IMG/VR virus record: IMGVR_UViG_3300012933_000077 | Span: 1-51,962 of that record | From: a virus | Taxonomy: Duplodnaviria; Caudoviricetes | DNA: 51,962 bases | Reading direction: 5' to 3' (one strand) | Shown here: in pieces, positions 1 through 51,962 of the stretch | How positions within the stretch are numbered: the stretch's first letter is position 1 | How the letters are laid out: the number at the start of each line of letters is the position of its first letter | The notes under the pieces: generated by a model | What the model was told of the DNA's origin: nothing | The model's input: the letters and a program-made list of their open reading frames with translations, nothing else | The model's database searches: none | Program-made: the position numbers and the translations under genes

Positions 1-1
1 C

Positions 2-322
2 TGTGAAATCAAACATACCGAACGGGTAATGGAACTTATGTGGTTCTTCTTTTGGATTTTCTCTGAAGTCTATAAACTTGATCGAAGTTTTATATGTTCC
101 ATTGCAATGAGGCATCCAGTCTTCGTCCTTCAACTCAAGTAAGTTTAAGAACTCATTAATGTGCCCGATTGTAGATTCACCGACGCCGATGATTGGAATG
201 TTTGGGGATTCAATCAAAGTCAACTTAACTTCTGGTAGCTGTTTACAGATAGCTGCAGCGGTCATCCACCCTGAGCTACCGCCACCGACGATGGTGACGG
301 AGTTTATTTGTTTCTTCATCAT
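2..322 (-). CDS. Flavin-dependent (tryptophan-type) halogenase, N-terminal part; runs off the left edge
   Basis: Not in the ORF track. Manual translation: MMKKQINSVTIVGGGSSGWMTAAAICKQLPEVKLTLIESPNIPIIGVGESTIGH...WMPHCNGTYKTSIKF...HYPFG. It shows the GxGxxG FAD motif, IGVGEST and the catalytic-Lys motif typical of PrnA-like enzymes. The ATG overlaps the upstream stop (TAATG). Confidence 0.9.
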   Translation of the reverse strand, partial: MMKKQINSVTIVGGGSSGWMTAAAICKQLPEVKLTLIESPNIPIIGVGESTIGHINEFLNLLELKDEDWMPHCNGTYKTSIKFIDFRENPKEEPHKFHYPFGMFDFT

Positions 323-1557
323 TATTTAAATTCTTTCTTTATCTGCAAGGCTGAATCAATATCTTGAAAACCGAAAGTGCGTTCGCACTCGTGGCAGTCC
401 CAACATTGGTTTCGGCAAGAAGATAATAGCTTCTCTAAACGCTTACCATTATCTGTACTCCAGATACCAGTGTAACCTTTATACGTTTTAGTGTAGTCGT
501 TTTTAACAGTTCTTGTGTCAATCCATCCTGGAACCCAGTCATGGATAGGTGCTAGGTTGTTTTCAACGATGGCTTCAAAACTGTCCGAATAAACAGACTC
601 ATGAGCGAATTTAATAACCTGTTTAAATCTGTCACCGCTTTTGTAGAACCAGACTGCTTTTAAAAATTCAGTATCTTCTAAGTTAGTTGCAGGTGTAGTT
701 AGGCGACCAGAGTATTTGAAGATGTCAACTAAGTCGAAAAACTTGTTGAACATATCTGAATCGTTTGCTACCAAGTCGATACCTGAACGTGGAAGATCAG
801 CGAATTGTTTTAAACCTCTCCAGCCGTTACACGACAGGTTAGCTGGACCAGCGAAATAGTCAGTGCTAATATGTTCACCGACCGCATCGTGTTCTTTCTT
901 AAACGGGCATCTGTAAATGCATGATTCCGCCACCAATAAAGATGTTAAAAGTTTCTTCTGGGGATTTTTACTGTTGAGGTAGTTTTGCGCTTCTCTAATT
1001 CGACGCAGTTCTTTAATGTTTCTATTTAAAGAACGGTCTAGTAGAATTGTGTTATACCCTAGATACGCATAATCAATGAGCTGTTGCGCATCGGCAACAA
1101 TTTGATTTACAGTAGACTTCCAACGCATGTCTGGACATCTAGCTTGTAGTTCTCCAGTGCGCATGATATGCTCTGAGCTAATGGTACAAGACCTTAACCC
1201 TCTGTCATAATATGAACCAATCCATTCAACAAACTTAGCTCGTATGTCGTGATCGAATACAACCTCGTTTGGAACTTCAACCGTGTTGAATGTTAGAGAT
1301 ATTTCAACTCCAGTTTCTTCTTGGAGTTTGAACAAGTAATCAACCTGTTCATCAGACGCCTGAACGCCCATGGCATTACCACAGCGTTTAGTTTGACCCT
1401 TGTATTCATACTCGAAATACTTACCAAAGTACACATCGTGGATGTTGTTCAAGTACGCTGGGTCAGCGTTCTTCATAATTCTGTAGTAGAAATCTGTATA
1501 CTCACCGTCAAATCTGTCAAAATGCGCAATTGAAAATCTCTTAGAGAATTTATTCAT
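322..1557 (-). CDS. Peptidase U32-like (Fe-S) family protein
   Basis: Motifs STVN..., LGY..ILLDRSLNRN, LLVAESCIYRCPF..H and FKYSGR, plus a C-terminal CxxxCxxCxxC, match the pattern of U32-family proteins. SD GAGGTG upstream. Confidence 0.65.
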   Translation of the reverse strand: MNKFSKRFSIAHFDRFDGEYTDFYYRIMKNADPAYLNNIHDVYFGKYFEYEYKGQTKRCGNAMGVQASDEQVDYLFKLQEETGVEISLTFNTVEVPNEVVFDHDIRAKFVEWIGSYYDRGLRSCTISSEHIMRTGELQARCPDMRWKSTVNQIVADAQQLIDYAYLGYNTILLDRSLNRNIKELRRIREAQNYLNSKNPQKKLLTSLLVAESCIYRCPFKKEHDAVGEHISTDYFAGPANLSCNGWRGLKQFADLPRSGIDLVANDSDMFNKFFDLVDIFKYSGRLTTPATNLEDTEFLKAVWFYKSGDRFKQVIKFAHESVYSDSFEAIVENNLAPIHDWVPGWIDTRTVKNDYTKTYKGYTGIWSTDNGKRLEKLLSSCRNQCWDCHECERTFGFQDIDSALQIKKEFK

Positions 1558-1592
1558 AAAAAGTTCACCTCATTAATCTATATAATATAATG

Positions 1593-1599
1593 TATTTAT
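1593..1599 (-). promoter_or_regulatory. T4-type late promoter (ATAAATA)
   Basis: CATAAATAC on the minus strand at the gene boundary upstream of the U32-like gene; the same core recurs at other gene boundaries. Confidence 0.55.
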
Positions 1600-2060
1600 G
1601 TTGGCAAATTTTGTGCTGTTTGTTCAGTTGTTAGAGATGGTAGAGTTGCAGCTGCTTGAGCTGATAACGAAGCAGCGTGTTGGATGTTCCACGCCATGAC
1701 AGCTTCTGGATCATCTTTCGGGATAGCTGCTTTTACTTGAGCAACGTGCGTAGCCCATGGACCATCTGGCGAAATTGTACCAGTAGCTGATAGCTCTTTG
1801 AACATCATATCCATTTGTTCACCGACGCCTTTATACGCCACCTGTCGAGCCACTCTATAACCTTCTTCTGCGAATCCTGGAATTGCTACAGGGTTGTGTG
1901 GTGTGAATGTATTTGTCGTTTGGTCATAAGTGTGAGATGTTACAACATCGTCTGGACACTCGACCCACTTAAAGTCTGAAGTTGTCTCAAACTCAGAACC
2001 TTTTTCAACAACGTCACATACTCTACCAACTTCAATCAAACTAATTAATGCGCTTTTCAT
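1596..2060 (-). CDS. Tail-fibre-associated protein (assembly/chaperone-like)
   Basis: YRVARQVAYKGVGEQMDMM..W...VK..IPK motif is shared with 7722..8042; located in the fibre cluster. Confidence 0.55.
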   Translation of the reverse strand: MKSALISLIEVGRVCDVVEKGSEFETTSDFKWVECPDDVVTSHTYDQTTNTFTPHNPVAIPGFAEEGYRVARQVAYKGVGEQMDMMFKELSATGTISPDGPWATHVAQVKAAIPKDDPEAVMAWNIQHAASLSAQAAATLPSLTTEQTAQNLPT

Positions 2061-2061
2061 C

Positions 2062-3423
2062 TTATCTATACTCCCAAATAAATACAGCGCCAGCGGTTCC
2101 TACACCACCAGCCCAGTTGTCGTTAGTTCTTCCGCCTGGTCCGCCGACGCCTGGGGCTGCCGTTCCGACCATTGACCCTGAACTGTTTCTATTGAATCCG
2201 CTGGCACCACCGAAATAACTACTACCACCACGAGCAGTTGCCGCATGGCTGTGGCTATTTGAGTGTCCAGTACCAGTACCACCATATAGGTTAATATCGC
2301 CACCGCTACCGTTGCCGCCATAACCACCTGTGTGGCTGAGGTTTCTGTTGGAACCATATCCACCAGAAGCTGATACATAAGATCCGAATGAAGAAGTTCC
2401 ACCGTCGCCACCTGCGGCATAATAACCAGTATTACTTCCACCACCACCCACTGTTACAGTGACAGTGCTAACTTGTTCAACGTTAATCAGTTTTTCAGCG
2501 TATCCACCACCGCCACCAGATTCACAGTAACCAGCGGCTCCGCCGCCACCACCGACAACCTTAACTAAAACTCTAGAACAATTGGTCGGTCGAATCCAAG
2601 TATATGTACCAGCCGAAGTCCATGACGACATTGAAATCATTTCGCCATGGTCTTTAGACATAGTGTTACCAGAAGTAGCCTGAACTGTACCATCGTTATA
2701 TACGATAGCCTCAGGTAAAACTGCTGGACTTGTCAAATCAACGTTCAACAAGTGTTCGATTGTTGGTTGATTACCATCAACGAGTTCAATTCTAGGTGAA
2801 TAGAACTGTAACCTTGTGGTTGAGTCTCCACAATAGTAGTGATATGTTCTATGCATACCAGTTGTAGCTGTGGCACTCCACTTACAATCCCATGGAATAT
2901 TTCCTATATTCGCAGAAACTTTACCACCGTTTTTTGACCAAATTCCAGTGTCTGGATGTGGAGCAGTGCCGATAGCCGTGGCTGTTGGGAATACATGACC
3001 TACGACTAGATACCATTGGTTTTGACTGAAGAATCCAGTAGTTCTATAATCAAAATATGGGTTAGTATTTGAAACACCGTCATGTAAACCAAGCACATCA
3101 TCTGCGCCGTTAGAGTGACAGCCCATATAAAATGTACCGCCACTTGTCGATGATATTCTTCTAACCCAAACGGAATAACGATATAATTTAGTTCGGTCGA
3201 TAAACACATGAGTACCTTCCCAACCACCGTCAGCGTCTGATGTTGAAGTTGGATAAGTACCCCAAACTAAAACAGATTGTCCATATGGACCAGTGTCATA
3301 GATTCTATTGTTCTCAGCAACAGTTCCGTTGATTGGGAAGTTATCTACTGTATTTTGCCCTGGCGTCCATGTAGACAAGTTAAGTAGGTTTAGGTTGTTT
3401 AGCTTTTTAAGTTGTACTGACAT
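2062..3423 (-). CDS. Tail fibre/adhesin: N-terminal beta-sandwich plus C-terminal glycine-rich domain
   Basis: C-terminal GT.TW..P..C..V.V.V.GGGGG...GAVFIWEY domain, paralogous to the next two genes. Confidence 0.75.
   Translation of the reverse strand: MSVQLKKLNNLNLLNLSTWTPGQNTVDNFPINGTVAENNRIYDTGPYGQSVLVWGTYPTSTSDADGGWEGTHVFIDRTKLYRYSVWVRRISSTSGGTFYMGCHSNGADDVLGLHDGVSNTNPYFDYRTTGFFSQNQWYLVVGHVFPTATAIGTAPHPDTGIWSKNGGKVSANIGNIPWDCKWSATATTGMHRTYHYYCGDSTTRLQFYSPRIELVDGNQPTIEHLLNVDLTSPAVLPEAIVYNDGTVQATSGNTMSKDHGEMISMSSWTSAGTYTWIRPTNCSRVLVKVVGGGGGAAGYCESGGGGGYAEKLINVEQVSTVTVTVGGGGSNTGYYAAGGDGGTSSFGSYVSASGGYGSNRNLSHTGGYGGNGSGGDINLYGGTGTGHSNSHSHAATARGGSSYFGGASGFNRNSSGSMVGTAAPGVGGPGGRTNDNWAGGVGTAGAVFIWEYR
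2341..2382. repeat. 42-bp exact direct repeat, copy 1 (copy 2 at 5136..5177)
   Basis: GTTTCTGTTGGAACCATATCCACCAGAAGCTGATACATAAGA, inside paralogous Gly-rich domains. Confidence 0.9.
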
Positions 3424-3427
3424 ATTA

Positions 3428-4849
3428 TTACTTATACGAATAAACTACAACAATACCGTTTTCGCCATATGCGACAGAACCACCACTACCATCATCGGTT
3501 CGTCCTCCTGGACCACCAGAACCCCAAGCGCCTGTGTATAGTTTAGTTACGGTGGTGTCTCTGCGTACAGTGGAAGATCCACCCCAGAACGAACCACCGC
3601 CAGTACCACCTGGATAATGACCGTGACTATTTCCGTGTCCAGTACCGCCACCACCGTATAGGTTAATTTGTCCACCAGACCCAACGCCGCCAGCGCCACC
3701 TGAGTGACTGTAGTTTTGATTCGCGCCGTATCCGCCAGAAGCAGATACATAAGAACCAAATGAACTTGTACCACCATTACCACCAGCAGCGTAGTACCCA
3801 GTGCTTGCACCACCTGCGCCAACCGTGACGCTTACTGTTGTGATGTTAGTTACATCGATCTCTTTTTCAGCATGTCCACCAGCACCACCTGATTCACAAT
3901 AACCAGCGGCTCCACCGCCACCACCTGTAACTTTAACTGAAACTTTTGTACAACCTTCAGGTTTAGTCCAAGTGAACGTACCAGCGCTCGCATATGATGT
4001 AATCGAAATAATTTCACCTTTAGATAAGCCACCGTCAGTTTTTACTTGGTTGGTTGAATCTTGATATGTTACACGCCCTTGGTATTGTTGCGTTGTTCCA
4101 TGGAATCTAGGACTTGTTGCATTATAAACTTGCAGACACTCAGCGTCAGTCAGTTGCCTATTCCAAGCACCGAACCAAGCGATGTCACCCCAATATTGAG
4201 CAGCTTGCATCGGGTCTGTACCAATATTATTACCATAAGCGCCAAGGGAATTAAACCCGTATTTGTAACCAGCGTTAGATGATGTGACAGAACCAACAAT
4301 AGTTCCTGGGGTGTCGTTGTAACTTAATTTAAATTGAGGTGATATAGAACTAAAACGGAATATAAGCATATTCCATCCATTAGTCGCATAGTTTGGAAGG
4401 CTCTGTTGACTATAACCAGTATTCTGAAAACCAGTACCGTTATTATTGTCATACGTGCCAATGTTCCAACTACCAGATGGACCAATGATAACATTATGAT
4501 CGGAACTAACACAACCTCTAGTCAGGGTTCTCCATTCGGCTGTGTTGTTCTTGATGCGTGTCCATACAATGTACGTCACGCTTCCTTGTTCTTTACCAAC
4601 CAGACCGATATCAGTACCTGACGACGCTTTGGCGCAACCGTATGATCCGTTGAAGTCCATAAACTTCACGCCAGAATTATTATATGCGTTTTGGTTGATA
4701 GTGAAATTATTTTTAAGACCGCTTAGATCATACCAAGTTTTTCCGCTACCATCAACGCCTGGATACGACTCCGTGTTTGCAGCATCTAACAAAACACAAA
4801 GTGCTTTTTTAGGAATATCTAATTGGGCTTTACCTAATGTTATTGCCAT
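3428..4849 (-). CDS. Tail fibre/adhesin: LamG/ConA-like lectin domain plus glycine-rich domain
   Basis: LLDAAN..SYPG...TWYDLSG and GDIAWFGAWNRQLT.AE..QVYNA are LamG-like signatures; Gly-rich C-terminus. Confidence 0.8.
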   Translation of the reverse strand: MAITLGKAQLDIPKKALCVLLDAANTESYPGVDGSGKTWYDLSGLKNNFTINQNAYNNSGVKFMDFNGSYGCAKASSGTDIGLVGKEQGSVTYIVWTRIKNNTAEWRTLTRGCVSSDHNVIIGPSGSWNIGTYDNNNGTGFQNTGYSQQSLPNYATNGWNMLIFRFSSISPQFKLSYNDTPGTIVGSVTSSNAGYKYGFNSLGAYGNNIGTDPMQAAQYWGDIAWFGAWNRQLTDAECLQVYNATSPRFHGTTQQYQGRVTYQDSTNQVKTDGGLSKGEIISITSYASAGTFTWTKPEGCTKVSVKVTGGGGGAAGYCESGGAGGHAEKEIDVTNITTVSVTVGAGGASTGYYAAGGNGGTSSFGSYVSASGGYGANQNYSHSGGAGGVGSGGQINLYGGGGTGHGNSHGHYPGGTGGGSFWGGSSTVRRDTTVTKLYTGAWGSGGPGGRTDDGSGGSVAYGENGIVVVYSYK

Positions 4850-4856
4850 ATAAACC

Positions 4857-5522
4857 TTATGTGTATGAGTATACTATAACGATACCAGCTGTACCATTTG
4901 AACCATACCAACCACCGTTCGATGGTCCACCAGCGCCACCAGATCCAGGTGCGCTAGTACCAACCCCGCCATAGTTAGCGTTGTGTGAAACTGCAAGACC
5001 TGTGCCGAAATATGTTTCGCCGCCACGTCCAATAGCACTACGACTACCGCTGGAACCATGTCCAGTACCAGTACCACCGTACACGTTAATATCGCCACCG
5101 CTGCCATATCCACCGTGACCGCCAGTATGCGCCACGTTTCTGTTGGAACCATATCCACCAGAAGCTGATACATAAGAACCGAATGAACTTGTGCCGCCGT
5201 CGCCGCCAGCAGCGTAATATACAACGTTACCGCCACCGCCACCTACTGTAACTGCGACCGAGTTAACAGCAGACACATCAATAACTTTTTCAGAGTAGCC
5301 TCCGCCACCACCTGATTCGCAATGATATGCTCCACCGCCTCCGCCACCTTGGACTTGAACTAGAACCTTCTTACAACCAGCTGGTTTATACCAAGTGCTT
5401 GTTCCGCTAGTGTATGTGTCAATTTTAATTAAAGCGCCAGAATCAGTTGTTGCGTCTACTTTAGTGTTTTGAGTAGACGCATCACTAAACGTGATACCAG
5501 TATTTGTTAACGATACGGACAT
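4857..5522 (-). CDS. Glycine-rich tail-tip/adhesin protein
   Basis: Short ITFSDASTQ N-terminus followed by the same glycine-rich domain. Confidence 0.75.
   Translation of the reverse strand: MSVSLTNTGITFSDASTQNTKVDATTDSGALIKIDTYTSGTSTWYKPAGCKKVLVQVQGGGGGGAYHCESGGGGGYSEKVIDVSAVNSVAVTVGGGGGNVVYYAAGGDGGTSSFGSYVSASGGYGSNRNVAHTGGHGGYGSGGDINVYGGTGTGHGSSGSRSAIGRGGETYFGTGLAVSHNANYGGVGTSAPGSGGAGGPSNGGWYGSNGTAGIVIVYSYT
5136..5177. repeat. 42-bp exact direct repeat, copy 2
   Basis: Identical to 2341..2382; a more diverged third copy lies near 3730..3780. Confidence 0.9.
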
Positions 5523-5524
5523 TA

Positions 5525-5977
5525 TTACACCCCTAGCTTGTCAACTCGTACTTTTAATTCTTTGATAGCTTCAATGATTAGTGGTATTAGTCGATCGTAT
5601 TGTACAGTCAAGTAGTCTTCACCAGAAATACTTGAACCGTCAGCGGCAATGTCAAACGGTGCAGGCTTGACGGCTTGAGGTTGAACCTTCTTAACGTCTT
5701 GGGCATACAAACCAACTTGCTCATCATAGTTGTTGTAACCGAATTGTTCTGCTAGTTTATTCTGAGTGTAAACAACACCAGTTAACTGTTCGACTTTGTC
5801 TAGAGCGTTTTTGATTTGCTCGACTTCTGTTTTTAATCTTTTATCGGAGTAATACGCTGTAATTTGGTTAGTCGCTCTAATCTCACCAGCTGTACCAGAT
5901 GCAGCAGTTCCAACGCCAATTGAGTTGGTTTGTTGGTTTGGGTTCATTACACCTGAAGATACTTTAGTTAATGACAT
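5525..5977 (-). CDS. Short fibre protein with C-terminal intramolecular chaperone (peptidase S74)
   Basis: YYSDKRLK...ALDKV..L.GV.Y...VGLYAQDV..VQPQAV...LTVQYDRLIPLIIEAIKEL. Confidence 0.85.
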   Translation of the reverse strand: MSLTKVSSGVMNPNQQTNSIGVGTAASGTAGEIRATNQITAYYSDKRLKTEVEQIKNALDKVEQLTGVVYTQNKLAEQFGYNNYDEQVGLYAQDVKKVQPQAVKPAPFDIAADGSSISGEDYLTVQYDRLIPLIIEAIKELKVRVDKLGV

Positions 5978-5979
5978 GT

Positions 5980-6300
5980 TTATTCCCCGTTGATTGTGTT
6001 GTTATCTTGAGTTTCCCACAAACATGTATCTGTGTTCAACACGGCATCTTCAGTGGGCTTAGGTGGGATGAATGCGTCTAGGTCTTTATCATACGTGTAA
6101 CCGACTGCTGCAAAATTCTTACGCAAGCCACCGCCGCCAGAGTTCTTAGTGAATACGTTAAAATATTCACCGCCGTGAGTATTATATGATGTTTGAATCC
6201 ATTCACTTGGAGACCCTACAGCCCCAGAATTAATGAAGTCTTGGTCTGCTACAATAACTTGAGTAACAATGCCATTTTCAACTTTTGCGAAATGTGCCAT
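5980..6300 (-). CDS. Conserved phage protein of tail-fibre regions
   Basis: MAHFAKV..GIVTQVIV...WIQTSYNT...RKNFA..GYTYD...DAFIPPKP family, common next to Gly-rich fibre genes. Confidence 0.7.
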   Translation of the reverse strand: MAHFAKVENGIVTQVIVADQDFINSGAVGSPSEWIQTSYNTHGGEYFNVFTKNSGGGGLRKNFAAVGYTYDKDLDAFIPPKPTEDAVLNTDTCLWETQDNNTINGE

Positions 6301-6308
6301 TTTATACC

Positions 6309-7718
6309 TTATAGATAAACTTTAACTAATACAATACCAGAGCCGCCAGAGCCAGAGCAAGAACCCCACCAAGCTTTTAGTGCAGCGTCTTCAGAAGCAC
6401 CACCGCCGCCACCGCCAGTTCCTGGGAGACCATTGATGCGGTTGATGTTGAACACGCCAGCAGCTTGTCCATACTCGCGAGCTGAAACACCGTTACCACC
6501 GCCACCTTGACCACCGACGCCTTGGGATAGTAGCGCTGTTGTTGAATAACTGCCGCCACCGCCACCGCCACCGAACCAACCACCTTCGCCGAACCAAGTT
6601 CCGAAGATTGCAGTTAGGTCTACGCCAGAGCCACCAGAGCCACCAGTAGAGTTGTTAGATGATACAACTGGTGCGCCACCAGCTCCGCCAGCTCCACCGC
6701 CACCTGCGCCACCATAGTTACCATTACCGCCACCATAACCACCAGAGTTACCTTTAGTGCTCCATCCAGCGTATGTTCCCTGATTAGATGCAGCGCCTTG
6801 AGTTAGAGCGTCAGTTGCGTTACGTGCGCCACCACCACCGCCAGAACCACCTTGTGTTGGACCAGCATAGTTATCAGAAGCACCACCGCCGCCACCGCCG
6901 TTAGCAGTAACACCAAAGGCGACTGTGTTATCACCCTTCATACCTGAAGTTGTTGCACTGTTCCACCCGTGGCTACGACCAGCGCCGCCAGCGCCCACGA
7001 TGATTGTATATGAACCAGCAGTTAGAGCGTGACCTTGTTTATAAGCTAGACCACCAGCACCGCCACCACCTTTACCTGTATCTTGGTCGCCATAACCTTG
7101 ACCACCAGCACCGCCACCACCGACCAATAAAATATCTGTAGTGATAGCTGTATCAGTGTAGAACACGCCACTAGATGTAAATGCGTGCAGTCTATATGTT
7201 GGAGTTTCAACAACTGTACCGCCAGTTGTATTTACCAAACTCTTAACAACTTGCCAACCTGAGCCATCATTAAACTCAATACATTTTCTATCAGTATTGT
7301 GTCTAAAATGTCCAATGACGTTAGTTCCTGGACGTTGTACTGTATTACCGCTTGGAATACCCATAGCGCCAGTACCGTTCGCATTAACAACATCATATTT
7401 TGAAGAAGTTACAACACCGTTAACGATAGTAGATGTGGTTACTGATGCATCGGCTGGAGTGATTGTAATACTCGTCGTACCCATAAATACACATTCAATT
7501 AGAGAGTTGGAAGGGGGCGCTTCCGAGAATGTGATTTGGTTTGTACCGACTGAATATGAAGAACTACTCTGTTTAACGCCGTCAACTGTGACGATCACAG
7601 AAGATGCAGTCGGAGGAGTTCTTGACAATGTAAATGATTGTGAGGAACCATTCCCCACAAACTGGTCTGATGTGTATTGAGAATACTTCGGTGCTGTTTG
7701 ACCTGTTAGTAGTGCCAT
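6309..7718 (-). CDS. Tail fibre/adhesin with glycine-rich C-terminal domain
   Basis: N-terminal F.GNGS...FTLS module, P.G.T.QRP..G..R.NT...W fibre repeat, long poly-Gly domain ending GSGIVLVKV. Confidence 0.75.
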   Translation of the reverse strand: MALLTGQTAPKYSQYTSDQFVGNGSSQSFTLSRTPPTASSVIVTVDGVKQSSSSYSVGTNQITFSEAPPSNSLIECVFMGTTSITITPADASVTTSTIVNGVVTSSKYDVVNANGTGAMGIPSGNTVQRPGTNVIGHFRHNTDRKCIEFNDGSGWQVVKSLVNTTGGTVVETPTYRLHAFTSSGVFYTDTAITTDILLVGGGGAGGQGYGDQDTGKGGGGAGGLAYKQGHALTAGSYTIIVGAGGAGRSHGWNSATTSGMKGDNTVAFGVTANGGGGGGASDNYAGPTQGGSGGGGGARNATDALTQGAASNQGTYAGWSTKGNSGGYGGGNGNYGGAGGGGAGGAGGAPVVSSNNSTGGSGGSGVDLTAIFGTWFGEGGWFGGGGGGGSYSTTALLSQGVGGQGGGGNGVSAREYGQAAGVFNINRINGLPGTGGGGGGASEDAALKAWWGSCSGSGGSGIVLVKVYL

Positions 7719-7721
7719 TGT

Positions 7722-8042
7722 TTAACCTTTTGGATATTTTTCTTTAACAGCTTGAATTTGTGCAGCCATTTCTTCTGGGAATAGTCCAGCTTTAAAAAGG
7801 GCGTCTAGTTGATCACCGATCGATGGATACTCATTAAGTCTTTGTGATCTATATTGAGACGCTTCCCAAACACCTTGCAAGCGATCCATTTCATCTTTGA
7901 TTTCTTTGTCTGAGAATTTTACTGATCCAGCCAAGAACGAGACTTTACCGTTAGCGTCAATATTGAATTGACAGTCTTGTGATAGTGAACGAATTGCAGT
8001 AAACTTCAAATTCTGCATCATCTTTTCATTTAGATTATCCAT
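7722..8042 (-). CDS. Tail-fibre-associated protein
   Basis: YRSQRLNEYPSIGDQLDAL...IQAVKEKYPK motif. Confidence 0.6.
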   Translation of the reverse strand: MDNLNEKMMQNLKFTAIRSLSQDCQFNIDANGKVSFLAGSVKFSDKEIKDEMDRLQGVWEASQYRSQRLNEYPSIGDQLDALFKAGLFPEEMAAQIQAVKEKYPKG

Positions 8043-8607
8043 TCTTAATCTCCATTACTGTGTGCATTTGAGAATACTGTTGACCGTTACCGTTAAAAAA
8101 TTGACCGTTTGAGTTGTTAAATCTACCAGTAACTCTAAACACAACTGAGGTGTTAACAGGGATTGATAATGCAATAGTCAAAGCGTGACGAGGAACCTTA
8201 TACTTATCAGAACCAACTGAGTTATAGTCTTCGTGCTGCGCTGCAGTTCTAATAGAAGTCCAAGTAGAACCACCGTTAGTTGAATACTTTGCCCCGATAC
8301 CAACACCATAAGCGGCGCTGTTTGTATCATCTGATGAGAATTGAGACGCAATAAAAAATGCGCTATTCGCACCCTTTGTAGTCAATGTGATATCTAACCA
8401 AGACAAATCCCACTCGTTGGAGTTACCAACGCTTCCCCAGTTATAGTTTGCGTTGTTATATTTAACTTGCAAGACAGAACCGATAGGCATAACTGTTGCA
8501 TCAACAGCGCTGGTGATTTTACTTCCAGCGATTGGTGCTATAGATGTACTTAGTAATTCACCGTTTGCGTTAGTAAGTAACCTAGCGATGTTTCTAGCGT
8601 TGCTCAT
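8035..8607 (-). CDS. Putative tail-fibre tip protein
   Basis: MSNARNIARL N-terminus, P.GSVLQV motif and TVMEI C-terminus, typical of small phage fibre proteins. Confidence 0.6.
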   Translation of the reverse strand: MSNARNIARLLTNANGELLSTSIAPIAGSKITSAVDATVMPIGSVLQVKYNNANYNWGSVGNSNEWDLSWLDITLTTKGANSAFFIASQFSSDDTNSAAYGVGIGAKYSTNGGSTWTSIRTAAQHEDYNSVGSDKYKVPRHALTIALSIPVNTSVVFRVTGRFNNSNGQFFNGNGQQYSQMHTVMEIKNG

Positions 8608-8610
8608 CTA

Positions 8611-8883
8611 TTATCCTTGTTTTAATTCAGCCATCTCAGCCAAGATGCGAACTTCGCGCTCTGCTGCAGACTCAATATCAGCGGCTAAGACGATGTCTTC
8701 TTTAGAACCAGTGATTGGCTCGCCAGCAGCTAACTTACGTTGAACTTCAGCGGTCACGATCTCTTCCATTGCAATTCGGCAACGCTCGTGAACCACGTTT
8801 TGAATCCAGTCGTTTTGATTGACAGCTGCAACTGATAGAGCTTTATCTTCAGCTGGAGATAATGTAATTGTATATTTTGCCAT
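8611..8883 (-). CDS. Hypothetical protein (fibre region)
   Basis: Start moved to the ATG at 8883 (MAKYTITLS), which has an AAGGA SD and avoids overlap with the upstream gene. Confidence 0.65.
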   Translation of the reverse strand: MAKYTITLSPAEDKALSVAAVNQNDWIQNVVHERCRIAMEEIVTAEVQRKLAAGEPITGSKEDIVLAADIESAAEREVRILAEMAELKQG

Positions 8884-8891
8884 ATTTATCC

Positions 8892-9911
8892 TTATCCGAT
8901 CAACCAACCACCGAAATAACAGTAGTTAGTATTCCCATGTAATTGAGTTGTACCTTTTTGTGAGAACACACCAACAGAATCGCCGACGCTTAGTTGAACT
9001 GTTGAAAATGCCGTATCGACATAATAACCGCCAACGCCAGTTGACCCTGCAACATATGCAGCTCTTCGGCTACTGTATGTGAAATTTGAACCGTTTTTTC
9101 TCAACAATATACAATCAGTCATATCTGTACCAGCAGGCACACCCCCGAAGATAACAGACGTATAAAAATAGTACAGTCCCGCAACTTGGGCTGTGTATAA
9201 ACCAGTGGCTGTTGAATATGCGTTGTCTCTGACAAAATTAAATCCGCCAGTGTCATTGAATAAAATGTTAGCGTTAGCTGTTGGGTTGTATGAAACGTTT
9301 AAACCAGCTCTAAATGCAGGCTGATATGGTTTCGTAACTCTACCGCTCTTGTCAATTGTTAATGAATCTGTAAAAGATGTCCCGTTCCAAAAGCCAAAAC
9401 GGTGGCGTCCACCAGCACCTCTAGAATCCGAAGTGTATAGAACATCACCGCCCGTTGTTGTAACTGATCGACCGAACGCTTTAACACCGACGCCTTGTTC
9501 GCCGAGTAATGGACTAGCTTCAAGAGATGCTGATGAAAAATCAGAAGCTGAAGAGATACCATAGTTTGGTGTTTTCAGATAACCTGTAAGTGGTAATGCA
9601 CCAGTCGCTGTTAAATATCTAGTGTCAGATTCATTCTTTGTATAATGTCCAGTTACTTGAAATTGATAAAAACAAATAACGGTTAAATAATCTCCAGCGA
9701 CAGCAGCTTGAGTTAAAACTACTGTAGATCCATTAACAGCTGCATAGTCGTCAGCGTCAGCTAGTCGTAACCCGTTAAGATACACGTCGATGTCACCGAC
9801 TTGATATCCGCCAGGAATTGTAAACGTTGTCTGACCAGCGGTCGCGACAAAGTTAGTTCGTTCGGCTGTTTTAGAAGCCGCTGGGTTTTTACCAGCTACT
9901 AAGAGACCCAT
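8892..9911 (-). CDS. Tail fibre protein with C-terminal C1q/TNF-like domain
   Basis: PAFRAG...ILFN...YSTATGLYTAQVAGLYYF...VQLSVGDSV.V...YFGGWLIG. Confidence 0.8.
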   Translation of the reverse strand: MGLLVAGKNPAASKTAERTNFVATAGQTTFTIPGGYQVGDIDVYLNGLRLADADDYAAVNGSTVVLTQAAVAGDYLTVICFYQFQVTGHYTKNESDTRYLTATGALPLTGYLKTPNYGISSASDFSSASLEASPLLGEQGVGVKAFGRSVTTTGGDVLYTSDSRGAGGRHRFGFWNGTSFTDSLTIDKSGRVTKPYQPAFRAGLNVSYNPTANANILFNDTGGFNFVRDNAYSTATGLYTAQVAGLYYFYTSVIFGGVPAGTDMTDCILLRKNGSNFTYSSRRAAYVAGSTGVGGYYVDTAFSTVQLSVGDSVGVFSQKGTTQLHGNTNYCYFGGWLIG

Positions 9912-10228
9912 TAGTTCACCTCAAGTACTGAAACGATAGCGTCGACTGCACCAGATGATGTTAGTTTTAACAAATCGCCAGCTTGCATTACTAGCTTTTG
10001 GTCGCCGCCATATAAAATTAGAGAATCAGCTGCTGGGATTACTGCACCCTTGATAACGCTAACCACAGTAGCACCGCGAGTTAGAGACACATCAACTGAA
10101 GTGGATGCAGTTGTAGTGTTAGCGACAGATAGTCCAATTACAGCCGTTTGTGTCAAAGACGGGGCTGTGTGGATGGTAGTCTGTGTAGTTACACCAGCTG
10201 TTAGATAAGATTTAAAAGTATTTGCCAT
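9911..10228 (-). CDS. Conserved small virion-associated protein
   Basis: MANTFK...KLVMQAGDLLK...DAIVSVLE family, common in T4-like fibre regions. Confidence 0.65.
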   Translation of the reverse strand: MANTFKSYLTAGVTTQTTIHTAPSLTQTAVIGLSVANTTTASTSVDVSLTRGATVVSVIKGAVIPAADSLILYGGDQKLVMQAGDLLKLTSSGAVDAIVSVLEVN

Positions 10229-10233
10229 AGTAG

Positions 10234-10240
10234 TATTTAT
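10234..10240 (-). promoter_or_regulatory. T4-type late promoter (ATAAATA)
   Basis: ATAATAAATACTACTATG directly upstream of the start at 10228. Confidence 0.55.
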
Positions 10241-11454
10241 TATCCCAGTGCGATAGACATAGCGATTGAATTACCGCTGATTGCATCCAACGTTGTTTGA
10301 AGATCAGTAATGGAAGAAATAGAGTGTTGGTTAGCTGTATTTCTATCAGACAAAGCGTTGTGTGAAAACGTATCAAATGAATTTGATCTAGCGTTTTGTT
10401 TACCAACTAATTCTTTAACACCGACAATCTTCACACGAGCTGTGTTTTGAGTGTATGTGTCAGAAGTTTGTAGGATAAATTTATACATCGGTGCGATTTC
10501 TGGCATGGGTAATCCATAACCGTCAAAATCTTCACCTTCTGCATCACCGTATGTTGCGTGGGCGTTTCGACCCATGATCAACTTAATCGGAAATTTTATG
10601 TCGTTAGTTGCCACCAACCAGTATGTAATGAATAAACCGTTAGAAGGTGCTACAGCCAACGAACCGTTGTCCAACACGATCGGGTTATAGTAACCTCTTG
10701 TTGACGACTCCATCCATGGGAGAGTCGAAGCTGCAGCTTGTTTGTATACTGTACCGCTTAGATACAAGATAGGTAGGCTGGCACCGTTTAACAGAGTTTG
10801 TTCATATTGAGCCAATGGGTTAATTGACCCAGCATCAACGTGGGATATAGAGTGTTCAATATCTTCATCCCAAACAACGATCGGAGCTGTAAGGGAAACT
10901 TGAACTTGGTTGGCGTTGTTTATAGTGTAGCTGGCTGTACCGCCAGATTTCCACAAAGCTCCAACAGTGTTGTGTTGGAAATGGTGCCAAGTTGTATCAC
11001 GAGCTGATGTATGTCGCTCATCACCGAAAATAATAGCTGTATTCTCAAAAGCATCCCAGTAGATATACGCTACAACGATTTGATCGCTAAACGACGGAGA
11101 TGTTCCAACATCCAACAAACGGTTTTGAATATGATCGTAAATGATATATCGACCAACGTGTGTATCTGTGATTGTTACAGTTTTAGCTGCGTCAATAAGA
11201 TAAGGCACGCCTCTATGATATACAGTAAATGACGTATCAGTAGGCGCCAATGTTAGAACACGAGTTAGTTCGTTGAATGTCAGCGTACTATCAGTTCTGT
11301 TTGGGAAACCTGTTAAGTCCTTACCCAATTCAGCGTTGAGTGTAACCTGATTGTTGATATTGATAAAGTTCTGATCAATTTCAGCATTGGTTAACGGTGA
11401 ACCTTTTGTAGTCGCTTCAAGCGCATTGGTTACACGGGTGATAATTGAAGGCAT
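10240..11454 (-). CDS. Tail fibre-related structural protein
   Basis: N-terminal KGSPLTNAEIDQNF motif and C-terminal SIAMSIALG motif. Confidence 0.65.
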   Translation of the reverse strand: MPSIITRVTNALEATTKGSPLTNAEIDQNFININNQVTLNAELGKDLTGFPNRTDSTLTFNELTRVLTLAPTDTSFTVYHRGVPYLIDAAKTVTITDTHVGRYIIYDHIQNRLLDVGTSPSFSDQIVVAYIYWDAFENTAIIFGDERHTSARDTTWHHFQHNTVGALWKSGGTASYTINNANQVQVSLTAPIVVWDEDIEHSISHVDAGSINPLAQYEQTLLNGASLPILYLSGTVYKQAAASTLPWMESSTRGYYNPIVLDNGSLAVAPSNGLFITYWLVATNDIKFPIKLIMGRNAHATYGDAEGEDFDGYGLPMPEIAPMYKFILQTSDTYTQNTARVKIVGVKELVGKQNARSNSFDTFSHNALSDRNTANQHSISSITDLQTTLDAISGNSIAMSIALG

Positions 11455-11475
11455 TTGTTTTCTTTCCTAATAACC

Positions 11476-11483
11476 TATTTATA
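11476..11483 (-). promoter_or_regulatory. T4 late promoter (TATAAATA)
   Basis: Exact T4 late consensus at the gene boundary. Confidence 0.7.
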
Positions 11484-12699
11484 GTCCGATATGCGTCTTG
11501 ATTTTATTGATTTCAACTCTAAGCTCTTTAATACCTTCAACTAGAAGCGGAGCAAAGCGAGAGTAGTCAATAGTCAGATATTGTTCGTCGATAGGTGCTG
11601 GACTTACGATTTCAGGCATAACTTTCTGAGTTGACTGCGCAGATAAACCAACTTCACGTTTAGCTGTATAGCCTAGTTCTTGAGCCTTGGCGTTTGCCTC
11701 ATAGTAGAAGCCAGTCAAAGAGTCAATTTTGTCCAGAGCATTCTCAATGTTACCAAGACGAGTCTTCAGATTATCATCAGAGTAATACGCAGTAATGTTA
11801 CCAGTGGCAATAATCTCACCAGCGCCAGCCACAGCTGTTGTATTTACAGATAGTCCGTTGATATATGCTTTATTGAAACGGTGATCAGTTTGACCGATGT
11901 CTCCAGAGCCGTTTGTTCCAGTGTGAGAAATACTACTTACAGCTGGGTCAGCGTTCAACGAAATTGTTGGGTTTCCATCTTTACCGTTACCATTAGATAC
12001 TGATAATGAGTTACCTACTTTAATTTCTCGAACAACTGATGAGTTTGTATCAGTACGAATTACAAGACCGTTACCAGTAGTAGCAGAAACGCCAGAAAGA
12101 ATAGCAGCATACGCTTGCACATCTTGACCGATAACCAAACCAAGGTTAGAACGTGCACCGCTGGCATTAGAAGCGCCAGTGCCGCCGTCAGCAACTGTTA
12201 AATCAGTAATGCCAGTAATTGTACCACCAGTAATGTCAATTTCAGATTTGTTCTGAATAGCCATATTACCGCAACCAAGGTTAGAACGTGCAGTAGATGC
12301 GTTAACGGCACCAGTACCGCCGTGATCCAATTGAACCACACCTTCAACGTTCGTCGCATTACCAGCTAGTGATCCAGTTACAGCGCCTGTAAGGTTGCCA
12401 ATAACATCACCAACGTGTAGTCCATAAAATTGAACAGCGTAGATATGACCAAGACCATCACGCAGAGCGACCGTGTTAGGTAGAGCTGCAGTATTTGGAT
12501 ATTTACCGTGTACCTTATCAGCGTCCAAAGTAGAACCAGCGCCAGCGTTGTTGTTTAAAACGTTTAGAACGTTCGTTGCGTTAAAAGCAACTGCGTCCAA
12601 CTTAGTACCAACTTCACGGTTGATAGCGTCAAAGTTATGATCGACTTCTTGAATCGTTAGAGGACGTTCAATATTCGCCCATAGGTTAATAGCAGCCAT
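11479..12699 (-). CDS. Tail fibre protein with S74 chaperone domain
   Basis: GGTGA.NAS.ARSNLG fibre repeats (2 copies); YYSDDNLK...VGLSAQ...MPEIV...LTIDYSRFAPLLVEGIKEL. Confidence 0.85.
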   Translation of the reverse strand: MAAINLWANIERPLTIQEVDHNFDAINREVGTKLDAVAFNATNVLNVLNNNAGAGSTLDADKVHGKYPNTAALPNTVALRDGLGHIYAVQFYGLHVGDVIGNLTGAVTGSLAGNATNVEGVVQLDHGGTGAVNASTARSNLGCGNMAIQNKSEIDITGGTITGITDLTVADGGTGASNASGARSNLGLVIGQDVQAYAAILSGVSATTGNGLVIRTDTNSSVVREIKVGNSLSVSNGNGKDGNPTISLNADPAVSSISHTGTNGSGDIGQTDHRFNKAYINGLSVNTTAVAGAGEIIATGNITAYYSDDNLKTRLGNIENALDKIDSLTGFYYEANAKAQELGYTAKREVGLSAQSTQKVMPEIVSPAPIDEQYLTIDYSRFAPLLVEGIKELRVEINKIKTHIGL

Positions 12700-12947
12700 T
12701 AGTTACCTTTTTGTATTAGTTGAAGTAGCATATTCTTAATGCCATCTAAATCATCCTTAATGTTATTTATTTGGTCTTGTAAATGTACTACTGAGTCGTG
12801 TGTTACTCTCTGTTGATCAATGTTACGTCTGGCAAAAGCTCTTTGGCGCATATATGCTTCGTAGCCAGTTTTATCAATATTTACAACCCCTCCAGAGGAG
12901 GGGTCTTTCTTAAGGTTATTGTAACCTTCAACGCTTAACAAACTCAT
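12699..12947 (-). CDS. Small conserved coiled-coil protein next to the VrlC-like gene
   Basis: VEGY.NL.KD..SGGVVN.DK..Y..Y motif; coupled to both neighbours. Confidence 0.7.
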   Translation of the reverse strand: MSLLSVEGYNNLKKDPSSGGVVNIDKTGYEAYMRQRAFARRNIDQQRVTHDSVVHLQDQINNIKDDLDGIKNMLLQLIQKGN

Positions 12948-15900
12948 GATAGTGCCAATAGTCTCAAATTCTTAACTTTAGGAACGAACACTGGATCGTT
13001 AGACTTCATAACGATTTTGATTTGTACGTTATTAAACGACGCCAAATTAGTAATGTCGATAGTACGCTCAACAAACTTACCTTCTGGGTCAGTGCTCACT
13101 GAAACGAAGCCACTATCCTTGTAAGGTAACTTACGAAGATCAACTGTACCAGTCCAAGTACGGTAGAACACTTTGATAGAAGTATTGTTAACGATGTTAG
13201 CGTCAAATACAATCTTCAACAGTTCAGCAGCGTTAGTCAGAGATAGCGTACGAGTTATATAGTTAGCTGCGTTATGAGAACCAGTTGGAGCATAGTCATC
13301 AACATATTGTTCTAGAACTTTGATACTGAAATCAGCGTCATCGATCATGTCGATTGTGGCAGTAGTACCAAACGCACGATCCAATGTAACCTTAGTTGTA
13401 TCTAGTTCAGCGTTACCTGCATAAGTTGTTTTATCTTCAACAACGCTGATATCGCGAACAACGTAGCTACCGTCGATTAGAGGGTCAACACCAGAAATAA
13501 TCATAGTCTTACCGAAACCAGCAGAAGCTAATAGGTTATCAGCAGTATCAATATTTGTACGGATAACACCAACGCCGTTTACGTTTTCAAACACAAGGCT
13601 AGGTGTAGACTTGATATAGAAAGCTTCGTTGGTGACAGCGATAGCAGACGCACCAGTTAAAGTCAAACGGTTATTGATATAGTCAACAGACGAGTCCAGA
13701 GCCAACACAGTACCGATATAAGCGTTATCGCTAGTTCTGTATAGTTTGTTACCAGCGCCTGGGACGATCTGTGTAGAGAACGAAGTAGCCAAGTTACCCA
13801 TACCAACATAGATGCCAGTTCCTGGAGTACCGTATGTGTTAGAAGTGAACGTAGTAATGTTACCAGTACCAGTCAATTGTAGATCAGCTGCAGCTAGGTC
13901 GTCGAATGTCAACACATCGCGAGTGTCAATTTCAGGAACGTTGATAGTAGCAGAAGTCTTGTTATTGATCAAGTTTGAAATCGCATAAGCGGAAACTTGC
14001 TGCAAGTCAATAGCTGGCGACACGTTAGCGTTTGTAGAAGTCAACACAGCTTTAACTTGTAGAGACGACTTACGAACGTTAGATACAATACTTTGGTTCT
14101 CATACGATGCAATGTGCATACGTGTAGGGAAGTTGTAGTTTGTGTTAGCCACGAATGGTAGGAAATCAGTAAATGTTCCATCCAAACGCTCAGAAGAGAT
14201 GAAGTACTCAATCTTTGTATCTTGGAAGCTCAAATCAGAAGTCTTCAAGTACATAGTATCCATATTGATACTTCTAGAACAAGTAACACCTAGACCGCCA
14301 TACTCACCATTAATGAAGTCAGCGTTAGTACCGCTCAACAAATTAGTGTTTGTGGCAACGTCAACTGTAACTAGATCGATAACGAACGAGTCTTTATCCA
14401 AACCTAGACCATCAACGTGTACAGTGTGTACAGTATTCAACAAAGTGTGTGGAATACCTAGAGTTGTACTGTTGGCGCCGTAGAAGCCTTCTGGTAGATT
14501 ACCGATAACAACCTTCTCGCCAGCTTTGAAACCGTGGTTACGAGCAAACACGCGAATCAAGTTAGAACCATTAGTGATTTGGAACGGGTTAGCGCTCAAA
14601 GTCATTAGCTCTGGTGGGTTAGCACGGAACAATACTTCAGAAGAAGTACCAACGTCAAACGTAGCTTTGTTCAATGAGAACTTCATATCCAATAGAGGGT
14701 GAATTTCCCACTCTTTGGCGTTTTGAGAAGCATACAATGAACCAGTTAGAGGTTGACCAGCGATAGTGTTGTTAGTCAACATATCAACGCTACCCATTTC
14801 TGAAACATACACTTGAGTTCCTGGCTCATCAGTCATAACAACGAACGCATAAGTTTCGGAGTCTTGCAAATAGATTGGAGACTTGAATTTGAAAGTAGTT
14901 TTAGCAGAGCTGTCGTCAGACAAGTTCAACTCAGAAGCAGTTTTAGTAACTTGAGAGAATGGAACAACCTTAGACGATGGAATACCAAGGTCAGTGTTGC
15001 GAACTTCGATAGACACAGGGCGAGTACCCTTGGCTGCGAAGTACAAGTCGATAGACGAAATAAATGCGCCACCTTCAGAAGACACAGTGAATGTCTGAGC
15101 CAATGGATCATCATACCACACATAAACTGCACGCTTAGAAGATGTAGTTCTGTGTTGTAGTGGAGCAGTTGCAGTATCGTCTTGATATTGATAAGACTGT
15201 ACAAACTGAGCAGTACGAGTAGAAACGATAGTACGCTCGCGAGACAAGTTCACACCTTGAGAGTAGTACACGGCAGAACCAACAGAGTCAAACGCAGCAG
15301 TGCTGTTAGATTGGTTATCTGTTAGTTTGAAAGTACGCTCGCCAGTGCGGAAGCTCAATTCGTCAGTTTCTGGAATGTAGAATACGCATACAGCGGAACC
15401 TTCAGTGTCAGTAATGACACTGTCACCAGTAGCTTTCATAACAGGAACTGTAGAAGCTGAAGTTTGACCGTTGATAGAGTTAACAGTTACAGTGTTTCCA
15501 GCAGTAGAATTACCGATGATAACAGAACCAGTTAGAGTTTCACCGATAGAGAAACCGTTCTTAACGTTGACCAAGTTAATCTCTTGAGTCAAATCACTGA
15601 TAGAGTCAGCAGTAATTACTGGACCACCTAGAGCCACCACGCCAGAAGCCTTCAAGCGAAGCAACTTACCACGCTTACCTGTTTCATAAGAAGCAGTTAG
15701 ATATGGGCTGAAAGGTTGGATCAAAGAACCGTCGATATTACCCAGTGTTAGAGAGTAACCATTAACAGCAGTAACAACGAACTTCTTCAAGTTCAATTCT
15801 GCAGAAGAGTTCTCAATATCAAGGATACCATCAGAAGCGCCGATAACTTGGTTTTCGTGTAGGTCGTTTAGGTTCTCTTCATTGAACGCATTGTGGTTGT

Positions 15901-18900
15901 TCAAGTTGAATAGAATAACGTGGTGACCAACACGGATATTGCTAACGTCGCTCAGAGTTAGACTGAAAGTTGCGGCGGCAGTTGTTTCGATATTAGTGAT
16001 AGTTGTAATAGAAACTTCTTGGTGTTCCAAGTTAGTTAGAACATCACCGATAGCAAAAGCCTTTTCAACGCGACCTTGATATGCACGACGTTCGCTATCA
16101 GCCAACACGTTGTTGTTCATATCGTCCAAATCGAACGACATAGGGTTTTGACCAACACGAGTAACAACGAACTTGTCTGCAGGCTTACAGTAGTCAGCCA
16201 CAGAAACGTTATCGAAGAATGGCCAGAAACGAGTTGTATTCTTCAAGTTCTGTGCAATTACTGTAACAGGGCGAGCACGCATGTATGGGATATATGAAAT
16301 ATCAACAACACGGTCACCGTATGTTTGGGCGTTTACAGTTGAAGTTAAGTCTGTCTGGATACCATCGCGCCAGTTGAAACCAACTTGATCTTGGTAAGTT
16401 GTTTCATAGTCAGTGTGTTCTTTCCAAGAACCAGAAGCACGGCTTGTATCGAAACCAGTAACTTCAGAAGTGCTAATCATAGTTGGTGCACCAACTGAAG
16501 TCCAGTTAGTTTGCCATTCATTCCACTTAGTACCAGTAACTTTCAACTCAGCTGCTAGGAATTTGATAGCATCAAAGTTGTTGTTATCAACTGGGTTCAA
16601 GTCTGGTAGACGTGTTTCAGATTTCCAGTTATCACCTTCAGGGAACAAAGTAATTTGACCCTTGAACGCACCCATAGATACTGCGTGAATATCCATAGAA
16701 CGTGTAGCATAGTTGTTGAAGATATAAGAACCTTCAGTATATGGTAACGTGATTAGGTCGCCAGTCTTCTGGTATGTTTTATATGTACGATCAGCGCCAG
16801 TTGATAGTTGTTCAACCAAATCAAGAGATTCAGCATCGTGCATAGGACGTAACACACGGCTCTGTTCGTCGATGGAGATACGGTAGTCTTCATTCTTAAC
16901 GTCGCCGATACCGTGACCTGTAAATTGATCAACAATGAAACCGTTCTTGAAACGATCCAACTGAGTTGTCTCGTCGCGGATTTGCATAGTCTCAGTATCT
17001 TTTTCCAACAAACTTAGAGTTACATAGTATTCCAAGTTAGCAATACGGCGTTCCAATTTACCGATATCACGCATTGTATAACGACGGTTATCTCTTTGCG
17101 CAACGAAAATATCCTTAACGTTCTTAGTGTAAGGTGGAATAGAAACTGTAGCAAGAACCATACCCTCGATTGGGTCTTGTGGTTCTCTAGGATTAGAAGA
17201 AGGTACGCCAGCGATAACGTTGAACTTACCAACTGAGTCCAAAACAATCTTATCAATACGACCGACATAGTTAGCCACTGGGCTGCTGATGTCAGAACCG
17301 ATCATAGGAATTTCTGGATAGAAGTAGTTTGTGTTGCAAAGAACTGGACGGAAGTCAATAACGTCTGTCAAAGAAGTCGCAACTTTCTTACCTGTAGCTG
17401 AATCAGTTACAAAGTAAGATGGAATTTCTTCATAAGGAATACCAGAAGCTGTTGTATAAGAATCAACAGAGAAATAGTTTCCTGGCTGACCGCCAACGGC
17501 GAAATACTCATACTCAACCTTCACGGCACCGCTCGGTACTTGGTATCCTGGCTTCAATAGAATCTTACCGATTCCATAGTATGTAGAACGTTGACCATTG
17601 TCCAAAGTGTAACGGTCAGTGATGTCAACAGAATTGTTTTCATCATAAACGTCATAATCACCTGGGGTCATCTTGATACTGATCAACTTAAAGATGTCAG
17701 CGTGTAACAAGTCAATAGACGAGTTAGTCAACAACTTCTTACCAACAATAGCTGGCATTTCTGCAGTTGTTAGAACTTTAGTCTTTTCCTGAGCGGCAGT
17801 CACAACTTGGTTAACTGTAGCGATCAAATAGTAGTTACCGTTTACAACGTTTACAAAGTTTACGATTTTACGCAGAACGTCACCGTTGGCGTTTGTAGTA
17901 GTTTCCCAAGTGATACTTGCGTCAGTTCTACCGATGTTAACTGGCACGTTTGTGTCAGCGTTGATCAACAGGAAGTTATCCAAAGAGTCATCAGAAGAGA
18001 ATGATTCGTTTGAGTTTGGAACTTCAAAAGATACTTTGTTAATCTGTGTGTTCACAATACCGAATTGACGGCGGACTTGTACAGTGGTATCTTTCTTTGT
18101 GTCAGCGTTGTTGATAAAACCACGAAGAGTCTTAACATAACGCTTACCCACTGGGAACAATAGAGTTTCATATGACGGGTCGTGGATTGTAGCACTGAAA
18201 ATAGTGATACGACCACCAGCCACTGTAGCCAATGAGTTATCAACAAGGGTAATTTTCAAGTTGTTGAAGTTACCGTTTGTTGTGATGCTATCAACTACAC
18301 CGATCTTAACATCATTCAAGTAAATGATATCGCCTTCTTTAACGTTGCCGATAAAGTTAGTACCAACACCAGTGATTACCTTAGTGCTAGTATCTGACGA
18401 TGCAGAACCGATCAATTGGATGAAGTCTGGAGAAATGTTACAGCTGAAGTTTGAAGTTGCTAATTGACCAACGATAGACTTAACGTCTTGTTCAAAAGAG
18501 TAACCGCTGAACATGCTAATATCGAAAAGACCTAGCTTGTATTCAGTAGATGTTAGATTTTCAAAATCGCCATCGTGAAGTTGAATAGACTTAACACGGG
18601 CAGTACCAACAATCTTGCTAGCAACTGGAGCAGCGCCCACAGGAATTGCACGAGCAGTGTGGTTAGAATCTGTCCACAGAGCTCTAATTTCTGGAGCGTA
18701 TTCTGTAGTGTTGCTGTAGTTTGATCCACCGTTTGTGATTGTAATTGTTGGATTGATCTTACCGTTTGTGATTGTACAAGTAGCAGTTGCGCCAGTACCA
18801 GTAGATGTCAGAGGCTTAATCTCAATAAACGGAGCTGTAGTATAACCTTCGCCGCCGTCATCAACTACGATGCTAGTGATAACACCAGATGAAACGATTG

Positions 18901-20290
18901 CGCGCAGGGACGCTGGACGAGGTTGTAGAGATTTAACCAGATAAACTTTTTCGAACGTATTAACGCTAGGTACTTTATACAGGTTCTTAACCATTGTATA
19001 GTTACCAACGTTCAAACCGATAGTTTGACGGTCTACACGTTGAACGTGATAGTTTTCTTCCCCGTTGATTTCACGGGCTTTTGTAAAGTCAACAAACTTA
19101 GAAGTTGTTGATTCGATTTCGTAACCTTCAATGTACGCTTTGCCTGGGTCAACAACAACCACAAATTTATCTGAGTCGCCGTATGTTACACCAGCAACTG
19201 CAGTGCCGACTTGCTCTTTGTAAACACCGAAGTTTGAACCGTTGTCCAAGTGTTCGCGAACAGACAATTTGAATTTGTTAACTTCATAGTTACCAGACTC
19301 ATCGAATGTACGACGAGCAAATGTCTTTTCCAATTCAGAGTATGATGCACGGTCAATTTTGAACTGAGCGCGACCTTCAACGACACGTACAAGCTCAATG
19401 AACTTAAATGTGTCAGTGGATACTAGAGGTAGCTTGACTAGAGTTAATTTGATTTGATAACGGTGAGCGCCTGGCGCCGCGAAGTTATTAGAACCTGTGG
19501 CGTTATCTAGGATAGACTCGTCGTCTTCTGGAGTGATAGTGTCTTCATAAACACGGAAACCCACACGGAAAGATGGAGTGTTAGTGAAACGACCGACGTA
19601 TAGTTTCAACGCATCGTTACGAACGAAAACACCATCAACGTAATAAATACCAGCCTCAACGTCAACGCTGAAACCATAACCCAAAACGTCAGACGATGGG
19701 TTATTAGTATAAGTTGTAGGAGCTTCACTCAAGTTACCAGAGTTTTTAACCTGAGCATTGATATCAGATAACTGGTCTTCAGTCAATCTGAAGTTAGTGG
19801 CAATCTGGTTATCTTCAGCGTAAGCGATAAGGTTTTCGCCTGGACGTAGACGGTTAGTTACGTTGTCGTCGGCAGTACCTTCAATTTTACAGTAAAGAGT
19901 TGGAACGTCTAGGTTATCAGCGATAACACGAGTAGTGGCGTTACCACCTGATGTGTCAACAACACGCATCTTAACACCAGAAGCTTCACCAGTGATGATT
20001 TTATTCTTGAATGTTTCAATGTATGTTGTAACGTCCAAAGTACCACCAGTAAACTGTTCAAGTTTAACAAAGTGGATTTTATTATCCATGTTAACAGAAC
20101 CTGGGATTACTTGGGAGCCATTCTTAAAGACGTGATCACCGAAGCGAGAAACTTGCTTCTGTAGAATCGTCTGCATCTGTGTAAGCTCACGGGCTTGTAC
20201 CGCATAACTTGGGCGGAACAGGATTCGATAGAAGTCTTTCTCTTCAGAATAATCGTCAAAATACGGTTCGGTGTTAAAAGGTAGTGACAT
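12944..20290 (-). CDS. Very large virion structural protein, VrlC/DUF4815-like
   Basis: N..PYFDDY...FYRILFRP..AVQARELTQ.Q start, DNRRYTMRDIGKLE..I.NLEYY, DPLAQTF; 2448 aa. Confidence 0.85.
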   Translation of the reverse strand: MSLPFNTEPYFDDYSEEKDFYRILFRPSYAVQARELTQMQTILQKQVSRFGDHVFKNGSQVIPGSVNMDNKIHFVKLEQFTGGTLDVTTYIETFKNKIITGEASGVKMRVVDTSGGNATTRVIADNLDVPTLYCKIEGTADDNVTNRLRPGENLIAYAEDNQIATNFRLTEDQLSDINAQVKNSGNLSEAPTTYTNNPSSDVLGYGFSVDVEAGIYYVDGVFVRNDALKLYVGRFTNTPSFRVGFRVYEDTITPEDDESILDNATGSNNFAAPGAHRYQIKLTLVKLPLVSTDTFKFIELVRVVEGRAQFKIDRASYSELEKTFARRTFDESGNYEVNKFKLSVREHLDNGSNFGVYKEQVGTAVAGVTYGDSDKFVVVVDPGKAYIEGYEIESTTSKFVDFTKAREINGEENYHVQRVDRQTIGLNVGNYTMVKNLYKVPSVNTFEKVYLVKSLQPRPASLRAIVSSGVITSIVVDDGGEGYTTAPFIEIKPLTSTGTGATATCTITNGKINPTITITNGGSNYSNTTEYAPEIRALWTDSNHTARAIPVGAAPVASKIVGTARVKSIQLHDGDFENLTSTEYKLGLFDISMFSGYSFEQDVKSIVGQLATSNFSCNISPDFIQLIGSASSDTSTKVITGVGTNFIGNVKEGDIIYLNDVKIGVVDSITTNGNFNNLKITLVDNSLATVAGGRITIFSATIHDPSYETLLFPVGKRYVKTLRGFINNADTKKDTTVQVRRQFGIVNTQINKVSFEVPNSNESFSSDDSLDNFLLINADTNVPVNIGRTDASITWETTTNANGDVLRKIVNFVNVVNGNYYLIATVNQVVTAAQEKTKVLTTAEMPAIVGKKLLTNSSIDLLHADIFKLISIKMTPGDYDVYDENNSVDITDRYTLDNGQRSTYYGIGKILLKPGYQVPSGAVKVEYEYFAVGGQPGNYFSVDSYTTASGIPYEEIPSYFVTDSATGKKVATSLTDVIDFRPVLCNTNYFYPEIPMIGSDISSPVANYVGRIDKIVLDSVGKFNVIAGVPSSNPREPQDPIEGMVLATVSIPPYTKNVKDIFVAQRDNRRYTMRDIGKLERRIANLEYYVTLSLLEKDTETMQIRDETTQLDRFKNGFIVDQFTGHGIGDVKNEDYRISIDEQSRVLRPMHDAESLDLVEQLSTGADRTYKTYQKTGDLITLPYTEGSYIFNNYATRSMDIHAVSMGAFKGQITLFPEGDNWKSETRLPDLNPVDNNNFDAIKFLAAELKVTGTKWNEWQTNWTSVGAPTMISTSEVTGFDTSRASGSWKEHTDYETTYQDQVGFNWRDGIQTDLTSTVNAQTYGDRVVDISYIPYMRARPVTVIAQNLKNTTRFWPFFDNVSVADYCKPADKFVVTRVGQNPMSFDLDDMNNNVLADSERRAYQGRVEKAFAIGDVLTNLEHQEVSITTITNIETTAAATFSLTLSDVSNIRVGHHVILFNLNNHNAFNEENLNDLHENQVIGASDGILDIENSSAELNLKKFVVTAVNGYSLTLGNIDGSLIQPFSPYLTASYETGKRGKLLRLKASGVVALGGPVITADSISDLTQEINLVNVKNGFSIGETLTGSVIIGNSTAGNTVTVNSINGQTSASTVPVMKATGDSVITDTEGSAVCVFYIPETDELSFRTGERTFKLTDNQSNSTAAFDSVGSAVYYSQGVNLSRERTIVSTRTAQFVQSYQYQDDTATAPLQHRTTSSKRAVYVWYDDPLAQTFTVSSEGGAFISSIDLYFAAKGTRPVSIEVRNTDLGIPSSKVVPFSQVTKTASELNLSDDSSAKTTFKFKSPIYLQDSETYAFVVMTDEPGTQVYVSEMGSVDMLTNNTIAGQPLTGSLYASQNAKEWEIHPLLDMKFSLNKATFDVGTSSEVLFRANPPELMTLSANPFQITNGSNLIRVFARNHGFKAGEKVVIGNLPEGFYGANSTTLGIPHTLLNTVHTVHVDGLGLDKDSFVIDLVTVDVATNTNLLSGTNADFINGEYGGLGVTCSRSINMDTMYLKTSDLSFQDTKIEYFISSERLDGTFTDFLPFVANTNYNFPTRMHIASYENQSIVSNVRKSSLQVKAVLTSTNANVSPAIDLQQVSAYAISNLINNKTSATINVPEIDTRDVLTFDDLAAADLQLTGTGNITTFTSNTYGTPGTGIYVGMGNLATSFSTQIVPGAGNKLYRTSDNAYIGTVLALDSSVDYINNRLTLTGASAIAVTNEAFYIKSTPSLVFENVNGVGVIRTNIDTADNLLASAGFGKTMIISGVDPLIDGSYVVRDISVVEDKTTYAGNAELDTTKVTLDRAFGTTATIDMIDDADFSIKVLEQYVDDYAPTGSHNAANYITRTLSLTNAAELLKIVFDANIVNNTSIKVFYRTWTGTVDLRKLPYKDSGFVSVSTDPEGKFVERTIDITNLASFNNVQIKIVMKSNDPVFVPKVKNLRLLALS

Positions 20291-20320
20291 TCTTTTCTCT
20301 TTAAAATTTAACCAATACTT

Positions 20321-20327
20321 TATTTAG
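20321..20327 (-). promoter_or_regulatory. Late promoter-like motif (CTAAATA)
   Basis: TAAATA core in the intergenic gap upstream of the VrlC-like gene. Confidence 0.5.
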
Positions 20328-23300
20328 TTAGAATTTGATAATAGTTCGTAGGGTAATTGTTTCGTCTGCAGACGGTGTGAACCCTTGTTTGTTGTCGATA
20401 TACATCATCTGACCTGAGTATTTGTCGAAAGTTGGAGGTCCAACAGTGACGGCAGTGAAGTTATCTGTAATGCTAGAAGTCTTAATGAAAACGTCGTTGG
20501 CGCCTGGGATGTCATTGTCCAAAGATTGAACAAGAACAGACTTATCATTCACAGCAGAAACGATACGGTAACGCTTTTTAGTCTTAGTTGAACCAACGTA
20601 TGTTAGAACAGCGAAGCCGTTTTGCTCAGAACCGCTAGTTGAGCTAGGCGCAGTTGATCCACCGATACCTGAAACAATAACGCTATAAATACGATCTTCA
20701 GTCCAGACAAATTGACCAACAGTCATCTCTAGAGTTGGAACCCACTCAATGTTAGTGTGGTCAATACGTTCGATGTAGATATCATCATCTTTAGCGAACT
20801 TGATATAAATGTTTTTATCGTTAGAACGAGTAACGTACAACAGTCTAGCATTACCGTTCACTTCAACGCCAGTTGTCGCAGTTGGTCCAACTTGTCCAGT
20901 GATACCGCCAACTTCAACCTTATACACGCGACCGTCGAACCAAACATAGTTTCCTGCAACGACTACAGTTCCAGCAGACCATTCAACCATAGGTTCAGAA
21001 GTGTCAATTGGAGATTGGATAACGTAACATGCAGAACCAATAGAACCTTGGAAACGTTCAAAGCCGTCAAACACACGAGGGTTCTTAATGATACCAACTT
21101 GACGGTAGTCGTTACCAACCACAACGCCTTGGTTCAAGTCAGTTGAAATGTTAGTATAGAACATCAACGAACGAGCAAACAACTCATCAGGGGAGTTCTT
21201 ACCGTGACCGCCATATGGAGAGATAATAGCACGAAGTTTAGCACCGTTACCGTTACCGATAACGCGAACGTTTGCGTAAGTATAACCTTCACCACGAGCA
21301 GTGATGTTGATTTTAATAATAGCGTTAGTTACTGGGTCAATGTCTGCAGTAGCAGCAGCGCCAGATCCATCACCCTCGATCAAGATGTTAGCAACACCAT
21401 AAGAATAACCACCAGACACAATAGCGATTGCATCAATAGTACCAGATGGTGTTAGAATTTCATTATTAGCTTGTTGAGAAGAGATAGCACCTAAACTCAA
21501 GTCAGCAGTCAAAGCGCCGCCAGTACCTTCTCCAGAAACAACTAGAGTAGCTTTTGTATAACCAACACCTGGGTCTTCAATAATAATGTAAGTGATTTGA
21601 CCATCTTCAGTGATAGCAGAAATCTTAGCTTCAGACTTAGAAGTGAAGAAGTTAATTTCAGCAGATGATCCAGTTATATCATTGACGATAGCACTAGGTG
21701 TCACAGAGTAACCAGCGCCGTATCGTAAGATGGCATAACCTGTGGCAACTTCACCAGCGCGAACTAGAGAAGCTGGCTTACCGATAAACTCTAAAGGTAC
21801 ATCGCCGTTTGTTTCGATACCTGTAGTGTGATCAGGAGCAGTTGTTCCTAGAGTACCACCAATCAAGACCTTATACATTCTGTCATCAACATAAACCGTT
21901 TGATTGGTTACAACGTCTGAACTAGAAACCCATTCAGGGGAAGTGATAACTGGAATTGTTGAAGTGTGTATTGGCTCAAGAGAACCAAAGAACCCGTTAT
22001 CTTGGACTGTGTACAAATTAGTATAATTTGAGAACTGTTGATTTGTATAAACTTCAAGACCTTGAACCCATTGTGTACCAAACACAACAGTTGGTGCGAT
22101 ATTATAACCGTCACCTGGGTTTACAACGTATGTTGAAATAACTTTATCAGAATACAGTTTAGATTTAACAACGGCATATTGACCGATATCTAAATGTGCA
22201 GTAACAGTCGCTGCAGTTGTTGGAGTGCCACCGCTCAAAGCAATTCCTGGCGCAGAAGTATAACCAGAGCCAGCGTTGATGATGTTATATCCTACAACCA
22301 CGCCAGCGTCAATGATCAATTCTGCAACAGCGCCTGAGCCACCACCGCCGACAAACGTTACAGTCGGTGCAGTATCATACCCTTCGCCGCCGTCTTCGAT
22401 TGTCATACTTGTAACAGTTCCAGTGAATGAAACTTGTGGAGGTTCCAAATAACCAGAGCCTGAGTTTAACATAGCAACTTCGCGGATAGAACCGACCAAA
22501 GACACATCGTCAATAACGCCAGTTTCAATTGTGGCAGTAGCAGCCGCACCGACACCAGTACCGTTAATTGTTACTGTTGGGTCTGTGTAGTTAGAACCTT
22601 TGTGTGTTAGGGTGATAGATTGTACTGGAGAACCAGACAACACTGGAGTCAAAATAGCACCCACGCCTACTGAGTCTTCAACTAAGATCGATGGTACTGT
22701 AACATAACCAGAACCTGGCGTGATGATGTTCACTTGAGTAATAACACCGCCAGTTTGAATAGCTTGCAAGACAGCACCACCACCGTCGCCACCAGATACT
22801 GAAAGCACAGGGGCAACATAACCAGAACCACCGTTAGTGATAAGAACAGATTGAATAGTTGAAGTGCCGACAGTAGCCACAGCCTGAGCGCCAGTACCAG
22901 TTGGGTCTGTAATGACAACGCTTGGTGGCGTTACATATGATGCGCCTGGAGATGTAATTACAATCTCAGTCAAGTTTTTATCATTACGTGTTGTGATAGT
23001 ACCTTTTAATTTTGTACCAACATATTTCAAAGCAGCGTTACCGTTTAGTACAACTCCACTTCGATGAGTCGGCGCAACAGAAGAAACTGCACCTGGAGTT
23101 ACAACCTCATAGTAGTCGAACGATGACGCATTGTAAATAATCTGCCCAAGGTTCACGCTACCTGTTGGAGCAAATGGAGACGCCGCACCGAACGGTGGGC
23201 TAAAATCTAGAGTTGGCGCAGTGTAACCAGTACCTTCATTAACAACTGTGGCACCGTTGATGTACAACGGATCAGCTTCGCGATAGCCATCGCCAGTTAC

Positions 23301-24158
23301 AGAAACTAGGGCTGATGTGTAATCTTTACCTTTGTTGGCAATAAAGATGTTATCAACTGTACCGTTAGAATAGAAGTGGTTTGTCAAAGCTGACACAACT
23401 GGGATATGTGTGTCAGTATAGAATTTGTTACGAAGGTTAATTGGAATGTTATACATAAACTTCCAAACATAACCATCCGATGTTCTAATTGTATCCAACT
23501 GAGTACCAGTTGGTTTGATAATAGAACGAGCTCCGTTATTGTTATCAAGGCACTTGTATACGTTATAATCATCAGTTACAACATAAAAGTTAGCGTCTTC
23601 TAATTTCTGAGCGCCAGAAGGAGCAATACCCATTGTAGCTGATAGTTGGCATCCAGAACCAGAAGGTGAAGTGATCGTAACAACAGGGGCTGAAGTATAA
23701 CCAGTACCACGGTTTGTTACAACGATACCAGCAATAGCGCCAGCCACAACTTCTGATACAACAGCAGCTGCGCCAGTACCGCCACCACCAGTGATGGTGA
23801 TCTGAGTATCATACAAGTCAATATAACCAGTACCGCCAGAAATAACGTTGATACCAACGATCTGGTCTGTGTACTGGTCATCGTACATATCATAGATTGT
23901 GTCCGAAACCCAATCACGGCGTGTGATAACAAACGCCACGTCAGATGGGCGGATCTCTTTAACTGTAATAATCTCGTTACGAACATCGCGTTCATATTCA
24001 AAACTGTCAACAGGGAGAGGTGGGTTGTTTTCATCATCCCAAGATAATGTCTTACCTAAGAAATAATAAAACGATGATGTTCTTGACACCACGTCTTTAT
24101 AAACTCCCTCTGAAAGGGATTTATACATGATTGTTTTAACTAATGATGTGTTAGCCAT
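20328..24158 (-). CDS. gp8: Baseplate wedge subunit gp8, extended with repeats
   Basis: R.DW....YDMYDD, FYVVTDDYNVYKCLDNN, DGYVWKFMY, GGHG...EL, NDYRQVGIIKNP and SG.MMYIDN motifs. Confidence 0.85.
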   Translation of the reverse strand: MANTSLVKTIMYKSLSEGVYKDVVSRTSSFYYFLGKTLSWDDENNPPLPVDSFEYERDVRNEIITVKEIRPSDVAFVITRRDWVSDTIYDMYDDQYTDQIVGINVISGGTGYIDLYDTQITITGGGGTGAAAVVSEVVAGAIAGIVVTNRGTGYTSAPVVTITSPSGSGCQLSATMGIAPSGAQKLEDANFYVVTDDYNVYKCLDNNNGARSIIKPTGTQLDTIRTSDGYVWKFMYNIPINLRNKFYTDTHIPVVSALTNHFYSNGTVDNIFIANKGKDYTSALVSVTGDGYREADPLYINGATVVNEGTGYTAPTLDFSPPFGAASPFAPTGSVNLGQIIYNASSFDYYEVVTPGAVSSVAPTHRSGVVLNGNAALKYVGTKLKGTITTRNDKNLTEIVITSPGASYVTPPSVVITDPTGTGAQAVATVGTSTIQSVLITNGGSGYVAPVLSVSGGDGGGAVLQAIQTGGVITQVNIITPGSGYVTVPSILVEDSVGVGAILTPVLSGSPVQSITLTHKGSNYTDPTVTINGTGVGAAATATIETGVIDDVSLVGSIREVAMLNSGSGYLEPPQVSFTGTVTSMTIEDGGEGYDTAPTVTFVGGGGSGAVAELIIDAGVVVGYNIINAGSGYTSAPGIALSGGTPTTAATVTAHLDIGQYAVVKSKLYSDKVISTYVVNPGDGYNIAPTVVFGTQWVQGLEVYTNQQFSNYTNLYTVQDNGFFGSLEPIHTSTIPVITSPEWVSSSDVVTNQTVYVDDRMYKVLIGGTLGTTAPDHTTGIETNGDVPLEFIGKPASLVRAGEVATGYAILRYGAGYSVTPSAIVNDITGSSAEINFFTSKSEAKISAITEDGQITYIIIEDPGVGYTKATLVVSGEGTGGALTADLSLGAISSQQANNEILTPSGTIDAIAIVSGGYSYGVANILIEGDGSGAAATADIDPVTNAIIKINITARGEGYTYANVRVIGNGNGAKLRAIISPYGGHGKNSPDELFARSLMFYTNISTDLNQGVVVGNDYRQVGIIKNPRVFDGFERFQGSIGSACYVIQSPIDTSEPMVEWSAGTVVVAGNYVWFDGRVYKVEVGGITGQVGPTATTGVEVNGNARLLYVTRSNDKNIYIKFAKDDDIYIERIDHTNIEWVPTLEMTVGQFVWTEDRIYSVIVSGIGGSTAPSSTSGSEQNGFAVLTYVGSTKTKKRYRIVSAVNDKSVLVQSLDNDIPGANDVFIKTSSITDNFTAVTVGPPTFDKYSGQMMYIDNKQGFTPSADETITLRTIIKF

Positions 24159-24180
24159 ATTCTCTCTTTGTCCGTCAGCT

Positions 24181-24187
24181 TATTTAC
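24181..24187 (-). promoter_or_regulatory. Late promoter-like motif (GTAAATA)
   Basis: TAAATA core about 23 nt upstream of the gp8 start. Confidence 0.45.
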
Positions 24188-24215
24188 TCGATGTTCATAA
24201 CGAAATTGCTTTTGA

Positions 24216-24677
24216 TTAGCTTACTGTAACTTTCCAAGTCACGGCAATAGTATCACCAGCTTGTTTGTTAACAACTGGGAACACAGTACGGCAAAGCATA
24301 GTACCGTTAGTAGAAGCGTTGAAAATACCAGCTTCAGTAATAGCGCCAGTACCAATACCTGTACCGAAAGTAGCAGTGTAAGTGATAGAGTTTTGTTCTT
24401 GTAGAGAACCTGACAACAACACACGACCAGTTTGTGTACCTAGAGCTTGGTCATCACCAGCTGGTGCGCTAGTGCCAGTACCAATACCCATATGAGACAT
24501 AGCAACTGGAACGTTAGAATCAGTGGCAATCATTTTACCAGCGATGTAGATCTTACCAGAAGTAACAACTAGGTTAGGAACTTCAAATTCTTGAGTCACT
24601 TCGCCTAGAGCGTTAGTCTTAGTAATTTTTACCATACCCTTTGGGGTAATAGTGCTTTCTTGAAATTGTTCTTTCAT
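24216..24677 (-). CDS. Baseplate/tail structural protein (tail-collar-like)
   Basis: Start moved to the ATG at 24677 (MKEQFQES) behind an AAGGAGA SD; NLVVT.G...MGIGTG...TGAITEAGIFN...VVNK...D...VTW motif. Confidence 0.7.
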   Translation of the reverse strand: MKEQFQESTITPKGMVKITKTNALGEVTQEFEVPNLVVTSGKIYIAGKMIATDSNVPVAMSHMGIGTGTSAPAGDDQALGTQTGRVLLSGSLQEQNSITYTATFGTGIGTGAITEAGIFNASTNGTMLCRTVFPVVNKQAGDTIAVTWKVTVS

Positions 24678-24687
24678 TTTATCTCCT

Positions 24688-26805
24688 TTAAATTGACCAA
24701 GATGAAGGTCGTTCGTTTGCATAATGATCTGCGAAGTAGCCACCTTGGTCATAGGGTTCAAGTGTGACATAACCATCTTCGGCATATGTACCAGTTTCAT
24801 TTACTGGCTCTGTTATCTTATTTAGGTCAAGATGCCAAGCAGCTGAATCGCCAACTGGTTGGAAATCAGTAGTTTGTTTTGATGTTAGTTTACCTGCGGG
24901 TAAATCTGTAACTGGTTGGAAGTCTTGGGACACAGATTTAGACAATGATTTGGTAGAACCATCATCAATAACGAATGTTGTTTCTGCCTGACCTGTGAAA
25001 CCAATTCTCTTACCGAATAGTTTGTTTAAGTAGTTTTCAGCTAGAACAACTGACTCATCCGCTACACGTTTACCGATAACAAACTTTTGAATAATATCAA
25101 ATGGTGTTGATAACGTATCGTCGAGCGCTTTGATAGCTGAAAACGCTGTACCGACTTTGATAACACCGTTTTCGTCCACTTCATAGTTGTCATTAACAGA
25201 TACTGTGTCATACAACGTAACACCAAGAGATTTAACGATAGCTGTAAGAGCAACATTAAGTTCAATATTGTTGTTGATACTGTATTCACCGAACATAGCC
25301 ATACCAGAAGGGTGTAGCATAGAACGGACAACTGAAGCGTATGATTGTAATTGTTCGTCGATACGAATAACGTATGAGAACGCTTGATAGTAATACGAGT
25401 CTTGGATAAACATCGAATCCGACAAGAAGCCGTCATTCGTTTTATAGTATCCTGGATATTTAGCAAAAGCGCCGAGGGAAACGTTTAACAACGCTGGGTT
25501 ATCTGTAAGCGTGTCTTTAGCGTCAACGAAGAACTGACGAGCAATCGTACCTACATAAGCACCGTCTGAGTATTCTGACGCCCAGTAATCACCCATGTTG
25601 ATGTAACCAGTTTCAGTGAAACCGCTAGTCTTATCAAGGTAGTTGTAATCGTAAATGATACCAAGGGTAACTTCGCCCTCAGCTCCGATACCAGTATCTC
25701 CTGGCTGAGCATTAATGTTTACGAAACCAGTTGTATAACCAGTTCCTGGATTATCAACAATAACTTCAGTAACAACACCATCAACAACCACGGCATGAGC
25801 TGTAGCTCCAGTACCATTACCGCCGACAACAACGTCAGGTACTTGTTGATAACCAGTACCACCGCTCAATACAGTAACTGAGCCAATAACGTCTGGTGTT
25901 AGAGAATAAGAAACTGAAACGTCAGGCTTCGAGATTTTCTTCTTTGTACTAACAGCCGAAGTTGGAAGAACAGTGATAGAAAAGTCTGTGCTATAACCTA
26001 AAGCGAACTTAATCAGGTCAATGTTTAGCAAACCACCATCAGTGTCTGTTCTTAGAACTTTAAACCAAATAGGAGTGCCGTCACCTGAAGCAACCTGAAA
26101 CACTTGACCTGGTTTAAAATTATAACCACGGTTTTGAATCTTCAGTTTAGCTGTAGTTGGTAGAATCTGACCTTGAAAACTAGATTCAAATTTTACAACG
26201 TCTCCTGGAGAAATATCACCGTAGAAGTTTCTATCGAGAAACAACTCATAGACGTTCTCGCTAAACTGTAAAACGCTTTCAATGTTAGCAGTAACTTTGG
26301 AAACTTTCTGAGTACCTTGTACAACAGAAGTTCTGTAAATTTTCTTAGATGTTTGAACGTCGATCGTTTTACCGACCAAAGTCATAGGATCACCGACGTC
26401 AACTCTAACGAAGATAGAAACGTCTTGTTGCCAACGTCCATCGGAAACACGAAGCATGGACTTGCCTGGGTATTCCATGTAAACGTCTTTACCGTACAAC
26501 AAGCGGAACAGCAGCTTGTATGAAGCTTCAGAACCTTTGGCTAGGTACTGTTCTTTGATGTGTTTCAGAAGGTAACGCTCAGTATCAATATTTGAACTGA
26601 TTGGATAGTTGTGAGCTAACTCACCCTTAAAGTATTGAATAAACTCATCAAGAGTTTCGTCGATATCTCTTACCTTTGAAATATCAACACTATTCTGCTC
26701 TAGGTATTCATAGTACGCTTCAACGAATGCGACAAACGTAGGGTACTCTGACCTCACAAACTCTGGGAGTTGTGAGGCGACTACGTCTTTTAGATTAGTT
26801 CTCAT
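24688..26805 (-). CDS. gp7: Baseplate wedge subunit, gp7-like
   Basis: QLPEFVR.EYP.FV.F..AYYEY, Y.AKGSE.SYKLLFRLLYG, IQDSYYYQ.FSYVI...LHPSG; located between gp6 and gp8. Confidence 0.75.
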   Translation of the reverse strand: MRTNLKDVVASQLPEFVRSEYPTFVAFVEAYYEYLEQNSVDISKVRDIDETLDEFIQYFKGELAHNYPISSNIDTERYLLKHIKEQYLAKGSEASYKLLFRLLYGKDVYMEYPGKSMLRVSDGRWQQDVSIFVRVDVGDPMTLVGKTIDVQTSKKIYRTSVVQGTQKVSKVTANIESVLQFSENVYELFLDRNFYGDISPGDVVKFESSFQGQILPTTAKLKIQNRGYNFKPGQVFQVASGDGTPIWFKVLRTDTDGGLLNIDLIKFALGYSTDFSITVLPTSAVSTKKKISKPDVSVSYSLTPDVIGSVTVLSGGTGYQQVPDVVVGGNGTGATAHAVVVDGVVTEVIVDNPGTGYTTGFVNINAQPGDTGIGAEGEVTLGIIYDYNYLDKTSGFTETGYINMGDYWASEYSDGAYVGTIARQFFVDAKDTLTDNPALLNVSLGAFAKYPGYYKTNDGFLSDSMFIQDSYYYQAFSYVIRIDEQLQSYASVVRSMLHPSGMAMFGEYSINNNIELNVALTAIVKSLGVTLYDTVSVNDNYEVDENGVIKVGTAFSAIKALDDTLSTPFDIIQKFVIGKRVADESVVLAENYLNKLFGKRIGFTGQAETTFVIDDGSTKSLSKSVSQDFQPVTDLPAGKLTSKQTTDFQPVGDSAAWHLDLNKITEPVNETGTYAEDGYVTLEPYDQGGYFADHYANERPSSWSI

Positions 26806-28634
26806 TATACTGTTCTAATTGAAGTAAAGATATAGTTCTTACCAGCTTGGTTCGAACCAGCAGCAGTCATATCGTTGATTACGTTCACTGTTAGAGAATC
26901 GCGAGCAACTTGTACGATTTGGTTATACGCTGTAACAACGTCATACGATTCTGGAGTCAGAATGAATTCAAAAGTCGCATCAGCCATAGAAGTGATTGTC
27001 AAATCGCGAACTTCCAATGTACCTTTATCGTACTGTACATCGCCGATAGTTGGATTAACAATTGTCTTATTCTGGTTGGCGTCGAAGTAGAATAGACGCA
27101 AGTTACCTTGACCGTCATCGTCGATATAGTGAACGTTAGCTGAAGCTGGTACATAAAAACCAGTAGACAACACAGCTTCATCAGGAACAGATGAGCGATA
27201 GATCGGGCTGATCATATTCAACTTATAACGAGAGCTCAAGTTATAACGTGGAGTAAATTCACGACGAACTAGAATCTTAGTTGTGTTGTTAACGATAGCT
27301 TGGTCAGCCTCGTCGATCAAACGAACCAATTGAGAGTAACGGAACACGCCGTCAAACTTCTTAAGGTTTGCGTCGTCATAGTCATAGATCGCTTGACGAA
27401 TAATAGTTTCTAACTGAGCTGGAGTCTTGTCGGAGATCTTAGCGTTATAGTTAGCAGTTACAGAAATCTGCACGTTAAAGTATTCAGGGTCTACGAACTC
27501 TGGAGTAATAGAAACGATTGACTTCGGAGCGATAATGTTGTTTCTGATGTAATCCTTTTGAGCAATAGTCAACTTGCTACTGTTTTTAGGTTTTACACAG
27601 ATAAAAGTTTTACCGTAAATTGGAGGATCGTTATCTTCACCACCCCAAACAACGATAGATTCTGAAGGGAAGCTCTTGTAAATTAGAGCTTTATAATCTT
27701 CAGTAGTCACGGCACGGTTCTGTGCAGCATACAAACGTGGAGCGTTATATTTGATAGAGTCGACTTCTTCTGGGGATGATCCACCAGCAGCGGCTGATTG
27801 GGCAACAACAGTTAAACCAGAACCCAAAATAGCAGAACCTGCATATGAGAACGTGTTAGAACCGTTCGGTGCCGCCAAGCTTGAAACGTAATATTCGAAT
27901 GTTAGATAGTTACCGTCAATTGGTTTATAACCAACAACACCGTCACCGAAATAAACTTCGTAGATGCCATCGTCGAGTTCTTTTACGAAGTATGATTTTG
28001 TTGTCGAGTTCAAAGCTGTCATAGTTTCAGCTTTTGAATATACAGTAAACGCATCATCAGTCGCGTGTTCGCGAATCTTAACTTTCAAAGTATCCAAGTC
28101 AACGTTAGCGTTGGGGATAATATATTTCTGACCAGACTGAATATAGTAGCTGTATGTTAGAGGAATACCTTCAATCAATTCAACGTTATTGAAAGTGTAG
28201 AACCCGCCAGCCGCACGAGTTGTAACGTCTGATGTGTTATAGAATGTATATGACACACCGTCAATAGATGTCAAGAACGGTTGACCAGAAGGTAATGTAA
28301 CAACGTCTGGGTTATATGTTGGAGCCGTAATTGTACAGTTAACCGAAGCGGAAGAACACTTGGCTGAGTTAGGAGTATAACCCAACATTTTAGCCAACGA
28401 TACAACAGATGCACGCTTAGACGCTGAGTCCAAGAACATTTCGTTTACAGCTAAAGATGTGTAAATCGAATTGTAGTGTGTGTTATAAGCTAGGACGTCC
28501 AACAACACAGAGAATGAAGAACCGTCAAAATCGTAATCTTGGAACTTATCCTGACCACGTAGAAACTCTTTAAGGTTATCCTTGATCGTATCGAAATCTA
28601 AGTCGTTTACTTTAATTCTTTTTGTAATAGCCAT
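26805..28634 (-). CDS. gp6: Baseplate wedge subunit gp6
   Basis: DLDFDTIK.NL..FL..Q..F.DYDF.GS...LLDVLAYNTHY, AQNRAVT.EDY. Confidence 0.95.
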   Translation of the reverse strand: MAITKRIKVNDLDFDTIKDNLKEFLRGQDKFQDYDFDGSSFSVLLDVLAYNTHYNSIYTSLAVNEMFLDSASKRASVVSLAKMLGYTPNSAKCSSASVNCTITAPTYNPDVVTLPSGQPFLTSIDGVSYTFYNTSDVTTRAAGGFYTFNNVELIEGIPLTYSYYIQSGQKYIIPNANVDLDTLKVKIREHATDDAFTVYSKAETMTALNSTTKSYFVKELDDGIYEVYFGDGVVGYKPIDGNYLTFEYYVSSLAAPNGSNTFSYAGSAILGSGLTVVAQSAAAGGSSPEEVDSIKYNAPRLYAAQNRAVTTEDYKALIYKSFPSESIVVWGGEDNDPPIYGKTFICVKPKNSSKLTIAQKDYIRNNIIAPKSIVSITPEFVDPEYFNVQISVTANYNAKISDKTPAQLETIIRQAIYDYDDANLKKFDGVFRYSQLVRLIDEADQAIVNNTTKILVRREFTPRYNLSSRYKLNMISPIYRSSVPDEAVLSTGFYVPASANVHYIDDDGQGNLRLFYFDANQNKTIVNPTIGDVQYDKGTLEVRDLTITSMADATFEFILTPESYDVVTAYNQIVQVARDSLTVNVINDMTAAGSNQAGKNYIFTSIRTV

Positions 28635-29026
28635 TATCGTGTTCTTTCAAGTACGAAGTCTAGAGTTAGCGGTCTCTCAGTGTTAACAATCTTAAATGTG
28701 ATGTTAAGGTAGACTGAATTGTTGTCTGGGGAAGCAATAACTTCAACGTCGATTAACCTAACTCTAGGCTCAAAGTTTGAAATTAAATCAATGACTGAAC
28801 GTCTGATCATCAAAGCAGTCATGGGCGTTAGTAAGTCAAATAATAACTCATTAATCGGTGAACCGATTTCACTATGGAACGGGCGTTCATAGTGTTTAGT
28901 TAAGATTAGATTCTTAATAGAATGCTTAACTGCTGACTCGTCAGTGCGGCGAGTCAGATCCTTCGTCACAGGGTGAGGAATGAAGTTAAGATCTAGATCC
29001 GAGAAGTTTCTTGTATTGCGACTCAT
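28634..29026 (-). CDS. gp25: Baseplate wedge subunit gp25
   Basis: FSDLDLNF..HPVT.D...AVK.SIKNLILT...ERPF...FEPRV. Confidence 0.92.
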   Translation of the reverse strand: MSRNTRNFSDLDLNFIPHPVTKDLTRRTDESAVKHSIKNLILTKHYERPFHSEIGSPINELLFDLLTPMTALMIRRSVIDLISNFEPRVRLIDVEVIASPDNNSVYLNITFKIVNTERPLTLDFVLERTR

Positions 29027-29031
29027 TTTAG

Positions 29032-29038
29032 TATTTAT
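29032..29038 (-). promoter_or_regulatory. T4-type late promoter (ATAAATA)
   Basis: Lies between the gp5 stop and the gp25 start. Confidence 0.5.
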
Positions 29039-32000
29039 TATTTCCCGTTAGGAGGAATTGTATTTAACAGGAAGAATCCTGCAGGAATACCGTTAGAGTT
29101 GCGCTTATATGTACTGTGGTTTACCATAGTGAACGCTTGCTTACGGTTGTTATTTGGTCGATAACCAGCGTGAATCCAAACAGATTGCGGCGCAGAGTAT
29201 TCCAAAATTAGTTGATCATAAACAATAACAGCTTCAATGGCTTTAATAATCTCGAAAGACTTATTATATTTATCAGGGTCAATTAAGCCGATATCAAAAC
29301 AGTGACCTTTACAGTGGTCAGAGTTCGGTGATTCGTGAGGAACAACACCCTTCAAACGATAACCAGAGTTGATTTTCCATAGACGGTTATAACCACTCAA
29401 ACCACCTGGCAATACAGCTAAGGCTGGTTCTAGAATGTTAGCCGCAGAGTGCGCCAAATTAGAAACAATTTCTTGAACTGTATACAAACGTTCAGCGGAG
29501 TCTTTGTTGGCTCGAAGCATTTGAGCTTGAAGTCTATGCTTACCGTTTACGCCACCATCGATCAACATGCCCAAACTAAAGTTCTTCGAAATACGATAAT
29601 CGTTCGTGAAGTCTTTTGTGGTTAAAATCAAAGCAGTATCAACGGACTTAGAATTACCGCCGCCAGACATAACTTCTGAACCTTCATCGGCAACTGCAAC
29701 AGCGGCTCCAGCGATACCACCTGTACGGATATCATTAGCGGCAACTGCGCGACCTTCTGGTGTATCCCAATCTTCTGGAGTTTCAATTGGAGAGTTTGAT
29801 TCAAACTGACGCTCTGGTGGAATAAAGTATGGTAGGTTACTATACAATGGGTCGCCCGCAGGAGGTGGAGTTAGTTCAACTGGAATTGAATCAGCAGCAG
29901 CGCCTGCTTCAGCAGCAGCACCAGTACCCAAATTATATGTGGCATAATCAACGTTCAAAGCGCCAGCGGCTTTGATGTCCATAGTACCAGATGAAGATTG
30001 TTTAACTCCAGCACCCTTGATGTTGATATCACCAGAAGCTTCTTGATTAACTGTAGCAGCTTTAATGTTGATAGAACCATCTGCTTGAACGTTATGCGTA
30101 CCAGCAGTTTTGTTGTATATGTTAGCACCTTCCATGCTAATGTCGCCGAGGGCTTTAATCTGTAAGTCTCCGCCGACCGCTAGAGTTGTGTCGTTAGCTG
30201 AACCGATGGCTAGGTTATTACCCACTGTAACTGTAGCGTTAGCTGCAACGTCAATGTTAGCGTCAGAACGGGCAAAGATGTTAGTGTTACCGTCAACTGT
30301 GATATTACACTCACCAGCAACGTGAATACAACCGTTGTGTTCCATGAGAATAAAATTATCACCGACGATATAGTTCACCTGTGTGCCGTTGGCGTCAACT
30401 TCAGTGAATGTACCAGAACGGTGGTACAAGTGAGTACGTTCTTGACCAGGAGTATCATCGAACTCTTGAACGTGACCACCTTCAGATTCAAACACTTTGT
30501 TAAATGGATACTTAGCGCCGAATGGGGCTTCTGGTTGACTCCACTCTCCATTACCACCAGCTTTTGGAATGTTCAGTTTACGCTTTGCGTCTTTGTCAGT
30601 AACAACTGTACCGTTAATAATACCACGAGCTAGACGGTTCACGTCTGATTCTCCGATATAGTCTTTTAACGGGTATTTGTTATTTGGGTCACGGAAACCG
30701 ATACCGAAAGAACCTGATGTGATTGACTTATCCGATGGACCAGGATGCTCGCTACCGTCAACTGCAGTATCAATTGGAGGCGTCGCTCCAGCATCTTTGG
30801 AAGATGAACCAGTCGCTTCAACACCATAAAAATAGTCATAGTATTTTTGTTTAGCAGCAGCGACTCGAGGGATGTTCACACCCACTGAATCTTTAGCGGC
30901 GATAAAATAAGCTGGTGATGCGTTAGGGTTCACACCTTTAGCAACACGGTCTTTTAGGTACAATGCTGAGATCAAAGCAGACACGTTAATGTCGTCGATC
31001 AACAACTCTGGGTTCTTTACAATATCAACGTCTAAACCAACAGTTTTTCCAAGTTTAGAATAACGTTCATAGTTAGCTTTACCAGTTAGTTGGATGAATC
31101 CACGACCGAAATAAATACCACCTTCAGCATCAGTTTTATGACCCAAGAAGTTCTTACCACGTTTTGTTGGTCCATAAATCACTGAGAAGAATTCAGCCTT
31201 AGAAAGACCCTTCTTCTTAGCGTTGGATAAAGCGTCAGCTTCAGCATCAGTCAAGAACGAGAATAGTTGCTTCAAAGCGGCAGGGCTAGAATATTGATGG
31301 CTTTCTTCGATTGGCGTCCAACCTGATTCACCACCAGCAATTGCCAACAAGGCGCACTTCTGTTCACGAGTTGTCAAACCAACCTTATCACATGCGGCAA
31401 TAAGAGCTTTAATACCTTCAGATACCTTTGTCTGTGATGATTTAAATTCAGGAGGCGGAATAGTTGGAATAGCATTATTCGCTGGGATGTTCTTAACTGT
31501 ATCTGCCTTTTCAGTCACAGTAACAGCGGTTGATGTAACAGCCTTAGACTCAATAATAGCCGCAGCGTTGGTCGCAGGTGGTTTAAACTCTACAATGTTT
31601 TCGCCGAAGTCTCTAACCGTTGTTGAAATGGTAATTTGTGTACCACTATCAATAGAAACAATAGTTGTGCCGTCTTCAATGCCGAAACCAAACACACGCA
31701 TGTTGGCAGTTAGCTTTGAAGTCAAATCGGTACGACCCGAGTTTGGATCTTGGAACGTTAGTTTGTTACCACTAATTGGTCCTTTAACACTACGCAATGA
31801 AACTTCTTTTACAGTGTTATTTTCTAAGATTGGACCAGAGTCATCATAGTCGATAGGTACTGGTTCAGTGGCAATACCACCAACGGCACCCATGACAAGA
31901 CCCTGTTGCATTGAATCATCAAGATATGTGACTACAACTGAAGTACCTTCAACTGGTCCAATCGGTGTGTGACCAATACCGTTCATAGCAGCAGAAATAG

Positions 32001-32151
32001 TTGGCTGCATAGTTGCACACCAAGGTAAGTCTGATGTGGGTAATAAGTTTTTATCGTGAGTATGTAAACCAACAACGCGAACTTGACAGCGACCCAACTC
32101 CAACGGGTCGCTTCGGTTCTCAACAATACCAAAGTAGATTTGCATTATCAA
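29038..32151 (-). CDS. gp5: Baseplate hub/spike gp5 with internal GH19-like glycosidase and C-terminal M15-type peptidase
   Basis: OB-fold start (GIVENRSDPLELGRCQVRVVGLH); GH19-like ESG..PIEE and YFGRGFIQLTGKANY; gp5 C motif YPFNKV.ESEGGH..EFDDTPG.ER; M15-like INSGYR, SDHCKGHCFD, WIH. Confidence 0.9.
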   Translation of the reverse strand: MIMQIYFGIVENRSDPLELGRCQVRVVGLHTHDKNLLPTSDLPWCATMQPTISAAMNGIGHTPIGPVEGTSVVVTYLDDSMQQGLVMGAVGGIATEPVPIDYDDSGPILENNTVKEVSLRSVKGPISGNKLTFQDPNSGRTDLTSKLTANMRVFGFGIEDGTTIVSIDSGTQITISTTVRDFGENIVEFKPPATNAAAIIESKAVTSTAVTVTEKADTVKNIPANNAIPTIPPPEFKSSQTKVSEGIKALIAACDKVGLTTREQKCALLAIAGGESGWTPIEESHQYSSPAALKQLFSFLTDAEADALSNAKKKGLSKAEFFSVIYGPTKRGKNFLGHKTDAEGGIYFGRGFIQLTGKANYERYSKLGKTVGLDVDIVKNPELLIDDINVSALISALYLKDRVAKGVNPNASPAYFIAAKDSVGVNIPRVAAAKQKYYDYFYGVEATGSSSKDAGATPPIDTAVDGSEHPGPSDKSITSGSFGIGFRDPNNKYPLKDYIGESDVNRLARGIINGTVVTDKDAKRKLNIPKAGGNGEWSQPEAPFGAKYPFNKVFESEGGHVQEFDDTPGQERTHLYHRSGTFTEVDANGTQVNYIVGDNFILMEHNGCIHVAGECNITVDGNTNIFARSDANIDVAANATVTVGNNLAIGSANDTTLAVGGDLQIKALGDISMEGANIYNKTAGTHNVQADGSINIKAATVNQEASGDINIKGAGVKQSSSGTMDIKAAGALNVDYATYNLGTGAAAEAGAAADSIPVELTPPPAGDPLYSNLPYFIPPERQFESNSPIETPEDWDTPEGRAVAANDIRTGGIAGAAVAVADEGSEVMSGGGNSKSVDTALILTTKDFTNDYRISKNFSLGMLIDGGVNGKHRLQAQMLRANKDSAERLYTVQEIVSNLAHSAANILEPALAVLPGGLSGYNRLWKINSGYRLKGVVPHESPNSDHCKGHCFDIGLIDPDKYNKSFEIIKAIEAVIVYDQLILEYSAPQSVWIHAGYRPNNNRKQAFTMVNHSTYKRNSNGIPAGFFLLNTIPPNGK

Positions 32152-33422
32152 ATATCCTTAATCGTAGAATCTTTAATTATCTCCATGACACATTCGTGAC
32201 CTTCTGGAGAAATAATATGGTTAATAGCAGACACTAGGTACTTACCAGATATGATTTTATCTTTCATATCGTCTTCCGTGTCTGTTTTATAAATTGGTTT
32301 ATTTTGTACAATATACAAACTGACAACCATACCAACTGTATAGTCGCATCGCCCAGTAACATGTATTGTAACTTTCTGAGCTTCAGCCATTTTCAAGAAT
32401 GAAGTACGTTCTTGAATAATACGAGCGTTTGTTGTATCACCGAAGCTAGTGAAAGTTTCAAAAGCTCTGGGGAAGTTAATCAGTCGAGCGCTCGTACGAA
32501 TAGGAGCTTTTGTAGTGAATAATGGATATTTATTTAAGTGGATTTGAGAATCAAAACGAGTAGCTGCTGTGTAGTTTTTAGCAGTGTATGTCTTCTTAGT
32601 TGAGTCATAAGAAATAAGTCTAGACGCCAACATACCAGAACGAAGTCGATCCATATAGTCATACGATTCACTAATATCATATGAGTCGATACGCTTGTAG
32701 TCTTCCATAATGTTCAGGGAGTTGCCGCCCAGTGGAAAGTTGTCACGAGTGTATCGGTCGTACTTAAATTCTTGAGCGACTTGCCCTTGATATAGTTTCT
32801 CCAAAGAACGGAAGTTAAAACCGTCTCTGTTTTGGAAGAACAAGAACGATGGAGACTGAGATTCTGAAATAGAGTTATCAGCCAGATATGTTAAGTTCTT
32901 AACTGGAGACCAGAAGTTTGAAATATACTTAATCGTGTTACGTGTATTTTCAACGATGAACTGGTTTTGACTTTCCAAACCATCTTGCTTGTCTAGAACA
33001 AACGCACCAGCAATGTCTGAAATCTTACCAGAGAAAACTTTACTGATCTTCTTGTTATTATCAACTAACGCTTCGATAGCAATAAAGTTCAATTCATAAG
33101 CCACGGAACGGTCACCAAGACGAGTTTTATCGCTCATCTTATACACGTGGAATAAACCACTGATTTGACCTTGAGGTAGAGTGGGAGTTGAAATTCGTAA
33201 CTGTAGATATTCTTCACCGATCAACGGGAAGACGTTAGTCAAATCCAATGTATCTTTAAGAACCAGTGATCCAGAAATGAATGGAGCGAATAGATCTTCA
33301 AATACCTGTACTTGTACAATTTGACCAGTAACGTCTTGGAAGACGCCTCTGGATGTTGTGATGACGGCTTTGTCAATAGTGACATCGCCAGCAAAACGTA
33401 AAATATTCGCGGGATTATGCAT
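32148..33422 (-). CDS. Probable baseplate hub protein (gp27-like)
   Basis: VFEDLF.PFISG.L...D...PLIGEE.L motif; position between gp53 and gp5. Confidence 0.6.
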   Translation of the reverse strand: MHNPANILRFAGDVTIDKAVITTSRGVFQDVTGQIVQVQVFEDLFAPFISGSLVLKDTLDLTNVFPLIGEEYLQLRISTPTLPQGQISGLFHVYKMSDKTRLGDRSVAYELNFIAIEALVDNNKKISKVFSGKISDIAGAFVLDKQDGLESQNQFIVENTRNTIKYISNFWSPVKNLTYLADNSISESQSPSFLFFQNRDGFNFRSLEKLYQGQVAQEFKYDRYTRDNFPLGGNSLNIMEDYKRIDSYDISESYDYMDRLRSGMLASRLISYDSTKKTYTAKNYTAATRFDSQIHLNKYPLFTTKAPIRTSARLINFPRAFETFTSFGDTTNARIIQERTSFLKMAEAQKVTIHVTGRCDYTVGMVVSLYIVQNKPIYKTDTEDDMKDKIISGKYLVSAINHIISPEGHECVMEIIKDSTIKDI

Positions 33423-34252
33423 TATCTGATAAACTCTTCATAATTCTTAATGACGGTTTCCAATAACGTTGGAGATATAATTCTGATGCGACGTTTAGCA
33501 TCATTATCCATACGTTCTTGTTCAGCGCCTGTGATTGGGATAGCACCAACGGCTGATCCATTAACAGCCAAACCCTGTGTATTAACGAAACGAACTGGGT
33601 TATTTTCTCTACCCTCAGTGTCTACATAAATTCTCATTTGACCGACGCCACTTGCCAAGTCACCCTTACCGAATTGTGTGATTGGTCCAAACGTTGCTTC
33701 TTCTTCTTTATACGGGAAGTAGAAGTATTGTGTACCAGAATCAAGGGCAATCTCATCGTATGGGAAGTTGATAACTTTTACAAACTGCTGAGTTGCATCA
33801 AACAATGTGATCTTAACTGGGGCTGTTAAATATGCAGCGTCAAATGGTCCAGAAGACCCGCCTGTGATTTTAATGTGGATGTAAGTTACAGTCTCACCGT
33901 CAACAACGTGTGTGTCCCAGAACCAATCATCAGAATATAATCTTGGGTTGTACATAGTCGTGATATGTTTTTGTAGATAAGTTTCCTGCATAGGAAAATC
34001 TGATACATAATCATACTTATCGTTAGCTAACATAATGACCCAGTGATATTCTGGAGTACCATAAAACTTTTCAGCGATGATCTCAGGTGTTTCACCGTCA
34101 ACGATATCGTATTCATCGAACATAGTAATGTTGCGCAGAATATCTTTACGGAAACGAATGTTTCGGGTGATGTCCTTAACAACGGCAGTTTTTGTTACTC
34201 CGTTGCCATAGTTGAAGTCGTATAAGAATGAAGGGAAGTTCTTGAAAAACAT
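33422..34252 (-). CDS. gp53: Baseplate wedge subunit gp53
   Basis: FFKNFP...Y, YDIVDGETPEIIAEKFYG...HWVIMLAN, E..ND.KRRIRII.P. Confidence 0.88.
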   Translation of the reverse strand: MFFKNFPSFLYDFNYGNGVTKTAVVKDITRNIRFRKDILRNITMFDEYDIVDGETPEIIAEKFYGTPEYHWVIMLANDKYDYVSDFPMQETYLQKHITTMYNPRLYSDDWFWDTHVVDGETVTYIHIKITGGSSGPFDAAYLTAPVKITLFDATQQFVKVINFPYDEIALDSGTQYFYFPYKEEEATFGPITQFGKGDLASGVGQMRIYVDTEGRENNPVRFVNTQGLAVNGSAVGAIPITGAEQERMDNDAKRRIRIISPTLLETVIKNYEEFIR

Positions 34253-35436
34253 TACATACCTCCTTCAACAGTTTCTTTGGATAGAAGTTGAAGTTCTTTA
34301 AACCCTAGAGAGATGTTAATTTGTGTCGGCATACCGTTGGGGAATGTCGAATATGAACCGTTCGGTGTATAGTTCACGTTCATTTCCTCAAGCACGCATG
34401 AAGTGTGTTTATGTAGATTTGTGTTTTCTTGTCCGCCACTGTAATAGATGATATCGAATTCAGACGGGTAGATGTAAACATAGTTCAACTCACTCTTGAA
34501 TTCAGGGTGCATGTGTAGCTTAAACTGTTCAATAATGTTTAAAACGTTTTGAGCTTCAACGTGGTCTCTTGGGAAGAACTGATAATCAAACGTAAACTTA
34601 CGGAAGTCAACGCCACGGAAAGTTTGTTCTTTCTTAGGGTTTGACGCAATACCTAAAGCCGCTGAAGCTGCGCCAGCGTTCGGCATCTTTTGAAGAGCGA
34701 TCGCAGCAGCTCCTTCGCGACCGATAGAACCTAGACGGTTAATAGCACCTTGCTTACTTAAACCAGCTTGAAGTGCGTCAGCCATACCTTGAACAGCGGC
34801 AGTATCTTCTTCAGACCATTGCATACCGTATCGAACTGATAGTTGGTTTGGGATGTGTAGAGCGATCGCTGTTTTTAAACGACGTTGAGAACGAGAAGCG
34901 TCTGGCGCCAAAGTACCAGCAGCTGCTACACCCAACAGGGCACCTGCCGCCTCGGAAGCAGTATCACGACCGCCAGCTAATTGAGCTGCCTTTTCACCCT
35001 TACTCGCACCTTCTTTGAAACCACTCTTAGCAGAGTTAGCAATACCGCCACCCAAGCCACCTAGGACTTGTGCACCAGCTGAAGCTACCGCCAATGTTTT
35101 AACGTCCATGTTTTTAGCCACCAAGCTACCACGGAAACGTTTCTCGATGTTTGGATCCAACTCAACCGTATTATTCTTAACATTCAATCTAGAATCCACG
35201 GAAACGTTGATGTAGAAAACTGCATAGTTTCCACCATAAACTTCACTCAAAACATCCGATGGATATGAGTGTTGTTCAACTTTGTATTTGTTGGCATTGA
35301 ATCGAGATGCGCCTTTAATTAGGCTGGCTTCTCGTGGGGGAGTTGTGGCTTTATCCAAAGCCTTCACGCCTTTATCGTATGCGCTATTAGCCCAATCCTT
35401 AACGCTGCCTAAACCAGATGATAGTGAGTCAATCAT
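34252..35436 (-). CDS. gp48: Baseplate tail-tube cap gp48
   Basis: IALHIP, NP..EQTFRGVDFRKFTFDYQFFPR, YPSEFDI.Y, CVL...NVNYTP, GMPTQI...L.FKE. Confidence 0.9.
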   Translation of the reverse strand: MIDSLSSGLGSVKDWANSAYDKGVKALDKATTPPREASLIKGASRFNANKYKVEQHSYPSDVLSEVYGGNYAVFYINVSVDSRLNVKNNTVELDPNIEKRFRGSLVAKNMDVKTLAVASAGAQVLGGLGGGIANSAKSGFKEGASKGEKAAQLAGGRDTASEAAGALLGVAAAGTLAPDASRSQRRLKTAIALHIPNQLSVRYGMQWSEEDTAAVQGMADALQAGLSKQGAINRLGSIGREGAAAIALQKMPNAGAASAALGIASNPKKEQTFRGVDFRKFTFDYQFFPRDHVEAQNVLNIIEQFKLHMHPEFKSELNYVYIYPSEFDIIYYSGGQENTNLHKHTSCVLEEMNVNYTPNGSYSTFPNGMPTQINISLGFKELQLLSKETVEGGM

Positions 35437-35448
35437 TTGTCGATTACC

Positions 35449-35455
35449 CTAAATA
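35449..35455 (+). promoter_or_regulatory. Late promoter-like motif for gp4 (CTAAATA)
   Basis: TAAATA core in the divergent gp48/gp4 gap. Confidence 0.5.
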
Positions 35456-35476
35456 GAATGTTATTGTACCTCATAC

Positions 35477-35484
35477 TATTTATG
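35477..35484 (-). promoter_or_regulatory. Late promoter for the gp48 baseplate operon (CATAAATA)
   Basis: Motif about 40 nt upstream of the gp48 start; overlaps the gp4 ATG. Confidence 0.5.
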
Positions 35485-35916
35485 TTCCATAAAAGAAAGT
35501 TTATTCCAACTAACCCAGAAAAGTACGCTGGTGATGCAAGTAATATCATCATGCGATCGAGTTGGGAGACCAGATTCGCTAACTGGTGCGATAAAAACCC
35601 ATCCATCATAAAGTGGAGTTCAGAAGAAACAGTCGTGCCCTATATATGCCCGACCGATAACAAGTACCACCGTTATTTCATTGATTTTAAGATCCAAGTC
35701 CAGCAAAAAGACGGGCTACTGAAAACCTATCTCATCGAGGTCAAGCCAGCCAAACAAACGATCCCTCCAGTATTTCCTGGGAAACGAACTAAGAAGTTTC
35801 TCATGGAATCCTACGCTTTCATGAAAAATCAGGCTAAATGGCATGCGGCTGACCAGTACGCCAAGGATCGCGGATACATCTTTAAAATCATCACTGAGAA
35901 AGAACTTGGGCTGTAA
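35482..35916 (+). CDS. gp4: Head completion protein gp4 (TnsA-like nuclease fold)
   Basis: F.P.NPEKY.GD..NII.RSSWE, WSSEE..VPY, HRYF.DF, IEVKP, NQAKW.AA, ITEKELG. Start set at ATG 35482. Confidence 0.92.
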   Translation: MFHKRKFIPTNPEKYAGDASNIIMRSSWETRFANWCDKNPSIIKWSSEETVVPYICPTDNKYHRYFIDFKIQVQQKDGLLKTYLIEVKPAKQTIPPVFPGKRTKKFLMESYAFMKNQAKWHAADQYAKDRGYIFKIITEKELGL

Positions 35917-35919
35917 CAC

Positions 35920-35926
35920 CTAAATA
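35920..35926 (+). promoter_or_regulatory. Late promoter-like motif (CTAAATA)
   Basis: Immediately upstream of the gp2 start. Confidence 0.5.
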
Positions 35927-35931
35927 GTATT

Positions 35932-36567
35932 ATGCCATTAATGCTACGCCAAAATAAGACTGCAGCTCAAATCGCCATGATGGACGTATTTGAGAAGAAC
36001 AAGTACGACTTGAATACTTCGTTCCGTAAGTCCAAGGCGTGGTACGAACAGCAGATGGTTTTATTGATGAAACAGGGTATTATGCCGTGGAACGTCATGA
36101 AGGGTAACCCAGCGCAGTTGACGACAAAGTTGATGCCTGGCAAAATGTATATGTTCGCATATGACCCTTTGTACAAACATGAGCTTCCATACTTTGATCG
36201 ATTTCCCTGTGTTCTATTATACAAGCGTTCCATGACGGGTTTTAGTGGATTGAACTTCCACTACCTCCCATATCAAATGCGTGTTCAATTACTTTATCGT
36301 TTGATGCAGTATAAGACAAACGCCAAGATGGACGAAAACACCCGTATTCGTTTTACATGGGAAGCTATTAAAGGTGTATCAAAGTTCGCTGCGGCTGTGC
36401 CAGCGTTTCATAATTATAACTTCGCTGGTCTTCGTTCTTCATTTAGAGAAATAAGATCATATGACTGGACAACGGCTGTATTATTGCCAGTTGAACAGTT
36501 CGTTAAGAAAGCCGATGATAGAATTTGGGACAAATCTCGTCAGATGGTTAACAGGATTACTAAATGA
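35932..36567 (+). CDS. gp2: DNA end protector protein gp2
   Basis: PGKMYMF.YDP..K..LPYFDRFP.V, GLNFHYLP..R, W..A..LPVEQF.K. Confidence 0.92.
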   Translation: MPLMLRQNKTAAQIAMMDVFEKNKYDLNTSFRKSKAWYEQQMVLLMKQGIMPWNVMKGNPAQLTTKLMPGKMYMFAYDPLYKHELPYFDRFPCVLLYKRSMTGFSGLNFHYLPYQMRVQLLYRLMQYKTNAKMDENTRIRFTWEAIKGVSKFAAAVPAFHNYNFAGLRSSFREIRSYDWTTAVLLPVEQFVKKADDRIWDKSRQMVNRITK

Positions 36568-37274
36568 GTAATAGACAAAAAGACTTTATCGCGGAAATTA
36601 AGACGCAGGGTTTAGCTAGAACAAACCGTTTTACGGTTCAACTTACACCTCCTGGCTCAGCGCCAGCGGTCACTCGTAAGGTATTATTGTTCTGCGAGCA
36701 AGCTTCGCTTCCTGGTATTAACTACGCCACAACTCAAAACAGAACATACGGTGAACTAAGAGAGATGCCGTATGATAAGCTGTACGATAACATCACTCTA
36801 ACTTTCCACGTTGACCGTGATATGTTAGTTAAAAAGATGTTCGATGATTGGATGCAATTTATCCAAGACCCAATTACACGCTCGTTTCAATACTACAGAA
36901 ACTACACAACTGATATGGTTATTGAACTTCAAGACCTTGAAGACAAAACTACATACCAGATTCAAATGTTTGAATGTTACCCGAAGGCAATCAGCGCCAT
37001 CGCGTTGAACGCTGAAGCTAAAGACACTATGCGTGTGAGCGTAACGTTCCAATACAAATATTGGTCATCTAACCTTATCGCTGAAAACGCTAACGGTCAG
37101 AAAATTACCAAAGAAGGCTTTAATAAGTATATTGGCGACTTTAGCGGATTCCAAGAAATGCTCCGTAAAGGTTTGGGTGAACGTGGTGCTGGTATTGTTA
37201 CTGGCGCAGTGGGTCAATTGGCGACTCGCTCGTTCTCTCAAGTAACTTCTCGAATTCCTGCTATTAGATTTTAA
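36564..37274 (+). CDS. gp54: Baseplate tail-tube initiator (gp54/gp19-like)
   Basis: GLARTNRF.V, CEQASLPG, FDDWM..I, YP..I..I.L, VTFQYKYW. Confidence 0.75.
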   Translation: MSNRQKDFIAEIKTQGLARTNRFTVQLTPPGSAPAVTRKVLLFCEQASLPGINYATTQNRTYGELREMPYDKLYDNITLTFHVDRDMLVKKMFDDWMQFIQDPITRSFQYYRNYTTDMVIELQDLEDKTTYQIQMFECYPKAISAIALNAEAKDTMRVSVTFQYKYWSSNLIAENANGQKITKEGFNKYIGDFSGFQEMLRKGLGERGAGIVTGAVGQLATRSFSQVTSRIPAIRF

Positions 37275-37290
37275 TTAACCTGAGATAACT

Positions 37291-37704
37291 ATGAACACTG
37301 ATGAATCTTTGTCAAAAGTTTTTGATATAGACTTTCAAGAAGTTGTTGAAGCGCCAGTAACTGTTTTACCAGCTACCATAACTTCACCGACTTCTGATAA
37401 AATAGAAGACGACTATGATAAGAGTCGAGCTAACCTACACGCTTTATTGTTAAGCGGTCAAGCTGCATTGGAGCACGCTCTATCTGTGGCAAAACAATCT
37501 GAACATCCCCGTGCTTTTGAAGTCGTTGGTAACCTGATCAAACAGTTAGCCGACGTCAACCAACAGCTAATGGATATTCATAACCAAAAGAGAAAACTGG
37601 AAGAGCCTGGCAAGGCTGCCCAGAAGAACGTTACTAACAACTCCATCTTTGTTGGTAGTACCGCTGAATTGAACAAGATGATTAAGAAAATGCAAGGAGC
37701 ATAA
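37291..37704 (+). CDS. gp16: Terminase small subunit gp16
   Basis: DYDKSR.NL..L...G..AL....A..SEHPRAFEV...LIK and NNSIFVGSTAEL.KM. Confidence 0.9.
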   Translation: MNTDESLSKVFDIDFQEVVEAPVTVLPATITSPTSDKIEDDYDKSRANLHALLLSGQAALEHALSVAKQSEHPRAFEVVGNLIKQLADVNQQLMDIHNQKRKLEEPGKAAQKNVTNNSIFVGSTAELNKMIKKMQGA

Positions 37705-37705
37705 T

Positions 37706-38425
37706 ATGGCTTTACCAATGATGAATATGCCTACGTTTACGTTGACAATCCCGTCAACTGGAAAGAACGTTAGATACCGCCCATTCCTAGTTAAGGATGA
37801 AAAGGCTTTAATGATTGCTCAGCAATCCGAAGACTTAAACGTCATGATCGAAACTTTGAAAGTAGTTATCTCGTCATGCGTTATGGATAAGATTGAAGTT
37901 GACCTTCTGGCGACTTTTGATATTGAGTATATGTTTACTCAAATTCGCGCGAAATCCGTAGGTGAAACAATCGAACTGTTGTTCTCGTGCGATACTGATC
38001 ACGGCGAACAAAACGAAAAAGCCAAGACTAAAATCTCTCTTGACTTGTCAGCTCTTGAAGTTCAAAAGAACCCAGAGCATACTAACAGGATCGAACTATT
38101 CGGTGATGTTGGTATCGTTATGAAATACCCAGGAATTAACCTGACAAAAATGATGGGCGAAGGCTCAGAAAACCTTGACGTTGTATTTGGTATTGTCGCC
38201 GACTCAATCGAATACATTTACCAAGGTGAAGAAATCTTCTATGCTAAAGAGCAGAAGAAGGAAGAACTATTACAGTTCTTGAATAACCTAACCACAGAAC
38301 AGTTCTTGAAAGTTCAGAAGTTCTTTGAAACTATGCCGAAGCTTTCAACTACAGTCGAGTATACTTGTCCAATCTGTAACAAACACCACAAGAAGACCTT
38401 GGAGGGTCTCCAAAGTTTTTTCTAA
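37706..38425 (+). CDS. gp26: Baseplate hub assembly protein gp26
   Basis: LP....P...L.IPSTGK.V.YRPFLVK.EK.L, FDIEY.F..IRAKSVGE, FFETMPKL, LEGLQSFF*. Confidence 0.9.
   Translation: MALPMMNMPTFTLTIPSTGKNVRYRPFLVKDEKALMIAQQSEDLNVMIETLKVVISSCVMDKIEVDLLATFDIEYMFTQIRAKSVGETIELLFSCDTDHGEQNEKAKTKISLDLSALEVQKNPEHTNRIELFGDVGIVMKYPGINLTKMMGEGSENLDVVFGIVADSIEYIYQGEEIFYAKEQKKEELLQFLNNLTTEQFLKVQKFFETMPKLSTTVEYTCPICNKHHKKTLEGLQSFF
38416..38422 (+). other. Candidate -1 ribosomal frameshift site T TTT TTC
   Basis: X XXY YYZ heptamer in the correct frame immediately before the gp26 stop; the -1 frame is open through to the gp51 stop at 38610. Confidence 0.6.
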
Positions 38426-38463
38426 TTAACCTTTGTCATGAATCGTTGGGGAATTACTATAAA

Positions 38464-38610
38464 ATGAACTTTGCTTTGATGCAATACCATAAATATTCCC
38501 TGACGGAACTGGAAAATATGTTACCCTTTGAACGTGAGATTTATGTACATATGTTGATTCAGTATTTGGAAGAAGAAAAACAACGAGTAGAATCTAAAAA
38601 GAGAATGTAA
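38464..38610 (+). CDS. gp51: Baseplate hub assembly chaperone gp51-like (possibly expressed as a gp26 frameshift extension from 38422)
   Basis: Below the ORF-track cutoff. MNFALMQYHKYSLTELENMLPFEREIYVHMLIQYLEEEKQRVESKKRM; the frame continues upstream as LINLCHESLGNYYK. Confidence 0.85.
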   Translation: MNFALMQYHKYSLTELENMLPFEREIYVHMLIQYLEEEKQRVESKKRM

Positions 38611-38613
38611 TAT

Positions 38614-40413
38614 ATGGCATTAGTCACCACCCAATCAAAACCCTTCCTACAGCTAGTTGACCTGCAACAGCAGTCTTTGGACGCACTTAATAAGATTAAG
38701 GACAGCGTTACATTATCTGCTGAGCAGCAAACTGCTGATACTCAACGTCAATCGCTTGAACAACTAAAGAAGATTCTTGACACTCAACAAGATCACTTTA
38801 AGTTAGCCAAGAAATCGTCAGCTGATATGACAAATCAGATGGCGAATATGAATGACAAAATGAAGAAGTGGAAAACTTGGGGTGATAAAGCTCGCGATCT
38901 AAAGCAAGGTGTATCAGACACATTCAGCCCAGCCAAGTTAAAAGATTCATTGCTAAAAGCATTGAACGTCGGCGGTATGATGAATCAAAAGATTCAAGCC
39001 AATGACTATATCAAAAGACAAAAGGATCTGGGTCTAGACAAAGGTAGATCCCCGAAAGAACTAAAAGCCGATGCGGCTGACTACGCTAAACAGCAACGTC
39101 AAGCAATGTTGGCTCAACAAAAGATTGATCGTCTAAAAGCCAGAGGTTCTTCAGACGACGATATTAAACGTTCACCAGTAGGTAAAGCTCTATATCAACA
39201 ACGTGACGCTGCAGCAACTAATGTTAAGTCTTTAGATGCTGGTAATAAGATGGGCGGTAATGTAGCGTACAAATCTGACGCTTTAGCCAAAACCCCGTCA
39301 GACAAAGGGCAAGTTGCACAATCAACAACTGACGTTTTAGCTGAACAGCAATCAGCTAAAGAGAATCAGATGGAGTCTCTGCGTGTTCTAGGAAGTCAAA
39401 CTAACCTATTACAACAAATCGCTCAGAACACAGCTTTGATGGCGGGTAATAAACCTTCAGCTGCAGGCGGCGGCGATTCGTCTAGTGGCGGCGGTGGTTT
39501 AATGGCAGGTGTTGCCGTTGGTATGAAGGTTCTAGGATCAGGTTTCGCTGGTTTAGGTAAGGGTTTGGGTAAGGGGTTACAATCAGCCCTAACTGGTTTG
39601 GCTCAAGGTTTGGCTGCATTAGTTGTTCCAGCTACATTGTTAATTCCAGCAATGTTGGCTCTAGGTGCAGCTTTAAACTTAGCAGCCCCTGCATTTAATG
39701 CTTTGGCTCCAGTTGTTATTAAATTAGCTGACGTATTCGGTAACATCTTTATGAAAGCTCTTCAAATGCTTCCAGATGTTATCAGAGCAGTTGGTGATGT
39801 AGTTATGGGAGTTGTCAGTGCGGTCAGCGGTGCTATCATTAACGTTGTAAACACAGTAACTGATTCAATTGATCGCCTAGCGAATATTGACGGTGGTAAC
39901 CTGATGAGCGTTGGCGCTGGTCTGTTAGCAGTTGCTGGCGGTTTGGCTGCGTTCGGTGCAGCTAACGTTCTAGCTGGCGTGGGTAACCTAGTAACTGGTT
40001 TCCTATCGGCTGTATCTGGACAAGCAACTCCAGTTGAGCAACTAATGATGTTGGCTGATAAGAGCCAAGGTATGAACGACACCGCTGCTGGTATTTCTGG
40101 TATCGGTGATGCTATGAAAAAGTTTGCTGATATTAGCCCCGATACAATGAAAGCGGTTAATGACTTTCCTTGGGTTAGAGCTACAGCGTTCGTTGCAGCG
40201 GGTGGTGCTATGTCTGTACAAGGAGCCAAAGTTTATAGCCAATCTAAAACTGTTGAAGATGAAAAAGCAGTTGTAGATGGTCAAAAGAACCAACCAGTGG
40301 CGGCTAATACAAGTATGGCTGTTCAGAATAACAACACAACTAATACCACTGTTAAACCTAACGTGCGTAATCAAGAATCTAGTCAATCTAGATATCTAGC
40401 GTCAAGATACTAA
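38614..40413 (+). CDS. Probable tape measure/baseplate hub protein (gp29-like)
   Basis: Helical Ala/Gly/Leu-rich 599 aa with hydrophobic stretches and an Asn/Thr-rich C-terminus; directly follows gp26/gp51. Confidence 0.7.
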   Translation: MALVTTQSKPFLQLVDLQQQSLDALNKIKDSVTLSAEQQTADTQRQSLEQLKKILDTQQDHFKLAKKSSADMTNQMANMNDKMKKWKTWGDKARDLKQGVSDTFSPAKLKDSLLKALNVGGMMNQKIQANDYIKRQKDLGLDKGRSPKELKADAADYAKQQRQAMLAQQKIDRLKARGSSDDDIKRSPVGKALYQQRDAAATNVKSLDAGNKMGGNVAYKSDALAKTPSDKGQVAQSTTDVLAEQQSAKENQMESLRVLGSQTNLLQQIAQNTALMAGNKPSAAGGGDSSSGGGGLMAGVAVGMKVLGSGFAGLGKGLGKGLQSALTGLAQGLAALVVPATLLIPAMLALGAALNLAAPAFNALAPVVIKLADVFGNIFMKALQMLPDVIRAVGDVVMGVVSAVSGAIINVVNTVTDSIDRLANIDGGNLMSVGAGLLAVAGGLAAFGAANVLAGVGNLVTGFLSAVSGQATPVEQLMMLADKSQGMNDTAAGISGIGDAMKKFADISPDTMKAVNDFPWVRATAFVAAGGAMSVQGAKVYSQSKTVEDEKAVVDGQKNQPVAANTSMAVQNNNTTNTTVKPNVRNQESSQSRYLASRY

Positions 40414-40426
40414 AATGTATAGATGT

Positions 40427-40454
40427 AAAAAAAGCCCGCGAAAGCGGGCTTTTT
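40427..40454. terminator. Bidirectional intrinsic terminator
   Basis: AAAAAAAGCCCGC-GAAA-GCGGGCTTTTT between the convergent tape measure and gp32 genes. Confidence 0.92.
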
Positions 40455-40468
40455 ATTTCACGGACTGA

Positions 40469-41389
40469 TTAGTCTTCCTTGGCGATTTTCTCGAAGTAAG
40501 ACATAACGTCTTCATCGTCATCCATCGCTGGAGCGACCGAAGTCTTTGGTACGAACGCTGGAGCAGAACGAGATGGTTCTGGAGCAGCGATAGAAGCTGG
40601 AGCATCAGCTGCCAGCTCAGCGGCAGACTTACCTGCAAACGCATCACCAGACAAAACCTCAGACAACTTCTTCTTCAATTCGTCATAAGACTTGAAGTTC
40701 TTACGGTCAGTGAACTCAGACAACTTATGTTGAGCTTTAGCCACGCGAACGATTTCTTCATCGTCAGCAGACAAAGCCACTGGATCGCTGAATACTGATT
40801 CGTCGTAGTTAGAGAAGCCGTCCTTCTTGCGCATACGCAGCTTGAAGTTCGCACCTTCCCAGAAGTCAAACACGTTGACTGGCTTTTCATCCTCGAAAGT
40901 AGGACGAGCCTTATCCATAATCTTGTCAAAGATCTTCTTACCGAACTTGAACAACATTACCTTACCTTCATTCTCTGGATGCTTTGGATCAGAAACGATC
41001 AAAACGTTACAGATGAAGGATAGCTTACGCTTTTGCTTGCGAGCAATTTCCTTGTTGGCTTCAGAACCAGAGTTCCAAAGTTGAGTGTTCATCTCACCAA
41101 CAGGGTCGTTTTCGCCGAGAGTCGTAAGGGAGTTTTCGATGTACCACTTACCAGTTGGTCCTTGGAAGCCGTGAGAGAAGATACGAACCCATGGGAGTTC
41201 ATCGCCTTCGACACGTGGCAAGAAGCGGATAGTGGCAGTACCGTTACCAGCCTTGTCAGCTTCGAGACGCCAGAAGCGGTCGTCGCCATAAGATTTGGTT
41301 TCGGTGGATGGGTTGGCTACCTTTTCAAAGGCGCTAGAAATAGCACCGAAGTCAGAGTTGCGCATTTTACGGAGTGTTTGAATATCCAT
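40469..41389 (-). CDS. gp32: Single-stranded DNA-binding protein gp32
   Basis: DDRFW...DKAGNG.A.IRFLP, HGFQGP.GKWYIENSLTTLG, FKSYDELK, acidic tail. Confidence 0.97.
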   Translation of the reverse strand: MDIQTLRKMRNSDFGAISSAFEKVANPSTETKSYGDDRFWRLEADKAGNGTATIRFLPRVEGDELPWVRIFSHGFQGPTGKWYIENSLTTLGENDPVGEMNTQLWNSGSEANKEIARKQKRKLSFICNVLIVSDPKHPENEGKVMLFKFGKKIFDKIMDKARPTFEDEKPVNVFDFWEGANFKLRMRKKDGFSNYDESVFSDPVALSADDEEIVRVAKAQHKLSEFTDRKNFKSYDELKKKLSEVLSGDAFAGKSAAELAADAPASIAAPEPSRSAPAFVPKTSVAPAMDDDEDVMSYFEKIAKED

Positions 41390-41403
41390 TTTATTTTCCT
41401 TAG

Positions 41404-41410
41404 TATTTAC
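41404..41410 (-). promoter_or_regulatory. Late promoter-like motif upstream of gp32 (GTAAATA)
   Basis: TAAATA core followed by an AAGGA SD. Confidence 0.4.
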
Positions 41411-41610
41411 TTTGTATTAGTATTATGTTGTATAAAAATCTCATCATCTAACTCAAGATTGTCGTTAAACTCATAATCATCTTCAACATAGCTATTTAGC
41501 GTTCTCATGCCACCACTCTTTCGATTGTTTGCATGTTTAGTATTATTCCCCGAACGCTGAGAGGAACCTTCGTCGTCATATTTACGAGATTGGTGATATG
41601 TCTTGCCCAT
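41407..41610 (-). CDS. Small hypothetical protein (basic N-terminus, acidic C-terminus)
   Basis: Fills the gap between gp59 and gp32 on the same strand. Confidence 0.7.
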   Translation of the reverse strand: MGKTYHQSRKYDDEGSSQRSGNNTKHANNRKSGGMRTLNSYVEDDYEFNDNLELDDEIFIQHNTNTK

Positions 41611-41614
41611 GATA

Positions 41615-42226
41615 TTAAAAAGATAGTTCTTCTTTGAAATGATTGAAGATTTTAGTAACTTTCTCGCTGTCGTATTTTACAAAACCTTTCAGTTTCTTAA
41701 TACGAAGTAAGCCATCGCCGAGAACAATTCGGATAGTGGCATCATTAGCCCACATATCAACGAATGGAAATAAGTCATTGATAATACTCAATGTCTCAAT
41801 TGTAATCTTACCAGACAGATATAAATTAAGTACAACTGGTAAGTCGCCATCTACGTTATTGAATACGTTCTTTGAATCAAACTTATTCATCTCGCAAAAG
41901 TTAATCACGGAAGCTAGGTCATCGACAAAAACCTTAGTCAAACTTTGTTTACGTCGAGTCCATTCGCTGAATAGTTCTTCGGCTTCGCTGTTTGCATAGA
42001 TCGCTGTTTCGTGACCGTATGCGAAGTTTGAAACAAAGAACTGAATCATATCCTTATCAGCTGGATGTTTTGCAGCCAGCTTCTCGAAAATGTATCTATC
42101 GTTTCTTGAAGTGAAAGTATCACGTGTACCTTTTACATGACCTCTTGTTTGAAACACATCGTATTTCGGAGAGGTAAAATGTAACTTGATAGCCATGTAA
42201 TACTTGTATGCTTTGAAGCCATCCAT
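41615..42226 (-). CDS. gp59: Helicase loader gp59
   Basis: Y..YMAIKLHFT..KYD.F...G, RNDRYIFEKLA; position upstream of gp32. Confidence 0.88.
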   Translation of the reverse strand: MDGFKAYKYYMAIKLHFTSPKYDVFQTRGHVKGTRDTFTSRNDRYIFEKLAAKHPADKDMIQFFVSNFAYGHETAIYANSEAEELFSEWTRRKQSLTKVFVDDLASVINFCEMNKFDSKNVFNNVDGDLPVVLNLYLSGKITIETLSIINDLFPFVDMWANDATIRIVLGDGLLRIKKLKGFVKYDSEKVTKIFNHFKEELSF

Positions 42227-42227
42227 A

Positions 42228-42443
42228 TTAAACGTCTAGTGTAGCTTGTTTTGGTAGGTAGTTTGCGTCGCGGAAGTCGACCTCAATTTTATCTTTGAGT
42301 GACTTGTTAATCAATTTGGCAACGTCTTCGGGTTCGAGGTAGTTCTCTTTACAGTAATGTAGAACAGCGTCCATGTGGGACATGCGTAATTCTTTCGCTG
42401 TCTTTTCGATATGAAGAGAAAACTCGTTAGTTGATTTGAACAT
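42228..42443 (-). CDS. gp33: Late transcription coactivator gp33
   Basis: FS..IE......MDAVL.YC..N.LE.E.VAKLI...LK.KIE.....NYL. Confidence 0.88.
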   Translation of the reverse strand: MFKSTNEFSLHIEKTAKELRMSHMDAVLHYCKENYLEPEDVAKLINKSLKDKIEVDFRDANYLPKQATLDV

Positions 42444-42676
42444 TATTTCGCCTTTGAAATACGATATTGAAGTGTTTTGATCTGAACATTCATATTACTG
42501 TATTCCGTCATCTTCTGTTTATATAGAGCCCAAATTTTAGTATCGGGCTTTTCATGATTCATTTTGGAACCGAACTTATCCAAATACAATGAGAAGAACT
42601 TATCAAGTCGCATCTTATCCATTGTAAGTTTATTAAGCTCGGTTTCCATTTCACTTTTTGATTTCAAAAATAACAT
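42443..42676 (-). CDS. Hypothetical protein
   Basis: AGGA SD; coupled to gp33 by a TAATG overlap. Confidence 0.7.
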   Translation of the reverse strand: MLFLKSKSEMETELNKLTMDKMRLDKFFSLYLDKFGSKMNHEKPDTKIWALYKQKMTEYSNMNVQIKTLQYRISKAK

Positions 42677-42702
42677 AATAAATTCCTATTCAGTATAAGT
42701 CA

Positions 42703-42731
42703 ATTATACCTGAAAGGTGAATAAAAGTCAA
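42703..42731 (-). promoter_or_regulatory. Sigma70-type (early) promoter
   Basis: TTGACT-17 nt-TATAAT upstream of the gp33/gp59/gp32 block. Confidence 0.8.
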
Positions 42732-42734
42732 GGA

Positions 42735-42953
42735 CTATTTGCCTCGGGTGATAGCATACGCCACGCAAGTTGTATCTGAGCGATACTCAGTGTATGCGCA
42801 GCGTACAGCGATTGGATCAATACCTTTGGAAATAGCCGTTTCAATATTGGATTTCATCGCTTCAAGTTCTTGAGTTCGGTAATATGTAACACCACCGATA
42901 AGCAAGCACAAGGCAACAAAGCCTCCAATAATCAATACTGTAATATCTTTCAC
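42735..42953 (-). CDS. Small membrane protein
   Basis: N-terminal hydrophobic helix; KGIDPIAVRCAY motif; GTG start overlaps the ClpP stop. Confidence 0.7.
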   Translation of the reverse strand: MKDITVLIIGGFVALCLLIGGVTYYRTQELEAMKSNIETAISKGIDPIAVRCAYTEYRSDTTCVAYAITRGK

Positions 42954-43507
42954 GTCAATTCCTTAATTTCATCACACAAACCATGCTTCTTGGATTCTTG
43001 AGGGCTCAACCAAATATCTTGTGGCGGCAATAGAATCTCTCGAATTTGTTTTTCATTCAGACCAGTACACTTTTTATAGTGAGAGATCATTTTCTTAGTA
43101 GTCAAGTCAAACTCTTTAACAGTGGCGAACAACTCGTGTTCCTTACCAAAGGCACCCCATGAATATTGATGGGACAGAATAGAAGTATTTGGAGTTAAGA
43201 TACGTTGACCTTTTTCACCAGCGATAAAAATCATTAAACCAGCTGAAGCGATTTGACCTAGACCGACAGTACGAACTGGAATCGAAGATCCGCGCATAAC
43301 ATCAATCAAAGCAAAACCAGCGTTCAAATCACCTCCTGGGGAAGTGATAATAAGGTTAAGCATCTCTGGTTTTTCTTCAGCAAAGTTCGCTTCAAAAATC
43401 CACTCAACAACTGACTTTACCGAAGTCAGTGTAATTTCTTCCATCAATAGATAAAACGAATGCTTTGAGGAATCGTCAGATAATTGTAGGTTTAGTTTTT
43501 GCATCAT
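42950..43507 (-). CDS. clpP: ClpP-like protease proteolytic subunit
   Basis: ITSPGGD, GQIASAG (catalytic Ser), R...PNT.ILSHQ (His), QDIWLS..E....GL.DEI (Asp). Confidence 0.9.
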   Translation of the reverse strand: MMQKLNLQLSDDSSKHSFYLLMEEITLTSVKSVVEWIFEANFAEEKPEMLNLIITSPGGDLNAGFALIDVMRGSSIPVRTVGLGQIASAGLMIFIAGEKGQRILTPNTSILSHQYSWGAFGKEHELFATVKEFDLTTKKMISHYKKCTGLNEKQIREILLPPQDIWLSPQESKKHGLCDEIKELT

Positions 43508-44021
43508 ACGTTGTCACCTCTTTATAAAAAATATGTCGACCGATAGTAACTGTTTTAGTCAACCCTCTCCATCGAGGATTTACATAATCAGCGTGATAGA
43601 ATAAAGCTCCCTCTGTAAAGTCTTGTAACTTTTCATAGTTCGCGTAAATATGTAGGGCAGCTGATAATGACTCTTTATAAGCGTCACTCGTTTTATCAAT
43701 AGCCTTCACGGGTAAACAAAACCAAGAGAATTGACAAGTTCGTTTTGTCTTTTGTTTTACCACTGAACATATATCACTAGGATAACGATCGTCTTGTGTT
43801 CGGTTTAACGTGACGAACGCCACGGCTTGTTTACCTTGAGCGGGTTCATGACCTGCTTCACGATAAATGTTTTCGGCGAGACAGTCGACTTGCTGTTTAG
43901 CGTCAACCGTCAGGTCGTTGTAATGTAGTTTAAAATTACCATCTCGTCTTTGGATGGAAGCCAGACCTGCGGTCGTGGCGATTATCAACAATATAACAGC
44001 AATTATAATTGCACGTTGCAT
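43476..44021 (-). CDS. Cell wall hydrolase, SleB/Hydrolase_2 family, with N-terminal signal/anchor
   Basis: CLAENIYREA..E...GK.AVA.VTLNR, CQFSW.C, GALFYHADYVNP.W, IGRHIFY. Confidence 0.92.
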   Translation of the reverse strand: MQRAIIIAVILLIIATTAGLASIQRRDGNFKLHYNDLTVDAKQQVDCLAENIYREAGHEPAQGKQAVAFVTLNRTQDDRYPSDICSVVKQKTKRTCQFSWFCLPVKAIDKTSDAYKESLSAALHIYANYEKLQDFTEGALFYHADYVNPRWRGLTKTVTIGRHIFYKEVTTYDAKTKPTII

Positions 44022-44088
44022 AGTTATCTCCTTGTATGTTATGGGTGCGTTGTTACGGCACCCTGATCACTATCAGGTGGACTTCTTG

Positions 44089-44592
44089 CTAGTCTTTCTT
44101 ATAACGAACAGCTACAAAATGTACATTGGCATGGCGTTGATGCATTTCAAGCCAAACTTTACGCCAATGACGTATGAACCGATCTTGGTCCATATCCTTT
44201 TTCACAATCTCATCAGTTGCTGAAGAGATATCATCCTCAAAGATGGAATCGCAGCCCCAAATATGAACTTCGTCACTTCCATTATCAATTAAGTATTGAG
44301 CGGCATAGTGAGCCGAGTTATACCAATCGCGGGGTTTGAAAACATCTAAAATCAAATAGTCATTTACAATACGAAGCTCTTTCATTTTCTCAAAGACGTT
44401 TGTACTAATGATGAGCGGTGTGTCTCCGATTAGATGAGGGCTGTTCTTTAGAATCCAAACAATCTCCACGTCACAGATAACTGTAGCATCAACACTATAC
44501 TCATCAGTTGGGATATTACACCCTATAACAAAATCACCAGTCCTATCATAAGCAACCTTACTTGGACCATTTCCCAATACAACGCCTATCAT
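44089..44592 (-). CDS. Hypothetical protein, possibly sialyltransferase/Maf (DUF115)-like fold
   Basis: VVLGNGPS, IGCN, NSAH.A..YL...G..EVHIWGCD pattern. Confidence 0.5.
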   Translation of the reverse strand: MIGVVLGNGPSKVAYDRTGDFVIGCNIPTDEYSVDATVICDVEIVWILKNSPHLIGDTPLIISTNVFEKMKELRIVNDYLILDVFKPRDWYNSAHYAAQYLIDNGSDEVHIWGCDSIFEDDISSATDEIVKKDMDQDRFIRHWRKVWLEMHQRHANVHFVAVRYKKD

Positions 44593-44609
44593 AATATCTC
44601 CGAATTAGT

Positions 44610-45000
44610 GGGTGGTTATTCTGTTACGAGGAAACCACCCGAAACCCTAGTCAGCGATTAGGCTGCCAATGCGAAAACGTTGTCGTTTGCATTTACTTCT
44701 TTTGCTTCTTCGACCGAGTTACCCCAATCCTACGGGTTTCACATTCCCGTGCTGTCCACTTGTTTACTTGTTGCCCTGTCGAAACCATGGCATCCCCATC
44801 AAAAGTAATCGTTGCATTCTCAACCACTCGCCTTAGTGGTCGGTTAGGGAGGCTGTCCACACTACTAACACAGTCTTGACCTGATGCCCTAACTCGATGA
44901 CCGCTTTTATTCCTAGTCACTTCGGTGATTACTTTTGGTGGAGATGGGGGGAGTCGAACCCCCGTCCAGAACACTTTTCTATCCGCTTCATACAGCAATA
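44610..45000 (-). ncRNA. ssrA: Circularly permuted (two-piece) tmRNA
   Basis: The minus strand reads first the T-arm and 3' acceptor end (GGACGGGGGTTCGACTCCCCCCATCTCCACCA, ending at 44936), then a 138-nt insert, then the 5' end GGGGATGCCATGGTTTCGAC (starting at 44797). The acceptor stem GGGGAUG/CAUCUCC has the G3.U Ala determinant, helix CAGGGCA/UGUUCUG follows, and the tag frame is present. Outer ends are approximate. Confidence 0.92.
44658..44690 (-). other. tmRNA tag reading frame ANDNVFALAA*
   Basis: TAAAT GCA AAC GAC AAC GTT TTC GCA TTG GCA GCC TAA. Confidence 0.92.
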
Positions 45001-45006
45001 ACCTAT

Positions 45007-45035
45007 ATTATATATGATTTCTGATTAAAAGTCAA
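45007..45035 (-). promoter_or_regulatory. Sigma70-type promoter for the tmRNA
   Basis: TTGACT-17 nt-TATAAT ending about 7 nt before the predicted tmRNA start. Confidence 0.82.
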
Positions 45036-45435
45036 GGACTTTCTTTCCAATGAGCTCAGACCAATAATCAGCATCCTGAGTTGTAACTCGAATATCAACT
45101 GTTTCGGGTTTTACAAACATTTTATTTGTGTCAGAGTATTCACTCTCTTGGATCGTATCAACCCATACAATAAAATCAGGTTCAAAGTTTGTACGCATCT
45201 CAGGTAGAGGTGCCACAAAGTCAGCAATGACGTATTCTTTATCGCTTTCATCAGCGAGTTGACGCATTCTTAGACTTTGTCTAATTCTACCCTCGTGACT
45301 AAAATCCCAGTCATTATATTTCTCTCTAACAGCATCAGCATTGAGCCATAGACAGTTAGGAAATAATTGCCAAGTTAGAGCCGCAGCCAAAGTAGACTTA
45401 CCTGCTCCTGGGAGACCCATAATTAAAATTCTCAT
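45025..45435 (-). CDS. cysC: Adenylylsulfate (APS) kinase-like protein
   Basis: RILIMGLPGAGKSTLA P-loop, LNADAVR, DFS.EGR.RQ..R, DFVAP...R, F..PE..D. Start set at ATG 45435. Confidence 0.8.
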   Translation of the reverse strand: MRILIMGLPGAGKSTLAAALTWQLFPNCLWLNADAVREKYNDWDFSHEGRIRQSLRMRQLADESDKEYVIADFVAPLPEMRTNFEPDFIVWVDTIQESEYSDTNKMFVKPETVDIRVTTQDADYWSELIGKKVLDF

Positions 45436-45436
45436 A

Positions 45437-46033
45437 TCAAAACCTATACTTAAACCGATCAATATCTTCAGCGAATATTTCAGAAACTCGTTTCTTACTT
45501 TCTTCAGTGTAATAATCTACATAATGAGTTCGTTGGCTTATATTTTTAATAGGTAACGGTAAAGTATTACCAACAACCTTTTGAACTCTTTTAAAATCTT
45601 CTTCTAAAGATTCATATTTTAATACATCAACAGTATTATCTATCCACGAGCATTGATTACTGCTTAAAGTGTATGGACTGATAAAGGTATTTGGGTATAT
45701 GTCAATATTTAAAATCCAGTCATTGAATGAAACATCTTTCAGCCATTCAAATTCTTTATACACGACTGGCATCTTTTGTGTCAAGTGAGAGTATAAGCTG
45801 ACTGCGTAATCCCATGGGTTTCTAACAACGGCGAATGTGTAACCCAAATCAGAAACTTCTCGCCTTACTTCATTTACACCCCAATGTTCTTTAGTGTCAC
45901 AGAATCTACGCATAGTATAACCATTTGGTGGATATACACACATGAGCCTGAACCATTCAGTGATACTTGTACCAGCTGTTTTAGGTACATGTATGAACGT
46001 TACTGTGTTTTTACCAGTTACTTGAAATGTCAT
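45437..46033 (-). CDS. Sulfotransferase (family 2-like)
   Basis: FIHVPKTAGTSI (5'-PSB) and FAVVRNPWD..VSLY (3'-PB) PAPS-binding motifs. Confidence 0.88.
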   Translation of the reverse strand: MTFQVTGKNTVTFIHVPKTAGTSITEWFRLMCVYPPNGYTMRRFCDTKEHWGVNEVRREVSDLGYTFAVVRNPWDYAVSLYSHLTQKMPVVYKEFEWLKDVSFNDWILNIDIYPNTFISPYTLSSNQCSWIDNTVDVLKYESLEEDFKRVQKVVGNTLPLPIKNISQRTHYVDYYTEESKKRVSEIFAEDIDRFKYRF

Positions 46034-46683
46034 ACGTAATCAATATCAAATACAAAGACGTCTCGTGGTAATTCATTACCGTGAGTGCTAACTCCGTGCC
46101 AGACGTAAGGTGAGTGGATAACTAATAAACCTTGTTTTGGTTCAAGCCATGTAGTATCTTCTTGTTTAAAGAATTCTACTGGGGTATCTGCTTTTCCATC
46201 TTTAACAAATACCAAGTTAGAACTATCTGGCGGTACATTAACGTATAGAATACCAACGGCGTCTGGACAAAAGTTCTCGTGTCTATAACCAGTCATAGTG
46301 GCTAGATAATTGTCAATCTTAATATGCTGATGAACGTTACCAAACGAATCTTTCAACATACGATTAGCCCAACTACGTTTAAAATAAACGCCATTCCCTT
46401 TATGTGAATAACCCAAAGTATCTTTGACTGATAGGAATTGCTCTGTCAACCACTCTTTTAGATTATCTGCGCCAGGAAGGTCGATTAGTGGGTATGGTTG
46501 ACCAACGCTAGTCATACCACCACCCTTATGCGAGTCTCCGATTGTTTCTCTAACACGGTTTATAACAACTGGAGATTTGAATACCATATCAACACTATTG
46601 GTCAATAACTTATTCTTGTAGATTTGCTCATCGTCACATTGAATTTGAACAACTTCATGACCATAAATCTTTTCTACTTTCAT
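46030..46683 (-). CDS. 2OG-Fe(II) oxygenase-like protein
   Basis: SWAN......HQH, GILYV.VP..S.NLVF, PKQGLLVI....VWHGV..H....R. Confidence 0.75.
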   Translation of the reverse strand: MKVEKIYGHEVVQIQCDDEQIYKNKLLTNSVDMVFKSPVVINRVRETIGDSHKGGGMTSVGQPYPLIDLPGADNLKEWLTEQFLSVKDTLGYSHKGNGVYFKRSWANRMLKDSFGNVHQHIKIDNYLATMTGYRHENFCPDAVGILYVNVPPDSSNLVFVKDGKADTPVEFFKQEDTTWLEPKQGLLVIHSPYVWHGVSTHGNELPRDVFVFDIDYV

Positions 46684-48143
46684 ATCCCTATCATCCTCTT
46701 ATATTCATTAACTCTGAATTGCTCCAGTTCATACGTGTCGTACTTATCTAGAAGCTCCCGTTGAGTGTAGTTATATAAGTCATCTAATTTAAAACCATCA
46801 CTCAAAGCAGTTATCATATTGAAGCCAGCGTACTTATTCATCGGCGCTCGCATCATATTAAACCTCTTAGATATATCTAGACACAAATTAAATGATAGTT
46901 TTTCTCTTAGTTTCCATGATGAGTTATCTGTAGTGAACTTATATCCATAGGCTTCGTGGTTTAAACTGAACTCTGAACTATATCGTTCTGGAACACCCTT
47001 AACCAAACTCAATGGATAAAACCTAATCGCGTGGATTGGATTATCTTCCTTCATTGACCAAGTAATCAACTCATTGAAGTAACTCATACTGTCATGAGGT
47101 AATCCTAGAATGAAACCGCTTTCGATATTCACTCTGTTATTCCAAGTTTCGTTTAACCAATACAACCTATCAATTACTTTGTTCGGGTGTAACCCTTTAC
47201 CAATTGCTTTAGCTGAATCTGGTTGAAGAGTTTCAAGTCCAAAGAACGTACCAATCAAACCCATTTCTTGTAATAGTTGCGCTTGATGTGGATAACGGTT
47301 AATCAAGTCTATTCTAAGATATGATGCGAACTTTAACTTAAATGGAAGGCTTGTAAATAGTTTATGTAACGTTTCTATCTTATCGTTATCATCATTGAAC
47401 GTATCATCAGTGAAATAGTATGTATCCGTTCCATGAGTTTCCCAAGCTTGAACCATTTCATCTTTTACTTGATCAAAGTCACGAAGGTACGTGCCTTTCT
47501 TCTTACCGAGTAATGGATAGCTACAAAACTTACACTTGAATATACAACCTCTAGCCAATTCAATAGGTAACGCTTCGCCTGTGAAGACTTTAAAGTCTGT
47601 CCATCGAGTTGGGATATTTTTAACGTCAGGCTCAGGGTAGTTTAACGAATCAATCACCGACTCGAGATGACGGTTTGTTTTGATAGCCCCTGTAATATCA
47701 AGAATGGAATTATCGGCATTACCTAAAACATAATGATCAACTAGAGAATCAATTTCTAGGAAATATGGAGACTTAGCGCCACCGTAAATCAACTTGGCGT
47801 TACTATGTTCTTTGACATACTGTAACACTTTAATCACATCGTCATACTTTGTATAGTACATAGTATCAACCGACGATGTTTGGCTGATCTCAGATTGTTT
47901 GTTCCAGAAAAAGGTTGATGAAAAACCAACCCAAAGAGTATCATCGCTCAAATGAGGTTTGATAGCTTTTATTATCTCTTCAGGTGAAAGGTGTTGAATG
48001 AAATCAACAACAACTGTGGAGTAATTAGAGTCTTTGAGGGCAGTCGCTAAACGATATGCCCCCAAATTTCTTCTTAACTGAGCCCAACCATTATCAATCT
48101 CATTCTGCCCTGCTAGAATGATACAATTAGCCAAAGAAACCAA
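46680..48143 (-). CDS. B12-binding-domain radical SAM protein
   Basis: N-terminal GAYRLA..L......VVDF, VGFSST, LIYGGA; ELARGCIFKCKFC (CxxxCxxC), FTDDTFND, FGLET, GFILGLP. Confidence 0.85.
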   Translation of the reverse strand: MVSLANCIILAGQNEIDNGWAQLRRNLGAYRLATALKDSNYSTVVVDFIQHLSPEEIIKAIKPHLSDDTLWVGFSSTFFWNKQSEISQTSSVDTMYYTKYDDVIKVLQYVKEHSNAKLIYGGAKSPYFLEIDSLVDHYVLGNADNSILDITGAIKTNRHLESVIDSLNYPEPDVKNIPTRWTDFKVFTGEALPIELARGCIFKCKFCSYPLLGKKKGTYLRDFDQVKDEMVQAWETHGTDTYYFTDDTFNDDNDKIETLHKLFTSLPFKLKFASYLRIDLINRYPHQAQLLQEMGLIGTFFGLETLQPDSAKAIGKGLHPNKVIDRLYWLNETWNNRVNIESGFILGLPHDSMSYFNELITWSMKEDNPIHAIRFYPLSLVKGVPERYSSEFSLNHEAYGYKFTTDNSSWKLREKLSFNLCLDISKRFNMMRAPMNKYAGFNMITALSDGFKLDDLYNYTQRELLDKYDTYELEQFRVNEYKRMIGI

Positions 48144-49350
48144 CCCCTTCAGCGACAGTCAACCAACTGTTGATATAATATGACTTCATATAATCTTCAC
48201 TCTTCTCTGGGTTAGCCAAGTGTAGTTTATCTAAGTCTTGATTGGTTACATTATCCTTATTCATATCTCGCAACCTCAAAATAAACTCAGGGGTTTGGTT
48301 ACGTTCTTTAAACGTTGTCCAGAACTCACTATCAGTTCGTTTGGTTAGGTAATGTAAGTGAATAAAAATCATCAAGTCGCTATTAAAGTTTCGAACGACA
48401 TTGTTATACTTTTCGACAGCTCGTTCGCCATCCCTAATGTACATGGGGATGTATTCTTTTAAGAGTTGAAGAGATTTTACCTGAATCCAGATAGAAGTTG
48501 CTTCCATTGGTTCAGTGAAACCAGAAGCTAGACCGATGGCGATGCAATTCTTAATCCAAGTCTTGTCATAAGACCCAGCTTCAAAGTCAAAGAACCTAGG
48601 AACTGTAATTTCGTGACCGAGTAATTGTTCAACTTCTTCTTTGGCTTGTTCATCAGTTATGAAATTACTATCGAACACATATCCACAGCCATAACGACCT
48701 TGAACTGGGATTCTCCACATCCACCCATACTTCATAGCGACAGCGCCAGTATAATCTGGAATGTTACCATCGTGATCTATAAAGAACGGCATGGCTCTTT
48801 TAGCAGGTAAGTGTTTAGTGTAAGAGTTCCACGGGGATTTGTAGTGGTTACCGATAATTAAACGGCGGAGACCAGAGCAATCCATAACGAAGTCAGTGTC
48901 AACAACGTTACCAGAACGTAACGTTAGAGATTTGATACAACCTCTAGAATCTTCATTGATATCTGATACAATATCATCGATCAATTTAACGCCACGTGAT
49001 CGACCAACACCTTGTAAGTATTTGGCTAGAAGATTAGCGTCGAAGTGTAACGCATATTGACCTTCCCAGAACGGGTGGAAATAATCTTTATCATCTCCGT
49101 TCCAGTTAGTGAAGTTAATACCATTCTTAACTGTAGCCTTTGCATGCTCATACAAATCACTTTCTGGAATGTCTAAGTCTTTCAACAAATCCATAAAGTG
49201 TGGAGTTGTTCCTTCACCAGCGCCAAGGATACCTAACTCGCTACTGGCAATTACAGTAACATCAGAGTAAGGCATAAACTTCTTCAAACTCAAAGCAGTA
49301 AGCCAACCAGCTGTACCACCACCTACAACGACATATTGATACATGATCAA
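48127..49350 (-). CDS. Flavin-dependent (tryptophan-type) halogenase
   Basis: VVGGGTAGW, GAGEGT, ATVKNGINF.NW (catalytic Lys position), DCSG, GWMWRIP (WxWxIP), GL.SGF.EP.EATSI. Confidence 0.9.
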   Translation of the reverse strand: MIMYQYVVVGGGTAGWLTALSLKKFMPYSDVTVIASSELGILGAGEGTTPHFMDLLKDLDIPESDLYEHAKATVKNGINFTNWNGDDKDYFHPFWEGQYALHFDANLLAKYLQGVGRSRGVKLIDDIVSDINEDSRGCIKSLTLRSGNVVDTDFVMDCSGLRRLIIGNHYKSPWNSYTKHLPAKRAMPFFIDHDGNIPDYTGAVAMKYGWMWRIPVQGRYGCGYVFDSNFITDEQAKEEVEQLLGHEITVPRFFDFEAGSYDKTWIKNCIAIGLASGFTEPMEATSIWIQVKSLQLLKEYIPMYIRDGERAVEKYNNVVRNFNSDLMIFIHLHYLTKRTDSEFWTTFKERNQTPEFILRLRDMNKDNVTNQDLDKLHLANPEKSEDYMKSYYINSWLTVAEGVGFFG

Positions 49351-49976
49351 TCCTTAAATAAAATCTTACCGTTCTCTTCTCTAATCTTAACTTGCTCGAC
49401 TAATTGATCAACATAGAAGCTGTGCTTTTCTGGATTATTCCACATATGTTCAGGTACATATAAGTTGATAGCTGGAACGGACTGAGCAGTTCTCAAATCA
49501 ATCGCGCAGAAGTATTGGAATGCGTTTTGGCAATTGGCACGTTCGAGTTGGAACGGATCAATCAATTTTCTAATCTTAACTTGAATAACGTGATCAACAG
49601 TCATCAACAAGTCAGCTAATTTCTGAGCATTCTCTGGAACTTCCTCTAGCTTCAAAGACCCCTTCAACTGAACAACTTTACCTTCATGTGGTCTAAAATT
49701 GAACGTTGTAGAGGTACGACCTTGAGGGTCGTTCTCCAGAAAATCAAACCACTTTGGAATAAAATCCTTAGCAGGTTCGATCGAGTTCTTCAATAAGAAG
49801 TCGTTAGGTACGACCAACACAAAGGTCAATTCTCTTTCATCGACCACGTTGAATGCGATTGAGGGGATATCACCGATTTGTTGATACACGCTATAATCAG
49901 GTTCAGTAGCATAAACAAGTTTAACACCTTCTATGCTTTTAAGTAATTCAATATGATCGTGTAAAGAGTATTCCAT
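49347..49976 (-). CDS. Hypothetical protein coupled to the radical SAM gene
   Basis: TAATG overlap with the rSAM gene and 4-nt overlap with the halogenase; no recognisable motif. Confidence 0.75.
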   Translation of the reverse strand: MEYSLHDHIELLKSIEGVKLVYATEPDYSVYQQIGDIPSIAFNVVDERELTFVLVVPNDFLLKNSIEPAKDFIPKWFDFLENDPQGRTSTTFNFRPHEGKVVQLKGSLKLEEVPENAQKLADLLMTVDHVIQVKIRKLIDPFQLERANCQNAFQYFCAIDLRTAQSVPAINLYVPEHMWNNPEKHSFYVDQLVEQVKIREENGKILFKD

Positions 49977-51418
49977 TAGTTCTCCAGTCTAGATTGTCCG
50001 TAGATTTCTACGTCGTTAATCTTTCCGATTTTTTCAGCGACTACCTTAATTGGTATCACCTTTTGTTTAGGTTTTTCTTCATGTGTATATAATGTACCCC
50101 AGATGTCTTGGCGATCTAGTGGAAGACCGTCAGCTTTAATAGACATTGGAATATACCCACCAGTGATTCTAGCGAAAGCAACTGCAAATAGAGCAACGTT
50201 ATCAGAATAAGCGCTGGCGCATGTAGCGTCCCAATACTTACCATCCAAGTACATACAAGAACCTTTACACAAGTGTAGCACTGGACACTCAGAGCAGTGA
50301 TCGCGGTTCTTCCAATGTGTAACTGACTTCAAAGCAACGTTATCATAGTCGTCTAAGTTACCACCCGAGTGACTCTCACCATTCTTACTTGTTTCAACGA
50401 TAGAAACGTTCTGGCAAGTTACGATATTACCTTTGAGGTCAAGGGCGATTACATGCTCATCATCCATACCACACTTTTGACCAACATATTTTGATTCAGT
50501 GTGAGCTAATACGTCTTTGATAAAGTTATCAATCTTCTGTAGAGTGTTACCGAAGCCAATTTGACCATCGGTACTGTATAAGTCATTGAACGCTGTTCTA
50601 CGATATTCAAAATGCTCAGCATAAGTTTGAAGAGAACTACCAATGGCAGCTTCGTCGTAAGCGTCAATGAAACTACCTTCGCCGATGCGCACATCTTCGC
50701 GACCTGTAGCTTCAACGAACCACTTATACACAGCTTCACGGCTAGTGTTCTCTCTATGCATCATCGTATTGAAACTAATACGGTTTTGTTCGTGCATAAT
50801 GTTATAGAACTCTAGAATAATTTTCTTTTGTTCGGCGTCATCGAATGGATCTGGACCACGAGCGTGTTGACCAGGACCATCATGGCTAATACCAATGTTG
50901 AAGTTCATATAGTACAACCAAGAACAAATCTCACGAGTCAACAATGAGCCGTTAGTAACCATACTGAACAAAGGACGGTTCTTTTCCCAGTGGCTATACT
51001 TTTCCACAATAGCTTCAGTGAGTGGTTTTAATGTTTTCCAATAAACCAAAGGCTCACCACCCCAGAATTCGATTTTCAAACCACGTTCTTCAGTTAGGTT
51101 TAATACATCCAACTTAGCCAAGAACGCTTCGATATCTTTCTTCGATGTTTCTGGTGGACGCTCAACAAAACGCTGAGAACAATAGTCACATGTGTAGTTA
51201 CATGACAAACCCAACTGGATTTTAATAACAGCGATATCTTTAGATTTCTTTAGGGGATCATCTTTAGAGAACGCACGTGTTTCATGACGACACGGTTGCT
51301 GGATTGTAGGATACTCAAATACCTTATCGTCAGTTTCTTTCAAAACGTTCAATGTATTATCATAGTAGAATGTTTTAGTTTCACCAGTTGTTGTACCAGC
51401 AAGAATTTCAAAAATCAT
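49976..51418 (-). CDS. Radical SAM/SPASM-domain protein (peptide maturase-like)
   Basis: CNYTCDYC, FWGGEPL, VTNGSLL, ISHDGP; SPASM KCG...G.IVTC...CSECPVLHLCKGSC...C. Confidence 0.92.
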   Translation of the reverse strand: MIFEILAGTTTGETKTFYYDNTLNVLKETDDKVFEYPTIQQPCRHETRAFSKDDPLKKSKDIAVIKIQLGLSCNYTCDYCSQRFVERPPETSKKDIEAFLAKLDVLNLTEERGLKIEFWGGEPLVYWKTLKPLTEAIVEKYSHWEKNRPLFSMVTNGSLLTREICSWLYYMNFNIGISHDGPGQHARGPDPFDDAEQKKIILEFYNIMHEQNRISFNTMMHRENTSREAVYKWFVEATGREDVRIGEGSFIDAYDEAAIGSSLQTYAEHFEYRRTAFNDLYSTDGQIGFGNTLQKIDNFIKDVLAHTESKYVGQKCGMDDEHVIALDLKGNIVTCQNVSIVETSKNGESHSGGNLDDYDNVALKSVTHWKNRDHCSECPVLHLCKGSCMYLDGKYWDATCASAYSDNVALFAVAFARITGGYIPMSIKADGLPLDRQDIWGTLYTHEEKPKQKVIPIKVVAEKIGKINDVEIYGQSRLEN

Positions 51419-51435
51419 AATTTAGCCTTATATAA

Positions 51436-51843
51436 TTACCAGCAGTTACAAACGAAGCAATCGCAGTTACAGTTAATAGAGTGAGTGTTTTGAGTACAGT
51501 TGTATGTGCAGTTACAGTTACAGTTTGGTTGTAGATACTTAGTAGTACCATCACAATTCACACAATTGATAGCGTTGCAATTTAAACAGTTCGGGCAATT
51601 AACGTTACCACAATTACAATTGGATTCTGTACAATTACCATTATTACAGTTACCTTCAGTTGTTGATGCTTCATACCCCTTCGCGTGGGTGTTATCCATA
51701 TCAGAAATAACATTAACAGCTCCACCGCGAGTTGTTCTTGTGTTAGCTTTTACCCAATTTAAACCAAGTTGGTTTGTACCATTTCCAATTTCAGCATTAA
51801 TATTATTGATTGAAATTGGCTGCCCGAATGCAGGTGTTGTCAT
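51436..51843 (-). CDS. Asn-Cys-rich protein; candidate radical SAM substrate/precursor
   Basis: 65-aa Cys-free N-terminal part, then 18 Cys in the last 70 aa (16 as Asn-Cys); ends ...CNCW; AGGGG SD; 17 nt upstream of the rSAM gene. Confidence 0.85.
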   Translation of the reverse strand: MTTPAFGQPISINNINAEIGNGTNQLGLNWVKANTRTTRGGAVNVISDMDNTHAKGYEASTTEGNCNNGNCTESNCNCGNVNCPNCLNCNAINCVNCDGTTKYLQPNCNCNCTYNCTQNTHSINCNCDCFVCNCW

Positions 51844-51870
51844 TTTTGACCCCTAAAATATCTATTGTAC

Positions 51871-51878
51871 TATTTATA
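51871..51878 (-). promoter_or_regulatory. T4 late promoter (TATAAATA)
   Basis: Exact consensus 28 nt upstream of the start of the Cys-rich gene. Confidence 0.72.
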
Positions 51879-51960
51879 TGTTGTACTTATTCTTATAGTC
51901 AAGGCGGGATTTGCGGAATCCAGCGATCCAAGTATCACGTTTTTCAATGAAAACCCTAGG
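51874..51960 (-). CDS. 3' end of a gene entering from the right edge, possibly a T4-like exonuclease
   Basis: Open frame PRVFIEKRDTWIAGFRKSRLDYKNKYNI*; only 28 residues are visible. Confidence 0.45.
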   Translation of the reverse strand, partial: PRVFIEKRDTWIAGFRKSRLDYKNKYNI

Positions 51961-51962
51961 AG

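Follow-up and report, generated by a model that had tools for sequence, protein, structure and literature searches.

The gene for a small Asn-Cys-rich protein and the adjoining gene for a radical SAM (rSAM)/SPASM enzyme are supported as a fixed unit among the phage loci compared here, and the best reading of the locus, held with modest confidence and drawn from sequence comparison, is that the enzyme would mature a protein of the virion fibre tip rather than a secreted RiPP. The window analyzed is the whole 51,962-nt stretch of the virus record IMGVR_UViG_3300012933_000077 (Caudoviricetes), which derives from a T4-like phage. We found no report of rSAM modification of a virion part in the literature.

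The cassette comprises eight co-oriented minus-strand ORFs, with intergenic gaps, in order, of 17, −1, −4, −17, −4, −4, and 1 nt. The ORFs, the gaps, and the motif TATAAATA all confirm the sequence-only reading, which had described eight co-oriented genes, overlapping or at most 17 nt apart, behind an exact late-promoter match:

51871..51878, minus strand: T4-type late promoter consensus TATAAATA, located by motif scan, its position conserved in relatives
51436..51843, minus strand: 135-aa protein (Cys protein), proposed substrate and fibre-tip protein; N-domain 1–60, Asn-Cys region 64–135, terminal Trp
49976..51418, minus strand: rSAM/SPASM enzyme, core partner; CxxxCxxC (Cys 73, 77, 80) and seven SPASM Cys (316, 335, 375, 378, 384, 388, 400)
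49347..49976, minus strand: 209-aa protein, tandem repeat of a ~100-aa alpha/beta domain, likely an accessory factor
48127..49341, minus strand: flavin-dependent halogenase, lineage-linked; GxGxxG, catalytic-type Lys, WxWxIP; Trp_halogenase, 330 bits
46680..48143, minus strand: B12-type rSAM enzyme, optional member; homologues begin at TTG 48134
46030..46683, minus strand: 2OG-Fe(II) oxygenase, lineage-linked; HxH...H, 2OG-FeII_Oxy_5
45437..46033, minus strand: sulfotransferase family 2, rarely linked; Sulfotransfer_2
45025..45435, minus strand: APS-kinase-like P-loop kinase, 136 aa, rarely linked; APS_kinase

The motif TATAAATA lies 28 nt upstream of the Cys-protein gene and, taken alone, is not above chance (three occurrences in the window vs. 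2.55 expected). Among relatives, 26 of 33 free-standing Cys-first genes are preceded by ATAAATA at a distance of 6–60 nt, vs. 157 of 1696 other ORF starts. This placement makes expression late in infection, as claimed earlier, likely. Scans for sigma-70 promoters and terminators returned chance-level results only.

Linkage of the two core genes was counted in both directions. The Cys gene is present in 78 of 80 loci selected by the rSAM gene (within 60 nt in 68 of them), the rSAM gene in 78 of 80 loci selected by the Cys gene, and all four misses fall at contig ends; the neighbourhood analysis called for by the sequence-only reading thus indicates that the core does not shuffle independently. 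Because these overlapping sets share contigs, loci were grouped at 90%; trees were quick or FastTree builds that left out L083–L085. The identities of the two proteins are correlated in a set of 75 groups (rho 0.43, p 0.001, Mantel test), as shared descent would also produce. No Asn-Cys ladder was present among the ORFs listed for Ralstonia RP12, whose rSAM is 28% identical, or for L094, L096, and L097.

The rSAM enzyme matches the Radical_SAM and SPASM families (TIGR04085, 33.7 bits vs. a cut-off of 27), all ten of its motif Cys are invariant in 55 of 55 representatives, and about 60 residues precede its core. Peptide maturases give its best NCBIfam and PDB matches (PapB family, E 5e-24; CteB, 5wgg); it exceeds no named NCBIfam maturase cut-off, the best being PapB at 85 vs. 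340, with all equivalogs below. In the Cys protein, all 18 Cys lie within the last 72 residues and 16 of them directly follow Asn, vs. 7.0 expected (0 of 5000 shuffles). Asn at i−1 is the only enriched spacing; NxxC (7 vs. 5.1 expected) and CxxD/N (4 vs. 5.6) are not enriched. The N-domain is predicted to form a three-helix fold (pLDDT 82–90), while the Cys region has no confident fold; going by the model, the N-terminus is a folded module and not a leader. Its profile also matches five ladder-less phage proteins, one of which has a Gly-rich body and sits in a fibre operon. For the Cys protein, Pfam, NCBIfam, and PHROGs held no family, PDB sequence and fold searches and tblastn against cultured phages gave no match, and a scan of metagenome contigs yielded no confirmed relative.

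The enzyme very probably acts on the Asn-Cys region, and whether the bond formed would be a thioether between a Cys sulfur and an Asn/Asp carbon is an even call. The proposed ranthipeptide/sactipeptide layout survives in part: the adjoining Cys-rich gene, the CxxxCxxC motif, and the SPASM Cys agree with it, but the NxxC/CxxD spacing, the family cut-offs, and the N-terminus, which is not a leader, do not. According to the available text on NxxcB, this ranthipeptide maturase links a Cys sulfur to an Asn beta-carbon (PMC9389541). NxxcB, PapB, and CteB are rSAM/SPASM enzymes like that of the cassette, although their substrates are short leader-core peptides that are exported, and the cassette departs from them in both spacing and PapB score (PMC9389541). 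In the portion of the account available for CrpC/CrpA/CrpB of Methanococcus voltae, CrpC is a SPASM rSAM that installs thioethers with varied acceptors on a Cys-rich protein (PMC13692751). The cassette enzyme has the same count of seven auxiliary Cys; in both systems the rSAM gene adjoins that of a protein whose C-terminal region is Cys-rich, and the CrpC product is a modified protein rather than a released peptide, as we read the cassette product to be. A small neighbour improves modification by CrpC, which we liken to the cassette (PMC13692751). The archaeal substrate differs in being a cell protein with CxxQ/D repeats, whereas the cassette encodes a phage protein with Asn-Cys dipeptides and a fibre context, along with a halogenase and oxygenases; the cassette rSAM also scores only 52 bits against TIGR04463, for which the cut-off is 525.

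Three further genes track the core in the window lineage, in agreement with this part of the earlier claim. The domain repeated in the 209-aa protein occurs only behind cassette rSAM genes (47 loci), and the protein has no family in Pfam, NCBIfam, or PHROGs. Its domain model is confident (pLDDT 87); fold searches gave a best VIA Z of 6.1 among unrelated folds, BFVD E values of at least 0.02, and no usable Atlas match. A role as chaperone or adaptor has roughly equal chances of being right or wrong. Past residue 92, the halogenase has about 60 residues fewer than PrnA-type enzymes. It was counted with the other tailoring genes in 65 groups, 10 of the 75 having been excluded for carrying less than 4 kb downstream. 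It is present in 17 of 17 groups with a Trp-terminated Cys protein vs. 0 of 48 others, a contrast that amounts to only 1–2 independent pairs (sign test p 1) and includes three Trp-ending groups found only via the halogenase. Cassette halogenases form a single 24-row clade (support 96); L135 carries a halogenase of this clade outside any cassette, and L014 has a distant halogenase with a Cys protein lacking the terminal Trp. Since 11 of 16 S74 fusions carry Trp within the cleavage motif, the terminal Trp may be a relic. Halogenase action on this Trp could equally be true or false. Counted from the cassette side, 14 of the 17 Trp-ending groups also carry the 2OG oxygenase gene, and the Asp/Asn-hydroxylase-like family to which the enzyme belongs is cassette-restricted (78 of 78 loci); hydroxylation of the Cys protein, likely on Asn, is plausible at slightly below even chance.

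The cassette lies 33 kb from the fibre genes of the window genome, among which one is a candidate carrier of the Cys protein:

11479..12699, minus strand: S74-bearing tail fibre; in L329–L331, its orthologue stands immediately before the cassette

Relatives bring the two closer. The Cys gene stands directly behind an S74 tail fibre gene in L014, L034, L038, L042, L051–L053, L064, L081, L325, L327, and L332, and in L329–L330 the cassette lies between homologues of the two S74 fibre genes of the window. S74 fusions make up 16 of 178 database homologues of the Cys protein, and L325 is a Hint fusion. In the cultured phage JWF, an Asn-Cys ladder plus Hint closes the gp028 fibre, encoded two genes before the rSAM; in the cultured phage RSP15, the rSAM comes three genes after a side fibre with an Asn-Cys end; and five Ferrovibrio loci encode 615- or 204-aa proteins with terminal ladders. 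The KIIC domain of relatives had no match in Pfam, NCBIfam, PHROGs, or PDB and may, by analogy, be self-cleaving. From these contexts, the product is probably a part of the virion fibre tip, in line with one of the two fates, kept on the virion or released by lysis, that the sequence-only reading saw as fitting a block with no leader protease or exporter; neither was found in the block (only 84 nt of the window lie beyond the promoter on its upstream side). An arrangement comparable to that of these relatives is gp38 on gp37 of T2/S16-type phages, a small gene behind the fibre that encodes an N-terminal attachment module and a variable C-terminal body; that body is polyglycine instead of Asn-Cys, and the available part of the source describes no dedicated modifying enzyme for it (PMC12032242). 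The likeness reaches no threshold (BFVD E 4, Atlas TM 0.41), and the gp38 attachment domain had no Pfam match in 53 Cys-protein members and no PDB match.

In the maturation we propose from the observed gene linkage, cofactor motifs, and fibre-type contexts of relatives, the small Asn-Cys-ended protein would be made late, and its dedicated rSAM/SPASM enzyme would modify the Asn-Cys end, where it is predicted to install thioether cross-links; the halogenase and the 2OG oxygenase would tailor the protein further before it caps the tail fibre. In relatives with S74, Hint, or KIIC fusions, self-cleavage would expose the ladder as a new C-terminus and hence replace a leader protease, and no exporter would be needed because the product would be a virion part. 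A broader proposal is tentative: the radical SAM would staple the Asn-Cys ladder, lineage-specific halogenases, oxygenases, methylases, and sulfotransferases would decorate the host-binding fibre tip, and tailoring-enzyme swaps plus adhesin mutation would tune host range. Should a virion part indeed undergo rSAM modification, tail assembly would gain an enzymatic maturation step, new enzymes for peptide modification with a substrate of 18 Cys would become available, and a function would be given to many rSAM, halogenase, and 2OG genes that lack explanation in aquatic phages; in the available parts of the literature, such genes are classed among auxiliary metabolic or antibiotic genes (PMC12801897, PMC5332604).

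Other explanations concern the chemistry and the fate of the product. The rSAM could act on Asn-Cys dipeptides other than by i,i+3 thioethers, through inter-chain links, epimerisation, or preparation of a metal-binding ladder; the exclusive enrichment of Asn at i−1, the lack of a confident fold in the Cys region, and the unreached family cut-offs speak for this. We regard it as unlikely, however, since the pattern of three AuxI and four AuxII Cys fits Cys-activating thioether enzymes (PMC13692751, PMC9389541, as far as available) and CrpC uses varied acceptors. A product freed at lysis as a true RiPP-like peptide or as an intracellular effector, with the N-domain as leader, would suit the many tailoring enzymes and the free-standing late operon, distant from tail genes here and in L003–L007. 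It is nevertheless quite unlikely, given an N-domain that is predicted to fold and recurs on ladder-less fibre-operon proteins, long fibres of JWF and RSP15 that end in ladders, and a block without a leader protease.

As to the extent of the pathway, the sequence-only reading had one pathway cross-link, halogenate, methylate, hydroxylate, and/or sulfate a phage product. A single pathway of all eight genes that carries out all these steps on the Cys protein would explain the tight coupling of the eight genes, the order rSAM-U-halogenase-2OG-2OG-sulfotransferase-x-kinase in L086 (70% rSAM identity; no Cys gene on the contig, and outside the tailoring-gene counts), the sulfotransferase between the rSAM and Cys genes in L012, and contigs of runs X2 and X3 that join 45000 to 51908 (side 29–30 nt), from which it follows that relatives can lack the entire block. 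The scheme is nonetheless improbable: the sulfotransferase and kinase genes were seen in 1 of 65 groups and on a single additional contig, are missing from the five closest relatives (L003–L007), and the Cys gene is found in 0 of 80 kinase loci. Their action on the Cys protein is doubtful, and they probably lie outside its pathway. The B12-rSAM is optional, present in 9 of 17 Trp-ending groups and skipped in X6 and X7 contigs, and 11 of its 20 closest copies sit in DNA-modification clusters, flanking an amino acid:DNA transferase gene; that it methylates the Cys protein is possible, if rather unlikely. A generic island of independently shuffling enzymes would account for the halogenase (74 of 80), kinase (80 of 80), and B12-rSAM (18–19 of 20) relatives in phages without the cassette, but it is very improbable, being contradicted for the core by the reciprocal 78/80 linkage and by the cassette-restricted 209-aa domain and hydroxylase-like family, and at most valid for the last two genes.

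Profile searches for the enzyme families named earlier matched Radical_SAM, SPASM, Trp_halogenase, Sulfotransfer_2, and, partially, APS_kinase. The exception was the Pfam B12-binding family: the B12-type rSAM has CxxxCxxC, a Radical_SAM match, and sub-cut-off B12-rSAM NCBIfam matches (TIGR04072 aligned over 27–355, below cut-off), and PF02310 was unmatched on the window protein and weak on homologues. In the available text on phage thymidine hypermodification clusters, M6 gp53 is not described as B12-binding (PMC8989533). The closest B12-rSAM relatives have as neighbours amino acid:DNA transferase, Tet/JBP, GATase, GNAT, and P-loop kinase genes like those of these clusters; such genes act on DNA (PMC8989533), and none is present in the cassette block. 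The APS_kinase match of the last gene is above cut-off and covers only profile positions 5–92 of 152 (NCBIfam, 32 vs. 127), and its best PDB match is seryl-tRNA(Sec) kinase (E 8e-4), with no APS kinase among the PDB matches; "APS-kinase-like P-loop kinase" is therefore the safer name. A scan of viral contigs gave no confirmed relative of the sulfotransferase. The Cys, rSAM, and 209-aa genes have ~99% matches among contigs assembled from RNA runs of three studies; as contigs, these cannot show transcription, and gaps in their coverage carry no weight. One X2 contig (depth 6.9) keeps the rSAM gene and skips the Cys gene.

The T4-like phage source of the window is apparent from its baseplate, tail-fibre, ssDNA-binding-type and ClpP genes (Pfam/PHROG matches; gene names beyond these matches are presumptive), and freshwater metagenomes contain near-identical DNA. 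The eight co-oriented, tightly spaced genes described in the sequence-only reading all exist as described (51843-45025, minus strand), with spacings of 17, -1, -4, -17, -4, -4 and 1 nt. Profile searches upheld the family calls for the rSAM/SPASM enzyme, halogenase, 2OG oxygenase and sulfotransferase, while the names B12-rSAM and APS kinase are less secure, the B12 domain and the APS-kinase identity both being weaker than the other calls. The proposed late promoter is represented by one feature:

51871-51878: late-promoter motif TATAAATA, exact occurrence

Within the window alone the motif count is at chance (3 vs 2.55 expected), but its position is conserved in relatives: ATAAATA lies 6-60 nt 5' of 26/33 free-standing Cys-first genes vs 157/1696 other starts, and, by the same test, before 0/5 Cys genes coupled to a fibre gene.

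The Cys gene (51436..51843, minus; a 135-aa Asn-Cys-rich product) and the rSAM/SPASM gene form the core of the block. A scan with the rSAM confirmed 144 relatives; among the best 80 of 144, the Cys gene was present in 78, within 60 nt in 68, and the two loci without it (L017 and L060) are both cut by contig ends. With the Cys alignment as a query, 104 relatives were confirmed, and 78 of the 80 used had an rSAM above 200 bits; L302 stops after the Cys gene, and the rSAM of L332 is cut. The suggested pairing of a Cys-rich gene with an rSAM/SPASM gene is thus recovered at 78/80 whichever gene is the query. The two sets overlap, and the 157 loci with both genes form 75 groups (90% rSAM identity), across which rSAM and Cys-protein identities correlate (rho 0.43, p 0.001), as shared descent suffices to explain. 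In place of window positions 51422-51871, one contig of sequencing run X2 (depth 6.9) has 23 other letters for the Cys gene, with the rSAM kept.

CxxxCxxC and seven SPASM cysteines are kept in 55/55 rSAM representatives. CrpC has the same count of SPASM cysteines and, as the main text of PMC13692751 describes, holds three clusters and puts thioethers on a Cys-rich protein; that main text does not mention phages. The best family matches of the phage rSAM are peptide maturases, all under the cut-off, and we file the system as protein-substrate rSAM/SPASM modification rather than as a ranthipeptide. Our search of the open-access literature found no paper describing phage fibres modified by an rSAM enzyme; the relevant passages of PMC12801897, PMC5332604 and PMC5468394 merely list such enzymes. 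The 209-aa protein carries a ~100-aa domain in tandem; this domain has 68 matches across 47 loci, every one a cassette locus, directly 3' of the rSAM.

The N-terminal 60 residues of the Cys protein (N-domain) are modelled confidently as three short helices (pLDDT 82-90), the remainder lacking a confident fold. Its final 72 residues contain 18 Cys and 21 Asn, and Asn directly precedes 16 Cys (7.0 expected; reached in 0/5000 shuffles); NxxC (7 vs 5.1 expected) and CxxD/N (4 vs 5.6) spacings are not enriched. Homologues of similar length number 78, and the N-domain profile has 103 matches. The 178 stored homologues comprise 76 free forms (47 with a terminal Trp), 16 fusions to the self-cleaving chaperone S74, 81 KIIC fusions, 4 other long forms and 1 without the Asn-Cys ladder; the L325 protein bears a Hint-like domain. 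KIIC (L013:11809-12309 and other loci) is a conserved ~170-aa domain behind the ladder, with invariant K-I-x-C, ADQ, W-A and P-W and no family or PDB match. Since it stands where S74 or Hint stand in other relatives, it is a candidate new self-cleaving domain. The ~100-aa domain occurs in 18/29 non-KIIC groups vs 0/36 KIIC groups.

Tailoring genes were counted in the 65 groups that extend 4 kb or more downstream. Where the mature Cys protein has a C-terminal Trp, a close halogenase (at least 300 bits) was found in 17/17 groups vs 0/48 others, a match that is not statistically established because it reflects only two changes on the tree (1-2 independent pairs); three Trp-ended groups are known only via the halogenase search, and Trp is part of the cleavage motif in 11/16 S74 fusions. 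The 2OG oxygenase follows the same division (14/17 vs 0/48). The Cys gene accompanies 6/80 halogenase-selected loci. On the tree, however, the halogenases from cassette loci group in a single clade with support 96. Of its 24 rows, 21 are from the cassette, 2 are truncated, and one is an exception: L135, a fibre operon where the halogenase adjoins a Gly-rich protein sharing the N-domain. KIIC-type lineages instead have an Asp/Asn beta-hydroxylase-like gene (78/78 occurrences in cassette loci), along with other oxygenases and desaturases. Following three Gly-rich proteins and one of 411 aa, the tail-fibre operon ends in another Trp-halogenase gene, which runs off the window edge:

2-322 and 322-1557 (minus): second Trp-halogenase and 411-aa protein (phrog_1458) region

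Together with L135, this gene hints that other fibre-tip proteins may be halogenated.

Genomic contexts point to the tail fibre as the destination of the product. The Cys gene lies directly 3' of an S74 tail-fibre gene in 12 named loci. L329-L330 have the cassette flanked by homologues of two window fibre genes, 11479-12699 (at 313-316 bits) and 5525-5977 (at 163-166 bits). Cultured phages JWF and RSP15 encode enzymes of 44% identity within their tail regions. The JWF enzyme, gp030, is two genes 3' of a fibre whose C-terminal part is an Asn-Cys ladder plus a Hint domain, and that of RSP15, gp045, three genes 3' of a side fibre with an Asn-Cys end. In five Ferrovibrio loci, enzymes of 35% identity lie near proteins that end in ladders; the one such protein tested has collagen repeats. 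The layout resembles the fibre-then-small-gene order of gp37/gp38, as outlined in part of PMC12032242; gp38 homology of the Cys protein was below threshold in every sequence and fold search. Window gene 5525-5977 (minus) encodes a minimal S74 protein, with about 44 residues before the cleavage motif and the same tip-motif end as the 406-aa fibre. Phage-like cassette contigs L086, L087 and L088, filed in bacterial MAGs (Bacteroidetes, Lishizhenia, Saccharimonadales), are probably mis-binned. In Ralstonia phage RP12 (L085:5114-11069), three rSAM genes and an MgoB-like gene follow genes for virion proteins together with a His/Tyr-rich ORF of 125 aa. This locus, where no Asn-Cys ladder was seen among the listed ORFs, is possibly a different virion-modification system.

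From these motifs, linkages and contexts we infer the following most likely scheme. The block would be transcribed late. The rSAM, possibly with the 209-aa protein as a helper, would activate Cys thiols at an open auxiliary cluster and join these to radicals formed on Asn/Asp carbons nearby, in the manner of NxxcB and CrpC (PMC9389541). Coupling would stiffen the Cys region, which has no predicted fold; the halogenase may act on the terminal Trp, the 2OG enzyme may hydroxylate, and the N-domain would dock the modified product onto the fibre tip.

Whether all eight genes serve one pathway, as originally proposed, divides along the block: the reciprocal 78/80 linkage favours the Cys/rSAM pair, and the sulfotransferase and kinase fare poorly, occurring together in 1/65 groups (the window's own), with the Cys gene in 0/80 kinase-selected loci. 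In favour of some linkage, L086 repeats the gene order through both, and L012 places a sulfotransferase inside the Cys/rSAM pair. Two runs also contain contigs that lack the entire block (45001-51907; side 29-30 nt), so gain or loss can involve the block as a unit. The B12-rSAM is optional, occurring in 9/17 Trp-ended groups vs 1/48 others. Of the 20 loci selected with the B12-rSAM, 11 adjoin a gene for an amino acid:DNA transferase; the Cys/rSAM pair is present in one, and another is truncated. On the tree, cassette and transferase contexts are intermingled (5 changes), though the window's copy falls in a six-row cassette clade. Contigs from two runs link the halogenase straight to the 2OG gene, skipping the B12-rSAM (side 27 nt).

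L182:2488-10538 and ten similar loci carry a B12-type rSAM, possibly an unstudied DNA-modifying B12 enzyme, at varying positions within a cluster of Tet/JBP, GATase, GNAT, amino acid:DNA transferase and P-loop kinase genes; in L198 it is present twice. Beside the block, the window encodes a permuted two-piece tmRNA (44567-45028, minus) whose tag reads ANDNVFALAA. It comes with a sigma-70 site close to consensus (TTGACT-17-TATAAT, 45035-45007) that overlaps the stop codon of the kinase gene.

Follow-up and report, generated by a model that had tools for sequence, protein, structure and literature searches.

A short gene on the minus strand at positions 51436..51843 of the window (the whole 51,962-nucleotide stretch of viral DNA that was analysed) encodes a protein of 135 amino acids in which cysteine is nearly always preceded by asparagine, and raises the question of what a phage makes with such a protein and with the radical SAM (rSAM) enzyme encoded beside it. 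The protein is likely to be a fibre-tip (adhesin-type) protein and a substrate of that enzyme. Residues 1-65 contain no Cys and residues 66-134 contain 18 (66, 71, 76, 78, 83, 86, 89, 94, 97, 108, 110, 112, 116, 125, 127, 129, 132 and 134). Asn stands before 16 of the 18, with Asp before C129 and Val before C132, and the C-terminal end reads CDCFVCNCW. An earlier note, made from the letters of the DNA, had described this split and the 16 Asn-Cys dyads, and its counts were exact; in 100,000 shuffles of residues 64-135 no more than 13 dyads arose, against the 16 of the real protein. When all ORFs of the window were scanned, the tract occurred in one real-looking ORF only. The 135-aa protein matched no Pfam, NCBIfam or PHROG family. 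The existence of 78 homologues of similar length, and of 177 distinct family sequences altogether, indicates that the gene is conserved.

The core of the protein corresponds to residues 65-135 (51439..51651, minus strand) and includes the 18 Cys, the 16 dyads and a terminal Trp. Cys accounts for 23% of it, in CxC and CxxC spacings, and in an AlphaFold2 model of the unmodified protein its pLDDT is mostly below 50. Across the 177 distinct homologues the residue preceding a core Cys is Asn in 73%, Ala in 13%, Asp in 7% and Gln in 4% of cases. The fraction of Asn or Asp (N/D) at -1 of Cys is 0.80, against a background of 0.36, with 0.48 at -3 and 0.41 at +4; once overlapping dyads are removed, the values at -3 and +4 are 0.27 and 0.31 against a background of 0.19. 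In addition, N/D precedes 2,257 of 2,744 alignment cells that hold Cys and 62 of 304 cells in which Cys is lost, counts which are inflated by related sequences, the cells not being independent. Since N/D mostly goes when Cys goes, the dyad is, as judged from the alignment, the conserved unit of the family, which agrees with the proposal in the earlier note. The spacings of the precedents invoked there, Asn at -3 in NxxcA for NxxcB and Asp at +4 (CX3D spacing) for PapB, are not the conserved ones; -1 is. N70 is an exception to the coupling, being kept in 34 of the 39 rows without C71. This retention, together with the Ala and Gln that may precede Cys, indicates that some Asn residues of the core are structural. 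Duplicated units, e.g. CSNCQVCTPIN and YNCSTSAVS, are present in the expanded substrates P0151, P0152, P0156, P0108 and L209:7581-8429, the last of which has 27 Cys, and suggest that the core grows through repeat expansion.

The rSAM/SPASM enzyme (480 amino acids; 49976..51418, minus strand) starts 17 nt past the stop codon of the Asn-Cys gene and matches phrog_1802 (E 3.5e-65), with PF04055 and TIGR04085 above cut-off (33.7 against 27 bits for TIGR04085, the SPASM model). The SAM-cluster motif CxxxCxxC (C73/C77/C80) is invariant in 51 of 51 aligned rows, as are the SPASM Cys at 316, 335, 375, 378, 384, 388 and 400. Exactly seven SPASM Cys are present in 105 of 107 enzyme homologues and eight in the remaining two, and in all 107 the 25 residues that precede the first of them are free of Cys. 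Enzymes of the anSME type have an eight-Cys pattern, in which one more Cys ligand precedes the first of the SPASM Cys. The seven-Cys pattern is presumably that of CteB, in which the first auxiliary cluster has an open site, and not the fully ligated pattern of anSME. An AlphaFold2 model of the enzyme (pLDDT 89) has CteB as its closest solved structure (E 2.5e-11; Z 23.6, rmsd 3.9, 352 residues aligned), with the alignment covering enzyme residues 1-420. The N-terminus of the model comprises three strands with no helix before residue 81, so the helices of an RRE, which comprises three strands and three helices, are absent from it; an RRE may still be supplied in trans by a partner. The next structural matches, ChlB (Z 20.1), anSME (19.4) and TigE (18.0), are close behind CteB, and the fold therefore does not fix the chemistry; the modelled fold favours thioether chemistry without proving it.

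Membership of several named enzyme groups was considered and rejected. For anSME, the extra Cys is found in 0 of 107 homologues and TIGR03942 scores 52 bits against a cut-off of 349. For the PapB family (NF047865) the score is 85 against 340 bits, and N/D at +4 is far below that at -1, and for the NxxC subfamily N/D at -3 is close to background after removal of overlapping dyads (0.27 against 0.19). No named maturase model was above cut-off among the matches listed (25 of 46), of which PapB was the best. Bacterial relatives of the enzyme (L172:5141-9173, L173 and L174, from Polaromonas, Burkholderiales and Ramlibacter) follow an ATP-grasp-like gene, a YcaO-nitroreductase fusion and a peptide of 67-72 aa. 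These clusters lie near secretion-type genes, their peptides are without an NC tract, and they represent a separate candidate RiPP cluster; with YcaO and such peptides as neighbours, the enzyme clade at large extends beyond NC substrates. In Ralstonia phage RP12 (L085:4114-9224) three consecutive radical SAM genes, one of them a 28% relative of the enzyme, lie next to genes for virion structural proteins, and the ORFs listed for that locus include no NC tract.

The association of the enzyme with the Asn-Cys gene has been observed in loci collected in several ways. Among loci seeded on the rSAM gene (the best 80 of 144), an Asn-Cys gene was present in 77; of the exceptions, L056 has a substrate just below cut-off, and L015 and L058 stop at contig edges. 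Among viral loci seeded on the substrate (the best 80 of 104), a set that overlaps the first, the rSAM gene was present in 79, and in the sole exception, L110, the contig ends 156 bp past the substrate. The gaps between the two genes are mostly below 60 bp. Metagenomes scanned with a degenerate pattern yielded 120 loci, from which four without a readable ORF and four duplicates were dropped to leave 112. The enzyme was present with 68 of these 112 distinct substrates overall and with 32 of the 32 that had flanks of at least 3.2 kb upstream and at least 1.6 kb downstream, and all 44 negatives had a short flank on one side at least. The pairing is nearly obligate, which supports the adjacent rSAM partner named in the earlier note, as does the seven-Cys SPASM type of the enzyme with CteB as its closest solved structure. 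Occurrence of a metallothionein-like protein without the rSAM gene, which that note had set against its own reading, was seen in no locus with adequate flanks. A survey of 50,697 phage records found only five with a near-full-length homologue at more than 40% identity (RSP15, JWF and Achromobacter phage 2-1, duplicates counted). Identities among substrates correlate with those among enzymes (rho 0.39, 0 of 500 permutations), which is explained by shared ancestry, and the pair has moved jointly among tail modules of myovirus, siphovirus and prophage type. In the short class of homologues the Cys count is even in 49 and odd in 52, in keeping with the earlier opinion that nine disulfides are unlikely. 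Equal odd and even counts and near-obligate pairing together make it unlikely that the protein is a stand-alone metal binder or folds through disulfides at every Cys, and we are strongly confident that the enzyme acts on the Asn-Cys protein in some way. In some loci of the class whose substrates end in a KIIC domain (L006:4623-5345, L042:7440-8896, L054 and L071), one or two His-box membrane proteins, which we take to resemble fatty-acid desaturases, are encoded between enzyme and substrate.

The Cys-free part of the protein was described in the earlier note as leader-like. The division itself stands, whereas the leader framing is disfavoured, because the N-terminal part is predicted to be folded and is common to Cys-free proteins; the tract is moreover also carried by fibres that lack this part. 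Residues 1-60 (51664..51843, minus strand), delimited by AlphaFold2 and profile matches, form a module with pLDDT 83-90 and three predicted helices (12-19, 28-34 and 49-52), which may be a fibre-attachment domain. A profile of this module matches P0160 and P0162, which are Cys-free, adhesin-like phage proteins, and hhalign aligned the module with residues 1-53 of P0160 at a probability of 97.6. The same profile reached 478 representatives at E<=0.001. Among the best 150 of these, 139 were newly listed, comprising 80 with an NC tract, 9 that are Gly-rich, 31 with other bodies and 19 that are short. The model phrog_2056 ('tail fiber protein; host specificity') was matched by 5 of 11 Cys-free module proteins, from residue 44 on, a match with most of the shared module lying before its start. 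Against the Pfam GP38 model P0160 stays under cut-off (E 0.022), and the Pfam scan gave no match for P0162. For the module itself there was no Pfam match, and fold searches of the PDB, solved gp38 structures included, gave no solved-structure match. A BFVD fold search with the substrate model returned one relative and weak rows, such as those at E 5.8 and 8.2, and the Atlas search returned unnamed clusters only, with gp38 rows below the naming bar. Residues 1-65 are probably not a leader.

Gene order beside fibres with an S74 chaperone provides independent support for a virion role of the N-terminal module. Such a fibre gene lies directly upstream of 14 of 100 distinct substrates, and a fibre or fibre-tip gene precedes 8 further cassettes; in the metagenome set 8 of 30 were fibre-adjacent. 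Most family members are not fibre-adjacent, and in the window only 119 bases lie upstream of the Asn-Cys gene, with no fibre gene seen adjoining. The 177 homologues themselves comprise 101 short proteins, 61 that end in a KIIC domain, 14 with an S74-like tail and one with a Hint domain. Direct fusions are also found: in Achromobacter phage JWF a 483-aa fibre (gp028), encoded two genes before the enzyme, bears an NCNCDCNCNC tract together with a Hint domain, and in Ferrovibrio prophages (four loci) an NC ladder is at the end of a collagen-like fibre, which is split in one of them. The fibres of 480-615 aa to which the tract is fused are without the N-terminal module, and the side fibre of RSP15 ends TNCQCGN. 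L135 and L234 have the JWF layout in split form, with a JWF-like fibre gene followed by a separate gene for module, NC tract and Hint domain. The Asn-Cys protein is, with considerable confidence, a part of the virion.

The window holds two candidate docking partners for the module. The first is a tail fibre with a C-terminal S74 chaperone (11479..12699, minus strand; PF13884 at residues 307-365), the tip of which resembles the tips of substrate-adjacent fibres elsewhere, and the second is a short fibre-tip protein with an S74 chaperone (5525..5977, minus strand; PF13884 at residues 44-104). A complex prediction of the module with a fibre-tip trimer (11782-11916) scored 0.01 against a mark of 0.32, a result that counts neither way; the partner fibre was a guess. 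Elsewhere among the tail genes, four Gly_rich_2 proteins are encoded within 2062-7718 (minus strand) and a C1q-domain protein at 8892-9911, which amounts to a large adhesin-like set. The KIIC domain, present in L027:5578-6105 and about 60 homologues, has about 175-180 aa, begins CSKIIC(A/T)KL and includes a hydrophobic C-terminal stretch. It occupies the place of the S74 or Hint tails of other members, its carriers group as a single clade in the enzyme tree, and searches matched it to no family, structure or Atlas name.

Given the nearly constant rSAM neighbour and an N-terminal module common to adhesin-like proteins, it is likely that these phages cross-link their host-binding fibre tip by chemistry of the kind used on peptide antibiotics. 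On balance we favour a reading in which the Asn-Cys protein is a fibre-tip (adhesin-type) protein of the virion that keeps its anchor and whose core is cross-linked by the adjoining rSAM/SPASM enzyme, through many Cys-Asn thioethers between neighbouring residues. The Asn-Cys gene would be expressed late. The enzyme would cleave SAM and take a hydrogen atom from the residue preceding each Cys, the thiol of which may be held by an auxiliary cluster with an open site. Sulfur would then join the neighbouring residue, and this step would be repeated along the core. By inference, each Asn-Cys dyad would close either at C-alpha as a six-membered thiomorpholinone, as in enteropeptin, or at C-beta as a seven-membered ring. 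That up to 16 dyads yield a chain of thiomorpholinones or thiazepanones, and so a non-proteinogenic polyheterocyclic tip, with halogenation of the terminal Trp by a flavin-dependent halogenase added in one branch of the phages, is a more speculative extension and rather unlikely. The N-terminal module would stay uncleaved and dock the protein on a fibre trimer processed by S74, as gp38 caps gp37, and the S74, Hint or KIIC tails of homologues may be removable C-terminal helpers. The likely benefit would be a rigid binding tip, resistant to proteases and oxidation, that can be formed in the reducing cytoplasm.

The components of this scheme have precedents in known systems. The closest are CteB/CteA (SCIFF; PDB 5WGG, 5WHY) and PapB/freyrasin, which share the rSAM and SPASM fold, an adjacent Cys-rich substrate and Asp or Asn near several Cys; the phage enzyme differs from CteB and PapB in its identity of 16-18%, in having no full RRE and in an acceptor candidate at -1, and its substrate differs from theirs in being phage-encoded, with a folded, shared N-terminal domain and a tail-fibre context. 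Freyrasin has six Cys-Asp beta-thioethers, and in the streptococcal RaS-RiPP NxxcA the enzyme NxxcB links the sulfur of Cys23 to the beta-carbon of the upstream Asn20, as described in the available part of one source (PMC8326336). NxxcA has one bridge, with Asn at -3; in the phage protein Asn is at -1, in up to 16 dyads. Linkage of direct neighbours is represented by enteropeptin, where the sequence MKGOCPPS contains a six-membered thiomorpholine made from Cys and the preceding residue (PMC12395415, excerpt), and by TqqB, which joins Thr to the adjacent Gln (PMC13361665, excerpt). Enteropeptin belongs to the KGR sactipeptides and, in that excerpt, its link joins sulfur with the preceding residue's alpha-carbon and is made by an rSAM enzyme, a geometry open to an Asn-Cys dyad; it is unlike the phage protein in being a short released peptide with a single ring on N-methylornithine. 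QhpD makes rSAM thioethers, of the Cys-Asp and Cys-Glu types, outside the RiPPs, in quinohemoprotein amine dehydrogenase, but its target is a bacterial enzyme subunit with long-range links, and the phage enzyme scores 70 against a cut-off of 453 bits with TIGR03906.

For the anchor, the precedent is the T-even pair gp37/gp38. Some homologues of the phage protein (the 14 of 100 above) resemble it in being encoded by a small gene after an S74-processed fibre, and the bodies of module relatives match gp38-type PHROG and Pfam models. The phage protein is unlike gp38 in that the Asn-Cys core replaces the beta-helix and polyglycine sandwich. To our knowledge, gp38 needs no modifying enzyme. The polyglycine-sandwich body of gp38 (PF05268) was sought in the 135-aa protein and rejected, with no Pfam or PHROG match. 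In gp38 an N-terminal domain serves to attach the adhesin to the fibre, and the body is variable, according to the portion of PMC12032242 that is available.

Among other explanations, the one to be taken most seriously retains the virion protein and its dedicated enzyme and changes the chemistry or topology, to inter-chain or longer-range links, anSME-like oxidation of Cys, dehydrogenation or epimerisation of Asn, or only a few thioethers, with metal bound by the remaining Cys. We give this a minority but appreciable probability, since the folds of anSME, ChlB and TigE score nearly as high as that of CteB, and conserved Cys are also found after Ala, Gln and Val/Ile. A beta-strand that displays every Cys on a single face would be compatible with the alternating (NC)n or (AC)n runs. 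S74 tails have an established role in association with trimers, which would allow inter-chain links in those members that carry them. Oxidation of the anSME kind is opposed by the absence, in 107 of 107 homologues, of the extra Cys before the SPASM motif, and long-range links by the coupling of Asn or Asp to the very next Cys, which fits a local reaction.

Two further explanations dispense with either the anchor or the modification. A classical RiPP, with residues 1-65 as a structured leader that is removed and the cross-linked core set free as a diffusing toxin or signal, would account for the clean division into Cys-free and Cys-rich parts and for the tailoring-type genes downstream in the window, and structured leaders are known in proteusins, as stated in the accessible part of PMC10858898. 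It is nevertheless improbable: the module occurs on many Cys-free proteins (40 of the 139 listed representatives being Gly-rich or with other bodies), the tract is fused to long fibres that lack the module, fibre adjacency and S74 tails point to the virion, and no transporter or dedicated protease was noticed among the cassette neighbours that were read. Slightly less probable still is a plain metal-binding or disulfide-bonded fibre tip, metallothionein-like, with the rSAM enzyme directed at another target. The Cys-rich core with its CxC and CxxC spacings would suit such a tip, and metal-bound examples are known among the fibre tips of T4. Against it are the rSAM gene in every locus with adequate flanks, the joint movement of the pair among types of tail module and the equal frequency of odd and even Cys counts; metal binding, moreover, leaves the Asn or Asp at -1 unexplained.

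With the cross-linked, anchored fibre tip as the preferred reading, what is likely to be new is the application of known rSAM thioether chemistry to a virion protein by way of a two-residue motif. Radical SAM thioethers are known from bacterial peptides and one enzyme subunit, and in the papers found they are not described from virus particles. No published description of an Asn-Cys/rSAM phage system was found in a search that covered articles without their supplements, and some phage genome paper or table may yet mention it. If the reading is true, host-recognition proteins in a widespread aquatic phage group are remodelled chemically after translation, so that their structure and specificity could not be read from sequence alone. 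It would also give a role to phage radical SAM enzymes that are annotated by domain only (phrog_1802), and possibly to phage halogenases, and the enzyme, as a cross-linker that acts on a two-residue motif many times over, would be of use for protein stapling.

Downstream of the enzyme, a 209-aa protein (49347..49976, minus strand) often directly follows the rSAM gene and may be a chaperone; it matched no family in Pfam, NCBIfam or PHROG. An iterated profile placed 33 of 62 rSAM-downstream genes in its family, the window's own included. Next is a homologue of flavin-dependent Trp-halogenases (48127..49344, minus strand; PF04820 E 2.7e-98), an optional accessory and a candidate modifier of the terminal Trp. 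Its GGGTAG, WMWRIP, ATVKNG and PMEAT align with solved halogenases (6FRL, 6NSD) and supply the GxGxxG and WxWxIP motifs and the active-site Lys and Glu. It is without an internal segment of 55-75 aa that about half of its relatives keep, and VirX1 matches it at E 1.8e-45. In loci with at least 3.5 kb downstream, a halogenase homologue was nearby in 18 of 18 with a substrate ending in Trp and in 1 of 66 others. The W-ending substrates form two clades only, and among new metagenome substrates whose downstream flank was 5.5 kb or longer, the halogenase was found in 3 of 4 W-ending and 5 of 13 other cases; halogenation of the terminal Trp is consequently only a weak side hypothesis. That the homologue modifies this Trp is conceivable, and we would sooner doubt it than assume it. 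If it were true, a halogenated terminal Trp would be a natural substrate for phage halogenases. In the proteusin system, the C-terminal Trp of an LCCCW core is the site of bromination by SrpI (PMC10858898, accessible part). VirX1, a flavin-dependent halogenase from a phage, has an open site, and the available part of PMC8407142 describes unnatural substrates for it. In comparison with these, the link between terminal Trp and halogenase in the phage cassette is incomplete, as the new loci show, and putative.

Other genes are more loosely linked to the cassette. A second radical SAM protein, of the B12-binding type by weak NCBIfam matches (46680..48143, minus strand), has matches in 27 of 80 and 16 of 80 loci of the two seeded sets, and a 2OG-Fe(II) oxygenase (46030..46683, minus strand) in 10 of 80 and 22 of 80. 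Sulfotransferase and APS-kinase-like genes are present downstream of the cassette at 45025-46033 (minus strand); the sulfotransferase was rejected as a member of the system, having been matched in 1 of 80 loci of each set. A second Trp-halogenase-like gene, at 2-322, runs off the window.

The window comprises the entire assembly, and the phage is presumably T4-like, as judged from its translated ORFs. The element TATAAATA (51871..51878, minus strand) lies 27 nt upstream of the start codon of the Asn-Cys gene, and we assume it to be the consensus of a T4-type late promoter. It is not enriched in the window (3 matches against 2.55 expected), and of 97 related cassettes 16 have it in the 120 bp upstream, compared with 93 among 1,999 other ORFs. 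Two freshwater metatranscriptome assemblies include contigs of low depth that cover the genes for the rSAM enzyme and the substrate, which is no proof of transcription. The best-matching public sequencing runs are freshwater or unspecified metagenomes. A two-piece (permuted) tmRNA of betaproteobacterial type, with the tag ANDNVFALAA, is encoded at 44592-45043 (minus strand), which hints, at the level of sequence, at a betaproteobacterial host, and deep contig cover of this tmRNA was present in one RNA run.
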